From a virus, in IMG/VR virus record IMGVR_UViG_3300045988_035295: 17,639 nucleotides of DNA, one strand, 5' to 3'. Shown here in pieces: positions 1 to 17,639 of the stretch. The translations under genes and the position numbers were made by a program. Position 1 is the stretch's first letter. Each line of letters opens with the position of its first letter. The notes beneath the pieces are model-generated. The model did not search any database and had not been told where the DNA came from. It saw only the letters and a program-made list of their open reading frames with translations.

Positions 1-329
1 AAAAGGAGGGGTGGGGTCCCTGTGGTTAGCCTTTTTCCAGTGCTGCTTTGTTGTGTGTTTTGTTCTTGTGTTTTGTTCTGTGTTTTTTGTTGTTTTTCTT
101 GTTTTGTTGTTTGTTGTTGTTTCTGTTGTTTTCTGTTTTGTCGCGTTCTTTTCTGTTGTCAATTTTGTGTGTTGTTTTGTTTCAGATTTTTAGCGTGTGG
201 TTTTGTCTGTAATTTAAGCGCATGGTTTTTTATCGTTTTTTTTGTGTTGTTCGGCGTGTTGTGTTTTGTGGTGGTGTATTATGTAATTGTCAACCAAGGA
301 ATGTAGAAAAGGGATGGTGGTTGAGATGA
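1..329. repeat. Left inverted terminal repeat (ITR-L), 329 bp
   Basis: Positions 1-329 are the reverse complement of 17311-17639. ORF-track translations 11..193 and 22..306 (+) are identical to 17447..17629 and 17334..17618 (-). Identity ends at 330 (t), where the complement of 17310 is c. The repeat begins exactly at the window edge with 5'-AAAAGGAGGGG. Confidence 0.95.
54..92. repeat. 13-bp tandem repeat inside the ITR (TGTGTTTTGTTCT twice, then degenerate copies)
   Basis: TGTGTTTTGTTCT occurs at 54-66 and again at 67-79. A degenerate GTGTTTTTTGTTG follows at 80-92. Related TTCTGTTGT units occur at 121-129 and 151-159. All of this is mirrored in ITR-R. Confidence 0.8.
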
Positions 330-511
330 TGTGTCGTCAAGACATTGAGAATGAGGTTATTGATTACATTCGCAACAGTGGTGAGCGCGTTGTGGGTTAT
401 GATGTTGATGCTATTGTGGATTGTCTTGTTGTTATGTATGATCGTAAGGGTGTCGAGTTTTATCGTTATTGTTTTGAGGTTGTGGTTTTTATGAATCGTG
501 TAGCTGAGTGA
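287..511 (+). CDS. Hypothetical early protein; the 5' end lies inside ITR-L
   Basis: 74-aa ORF from TTG at 287, with in-frame ATGs at 314 and 326. The ATG at 326 has GGTGG 5 nt upstream, so the true start is ambiguous. The strong RBS of the next gene follows 22 nt downstream, which looks like an operon. No recognisable motif. Confidence 0.5.
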   Translation: MSTKECRKGMVVEMMCRQDIENEVIDYIRNSGERVVGYDVDAIVDCLVVMYDRKGVEFYRYCFEVVVFMNRVAE

Positions 512-532
512 GTAATAAGGGAGGGGGAGTTA

Positions 533-793
533 ATGTGGTGTTTTACTGTTACGCCTGATGATTTTACGGGATATGAGCTTACGTCTGAGCATGTGAGGTC
601 GTATGGCCCTTATCCGGCGGATACGTTTAATAAGGCGTTGGATGGCGTGCTTGATGTTGTTCGCCATGCGTTTGCCGGGTTTGATGTGTGTATTGGTTTT
701 GCTTATTCCTCGTTTGACTTAGAAACGGGGTTTTTGAATGGTATTGTCGAGGTGCGTTTGTTGTCTGAGGGGGTGTTTGATGATGGTGAGTGA
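533..793 (+). CDS. Hypothetical early protein (86 aa)
   Basis: ATG preceded by a strong SD (AAGGGAGGGGGAG, 4-nt spacer). It is tightly packed with its neighbours. No recognisable motif. Confidence 0.65.
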   Translation: MWCFTVTPDDFTGYELTSEHVRSYGPYPADTFNKALDGVLDVVRHAFAGFDVCIGFAYSSFDLETGFLNGIVEVRLLSEGVFDDGE

Positions 794-1031
794 TGAGGTT
801 GTGGCCGTGTTTCCGTCCAAGTTTAAGGATGGTGACGTACGGGTGGTGTATTGTCCTCATAATCGGACGTATGAGCTGCGATATGCGGTGCTGTTGGGGT
901 CTCAGGTTGGCAGCAGGCGTCGTTTGGTTTGGTCGGCTGTGGCGTTTGATGCGTGTGATTACGTGCAGGTGGCTCATATGCTGATTGATGCGAGGGCGTT
1001 GGCTGATATGTTGTTGTTGGAGAGGTGTTGA
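780..1031 (+). CDS. Hypothetical early protein (83 aa)
   Basis: In-frame ATGATG at 780 inside ORF 738..1031, preceded by GAGGGGG with a 6-nt spacer. It overlaps the upstream stop by 14 nt. I preferred this start over 738 because of the SD. Confidence 0.55.
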   Translation: MMVSDEVVAVFPSKFKDGDVRVVYCPHNRTYELRYAVLLGSQVGSRRRLVWSAVAFDACDYVQVAHMLIDARALADMLLLERC

Positions 1032-1033
1032 TT

Positions 1034-1543
1034 ATGAAGAGTAATGATGATCGTTCGAATTGGTTTGATGACGGTATTTTGGATGATGACCGCGTGCGCC
1101 GTGTTGTTCGTGGCCGTCGGCGTAATCTGCACTTGAGGGAATATAACCGTGGCGGGGGCGATTGGGAAACGTTTTGCCGTACTATAGCACTGCTCAAGGA
1201 CTTCTACAAGCCCCAAGGTGGTCAGGTGGCGTTTGCTGACAGCATCGAACATGCGGGGAACATTTGTCTAAGCATTTCGCCAAGTTCGTCAATGTACGCC
1301 GCATTGTCACGAACGCAGGACATTGAAATGTTGTCCGGGCTTATTTACTGTCCTGCGATGGTGGCGTGGTGCGCGGTCTGTTACGTCAAGGGTGCGACTT
1401 GCTATGAGATGTGCCGGACGTGGGAGGGTGTTGAGTTCGCTCAGTCTGTCATCAAAATTGCGTGTCTCTGTTTTGACGGTTTGACCGATGTACGGTATAC
1501 TGATGAAGACATTGCAAGAATGTCACGACAGCAGCAACATTGA
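1034..1543 (+). CDS. Hypothetical Cys-rich early protein (169 aa)
   Basis: ATG at 1034 with GGAGAGG 8 nt upstream. The ORF track start at 1025 is a TTG without an SD. Base composition shifts from C-poor to balanced inside this ORF, near 1080. Confidence 0.6.
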   Translation: MKSNDDRSNWFDDGILDDDRVRRVVRGRRRNLHLREYNRGGGDWETFCRTIALLKDFYKPQGGQVAFADSIEHAGNICLSISPSSSMYAALSRTQDIEMLSGLIYCPAMVAWCAVCYVKGATCYEMCRTWEGVEFAQSVIKIACLCFDGLTDVRYTDEDIARMSRQQQH

Positions 1544-1560
1544 AATAAGGTGGTATAATT

Positions 1561-1872
1561 ATGGCATATATTAAGCGAGCCAAGCACTATAGTATTGTGC
1601 GCGGCGTTACGCGCAGTGAAAACGGCGAACTCGTGGACACCGAAGTAGTCGTGGATGGCGCGTGCCGCACGGCTGACATGGCTATGAAAAAAGCCCGCAA
1701 GATTAACAAGGATATGCTTCCCATGTCCGCCGAGTATCATGCTCAAGCAACGCGCATGGATGAGGCAATCTATTGGGCTAATTGTGAGTTTGGAGATGAT
1801 ACCATTGTCAACTATCCGGGGTCGGTTAACGGCAACGTGGTTGAAGATGATATCATTTCCGAGGAAAAATAA
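1561..1872 (+). CDS. Putative phi29 p6-like dsDNA-binding (histone-like) protein, 103 aa
   Basis: SD AAGGTGG lies upstream. Its size (103 vs 104 aa), acidic C-terminal tail (VVEDDIISEEK) and position directly upstream of the SSB-like gene all match phi29 gene 6. By-eye similarity to p6 is weak: (D/N)GE(V/L) near the N-terminus, a basic MKKARK segment and a Y/F..A segment. Confidence 0.4.
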   Translation: MAYIKRAKHYSIVRGVTRSENGELVDTEVVVDGACRTADMAMKKARKINKDMLPMSAEYHAQATRMDEAIYWANCEFGDDTIVNYPGSVNGNVVEDDIISEEK

Positions 1873-1904
1873 TCACTAACCCTATAAGGAAAGGCAACAC
1901 ACAC

Positions 1905-2342
1905 ATGGCTGACAACGAACTGGCCGTAACGAACGGCAACAATTTTGCGGCTAACGGCGCTAACGCTGTATCCCATTTCTTCAACACTGACACTATGGAG
2001 GGCAAAATGGCGTTGTACAACGCCATGCAGACCTCCGATAAGGTGGACGAACATCTCAATGAACCTTTGCATGTGACCAACGTGCTTGCGCAGGCCATTG
2101 AGGTGGCCAACCAAGAGACCGGTGAAATCAACTCATCTACCCGTGTTGTTATCCACGCGGAGGAAGGCGACTTTGCCGCCGCCTCCCCCACGTTGGCACA
2201 CGCTTTCGGCAATTTGTTCGCGATTTTCGGTACGCCGGACACGTGGGGTCATCCTCTTGTGCTTAAGGTGGTTGAGAAGAAGAGTCGCCGTGGCTATAAG
2301 TTCTTCGACCTTGAACTTGTGTCAGGAAAAGACCGCAAGTAA
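1905..2342 (+). CDS. Putative phi29 p5-like single-stranded DNA-binding protein, 145 aa
   Basis: By-eye alignment to remembered phi29 p5. FNTDTMEGK matches FDTETLEGQ, LYNA matches IFNA, and LKVVEKKSRRGYKFFDLEL matches VKVVQGTSSKGNVFFSLQL at the C-terminus. The gene is followed by a strong hairpin terminator. Confidence 0.65.
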   Translation: MADNELAVTNGNNFAANGANAVSHFFNTDTMEGKMALYNAMQTSDKVDEHLNEPLHVTNVLAQAIEVANQETGEINSSTRVVIHAEEGDFAAASPTLAHAFGNLFAIFGTPDTWGHPLVLKVVEKKSRRGYKFFDLELVSGKDRK

Positions 2343-2404
2343 GCTAATTGCCCGCACCATATGATAACATGGTAATGTCCTTATAGGGATGTTGCCGCCA
2401 AACT

Positions 2405-2450
2405 CACCCCTCGCTGTTTTTTCCATCCCTGCGGCGAGGGGTGTTTTATA
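2405..2450 (+). terminator. Rho-independent terminator or attenuator between the SSB-like and TP genes
   Basis: Perfect 10-bp stem CACCCCTCGC (2405-2414) with GCGAGGGGTG (2434-2443), a 19-nt loop, then TTTTAT. Confidence 0.6.
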
Positions 2451-2469
2451 CTCGCAAGGAGAGAAGGCT

Positions 2470-3414
2470 GTGGCAAAACGCAAAACCAACCGACGCGCCA
2501 ACAATCTGAAACGCAACGCCGCCATCAGGTCAGCACAGGTACGCCGAGAGCAAGCGGTCAGGGATTATAGTACCGGACATCTCCCCAAGAAAATCACCGA
2601 AACGTTTCTAGGAAAACTCAGCGCCCAGCAACTCGAACAGGTTGCGCGCCGCATCGGGCAGGAATTCGGGGAACAACAGCAAGCCTTGAGAGCGCGGGAT
2701 AACGAGCCGTATCAAGTTACCCCCGACGTGCATATCACGAAATTTGACCGAGAGATGGCGGCGCGTCCGTTGATCACCGACGCGGAAGTCGCCGCCGCTC
2801 CGCCGAAACGTCGGAAAACATTACGACAGCAACAGCGCCGCCGTATCGAAGCACGGCAGAAAATCAAACGCGCCCAACAATTCGATGCATTGACTATGGC
2901 CCGCTACACAGTGGGTGAAATACGCGAAATGGAACGCGCGGGGGAATCTCCTTTTGATGTGTTGGGTACTCATACGGTTGGCGGTTCGGCGCGCGACGAA
3001 CTCACACGCAACCGGGCAAACGTGTTCGGCTCGGAGCGCGGCATAAGCCACGCGCGTATGATGATACGAGAAGGGGGTAGAAGGAAACTTGAACGAGAGC
3101 TACTTGAATACGCCGGGCTTATAGGACGCGCGCCATTACACGCAGGTACTGGAAAAATTCCCGAGAATGAAGGAGTCACGGATTTTAATAAGGTCGCACA
3201 GCGACTTGAAGCATTCGACTCCAGCATAGCCCAAAAATTCGCGTCTTTGTCGAACCGTCAAAAACGATGGCTGATAAACAACACGAACTTTAGCACCGTG
3301 GTACGTGAAGCCGCATGGTATAATGATAAAACACATAAATGGGAGACAAAGGCGAGTGCGGGCGATGTAGAAACACGACTCGATGAATGGATGGCCGGCG
3401 CGGCACGACACTAA
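2470..3414 (+). CDS. Candidate terminal protein (TP), 314 aa, highly basic
   Basis: GTG at 2470 with AAGGAGAG 6 nt upstream. The ORF-track start at 2389 lies inside the terminator hairpin. The gene sits immediately upstream of the protein-primed polymerase, as phi29 gene 3 does. It has an Arg/Lys-rich N-terminus (AKRKTNRRANNLKRN) and an internal KRRKTLRQQQRRRIEARQKIKR. I see no direct sequence similarity to phi29 TP. Confidence 0.55.
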   Translation: MAKRKTNRRANNLKRNAAIRSAQVRREQAVRDYSTGHLPKKITETFLGKLSAQQLEQVARRIGQEFGEQQQALRARDNEPYQVTPDVHITKFDREMAARPLITDAEVAAAPPKRRKTLRQQQRRRIEARQKIKRAQQFDALTMARYTVGEIREMERAGESPFDVLGTHTVGGSARDELTRNRANVFGSERGISHARMMIREGGRRKLERELLEYAGLIGRAPLHAGTGKIPENEGVTDFNKVAQRLEAFDSSIAQKFASLSNRQKRWLINNTNFSTVVREAAWYNDKTHKWETKASAGDVETRLDEWMAGAARH

Positions 3415-3426
3415 AAGGATGGAATC

Positions 3427-4887
3427 ATGAAAGAGCGTCGGACGGCGGCGACAGACGGCGCAACACTATTGACAGATGACGGCATGGAACCATTAACGGC
3501 AACCGCCATTATCCGTCTCACCATGCTCGGCCACCATACGAGAGTATGGTGCGCCCACGGATGGCAGGACATCAAGCCCATAGCCGCCGAACTGTTGAAA
3601 CGACTCCCCCTACAGTCAAACCCAGCCAAGGACGGTGTGTGGGGCACGTTCAATATTCGCGGACATTTTTACAGTTTCCGTGTGCGCATGGGCGGCATCA
3701 CCGTGGATTTTGTGGACGTGCGCAACGTCACGCGCGATGATGGTCTGAATGTTTCACGTGAAACATTCGGAGGGTCCACCGACTTGGAAACCACGTGGAA
3801 CATCGCACAGGAATGCGCCGCCCTGCACCTCAGGGGCACCACGATAGCATCCATGGCGATGACCGACTATATCGGCGGGGATTACGCCGGATTCAAACGT
3901 CATTTTCCACCATTGGATAAAGAGGTTTATCATCGGATGCGCCTCGCCTACTACGGGGCGATAGTGTACAGCAAGCCGGGCGAATACCGGGATTGCCGGA
4001 GTTGGGATGTGAACAGTCTCTACCCGAGTATCATGCGCGATGCGCCCATGCCGGTAGGCTCCCCCATATGGTACGGCGGCGAATATCGATACGACAATGA
4101 TTATCCGCTGCATATCGATGTCATCACGTTTGATGCAAGGTTAAAAACGGGAAAAACAGCGACACTCACCAATATTCTGCCCGTATGGGGGTATGAGGGC
4201 AAACGCTTGGATAGTACGTTGGGCGCCATCACATTGCCGGTCACGGAGGTGGATTGGGAGACGCTGGCCGAAAACTATGGCATCCACGTGTGGGAGCATG
4301 TCGGCGGCTGGAAGTTCCGCAAATCACACGGGCTTTATTATACGTATGTGGACAAATGGTTTCACGTGAAACAGACCGCAACCGGGGAGCGCAGGCAGAT
4401 GGCGAAACTGTTGTTGAACTCGCTGGTGGGGAAATTCGGGGCCTCGCTCTACCGGCCCATGTTGCATCCGAAACCGTCCGTGGATGGCGGCGTGGATTTC
4501 ACCGTGGACAAACCCGAGTCGGCCAACAGTCTGGCATGGTTGCCGGCCGCCGCGTATGTCAACGCCTACGGGAGGCGAATACTGTCGCGTGCGATGAACG
4601 CGAACGCCGGGCGCGTGCTCTACGCCGATACTGACGGCATGATATTGGAGGGGCTGGACGTGCCTATGGGCATCGAAACGGATGACCGGAAACTAGGCGC
4701 GTGGAAAAACGACCACACCTATGGCAGACTCCGTATCCTAGGCAATCGCAAATATTGCGGCGTGGAAACAGATGGCGACACCGTCATGCGTCTGAGCGGC
4801 GTGCACCGCGCCGCTCCCATCCCCTATGATGAGTTCCTACCCGGATCACGTCATCTCAATGACGATGGCCACACTTTTATGCTATAA
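3427..4887 (+). CDS. Family-B protein-primed DNA polymerase (phi29 gp2-like), 486 aa
   Basis: SD AAGGA lies 7 nt upstream. Motif A is DVNSLYPS (4006-4029), motif B is KLLLNSLVGKFG (4405-4440), motif C is YADTDG (4621-4638), and a KxY motif occurs as NRKYCG. phi29-specific matches include DKEV..AY.G, P.G.PI...G.Y..D.DYPLHI and a TPR2-like insertion between motifs B and C. Confidence 0.93.
   Translation: MKERRTAATDGATLLTDDGMEPLTATAIIRLTMLGHHTRVWCAHGWQDIKPIAAELLKRLPLQSNPAKDGVWGTFNIRGHFYSFRVRMGGITVDFVDVRNVTRDDGLNVSRETFGGSTDLETTWNIAQECAALHLRGTTIASMAMTDYIGGDYAGFKRHFPPLDKEVYHRMRLAYYGAIVYSKPGEYRDCRSWDVNSLYPSIMRDAPMPVGSPIWYGGEYRYDNDYPLHIDVITFDARLKTGKTATLTNILPVWGYEGKRLDSTLGAITLPVTEVDWETLAENYGIHVWEHVGGWKFRKSHGLYYTYVDKWFHVKQTATGERRQMAKLLLNSLVGKFGASLYRPMLHPKPSVDGGVDFTVDKPESANSLAWLPAAAYVNAYGRRILSRAMNANAGRVLYADTDGMILEGLDVPMGIETDDRKLGAWKNDHTYGRLRILGNRKYCGVETDGDTVMRLSGVHRAAPIPYDEFLPGSRHLNDDGHTFML
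3747..3768. promoter_or_regulatory. Perfect 22-bp palindrome GAATGTTTCACGTGAAACATTC (motif copy 1, inside the pol gene)
   Basis: The sequence is its own reverse complement and shares the core GTTTCACGTGAAAC with copies at 4359 and 7422. Confidence 0.7.
4359..4372. promoter_or_regulatory. Perfect 14-bp palindrome GTTTCACGTGAAAC (motif copy 2, inside the pol gene)
   Basis: The sequence is its own reverse complement. Its reading-frame register (TTT CAC GTG AAA) differs from copy 1 (GTT TCA CGT GAA). Confidence 0.7.
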
Positions 4888-4888
4888 T
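4880..4888 (+). promoter_or_regulatory. Extended -10 element TGCTATAAT overlapping the pol stop codon
   Basis: TGnTATAAT at 4880-4888. A weak -35-like ATGACG lies about 18 nt upstream. The element opens a 180-nt non-coding region upstream of the structural genes. Confidence 0.4.
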
Positions 4889-5026
4889 ATCCGGTAGCGG
4901 GGTGTGCGTCCCTAGTCGATTCGATGGCCCGACCGTAAGGCGAGTCGGTGAGGCGATTCGGTCGGATGTAGACGTGCGTAGCCAGCGCCCAGCGACGGCG
5001 AGAGAACCCGCACAGCCCAGCAACCC

Positions 5027-5054
5027 GGCATGACGGCGTGATTGCCGTCATGCC
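5027..5054 (+). other. Perfect 11-bp stem hairpin, 6-nt loop
   Basis: GGCATGACGGC (5027-5037) pairs with GCCGTCATGCC (5044-5054), loop GTGATT. It is followed by ACTTACTTT, a poor U-tract. It could be a terminator or the 3' stem of a structured RNA. Confidence 0.6.
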
Positions 5055-5074
5055 ACTTACTTTAAGAGGTGATT

Positions 5075-5416
5075 ATGGACGATACCGAAAACGATGACAA
5101 GCCGGACACCACGCCCGACACCGAGCCGGACGCCAACGCCGCCGACAATACGCCGAACCCGGAGTCTGAAACGCGGAACGACAGCGAACCGGAAGACGCT
5201 GACGATGACAAGAACGCCGACATGGCCAACCGTCTCAGCGCTCTGGAAGCGACCGTGGCCGAACTCTCCAAGACCATTGAAGAGATGCGCGACGCCGCCG
5301 CTGACCATGTGCTGAACGATGGGCCGAACGGCGACGAAGAACCGAATGCCACGGAAATGACCGACGATGATTACAACGGTACCTATTCCACGTTCGATGA
5401 CCTATTTGAAGACTAA
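5075..5416 (+). CDS. Putative scaffolding protein (phi29 gp7-like position), 113 aa, very acidic
   Basis: ATG at 5075 with AAGAGG 5 nt upstream. It lies directly upstream of the capsid gene. It has D/E-rich ends and a central helical segment (ANRLSALEATVAELSKTIEEMRDAAA). The call rests on position and composition. Confidence 0.5.
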   Translation: MDDTENDDKPDTTPDTEPDANAADNTPNPESETRNDSEPEDADDDKNADMANRLSALEATVAELSKTIEEMRDAAADHVLNDGPNGDEEPNATEMTDDDYNGTYSTFDDLFED

Positions 5417-5438
5417 TGATCAAGAAGGATTGATTATC

Positions 5439-7169
5439 ATGCCAACCACTCCAGTGGTGACGCCGAAGCAGCAGTTGCGCCCGCTCACCGAATTCAACAA
5501 CGCACAGATTCTCAACATGATTCGAAACGAGGCATCGCCCGAATATCAGAGGCGTATGCCCTCGGCCACCCAAATGAACATGGACAGGCAAATGGCCACC
5601 CTCATGTCATCCACCCAGCTCAAGAACGAGTTTTATTCGGCTCTCGTCAACCGCATTGGCGGCACCTACGTGAACACGTGGCGTTGGAATAACCCTCTTG
5701 GCGTTTTTCAGCGTGCGTCTCAGGTATATGGCGACACGTGGCAGGAAATCGCCGTCGGCATGCCGCTCGCACAGGTGTACGACCCCGACGCGGAATATTT
5801 GGGCGCGGACAACTTCCGTAAGTGGAAAATCGATGTGGATTCGCTCTACCACCGTCTGGACTTTGCTCACTGGTATCCCGCGACTACGGATGACAAGACA
5901 CTCCAGCGCGCTTTCACCTCCGAAACCGGCCTAGCCTCGCTCACTTCTCAGATTCTCACCTCCTGTTATAATGCGGCCGAGGTTGACTTGTTTGAGGCCA
6001 TGTGCCACCAGTTCGTGGAATACGCAAAGCTGGGCGGATATTGGCGCGTACACATGGCCAACGACCTGAACGACATGGGCAGTTCGGAAACCGACGCGCG
6101 CGACATGTTGCGCCAGATTCGCGCATGGGCTGACACGCTGAAGTTCGTGTCCACCCGGTACAATGCGCGTCACATGCCGACGTTTGCCCGCCCGGATGAA
6201 CTCGTGTTGTTCTGCTCCCCCGAGGTCAAGTCCGCGCTTGATGTTCAGGGCCTCGCCACGGTGTTCCAGCGTACCGACGCAAAACCGACCATTGACCGGA
6301 TTATTGTTATTCCGCAAGACAGGTTTGGCATGGATGGCGTGCAGGCGATTCTCACCACTGATAAATTCCTCATCGATATTCCCGTCATCAATGAGATGAC
6401 CCAGCAGACCAATCCAGTCAACATCAATTCAGTCAACCATTATTTGCATGTTCAGCATATTATTTCGGTGTCCGGCTTTGCCCCGGCTGTGATGTTCTGG
6501 ACGGGTGCGGGGTCTACTGCCAAGGTGGTGGCGCCGACCGGCACGACGGCCGAGACGCCGACGTTCCAGCTCAAACTCGCCATGTACGGCGGTGGCGCGA
6601 CCACGCCGGACAGCGTGGCGCGTGGCGGAGCGGTGCAGGTCACCGCCGACACGGCCATTTCCAACGATGGTGCGGCCACGTTCCGCTCGGATGCTGTTGA
6701 GTATCGCATCGGTGACACCGCTAGGCCCAAGAGCGATTACACCTACATTTCGCCGACCGGCGTGCTTGTTGTCGGTTTGGATGAGCCGAACGTCGCTATC
6801 CCGGTTACAGCAACCGCGCTATATACGAACCCGGCGACGCCGGAGGTGCCGGGCACCGTGTCCGCCGCCCTGAACGTGCCGGTGGTCGGCGAAGGTGTCA
6901 TCGGATTCAACCCGTCGATCGTCGCGTCCATTGCCGTAACCGTCCCGAACGTGACCGTAGGCCATACGGTGCGGGCTACCGCCGTGGCGACCATGATTGA
7001 CGGCCGAACCGCCGACGTGACCGCACAAGCCGCATGGACGTCCAGCGCCTCAGCCAACGCCACCGTATCCGAGTCGGGTGTCGTTACGGGCGTCAAGGCG
7101 GGTGCGTCCGACATCACCGCCACGCTGTTCGGCGTGTCCGGCAAGAAGAGCGTGACCGTGGCCGCGTGA
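5439..7169 (+). CDS. Major capsid protein (phi29 gp8-like) with a C-terminal Big_2 Ig-like domain, 576 aa
   Basis: ATG at 5439 with AAGAAGGA upstream. By-eye matches to phi29 gp8: ILNMIRNE matches IVNAIRNS, NEFYSALVNRIG....NNPL matches NDFITSLVDRIG....NNPL, and CYNAAEVDLFE matches IYNSAEVDEYE. The C-terminus WTSSASANATVSESGVVTGVKAGASDITATLFGVSGKKSVTV is a typical Big_2 signature. Confidence 0.92.
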   Translation: MPTTPVVTPKQQLRPLTEFNNAQILNMIRNEASPEYQRRMPSATQMNMDRQMATLMSSTQLKNEFYSALVNRIGGTYVNTWRWNNPLGVFQRASQVYGDTWQEIAVGMPLAQVYDPDAEYLGADNFRKWKIDVDSLYHRLDFAHWYPATTDDKTLQRAFTSETGLASLTSQILTSCYNAAEVDLFEAMCHQFVEYAKLGGYWRVHMANDLNDMGSSETDARDMLRQIRAWADTLKFVSTRYNARHMPTFARPDELVLFCSPEVKSALDVQGLATVFQRTDAKPTIDRIIVIPQDRFGMDGVQAILTTDKFLIDIPVINEMTQQTNPVNINSVNHYLHVQHIISVSGFAPAVMFWTGAGSTAKVVAPTGTTAETPTFQLKLAMYGGGATTPDSVARGGAVQVTADTAISNDGAATFRSDAVEYRIGDTARPKSDYTYISPTGVLVVGLDEPNVAIPVTATALYTNPATPEVPGTVSAALNVPVVGEGVIGFNPSIVASIAVTVPNVTVGHTVRATAVATMIDGRTADVTAQAAWTSSASANATVSESGVVTGVKAGASDITATLFGVSGKKSVTVAA

Positions 7170-7175
7170 TATAAT
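7167..7175 (+). promoter_or_regulatory. Extended -10-like element TGATATAAT overlapping the capsid stop codon
   Basis: TGnTATAAT, with the same 10-mer GTGATATAAT found at 13290-13299. No clear -35. It may not function, because hairpins follow immediately. Confidence 0.3.
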
Positions 7176-7203
7176 GAGAGAGTGGCCGGTCGGCTACTCT
7201 CTC
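7176..7203 (+). terminator. Hairpin directly after the capsid gene (12-bp stem, one G-U pair, GGTC loop)
   Basis: GAGAGAGTGGCC (7176-7187) pairs with GGCTACTCTCTC (7192-7203). No U-tract follows. Confidence 0.4.
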
Positions 7204-7225
7204 TCACGATATGATGCAGGACAAG

Positions 7226-7263
7226 GCCCGGAGCGTAGCCCACGTGAGCGCTCCGGGCTTTGT
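7226..7263 (+). terminator. Rho-independent terminator after the capsid gene
   Basis: GCCCGGAGCG (7226-7235) pairs with CGCTCCGGGC (7249-7258). The loop is 13 nt and contains CACGTG. TTTGT follows. Confidence 0.6.
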
Positions 7264-7292
7264 CATACCGGAGGTTGGATGATGATTGATGA

Positions 7293-7406
7293 CGCGAACC
7301 CCTAGTGGACAATACCGGTCTAGTCACTGGAGTGGCCGCCGGTTCCACCAAGCTGACGGCCGCGCTGTTCGGTGTCGGCTGTCAGGGCACTGTGACAGTC
7401 GCCTAA
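7293..7406 (+). pseudogene. Remnant of the C-terminal half of a Big_2 Ig-like domain, with no start codon
   Basis: The open frame after TGA at 7290 translates to REPLVDNTGLVTGVAAGSTKLTAALFGVGCQGTVTVA*. This parallels the capsid C-terminus VSESGVVTGVKAGASDITATLFGVSGKKSVTVAA*. A GGAGG plus ATGATG at 7279 opens an 8-codon ORF in a different frame. Confidence 0.55.
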
Positions 7407-7421
7407 TCTGCGATATAATAA

Positions 7422-7451
7422 AAGGGAGTGTTTCACGTGAAACACTCCCTT
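7422..7451. promoter_or_regulatory. Perfect 30-bp palindrome AAGGGAGTGTTTCACGTGAAACACTCCCTT (motif copy 3)
   Basis: The sequence is its own reverse complement. It lies between TATAAT (7414-7419) and the tail-knob start (7470). It is flanked by an A-run and TTCTTT, so it could also act as a terminator hairpin. Confidence 0.75.
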
Positions 7452-7469
7452 CTTTATGAAAGGGATAGT

Positions 7470-9719
7470 ATGCTGAGAGATATCAACCCTAACGTCGAGG
7501 CGACGTTTAACTGGGCTCAATGGACGCCCAACACGTCGTTGAAACTCTGTAACGTGCCGTGGGATAGCGGCTACCGTGACCTAGCCCGGTTCGAATCACC
7601 GCAGAAACAACAGGAATGGTTCGACCGACGGCCCGGCATTGACGGGGTGTGTGGAGTCATGCACATGTTCGGCCAACCCGTGCGCGTCGAACTGCCATTT
7701 AACGAGGCGTCCAACTACAACTATGTCGTGGTGTATAACGATTACCCCGACTTGGAGGCGCCACGGTATTGGTATTATTTCATCAACCACGTGGATTACA
7801 TCAATGCGTACACTACTCAGCTCACTGTACAGTTGGACGTTTGGCAGTCGTTCCAGCATGTACTTAGGTTTGGTTCATGCTATGTGGTGCGAGGCCATAT
7901 CGGCATTGCCAACGAAAACCAGATGACCGATTATGGTCGTAGTTATCTCGCACTACCCGAGGGGCTGGACACCGGTAGCGAAATGGTGACGGTAAACCAA
8001 CAGTACAAGTCTCTTATCGGCATGGACGGGAAAAATCTGAATTACGGCGTAATAGTCGTGAGCACGGTAGATTTGTCAGCGGACGCGGGCAGTCGGGAAA
8101 AACCGTCTCTCACTACTGCGGGCGGCTCTCTGTTTGAGAACATGGCTAACGGTGCTGAAATACTGTACTTTAAGGACATCCAGTCTATCCAAGTGTTTAT
8201 GGGAGTGGGCTCTACTTTTTCATGGATAACACAGGGTATTGTAAACATGTACATGATACCCTCTTTAGATGATGACTTTCTTAAGCAATCCGGCTATGTC
8301 GTAGATAAGCTGTTTGGGAAAACACTCCCTTCGGAATTAAATAATCGTATCTACCGTTTCCCCCAGCCGGCCACAAATGCGCCCAGCAGATATGAAGACA
8401 TTATTGCCATTAATGATTTTCGTGATAATTTTAATATCCCTAAACGTTATAAAAACCTTAAAAAACTCAAATGCTACCCCTATTCCACTGTTGAATGCAC
8501 TTGCTTGAATGGCACTAATATCACCTATAAGCCCGAAAATATCCAAAGCGATGATCTGGTTATTAGAGAGGTGCATAATTACGCGCCCAATGGCGCGCGC
8601 TTGAACTTTTACCCGGTTGGGTACAATAAGGCGGGTGCAAGCGAGATTGCTCCTCTTGGTGAAAACAATGGGTTGCCCATTGATAGCGGGGAAATGTTGG
8701 ACGCCGCGTTTGGTATCAGCAATTTCCCTCAATTTGTGATAGTCAACAATGGTGCCCAGTTGGCAATGGCAAACAGTGCCTACACTCGTTCCTACAGTCA
8801 ACAGTCCGCAGACTGGGCGTACCAAAAAGCGCAGATGGGCGTCAGTCAGTCTCTTGCGGCCACGGCCATGCAGAACCAGTACAATACCCAAGCCAACAAA
8901 CTCGCTATCGGCAACCGCAACGCCAATAACGCGATACAAGCAACCTCGCTTAACACCAGTCTGGACAACACGACGTATATCAACAATCAGCGAGCTGACC
9001 TTGCACAGCTGAATAACGTGGTCAACGGCGTGGTCGGGGTGGCGGGTAACGCCGCTTCGGGCAATGTCGGGGGCGCGGTATCGGCATTAGGCGGCGCGGT
9101 CATGAATGGTGTCAACACTGAAGCGAACCGCAGTATCAACAATACCGCCGCCCAACTTTCCACGGCGAACTCGCTGAGTACCAACGCGGCCGCAACAAGT
9201 CAGGCCAACACATACGGCTCTCAGACTACAGCGCTTTCAAACCAGTTGGCCCAAAATATGGCGGATATGAACGCGGATTACGCGCAACGTTCCGCGTTCG
9301 GAGACTATCAAAACACCATTGCGGGCATCAATGCACAGGTACAGCAGATGCAATTAACACCCCCGACCACATCCGGCGCCATCGGCGGAGACGGTTTTAA
9401 CCTCGCGAACGGTATTGTCGGGGTGTTGGTTCGATTTAAGACGTGCGCACCCTCAGCTCTGCGGAGCGTCGGAGAATACATGTTGCGTTACGGGTATTTT
9501 ATCCAGCGTTTCATCACGCCGCCGCAATCGCTGGAATGTATGACAAAATTCACCTACTGGCAGATGCAAGAGTGTTACGTGCGAGGTGATCTGCCCGAGC
9601 AGTATCGGCAGACCATTAAAGGCGTGTTCGAGTCTGGGACTACCATATGGACCAACCCGGATGATATCGGCGTGACCGATTGGGCGGATAACGACCCATT
9701 GCCCGGCATTTCATTCTAG
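7470..9719 (+). CDS. Tail knob / distal tube protein (phi29 gp9-like), 750 aa
   Basis: ATG at 7470 with AAAGGGA upstream. The GTG at 7428 lies inside the palindrome and was rejected. By-eye matches to phi29 gp9: CNVPWDSGYRD..F.....Q..WF matches ADVPFSNDYKN..F.....Q..WF, and NYNYVVVYND....RYWYYFI........TQLTVQLDVWQSF matches SASYIMFQNA....KWFYAFV........TYVHFEIDVLQTW. Confidence 0.88.
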   Translation: MLRDINPNVEATFNWAQWTPNTSLKLCNVPWDSGYRDLARFESPQKQQEWFDRRPGIDGVCGVMHMFGQPVRVELPFNEASNYNYVVVYNDYPDLEAPRYWYYFINHVDYINAYTTQLTVQLDVWQSFQHVLRFGSCYVVRGHIGIANENQMTDYGRSYLALPEGLDTGSEMVTVNQQYKSLIGMDGKNLNYGVIVVSTVDLSADAGSREKPSLTTAGGSLFENMANGAEILYFKDIQSIQVFMGVGSTFSWITQGIVNMYMIPSLDDDFLKQSGYVVDKLFGKTLPSELNNRIYRFPQPATNAPSRYEDIIAINDFRDNFNIPKRYKNLKKLKCYPYSTVECTCLNGTNITYKPENIQSDDLVIREVHNYAPNGARLNFYPVGYNKAGASEIAPLGENNGLPIDSGEMLDAAFGISNFPQFVIVNNGAQLAMANSAYTRSYSQQSADWAYQKAQMGVSQSLAATAMQNQYNTQANKLAIGNRNANNAIQATSLNTSLDNTTYINNQRADLAQLNNVVNGVVGVAGNAASGNVGGAVSALGGAVMNGVNTEANRSINNTAAQLSTANSLSTNAAATSQANTYGSQTTALSNQLAQNMADMNADYAQRSAFGDYQNTIAGINAQVQQMQLTPPTTSGAIGGDGFNLANGIVGVLVRFKTCAPSALRSVGEYMLRYGYFIQRFITPPQSLECMTKFTYWQMQECYVRGDLPEQYRQTIKGVFESGTTIWTNPDDIGVTDWADNDPLPGISF

Positions 9720-9728
9720 TGCTATACT
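9720..9728 (+). promoter_or_regulatory. Extended -10-like element TGCTATACT right after the tail-knob stop
   Basis: TGnTATACT at 9720-9728, only 6 nt before the portal ATG at 9735. If it functions, the portal mRNA would be leaderless or nearly so. Confidence 0.25.
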
Positions 9729-9734
9729 AGAGAC

Positions 9735-10691
9735 ATGTCTAGGTCGAGGAAAAATCAGGATCGTAGGGGCGGCGCGTTGCATCCGCGTGGCAATTACGCC
9801 AAGGCACGCGCCGCCAGCCTTGACGCAATGTACTACCATCTGCTGACTGAACTGGCACTGAACCGGTTCAGCTGGCGGGGACTGCCGCCAACCGTAGATG
9901 AACGATGGCTGGAAATATGCCTCTGCGAATACGGGTGCGCGCTCTTCTTCGAAGACAAACGCATAGGTCGATTCCTCGCCACGCAAGCCGGTTATCAAGG
10001 CCGACTGAACGTGTATGACAACCCGACGTGCTTTGAACCGGTGGGCGTCAACTACCATTACAAGCAACTCAAGGCGGGCCGAGAGTGCATCCCCATTTGG
10101 GACAATCGTATGCGCATGAGTTTCAAAGATATCTTATGGCAGTATGCGAGACGCCTTGCCGACATTGACAAGGCGTATGATGTGAACTTGGAGAGCCTGA
10201 AACTGCCGACCATTATCACCGCCGACCCGCGCACGAAACTCACCGTGCAAAACATGCTTCAGCAACGGCAGGACGGCCAAGACTATATTATCGGCTACGA
10301 TTCACTAGACCCCGGTAGTATGTTCCAACCGTGGCCCAACACCACCCCCTATCTGCTGGACAAGTTCATCCAGCAGAAAACGCAAGTGACTAATGAGATA
10401 CTAGGATATTTGGGCATCCAGTCCAGCGGCACGGAAAAAAAGGAACGGCTCATCTCCGACGAGGTGGCGCAGGCCAACGAGAAGGTAGACGTGTTCCGGT
10501 TGAGTTTCCTCAAGGCCCGGCAGGCTGCGGCAACCGAGATTAACCGATTGTGGCCGCGACTTAACATCTGGGTGGAGTACGCGGACACTCAAAGCTCCGG
10601 CGTGCCGAACGCGCTTGATTCCAGCGTAAGCGGCACGACTGATATTGATATGCCCGCCTCGTATGATGCGGGTATCGGAGGTGTGTTGTAA
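9735..10691 (+). CDS. Portal / head-tail connector (upper collar, phi29 gp10-like), 318 aa
   Basis: By-eye matches to phi29 gp10: a basic N-terminus, F.W.GLPPTV matching FEWENLPPTI, and EKKERLISDEV matching EKKERMVTDEV. The size also matches (318 vs 309 aa). Confidence 0.9.
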   Translation: MSRSRKNQDRRGGALHPRGNYAKARAASLDAMYYHLLTELALNRFSWRGLPPTVDERWLEICLCEYGCALFFEDKRIGRFLATQAGYQGRLNVYDNPTCFEPVGVNYHYKQLKAGRECIPIWDNRMRMSFKDILWQYARRLADIDKAYDVNLESLKLPTIITADPRTKLTVQNMLQQRQDGQDYIIGYDSLDPGSMFQPWPNTTPYLLDKFIQQKTQVTNEILGYLGIQSSGTEKKERLISDEVAQANEKVDVFRLSFLKARQAAATEINRLWPRLNIWVEYADTQSSGVPNALDSSVSGTTDIDMPASYDAGIGGVL

Positions 10692-10924
10692 TGATGACTT
10701 GTGACACTATGACAAGACTTGTACGGGAAATGTATGAAGTCGCCGATAAAATCAGTAAGGTGGAAAGGGCTCTGGATGACTATGAAAACGGGAGTTTGTC
10801 CATGTCCGGCCATGCTGCGGAGCTACTGAAAAAACAAGCTGTTGCAATGAAAGCATATCATGATATCATTGCCGCACGTATTAGCCACCAAACGAGGGAG
10901 GCCACATATGGCACAGAGTTTTAG
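10691..10924 (+). CDS. Hypothetical small helical protein (77 aa)
   Basis: ATG overlaps the portal stop (TAATG) with GGAGGTG 7 nt upstream. The 3' end overlaps the next gene by 17 nt. No recognisable motif. Confidence 0.55.
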   Translation: MMTCDTMTRLVREMYEVADKISKVERALDDYENGSLSMSGHAAELLKKQAVAMKAYHDIIAARISHQTREATYGTEF

Positions 10925-11705
10925 CGCCTATGCGATGACAACGCCCGGCGAGTACACTGAAACCCTCGGCAATCTCATTGCGTTCGGATACGACACGGAT
11001 ACTAAACTGCATCTCAGCGCCGACTATTACCCGATCTACCGTGAAGACCACCGCGCCGAACTGAACGAGAAAATCGTGCGCCATTACGCGCTACGGGAAA
11101 TCGGACAGGAAACCGCGCAACAATTCATCTTCTATCTGGGCATGACATTGGCGGAAGTCATGCCATATTTTAATGAGCGCTACAGGACGCTAGCGTTGAA
11201 ATATGACCCATTGAACACTATGGAAATGGTCAGCGAAAGCCTGTCCAATACCGTAGCCCAGTCCAGCGGCAAAACCAGCGCCTCTCAAGATAGTGCGACC
11301 CGAAGCACCTCGGACGGCACCAGTTCAAGTAGCACCAAGTCCCAGTCCTACGACTCGGAAGTGCCCGCAACCGGCGTGCAAGGTGATTTTGCTCGATACG
11401 CGACTCATGCCAATCAGGCGCAAGCGGATACGGACGGCAGTAGCCATAGCACGCAAGACACCTCTTCTCAGTCCCATAGTACATCCAGCACGGAATGGCA
11501 GCACGACGCTACAGATGGGAGCACCAAATCCCACACGTCGGGCCGCTCCCAGTCCGCCATGAGCCTGATACAGGAGTACCGACAGGCGATTATCAATGTG
11601 GATATGGAAATCGTGCGGAGTCTCGAACCGTGTTTCATGCAGGTGTGGGGCTCGTATGATACAATTTTCAACAACAACTGCCATAACTATGGAGAATGGG
11701 AGTGA
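10908..11705 (+). CDS. Lower collar protein (phi29 gp11-like), 265 aa, with a Ser/Thr-rich insertion
   Basis: ATG at 10908 with GAGGGAGG 6 nt upstream. YPIYREDHRAELNEKIVRHYALREIGQET..QF...L...L.EVMPYFNERY matches the conserved N-terminal pattern I remember for lower collar proteins of phi29-like phages. It sits downstream of the portal. Confidence 0.75.
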   Translation: MAQSFSAYAMTTPGEYTETLGNLIAFGYDTDTKLHLSADYYPIYREDHRAELNEKIVRHYALREIGQETAQQFIFYLGMTLAEVMPYFNERYRTLALKYDPLNTMEMVSESLSNTVAQSSGKTSASQDSATRSTSDGTSSSSTKSQSYDSEVPATGVQGDFARYATHANQAQADTDGSSHSTQDTSSQSHSTSSTEWQHDATDGSTKSHTSGRSQSAMSLIQEYRQAIINVDMEIVRSLEPCFMQVWGSYDTIFNNNCHNYGEWE

Positions 11706-11707
11706 TC

Positions 11708-12265
11708 ATGGTTGCCATTAACGCGCTGGTTCCACGGCAACGCTTGTTTGACGGGGTGCCCACGTCCGTTCCGTTTACATATCGGGACGGATTGACCACG
11801 TTGCAGTTGATTGAATGCCTGCGTCACAATCTTGATGCTTTGCAGTCAGATTTTAACGCTCTGGTTGAGTCGGTGAATGCTGCGATTGACGCCAACAATC
11901 AGGATATCAGAAATATGGCTGATAACCTGCTCAGACAGATGGCCGCCCTACGTGAGGAACTTATCAGGCTTATCAAACAATCACAGGTCACAGGGTTGGC
12001 ATGGTCGCCAGTATACGGCAGACAGGACTCTTTGCAAACGGTGCTTGACGGAATGTACGACAATACGCGCAATCACGCCCTATTCTGGAGTGATTACGAT
12101 AACATGGAGCTACAGGCATCCGCATATGACGCGCTGGGGTTGACGGCCCGCGATTATGATTTACGCGCCACCGCCGTGGATAATTGCGTTCCCGGCGATT
12201 TTCCGGGACGTTCACAATTCCCCTACGGTAGGAGTATCCCCGAGGGTGAAGCAGTTATCAGCTAA
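11708..12265 (+). CDS. Putative appendage or fibre anchor structural protein, 185 aa
   Basis: ATG at 11708 with GGGAG 5 nt upstream. The N-terminal FTYRDGLTTLQLIECLRHNLDALQSDFNALVESVN resembles the N-terminal anchor helices of Gram-positive phage appendage or fibre proteins. A coiled-coil segment follows. The call rests on position and pattern only. Confidence 0.35.
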   Translation: MVAINALVPRQRLFDGVPTSVPFTYRDGLTTLQLIECLRHNLDALQSDFNALVESVNAAIDANNQDIRNMADNLLRQMAALREELIRLIKQSQVTGLAWSPVYGRQDSLQTVLDGMYDNTRNHALFWSDYDNMELQASAYDALGLTARDYDLRATAVDNCVPGDFPGRSQFPYGRSIPEGEAVIS

Positions 12266-12381
12266 TAACACAATTATGCTTTTTCGCCTCCGATCCCGAT
12301 TATTGTATAGGTGACGCTCAGGCGATAACAACAACATCGTCCAAGTTATCCAGTAGAATCCTTGTCAAGGAAGGTGTCATA

Positions 12382-13293
12382 ATGTCCAGTATCAACAAAA
12401 CCCCGCACTATAATCTCAGCCAGTTCGGCGACAGCCCGGACGATAAGCCATCGTGGCGCGGTGACTACACCGGCGACATGAGCAAAATCGATTCACAGAT
12501 GTACCGCAACGAAACGGATGCGACCACCGCCACGTCCACCGCCAATACGGCTAAGCACACTGCCGACAATGCCTTTGAGCTGGCGCAAACCAATAAGAGT
12601 GATATTGCTGAACAGGAGTCCTATTTTACCGCGCTCGGTGTGACCTCAGAGCCGACCGCGCAGGCGTTGATATCCACCATTAACGGTAAGGCGGAAAATA
12701 CCGCGTTGACGGCATTGCAGGGCACGGTGTCTTCTCTGTCCGGCAGGGTTGACGGTAAGGCCGACGCCTCGCAGGTGTATACCAAGGCGCAGGCCGACAC
12801 TACGTTTACCAAGCAGGGCGGATATTCGGGTACCGCGCAAGAGTTGAACACCGCTATTACGGGTACCGCGCAAGAGTTGAACACCGCTATTAGTGGAGTG
12901 TCTTCAAGTTTCGAGCAATTCAAGGAGGACGGCCAGACGCCGACTAACATCGGCACACAAACGCAATCGAACTACTCCGGGCTTAATGTTGCGTTCTCGG
13001 CCTATTATTCGCCACTGACGCATCTCGTCGTGATTCGCGGCGGTCTTCATGGCACAACCGCGTCACCCTTGGAGGCGGGCGCACATCAGCTTGGCTCAAT
13101 TAACCCAAAGTATGCGCCCGCGGATTACGATCTTCAAGCAATTTGCGATTACAATTTTGGCAACTCCAGCGACGGCGCAAGGTTGGAAATCAGGACGAGC
13201 GGGGTGATCCAATTCCGAAACTGGAAGACGGTTAGTAAAGGTCAGCCAATCAATGCCGATGCCTGCGTGTCCTACTACATTCTATCAGAGTGA
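12382..13293 (+). CDS. Putative tail fibre / receptor-binding protein, 303 aa
   Basis: SD AAGGAAGGTG lies upstream. The N-terminus has a fibre-like pattern, HYNLSQFGD...W..D...DM.KID. An Ala/Thr-rich helical shaft contains short repeats. The C-terminal domain is beta-rich and globular. Intergenic spacers flank the gene on both sides, which gives it a cassette-like layout. Confidence 0.55.
   Translation: MSSINKTPHYNLSQFGDSPDDKPSWRGDYTGDMSKIDSQMYRNETDATTATSTANTAKHTADNAFELAQTNKSDIAEQESYFTALGVTSEPTAQALISTINGKAENTALTALQGTVSSLSGRVDGKADASQVYTKAQADTTFTKQGGYSGTAQELNTAITGTAQELNTAISGVSSSFEQFKEDGQTPTNIGTQTQSNYSGLNVAFSAYYSPLTHLVVIRGGLHGTTASPLEAGAHQLGSINPKYAPADYDLQAICDYNFGNSSDGARLEIRTSGVIQFRNWKTVSKGQPINADACVSYYILSE
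12828..12893 (+). repeat. In-frame 33-bp tandem duplication (32/33 identical) in the fibre gene
   Basis: GGGTACCGCGCAAGAGTTGAACACCGCTATTA(C/G) occurs at 12828-12860 and 12861-12893. It encodes GTAQELNTAIT then GTAQELNTAIS. Confidence 0.95.
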
Positions 13294-13299
13294 TATAAT
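13291..13299 (+). promoter_or_regulatory. Extended -10 element TGATATAAT overlapping the fibre-gene stop codon
   Basis: TGnTATAAT. The 10-mer GTGATATAAT is identical to the one at 7166-7175. It is followed by a degenerate palindrome-motif copy and a hairpin. Confidence 0.35.
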
Positions 13300-13313
13300 C
13301 GTATTGAAAATCC

Positions 13314-13328
13314 TCATGTTTCACATGA
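13314..13328. promoter_or_regulatory. Degenerate copy 4 of the TGTTTCACGTGAAACA motif (TCATGTTTCACATGA)
   Basis: ATGTTTCACATGAACCAT has 2 mismatches to ATGTTTCACGTGAAACAT. It can still form a 6-bp hairpin (TCATGT/ACATGA). Confidence 0.45.
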
Positions 13329-13331
13329 ACC

Positions 13332-13361
13332 ATACCCCGCTCGGTACGCCGGGCGGGGTAT
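13332..13361 (+). other. GC-rich hairpin (13-bp stem, one G-U pair, TACG loop) 10 nt upstream of the hydrolase ATG
   Basis: ATACCCCGCTCGG (13332-13344) pairs with CCGGGCGGGGTAT (13349-13361). No U-tract follows. The only purine-rich SD-like run (GGGG) lies in the 3' arm. Confidence 0.6.
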
Positions 13362-13370
13362 ACTAATATC

Positions 13371-14585
13371 ATGGTAGACGTGCAAGCATGGTTAGAGCGT
13401 ACTCAAAACCAGTATTGGGATATGGACGGGGCTTATGGTGCCCAGTGTTGGGACCTGTGGGCAAAATACTGTATGGATAATTACAATTTGTCGTTAGGTG
13501 ACTGCATCACCCCAACAGGTTACGCGGAAGGTAATTACACCATGTTCCCCACCACGTCCGCCGTGGGGCGTGTTTTCGAGAAAAAGGACGCCAATTATAC
13601 GCCCGGCATGGGGGATGTCGTGTTTTGGAGGTTCGGCAGTCAAAACTACCCCGGCAGTCACGTGGCCATCGTGTGGGGCGGCGTTCAAGGGAACGACATT
13701 GACGTTCTGACCCAAAACCCGACGCCCGCCGTACATCAATTGTTGCCGCTCATGAAAAGCTCGCAACTTCTCGGTTATCTGCATCCCACGGCATTGCCGG
13801 AACCGCCGGAATCCGGCGACAATCCGACAGGCGGTGATAATCCGGGCGTGAACGTGGGCGGTGATATCTCCGCGTGGATTCAATTACAGGGGGATGATCT
13901 CGTATATCACAGTGGTTCGGGCACGACATCATCGCAAGCCATTTTCTACAAGTCGAGCGCCCAGACTTGGATATATCGCGGGGGGGCAGGTCAGCCGGAC
14001 GCCGACCAAGGTCAGGGCACGCCAAGCGTAGGCGACGGAAAAAGCTCGTATGCGCTCTATGTCATCGGCACCGTCGAATCATCATTACACTGGGATGCGG
14101 TCGAACCAAACAATCAGGGCATCGGCATTGCACAATGGAGTTTTGGACGCCGCCTACAGGTCTTGAACGCGATGAGGGCGGTGGACGCTGTAGGATACGA
14201 GGCGTTTGCGGCCGCCGCGCCGAGCATCGCCGCGCTCATGGAATCAGGCGGCACGTTCGACAGGGCGATGACCGGTAGCGAGGTTGCGGCATTCCAGACG
14301 TGGGCGCGGCGCACGGAATCACGGCAGGGCCAGCGTAATCGGTTCGCACAGGATTACGAGAGCTACCCACAGACGTATAGTGACACGAAAATGCAAATAC
14401 TATGGGTGTCCGCCTATCACCAAAGCCCGGCAGGCGCGTTGAACGTGCCCCATGCCTCAACCCTTGCCCAACTGTATAATAATATCCTCAATACATCACC
14501 GTTCGGGCCATATGGGACACGCTACAATAGCGTCTACTCGCTGTTGAATGTGTGGGACGGCACCAGCGCGCCACCGAACTTCTGA
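13371..14585 (+). CDS. Tail-associated peptidoglycan hydrolase: N-terminal CHAP peptidase plus C-terminal lysozyme or transglycosylase-like domain (phi29 gp13 position), 404 aa
   Basis: CHAP signature: the Cys context YGAQCWDLW and the His context PGSHVAIVWG. A Pro/Gly linker follows (PEPPESGDNPTGGDNPG). The C-terminal GTVESSLHWDAVEPNNQGIGIAQWS resembles the E-S...G-(L/I)-x-Q motif of lysozyme-like and SLT-type tail lysins. Confidence 0.75.
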   Translation: MVDVQAWLERTQNQYWDMDGAYGAQCWDLWAKYCMDNYNLSLGDCITPTGYAEGNYTMFPTTSAVGRVFEKKDANYTPGMGDVVFWRFGSQNYPGSHVAIVWGGVQGNDIDVLTQNPTPAVHQLLPLMKSSQLLGYLHPTALPEPPESGDNPTGGDNPGVNVGGDISAWIQLQGDDLVYHSGSGTTSSQAIFYKSSAQTWIYRGGAGQPDADQGQGTPSVGDGKSSYALYVIGTVESSLHWDAVEPNNQGIGIAQWSFGRRLQVLNAMRAVDAVGYEAFAAAAPSIAALMESGGTFDRAMTGSEVAAFQTWARRTESRQGQRNRFAQDYESYPQTYSDTKMQILWVSAYHQSPAGALNVPHASTLAQLYNNILNTSPFGPYGTRYNSVYSLLNVWDGTSAPPNF

Positions 14586-14590
14586 CGCAA

Positions 14591-14622
14591 TGACAGACCG
14601 GTGGATATCCACCAGTCTGTCA
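14591..14622 (+). other. Hairpin containing the perfect 14-bp palindrome GGTGGATATCCACC
   Basis: TGACAGAC (14591-14598) pairs with GTCTGTCA (14615-14622). A C/A mismatch follows, then the inner palindrome at 14600-14613. It lies 6 nt after the hydrolase stop and 15 nt before the ATPase ATG. Confidence 0.6.
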
Positions 14623-14637
14623 CTACTGTATGGTAAA

Positions 14638-15744
14638 ATGGATATTATGGAGAGCTTGTTAGCGGAGGATGATTATTACGATTATGGGCGCGTATTATCC
14701 TATCATGCGCCTTGGATGTTCGTAATCGGCGCGCGCGGTCTCGGAAAAACCTACGGAGCCAAAAAACTTGTCATAGGCGACTGGATAAAAAAACGCTGGC
14801 AATTCATCTATCTCCGCAGGACGGCAGAGGAGCAGAAAAAAAAGGGCACATGGTTTGCTGACATCGCGGAACAATACCCGGAATTGGAGTTCCGCATATC
14901 CGGCAATCAGGCAGAATGTCACTGGCTGGATGACAGGGACGCCGCCACGGACAAGCACGGCAAGACGCGCCCGACATGGCATATCATGGGGTACTTCATC
15001 GCCCTGAGTCAGGCAGGACAAGTAAAATCGGTTGCGTACCCCAAAGTCCGAACCATTATTTTCGATGAGATTTTCCCCGACAACATGCGGTATTTGGGCG
15101 GTGAAGTAACAGCGCTTGAGGAATTTTATAATACGGTTGACCGGTGGAATGATAGGGTCCGCGTTATCATGTGCAGTAATGCGGTAACGTTGGCTAACCC
15201 GTATTTTAGCGCATTTAATATCAACCTGAAGCCGCAATTAGATAATCACACGCAATACCAACGATATTGCGACGGCTTCATCATGGTGGAATTGGCCGAC
15301 TACGGCGGGTTCAGCGCAAAGGTTGTCTCATCCAAATTCGGTACGTTCTTACGCAAGCATGACGAAAACTACGCGAATTATGCAATCAACAATGATTTCA
15401 GGGATAACGCCAATACTCTCATCAGTGATTTCAGCAACGCCGGTTATGCGCTCACGCTAAGAACCACTGAATACGGTATTTTTAATATATACCAACAATT
15501 AAGCGATACTGACGAGGTACTATATATCATTACCAAAAAACAGCCGAAAATCACCCGTGATTTTACGTTTGATTACCGACTGGTTGACAATGATTGCATC
15601 ATGCTCAAACGCTCCGACGATATGACGCAGAAAATACTAAACGCCTATCGCGTCGGACGGTTACGTTTTGAAACGCCGCAGATCAAAGCAGAGTTCAGTA
15701 TGATACTTGGCGGCTTGTTACAACAATCAGGCATAAGAAAGTGA
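14638..15744 (+). CDS. DNA packaging (encapsidation) ATPase, phi29 gp16-like, 368 aa
   Basis: By-eye matches to phi29 gp16. VLSYHAPWMFVIGARGLGKTY matches MLSYDRILNFVIGARGIGKSY (Walker A). QFIYLRR matches QFIYVRR. RTIIFDEIF matches STIVFDEF (Walker B). RVRVIMCSNAVTLANPYFSAFNI matches RVRCICLSNAVSVVNPYFLFFNL. GRLRFE matches GYLRFD. I chose the start after the hairpin; an ATG at 14647 is an alternative. Confidence 0.9.
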   Translation: MDIMESLLAEDDYYDYGRVLSYHAPWMFVIGARGLGKTYGAKKLVIGDWIKKRWQFIYLRRTAEEQKKKGTWFADIAEQYPELEFRISGNQAECHWLDDRDAATDKHGKTRPTWHIMGYFIALSQAGQVKSVAYPKVRTIIFDEIFPDNMRYLGGEVTALEEFYNTVDRWNDRVRVIMCSNAVTLANPYFSAFNINLKPQLDNHTQYQRYCDGFIMVELADYGGFSAKVVSSKFGTFLRKHDENYANYAINNDFRDNANTLISDFSNAGYALTLRTTEYGIFNIYQQLSDTDEVLYIITKKQPKITRDFTFDYRLVDNDCIMLKRSDDMTQKILNAYRVGRLRFETPQIKAEFSMILGGLLQQSGIRK

Positions 15745-15754
15745 GGAAACGTTC

Positions 15755-16120
15755 ATGCAAACCCGTGAGTTAATCGTTATCGGTGTCGTATTTTTATTGG
15801 TGCTGATTGACTATATTACCGGCGTGGTCTATGCAATCATGCACGGCGAACTGTCTAGTGAGAGAATGAGGCAGGGACTCGGGCATAAATTCGCATACCT
15901 TGCGATAATTTGCGTGGCGTTGATCGTTGAATACAGTTCGGATTACATCAATCTGGGAATCGGATTACCCGTATTCATGCCAGTATGTGCAGGTATCAGT
16001 CTGATTGAAATCACGTCAATTATGGAAAACTGTGCGAAAATTAACCCCGAACTATCCAAATCAAATATTCTCAATATTTTCAAAGTCGATAAGAAGGAAA
16101 GCGACAGCAAAGAAGATTAG
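15755..16120 (+). CDS. Holin (phage_holin_4-like), 121 aa
   Basis: SD GAGGA lies upstream. There are three hydrophobic segments. LIDYITGVVYAI..GELSSERMRQGLGHKFAYL matches the conserved pattern of the toxin-secretion/phage-lysis holin family. The C-terminus is charged, and the gene sits directly upstream of the endolysin. Confidence 0.85.
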   Translation: MQTRELIVIGVVFLLVLIDYITGVVYAIMHGELSSERMRQGLGHKFAYLAIICVALIVEYSSDYINLGIGLPVFMPVCAGISLIEITSIMENCAKINPELSKSNILNIFKVDKKESDSKED

Positions 16121-16129
16121 GGAGCAATC

Positions 16130-17005
16130 ATGAATGACATCACATGGATAGGGTCCCCCAACCACTACAACGGACGCAACGGCTACGCCATAAGCCACAT
16201 CACACTACACATCATGGTTGGCACCCTAACCGGCACCGACAGCGTTTTTCAACGCGCCGGATACGCTTCGGCCCACTACGGCATCGGAGGCAACGGCGAG
16301 ATACACCAGTATGTGAGCGAGAGTGACGGCAGTTGGAGCGACGCGAACTATGCGAGCAACAACAGCACCGTAAGCATCGAACATGAAGGCGGCATGGCTG
16401 GCGTGCCTTGCACGCGCGCATGTATGGACGCTTCGGCCCACCTATGCGCCGATATCGCACGCCGTCAAGGCTGGGGCCGCCTGTGGTATGACGGACTCAA
16501 CGGCAACATCTGGTTACACCGAGAAATACCCGGAACTGACCACGCCGGATGTCCCGACCTAGCCCCCAACGGACTTGACGTAAACTACGTCATCAACAAA
16601 GCAAACCAACTATTAGGAGGAAACGACATGACAAGCGCCGGAGATGTTTGGAACTATGATATTGGAGCAGACGCCACGCCCGGAAAAGACAATCAACCCG
16701 CGTGGACACGCCTGAGCTGGATTCACCACGACACCGCCAAACTGTACAGCATTCTTACGCGCACCGACGATGGCGGCGCCAAGGACGGCACAAAAGGCGA
16801 CATCTTCACACGCATCTGCTACATCGACAAGCGAGTGCGCGACATGACAGCCACAATCACCGCCCAAGCCGCTGCCATCGAAGCGCTCAGCAAAGCCCTC
16901 GGAACCAACCCCGCCGACATCGCGGCCACCGTCGAGAAAGCTGTTAAAACCAAACTCGACGCACTCGAAATCACCATAAGCGCCAAAGACAAGACAAAAA
17001 AGTAG
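16130..17005 (+). CDS. Endolysin, N-acetylmuramoyl-L-alanine amidase (Amidase_2/PGRP type), with an unassigned C-terminal domain, 291 aa
   Basis: SD GGGAG lies upstream. Amidase_2 pattern: ITLHIM..T, SAHYGIGGNGEIHQYV, STVSIEHEG, and LHREIPGTDHAGCP with Zn-ligand-like H, H and C. The last 130 aa or so show no LysM, SH3 or choline-binding repeat pattern. Confidence 0.85.
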   Translation: MNDITWIGSPNHYNGRNGYAISHITLHIMVGTLTGTDSVFQRAGYASAHYGIGGNGEIHQYVSESDGSWSDANYASNNSTVSIEHEGGMAGVPCTRACMDASAHLCADIARRQGWGRLWYDGLNGNIWLHREIPGTDHAGCPDLAPNGLDVNYVINKANQLLGGNDMTSAGDVWNYDIGADATPGKDNQPAWTRLSWIHHDTAKLYSILTRTDDGGAKDGTKGDIFTRICYIDKRVRDMTATITAQAAAIEALSKALGTNPADIAATVEKAVKTKLDALEITISAKDKTKK

Positions 17006-17017
17006 CCACACACACAC

Positions 17018-17048
17018 AAGAAAGCCCCGCACATCGCGGGGCTTTCTT
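17018..17048. terminator. Bidirectional Rho-independent terminator between the endolysin (+) and the right-end ORF (-)
   Basis: Perfect 13-bp stem AAGAAAGCCCCGC (17018-17030) with GCGGGGCTTTCTT (17036-17048), 5-nt loop. The A-rich 5' arm and T-rich 3' arm make it usable on both strands. Confidence 0.75.
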
Positions 17049-17086
17049 ATGCGTCAATCGCCGTTATTACAAGCCCATCTCATCAC

Positions 17087-17353
17087 TCACCCTTCCCTCC
17101 CATAAAAACACTCAGGGTTCTCAGAAACAAACCTCATAAGGCGATAAACAAAGCCCACCATATTATCCATAGCCGAACAAGCCCCACCAGTACAAGGGTC
17201 ATACGTTTCAGTAAAAAACTTTACAATCACAAACCTCTTTAAACGATAACGCAAGACAAGAACCTCTTTCCCATCCAACTCACCAGTCTCAAAACGAACA
17301 GAAATACCGGTCATCTCAACCACCATCCCTTTTCTACATTCCTTGGTTGACAA
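17087..17353 (-). CDS. Hypothetical early protein reading inward from ITR-R (88 aa from TTG; shorter from an internal ATG)
   Basis: The first 14 codons (MSTKECRKGMVVEM) are identical to ORF 287..511 because they lie in the ITR. The sequences then diverge completely. It ends before the bidirectional terminator. It shares the G+T-rich coding-strand bias of the left early genes. Confidence 0.45.
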   Translation of the reverse strand: MSTKECRKGMVVEMTGISVRFETGELDGKEVLVLRYRLKRFVIVKFFTETYDPCTGGACSAMDNMVGFVYRLMRFVSENPECFYGREG

Positions 17354-17639
17354 TTACATAATACACCACCACAAAACACAACACGCCGAACAACACAAAA
17401 AAAACGATAAAAAACCATGCGCTTAAATTACAGACAAAACCACACGCTAAAAATCTGAAACAAAACAACACACAAAATTGACAACAGAAAAGAACGCGAC
17501 AAAACAGAAAACAACAGAAACAACAACAAACAACAAAACAAGAAAAACAACAAAAAACACAGAACAAAACACAAGAACAAAACACACAACAAAGCAGCAC
17601 TGGAAAAAGGCTAACCACAGGGACCCCACCCCTCCTTTT
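17311..17639. repeat. Right inverted terminal repeat (ITR-R), 329 bp
   Basis: Reverse complement of 1-329. It ends exactly at the window edge (...CCCCTCCTTTT). Confidence 0.95.

Follow-up and report, generated by a model that had tools for sequence, protein, structure and literature searches.

Repeated palindromes matching the bacterial centromere parS in a phi29-like phage genome

The stretch of DNA analyzed here (the window; IMG/VR record IMGVR_UViG_3300045988_035295, 17,639 nucleotides) is the complete 17.6-kb genome of a phi29-like, protein-primed podophage that is kin to Bifidobacterium phages. It is bounded by 329-nt inverted repeats that are 100% complementary (left copy at 1-329, partner at 17311-17639), and these repeats mark the molecule as a full-length linear genome of protein-primed type. 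All genes lie on one strand. Pfam matches among its open reading frames (ORFs) comprise polymerase B_2, Phi29 MCP, connector, gp9, gp16 and Phi29 SSB, while an Rfam scan of the window matched no family, pRNA included. The gene for the protein-primed family-B DNA polymerase (3427-4887, plus strand; Pfam DNA_pol_B_2, E = 1.3e-33) encodes a product that can be aligned with the polymerases of phi29 and Bifidobacterium phages, and the tail-knob (gp9-like) gene (7470-9719, plus strand) was recognised by Pfam. The closest isolates are Bifidobacterium phages, with a polymerase identity of just 34-37%, and in the endolysin, compared from end to end, the identity to that of Bifidobacterium phages is 61%. 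Judging from the sequence, the host is probably a non-sporulating, Bifidobacterium-type actinobacterium; a search of 185,579 bacterial genome assemblies for a host or an episomal state found no relatives of the phage.

A palindrome recurs at four places in this genome. Its 14-bp core GTTTCACGTGAAAC is found exactly at 3751-3764, 4359-4372 and 7430-7443, and a copy with two mismatches, GTTTCACATGAACC, lies at 13318-13331. We refer to the corresponding 16-bp sites as parS1 to parS4. Both parS1 (TGTTTCACGTGAAACA, 3750-3765) and parS2 (GGTTTCACGTGAAACA, 4358-4373) are embedded in the polymerase gene, the former as the centre of a 22-bp perfect palindrome (3747-3768). Site parS3 (TGTTTCACGTGAAACA, 7429-7444) occupies the capsid-tail intergenic region, where it forms the apex of a 30-bp perfect palindrome (7422-7451), and parS4 (TGTTTCACATGAACCA, 13317-13332) is decayed in the window genome, which thus holds three intact sites and one decayed site. 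The original prediction had described three exact copies, a degenerate fourth and the two perfect palindromes, all of which we recovered. Two of its coordinates required correction: the cores in the polymerase gene are 608 bp apart from start to start, not 611 bp, and the degenerate copy is better placed at 13317-13332 than at 13314-13328. The two copies in the polymerase gene are indeed read in different frames, parS1 within codons for N-V-S-R-E-T (followed by F) and parS2 within codons for W-F-H-V-K-Q. The latter site is directly upstream of polymerase motif B, in a conserved segment that aligns, as had been proposed, with DKWTYIKTT of phi29; the FHV that it encodes is a lineage-specific tripeptide flanked by conserved W and K in the polymerase alignment.

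The argument that these copies are not a product of chance is borne out by Markov shuffles, in which TTCACGTGAA is expected 0.03 times against the 3 occurrences in the window, and by the count of matches to the parS consensus that chance would yield in 17.6 kb (about 6e-5). A shuffle test allowing up to three mismatches was uninformative (4 found versus 0.9 expected); it is the exact copies that carry the signal. An enrichment of half-sites was rejected, since the heptamer GTTTCAC is confined to full sites and GTTCCAC occurs at its expected count.

The sequence TGTTTCACGTGAAACA is the canonical chromosomal parS, the bacterial centromere bound by ParB/Spo0J, with a consensus common to Bacillus, Corynebacterium, Mycobacterium and Caulobacter. 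A review table gives parS as TGTTNCACGTGAAACA in B. subtilis and C. glutamicum, GTTTCACGTGAAAC in M. smegmatis and TGTTTCACGTGAAACA in Hyphomonas, and publications carrying TGTTTCACGTGAAACA are, among the matches listed, mostly ParB-parS studies. When compared to the 16-bp consensus TGTTNCACGTGAAACA, the sites at 3750 and 7429 match at 16/16 positions, the site at 4358 at 15/16 (with the 14-bp core perfect) and the site at 13317 at 14/16. When 185,579 species genomes were scanned for the 16-mer, the matches listed came from many phyla. In three annotated actinobacterial loci (Microbacterium, Frigoribacterium and a Coriobacteriaceae MAG) the 16-mer adjoins gidB, in the origin region; in the Microbacterium genome (L151) it is located between gidB and parA-parB, with ParA and ParB (ParB_N, HTH_ParB) coming directly after. 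The earlier view that no bacterial regulator is known for this site was thus mistaken, the 16-mer being a textbook parS of ParB/Spo0J. The repeated palindromes are therefore, with high confidence on the part of the authors, predicted to be ParB-binding parS sites.

The distribution of the sites was traced in the window and 80 IMG/VR relatives, a sample of 81 genomes. Four positional classes accommodate all 218 parS-like matches with at most one mismatch in these genomes, and the roughly 80 relatives keep 3-4 copies, two of them within the polymerase gene. At least two consensus-perfect sites are kept in 72 of the 81 genomes; parS1 is consensus-perfect in 65 and parS2 in 64, and parS4 is perfect in 13 relatives. 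Consensus-perfect sites are lacking in four of the 81 genomes, among them L069, which is an incomplete contig. This absence, together with the decay of parS4 in the window, indicates that the sites are not indispensable. A variant phage site, GTCTCACGTGAGAC, was found in two relatives (L066 and L070). The sites are absent in 80 genomes of the BD811P2-like sister clade, which is syntenic and derives in large part from the same set of metagenomes, and no parS was found in the isolates BD811P2, BD811P3, BP1 and BadAargau2. Symmetric double substitutions were considered as evidence of dimer binding and set aside: a hand count gave 2 independent cases among about 15 two-mismatch variants, which is not significant when chance alone, by a rough estimate, would give about 8%.

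Within the polymerase gene, the DNA of the sites evolves more slowly than expected at synonymous positions. The two sites accumulated 59 third-codon-position changes among the 80 relatives versus 108 +/- 21 expected (p = 0.008), and 28 versus 77 when only the core, a post hoc choice, was counted (p = 0.0016). Successive codons of parS1 show 4, 5, 6, 6, 2 and 15 third-position changes against a background of about 12; third positions of the core other than N changed 2-6 times against a background of about 10-12. The most common variant, a T->C change in parS2 present in 20 of 80 genomes, corresponds to the N (N5) of TGTTNCACGTGAAACA. In this way variants are tolerated at N5, the degenerate position of parS (with N12 as its symmetric counterpart), and changes to the core are disfavoured. 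Furthermore, parS1 is composed of minor codons (joint p = 1.6e-4), and, among the 482 five-codon windows of the gene, the two bearing the sites come 15th and 24th from the bottom. The original prediction had held that the repeated unit is the DNA sequence and not a peptide, and had named absence, positional scatter or free synonymous drift in relatives as grounds for refutation. The sites proved to be positionally conserved and synonymously constrained, which favours a function and selection on the DNA itself. Note that the constraint at the polymerase sites is significant yet moderate, with other windows of the gene equally constrained, and that a few core variants do occur among relatives. 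A parS-like right half at 3787-3802 also appeared constrained in a five-codon window; of its five codons, however, TGG cannot change synonymously at the third position and TTG can do so in few ways, and the candidate was rejected because its per-codon counts were unconvincing (AAC, 19 changes).

The third site provides a separate line of evidence. In the window, the best sigma70-like promoter match, GTGACA-16-TATAAT (7392-7419, plus strand), is a putative promoter, and parS3 starts 10 nt downstream of its -10 box. A TATAAT-like -10 element is found at a fixed distance from parS3 in relatives despite several differing upstream contexts. The third site is intergenic in one class of genomes (class A) and within the tail gene in the other (class B, about half of the relatives), in which it lies off the promoter, each of the three sites falls within a gene, and the same -10 element and hairpin persist without parS. 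The tail-gene site is written into the codons R-F-V-S-R-E-T-Q, where the window has R-F-E-S-P-Q-K-Q. Since the third site has moved between contexts, we infer that the DNA site itself is selected and not its surroundings. The fourth site is followed directly on its 3' side by a conserved hairpin (13332-13361, plus strand), which is context outside the ParB site and shows compensatory stem changes among relatives; TATACT (13359-13364) and an ATG at 13371 come after it.

These contexts bear on two readings in which ParB has no part. The sites could be operators for a dimeric regulator encoded by the phage, an analogue of phi29 p4 acting in the early-to-late switch. Their palindromic nature, the proximity of two of them to promoter-like elements, and several early ORFs (287-1872) of no recognisable function would fit such a role. 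Yet this reading gives no reason for a 16/16 match to the universal parS or for tolerance exactly at N, two sites lie deep in the polymerase gene, the third shifts between promoter and coding sequence, and most ORFs of the window, early ones too, have homologs in the BD811P2-like phages, whose 80 genomes are siteless. Across relatives the sites do not hold a conserved position relative to promoters, and the early ORFs, the candidates for a phage-encoded ParB or regulator, were rejected, having no match in Pfam or PHROGs. Overall, we regard a phage-encoded operator system as quite improbable. Of the operator proposed originally, the notion of a dimeric DNA-binding protein from the host with looping between sites agrees with the behaviour of ParB; a promoter role is at best secondary, with the third site in the tail gene in about half of the relatives. 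Alternatively, the selected entity could be a nucleic-acid hairpin serving as a terminator, as a 5' stabiliser of late mRNA or as a hairpin of displaced single-stranded DNA. Stable stems do exist at parS3 (13 bp, -20.9 kcal/mol, z = -4.4) and parS1 (12 bp, -15 kcal/mol, z = -4.3), and a run of 7-8 T follows parS3 in some relatives. Folding of parS2, however, is at the level of shuffles (-3.7 kcal/mol, z = +0.4), and the class B hairpin, unrelated in sequence and located in the same place, is equally stable (-22.7 kcal/mol) without the motif, so that hairpin and motif are separable and a hairpin was rejected as the common denominator. A stable stem-loop with a U-tract does not accompany every copy, a terminator-like appearance being limited to parS3, and the conserved unit is a specific 14-16-mer that goes beyond mere base pairing. 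We consequently hold a hairpin to be a very unlikely target of selection throughout, with parS3 likely to play a dual role as hairpin and site.

The original prediction had also offered CACGTG as the centre of a methylation or restriction target, and the motif as a hotspot of recombination; we find either scarcely credible. The CACGTG core is present in the sites, and genomes of similar polymerase identity seem to have swapped class A and class B alleles, as recombination would allow. CACGTG is, however, neither enriched nor avoided in the window (11 versus 8.0 +/- 2.9 expected), conservation extends over the flanking GTTT/AAAC arms to 14-16 bp in all, and no methyltransferase or nuclease domain was found with Pfam and PHROGs; we encountered nothing in support of a hotspot.

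It is pertinent to ask which ParB could bind these sites. Neither Pfam searches of 20 ORFs nor PHROGs searches of the 10 unannotated ones revealed a ParA- or ParB-type domain, and other DNA-binding domains were likewise not found in any window ORF with Pfam and PHROGs. A self-encoded ParABS cassette, with a ParA ATPase and a ParB adjoining the centromere, is thus not recognisable in the window. On the host side, ParABS is, according to the literature, present in all actinobacteria surveyed, six Bifidobacterium genomes among them; homologs of ParABS together with parS sites of the consensus type are likewise described for the OMM12 Bifidobacterium. We propose, as the probable overall explanation, that host-type parS sites recruit host ParB and that the phage genome is positioned or partitioned together with host origins. 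A dimer of the host chromosomal ParB would bind each site by its helix-turn-helix domains, and ParB, once bound to CTP, would form sliding clamps that spread along the linear 17.6-kb molecule, whose ends are capped by covalently attached terminal protein (TP). ParB accumulation requires closed or capped DNA, and the terminal protein could supply the capped ends. To the ParA/ParB/SMC machinery of the host, the phage DNA would then resemble a chromosomal origin region, and the phage genome might be positioned or partitioned alongside host origins, as that of phi29 with Spo0J. The likely benefit would be that unexpressed or slowly developing phage genomes are carried through cell divisions, and an alternative benefit could be placement at the ParB/DivIVA pole. 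Any such benefit in a probably non-sporulating host is conjecture. Taken by itself, the proposal that positioning or partition is the selected function is tentative, with chances that we put a little short of even. More doubtful, though possible, is a ParB-dependent carrier state in which these 'virulent' gut phages, through host-type parS sites and without partition genes of their own, have their TP-capped genome inherited or anchored at the pole as a quasi-episome by means of host ParABS during delayed lysis.

Binding of ParB could also serve other ends, which we think rather unlikely. The replicating phage DNA might soak up ParB and thereby upset chromosome segregation, the loading of SMC or division in the host, or ParB might silence or time phage transcription in the manner of KorB and P1 ParB. 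With three to four sites in each 17.6 kb and many copies of the genome, the phage would make a suitable sink, and the loss of ParB in actinobacteria leads, according to the literature, to segregation and division defects; titration and partition are indistinguishable from sequence. Silencing would draw on the position of parS3 just past the best promoter-like -10 element and of parS4 just upstream of a gene start, but the overlap with promoters is not conserved, as the intragenic sites and the parS-free promoter-hairpin of class B reveal.

Recruitment of host ParB to phage DNA would turn a mystery palindrome into a specific and testable interface between host and virus. The parS sites of phi29 have been explained by spore entrapment; in the present clade the same kind of site shows strong conservation and is in part built into a gene that is essential. 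Their presence in a clade near phages of non-sporulating Bifidobacterium suggests a more general use of ParB hijacking, possibly in genome positioning, carrier-state inheritance or interference with host segregation. A ParB-dependent carrier state, if true, could help to account for how lytic phages persist in the gut over long periods. With its lack of parS, the BD811P2-like sister clade offers a natural control and a clean comparative system, and parS in phage contigs may mark such lifestyles. Motif-discovery pipelines would call such sites novel operators, a caveat for their use.

The carriage of host-type parS by a phage is already known from phi29, and the clade of the window adds another case. 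PMC2731898 describes five host-type parS sites in phi29 and Spo0J-dependent spore entrapment. In the phi29 genome (NC_011048) we located four perfect sites (10445, 15903, 17243 and 18760) and one degenerate site (11796), and B103 and Nf have two parS sites each. The original source for parS-based spore entrapment in phi29, Nf and B103 is reportedly Meijer et al. 2005. Like phi29, the window is a small linear protein-primed podophage genome with several host-type parS sites, scattered and mostly intragenic at a density of about 1 per 4-5 kb, and with no recognisable ParB of its own. In contrast, the positions are non-homologous (late and right-end genes in phi29, two sites in the polymerase gene here), the lineages are far apart (where the polymerases can be aligned, they share about 34% identity), and the likely host is a non-sporulating actinobacterium. 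The Spo0A-box arm is also missing: Spo0A boxes (TGTCGAA) are not enriched in the window (2 versus 2.8 expected), and neither lies close to the promoter-like elements that accompany parS3 and parS4. The phage thus resembles the parS arm of the phi29 strategy and stands outside the full Spo0A/Spo0J spore-entrapment system, and if the host is Bifidobacterium, and hence non-sporulating, the spore-entrapment rationale of phi29 is inapplicable.

Other systems share part of this pattern. Chromosomal parS sites of Actinobacteria have the identical sequence, in several copies clustered within a few kb (3 sites of GTTTCACGTGAAAC in M. smegmatis and 10 of TGTTNCACGTGAAACA in C. glutamicum); unlike them, the phage sites are viral, have no oriC or parAB operon anywhere near, and are subject to a dual constraint through their location in coding sequence. 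The parABS of P1, sopABC of N15 and parABS of mycobacteriophages are likewise centromeres in phage genomes. Those phages are temperate, encode their own ParA and ParB, use private parS sequences and are segregated as episomes; unlike them, the window has no recognisable parA or parB and its site is probably the host's own consensus. Finally, the Clostridium_AQ phages CI55P1, CI130P1 and CI461P1 are phi29-like gut phages that also carry the 16-mer in the polymerase gene. They differ in their host, which belongs to another phylum (Bacillota), and in having one parS copy instead of three or four, at about codon 497 of 577 of the polymerase; the 16-mer is perfect in these phages save for one mismatch in CI461P1.

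The exact 14-mer GTTTCACGTGAAAC occurs at positions 3751, 4359 and 7430 of the window, accompanied by a copy with two mismatches at 13318, and the perfect palindromes of 22 bp (3747-3768) and 30 bp (7422-7451) were verified, so that the copies described in the original prediction stand as observed. The two copies within the polymerase gene are spaced 608 bp apart and are read as N-V-S-R-E-T and W-F-H-V-K-Q, the second being aligned with the phi29 segment DKWTYIKTT, directly before polymerase motif B. Since TTCACGTGAA is present three times against 0.03 expected, chance is excluded. With one more base at either end, the motif reads TGTTTCACGTGAAACA, by sequence the canonical chromosomal parS and nucleation site of ParB/Spo0J. 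The earlier reading of the palindromes as an unknown operator is consequently superseded by a well-known element, and we refer to its copies as parS1 (3750-3765), parS2 (4358-4373), parS3 (7429-7444) and parS4 (13317-13332). The literature matches listed for the 16-mer TGTTTCACGTGAAACA are mostly ParB-parS studies, and a review table gives the parS consensus as TGTTNCACGTGAAACA for both B. subtilis and C. glutamicum (10 sites each), as the 14-mer itself, GTTTCACGTGAAAC, for M. smegmatis (3 sites), and as TGTTTCACGTGAAACA for Hyphomonas (2 sites). As an independent check, the 16-mer was scanned in one genome per species across 185,579 species; the matches listed came from many phyla, frequently with several copies per few kb. 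The 16-mer adjoins gidB, in the origin region, in all three annotated actinobacterial matches; the Microbacterium copy is flanked by gidB on one side and by parA-parB on the other, where ParB_N and HTH_ParB domains were recognised.

The motif is kept at the same places in 80 IMG/VR relatives of the window (polymerase protein identity of 86-94%, mean nucleotide divergence of about 15%). The 218 parS-like matches (at most one mismatch) in the 81 genomes, the window included, all fall within four positional classes, and consensus-perfect parS is found at two or more sites in 72 of the 81 genomes and at three or more in 50. Changes were counted by parsimony on a UPGMA tree from the gapless polymerase codon alignment. 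Within the two polymerase sites, degenerate third positions sustained 59 changes against 108 +/- 21 expected (p = 0.008), and the core positions alone, a post hoc choice, 28 against 77 +/- 18 (p = 0.0016). The 5-codon windows of the two sites ranked 15th and 24th lowest among 482; synonymous constraint is clear but not extreme, because other polymerase windows are equally low. The sole frequent substitution, a T->C change in parS2 of 20 of the 80 genomes, yields GTTCCACGTGAAAC and coincides exactly with the degenerate N position of the consensus. Minor codons spell parS1 (GTT 18%, TCA 14%, CGT 21%, ACA 15%), with a joint probability of 1.6e-4 given the peptide. The parS2 tripeptide F-H-V is lineage-specific and flanked by an invariant W and K, the other phages having SEL, SGL, GDL, YKR or TYI, and the polymerase protein has apparently been shaped to accommodate the site. 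At the level of these sequence comparisons, purifying selection is shown to act on the parS sequences of this phage. In a few relatives (L066 and L070; L069), parS1 has two symmetric substitutions that leave a perfect palindrome, namely GTCTCACGTGAGAC and GTTTCGCGCGAAAC; such variants might correspond to a changed specificity of the host ParB, and among window-clade relatives they are no more numerous than chance.

Two alternative layouts of the third site are seen. The window belongs to class A, in which parS occupies the tip of a hairpin located 10 nt 3' of a TATAAT, an element that in the window belongs to the best sigma70-like match, GTGACA-16-TATAAT. Class B genomes have the same -10 element and a hairpin of equal stability (-22.7 kcal/mol) but unrelated sequence, and their parS is found some 200 bp downstream, within the tail-knob gene, where it is read as R-F-V-S-R-E-T-Q; the homologous window codons are R-F-E-S-P-Q-K-Q. 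Both arrangements are found at similar polymerase identity to the window, so the modules recombine, yet each allele has its own parS, which argues that the presence of parS in this region is what matters, and not its promoter or hairpin context. The original prediction that DNA is the selected unit is thus borne out by synonymous constraint, by the four positional classes and by relocation of the third site. Hairpin potential was ruled out as a trait of all copies: parS3 (-20.9 kcal/mol, z = -4.4 against shuffles) and parS1 (-15 kcal/mol, z = -4.3) fold strongly, parS2 does not (-3.7 kcal/mol, z = +0.4). Note that three genomes (L006, L010 and L020) have the two polymerase sites only, with no third site in the region covered.

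The window is a complete linear genome of 17,639 bp with perfect terminal inverted repeats of 329 bp (1-329 and 17311-17639) and all large ORFs on the + strand. Pfam identified a phi29-type SSB (1905-2342), protein-primed family-B polymerase (3427-4887), phi29-like major capsid protein (5367-7169), tail-knob gp9 (7470-9719), connector (9735-10691), CHAP/lysozyme tail enzyme (13371-14585), gp16 packaging ATPase (14548-15744), holin (15755-16120) and amidase endolysin (16130-17005). Counterparts in the Bifidobacterium picoviruses BD811P2, BD811P3, BP1 and BadAargau2 were found for 16 of 20 ORFs compared (27-60% identical), the closest isolates by polymerase are all Bifidobacterium phages (34-37% identity), and the endolysin matches those of B. 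dentium phages with 61% identity along its entire length (79% between nucleotide sequences over 527 bp). These affinities point to Bifidobacterium, or an actinobacterium close to it, as the probable host. No ParB, ParA or other DNA-binding domain was detected by Pfam among 20 ORFs of the window, or by PHROGs among 10 that were unannotated, and the binding protein is thus presumably the host's.

Phage use of parS was already known from phi29, in 2005 work as summarised in PMC2731898 (Meijer et al. 2005), and the window carries sites of the same kind. Our genome survey located TGTTTCACGTGGAACA in phi29 at 10445, 15903, 17243 and 18760, together with a degenerate copy at 11796; most of these lie within genes. 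Two perfect sites each were found in B103 and Nf, one each inside the polymerase gene of the Clostridium_AQ phages CI55P1 and CI130P1, one with a single mismatch inside that of CI461P1, and one perfect site in the human faecal phage contig MT836241; in order of record number, the sites of these last four lie at 4504-4519 (L210), 10864-10879 (L211), 10355-10370 (L212) and 10264-10279 (L213). The survey found none in GA-1, Cp-1, Av-1, Curtobacterium phage Thatch, BD811P2, BD811P3, BP1 or BadAargau2. The 80 BD811P2-like IMG/VR genomes (L216-L295; 1.18 Mb), a sister clade syntenic with that of the window and, like it, mostly from one metagenome collection (3300045988), contain none even allowing two mismatches, an absolute contrast with the 218 of the window clade. 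Judged from this distribution, phi29-like phages carry parS patchily and recurrently, and here it is a clade-specific trait. The case has a modestly interesting twist in that the host is probably non-sporulating, the sites are fixed within the polymerase gene, and the sister clade, which has no parS, provides a natural control.

ParB dimers nucleate at parS, bind CTP, slide over neighbouring DNA and recruit SMC, and ParA moves them; actinobacterial origins are tethered to the cell pole by ParB, ParA and DivIVA. In vitro, ParB accumulation requires closed DNA or capped ends. ParABS has been reported in all actinobacteria examined, six Bifidobacterium genomes included, and the OMM12 Bifidobacterium carries ParABS homologs together with parS sites of consensus sequence. 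Host ParB would load at three or four sites of the 17.6-kb phage genome, terminal proteins may retain the clamps on it, and the phage DNA would then be positioned or partitioned as is the host origin. A Bifidobacterium host would rule out spore entrapment as the benefit, and the window shows no enrichment of Spo0A boxes. Inheritance or polar anchoring during delayed development is our leading idea; viable alternatives are that ParB is titrated or that it silences the late promoter at parS3.

Several other features accompany these sites. Rfam gave no family match anywhere in the window, pRNA included. A second strong hairpin, with arms GACAAGGCCCGGAGCG/CGCTCCGGGCTTTGTC, lies at 7220-7264 in the 300-bp capsid-tail intergenic region (7170-7469); its place relative to the promoter is rearranged in class B genomes. 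Next to parS4, in the stretch 13332-13371, a conserved hairpin, ATACCCCGCTCGG-TACG-CCGGGCGGGGTAT, with compensatory stem changes among relatives, is followed by TATACT, 6 nt and ATG; the arrangement resembles a terminator/promoter module whose start may be leaderless, and the hairpin together with GGGGTATAGT is duplicated upstream in some genomes (L022, L029, L040-L042, L049). The first 1000 nt (1-1000) are strongly G/T-skewed (GC skew 0.47, AT skew -0.47), with TGTGTTTTGTT-like repeated units and little convincing coding capacity. The polymerase has only 486 aa (Bifidobacterium-phage homologs are annotated at 445-483 aa) and no clear ExoI D-x-E motif at its N-terminus when aligned with phi29; its domain for 3'-5' exonuclease activity is possibly reduced or degenerate. 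Finally, the ORF at 12382-13293, the sole late ORF with almost no homolog among Bifidobacterium phage isolates, contains a perfect 33-nt tandem duplication (12827-12892, an 11-aa repeat) and may encode a receptor-binding protein.
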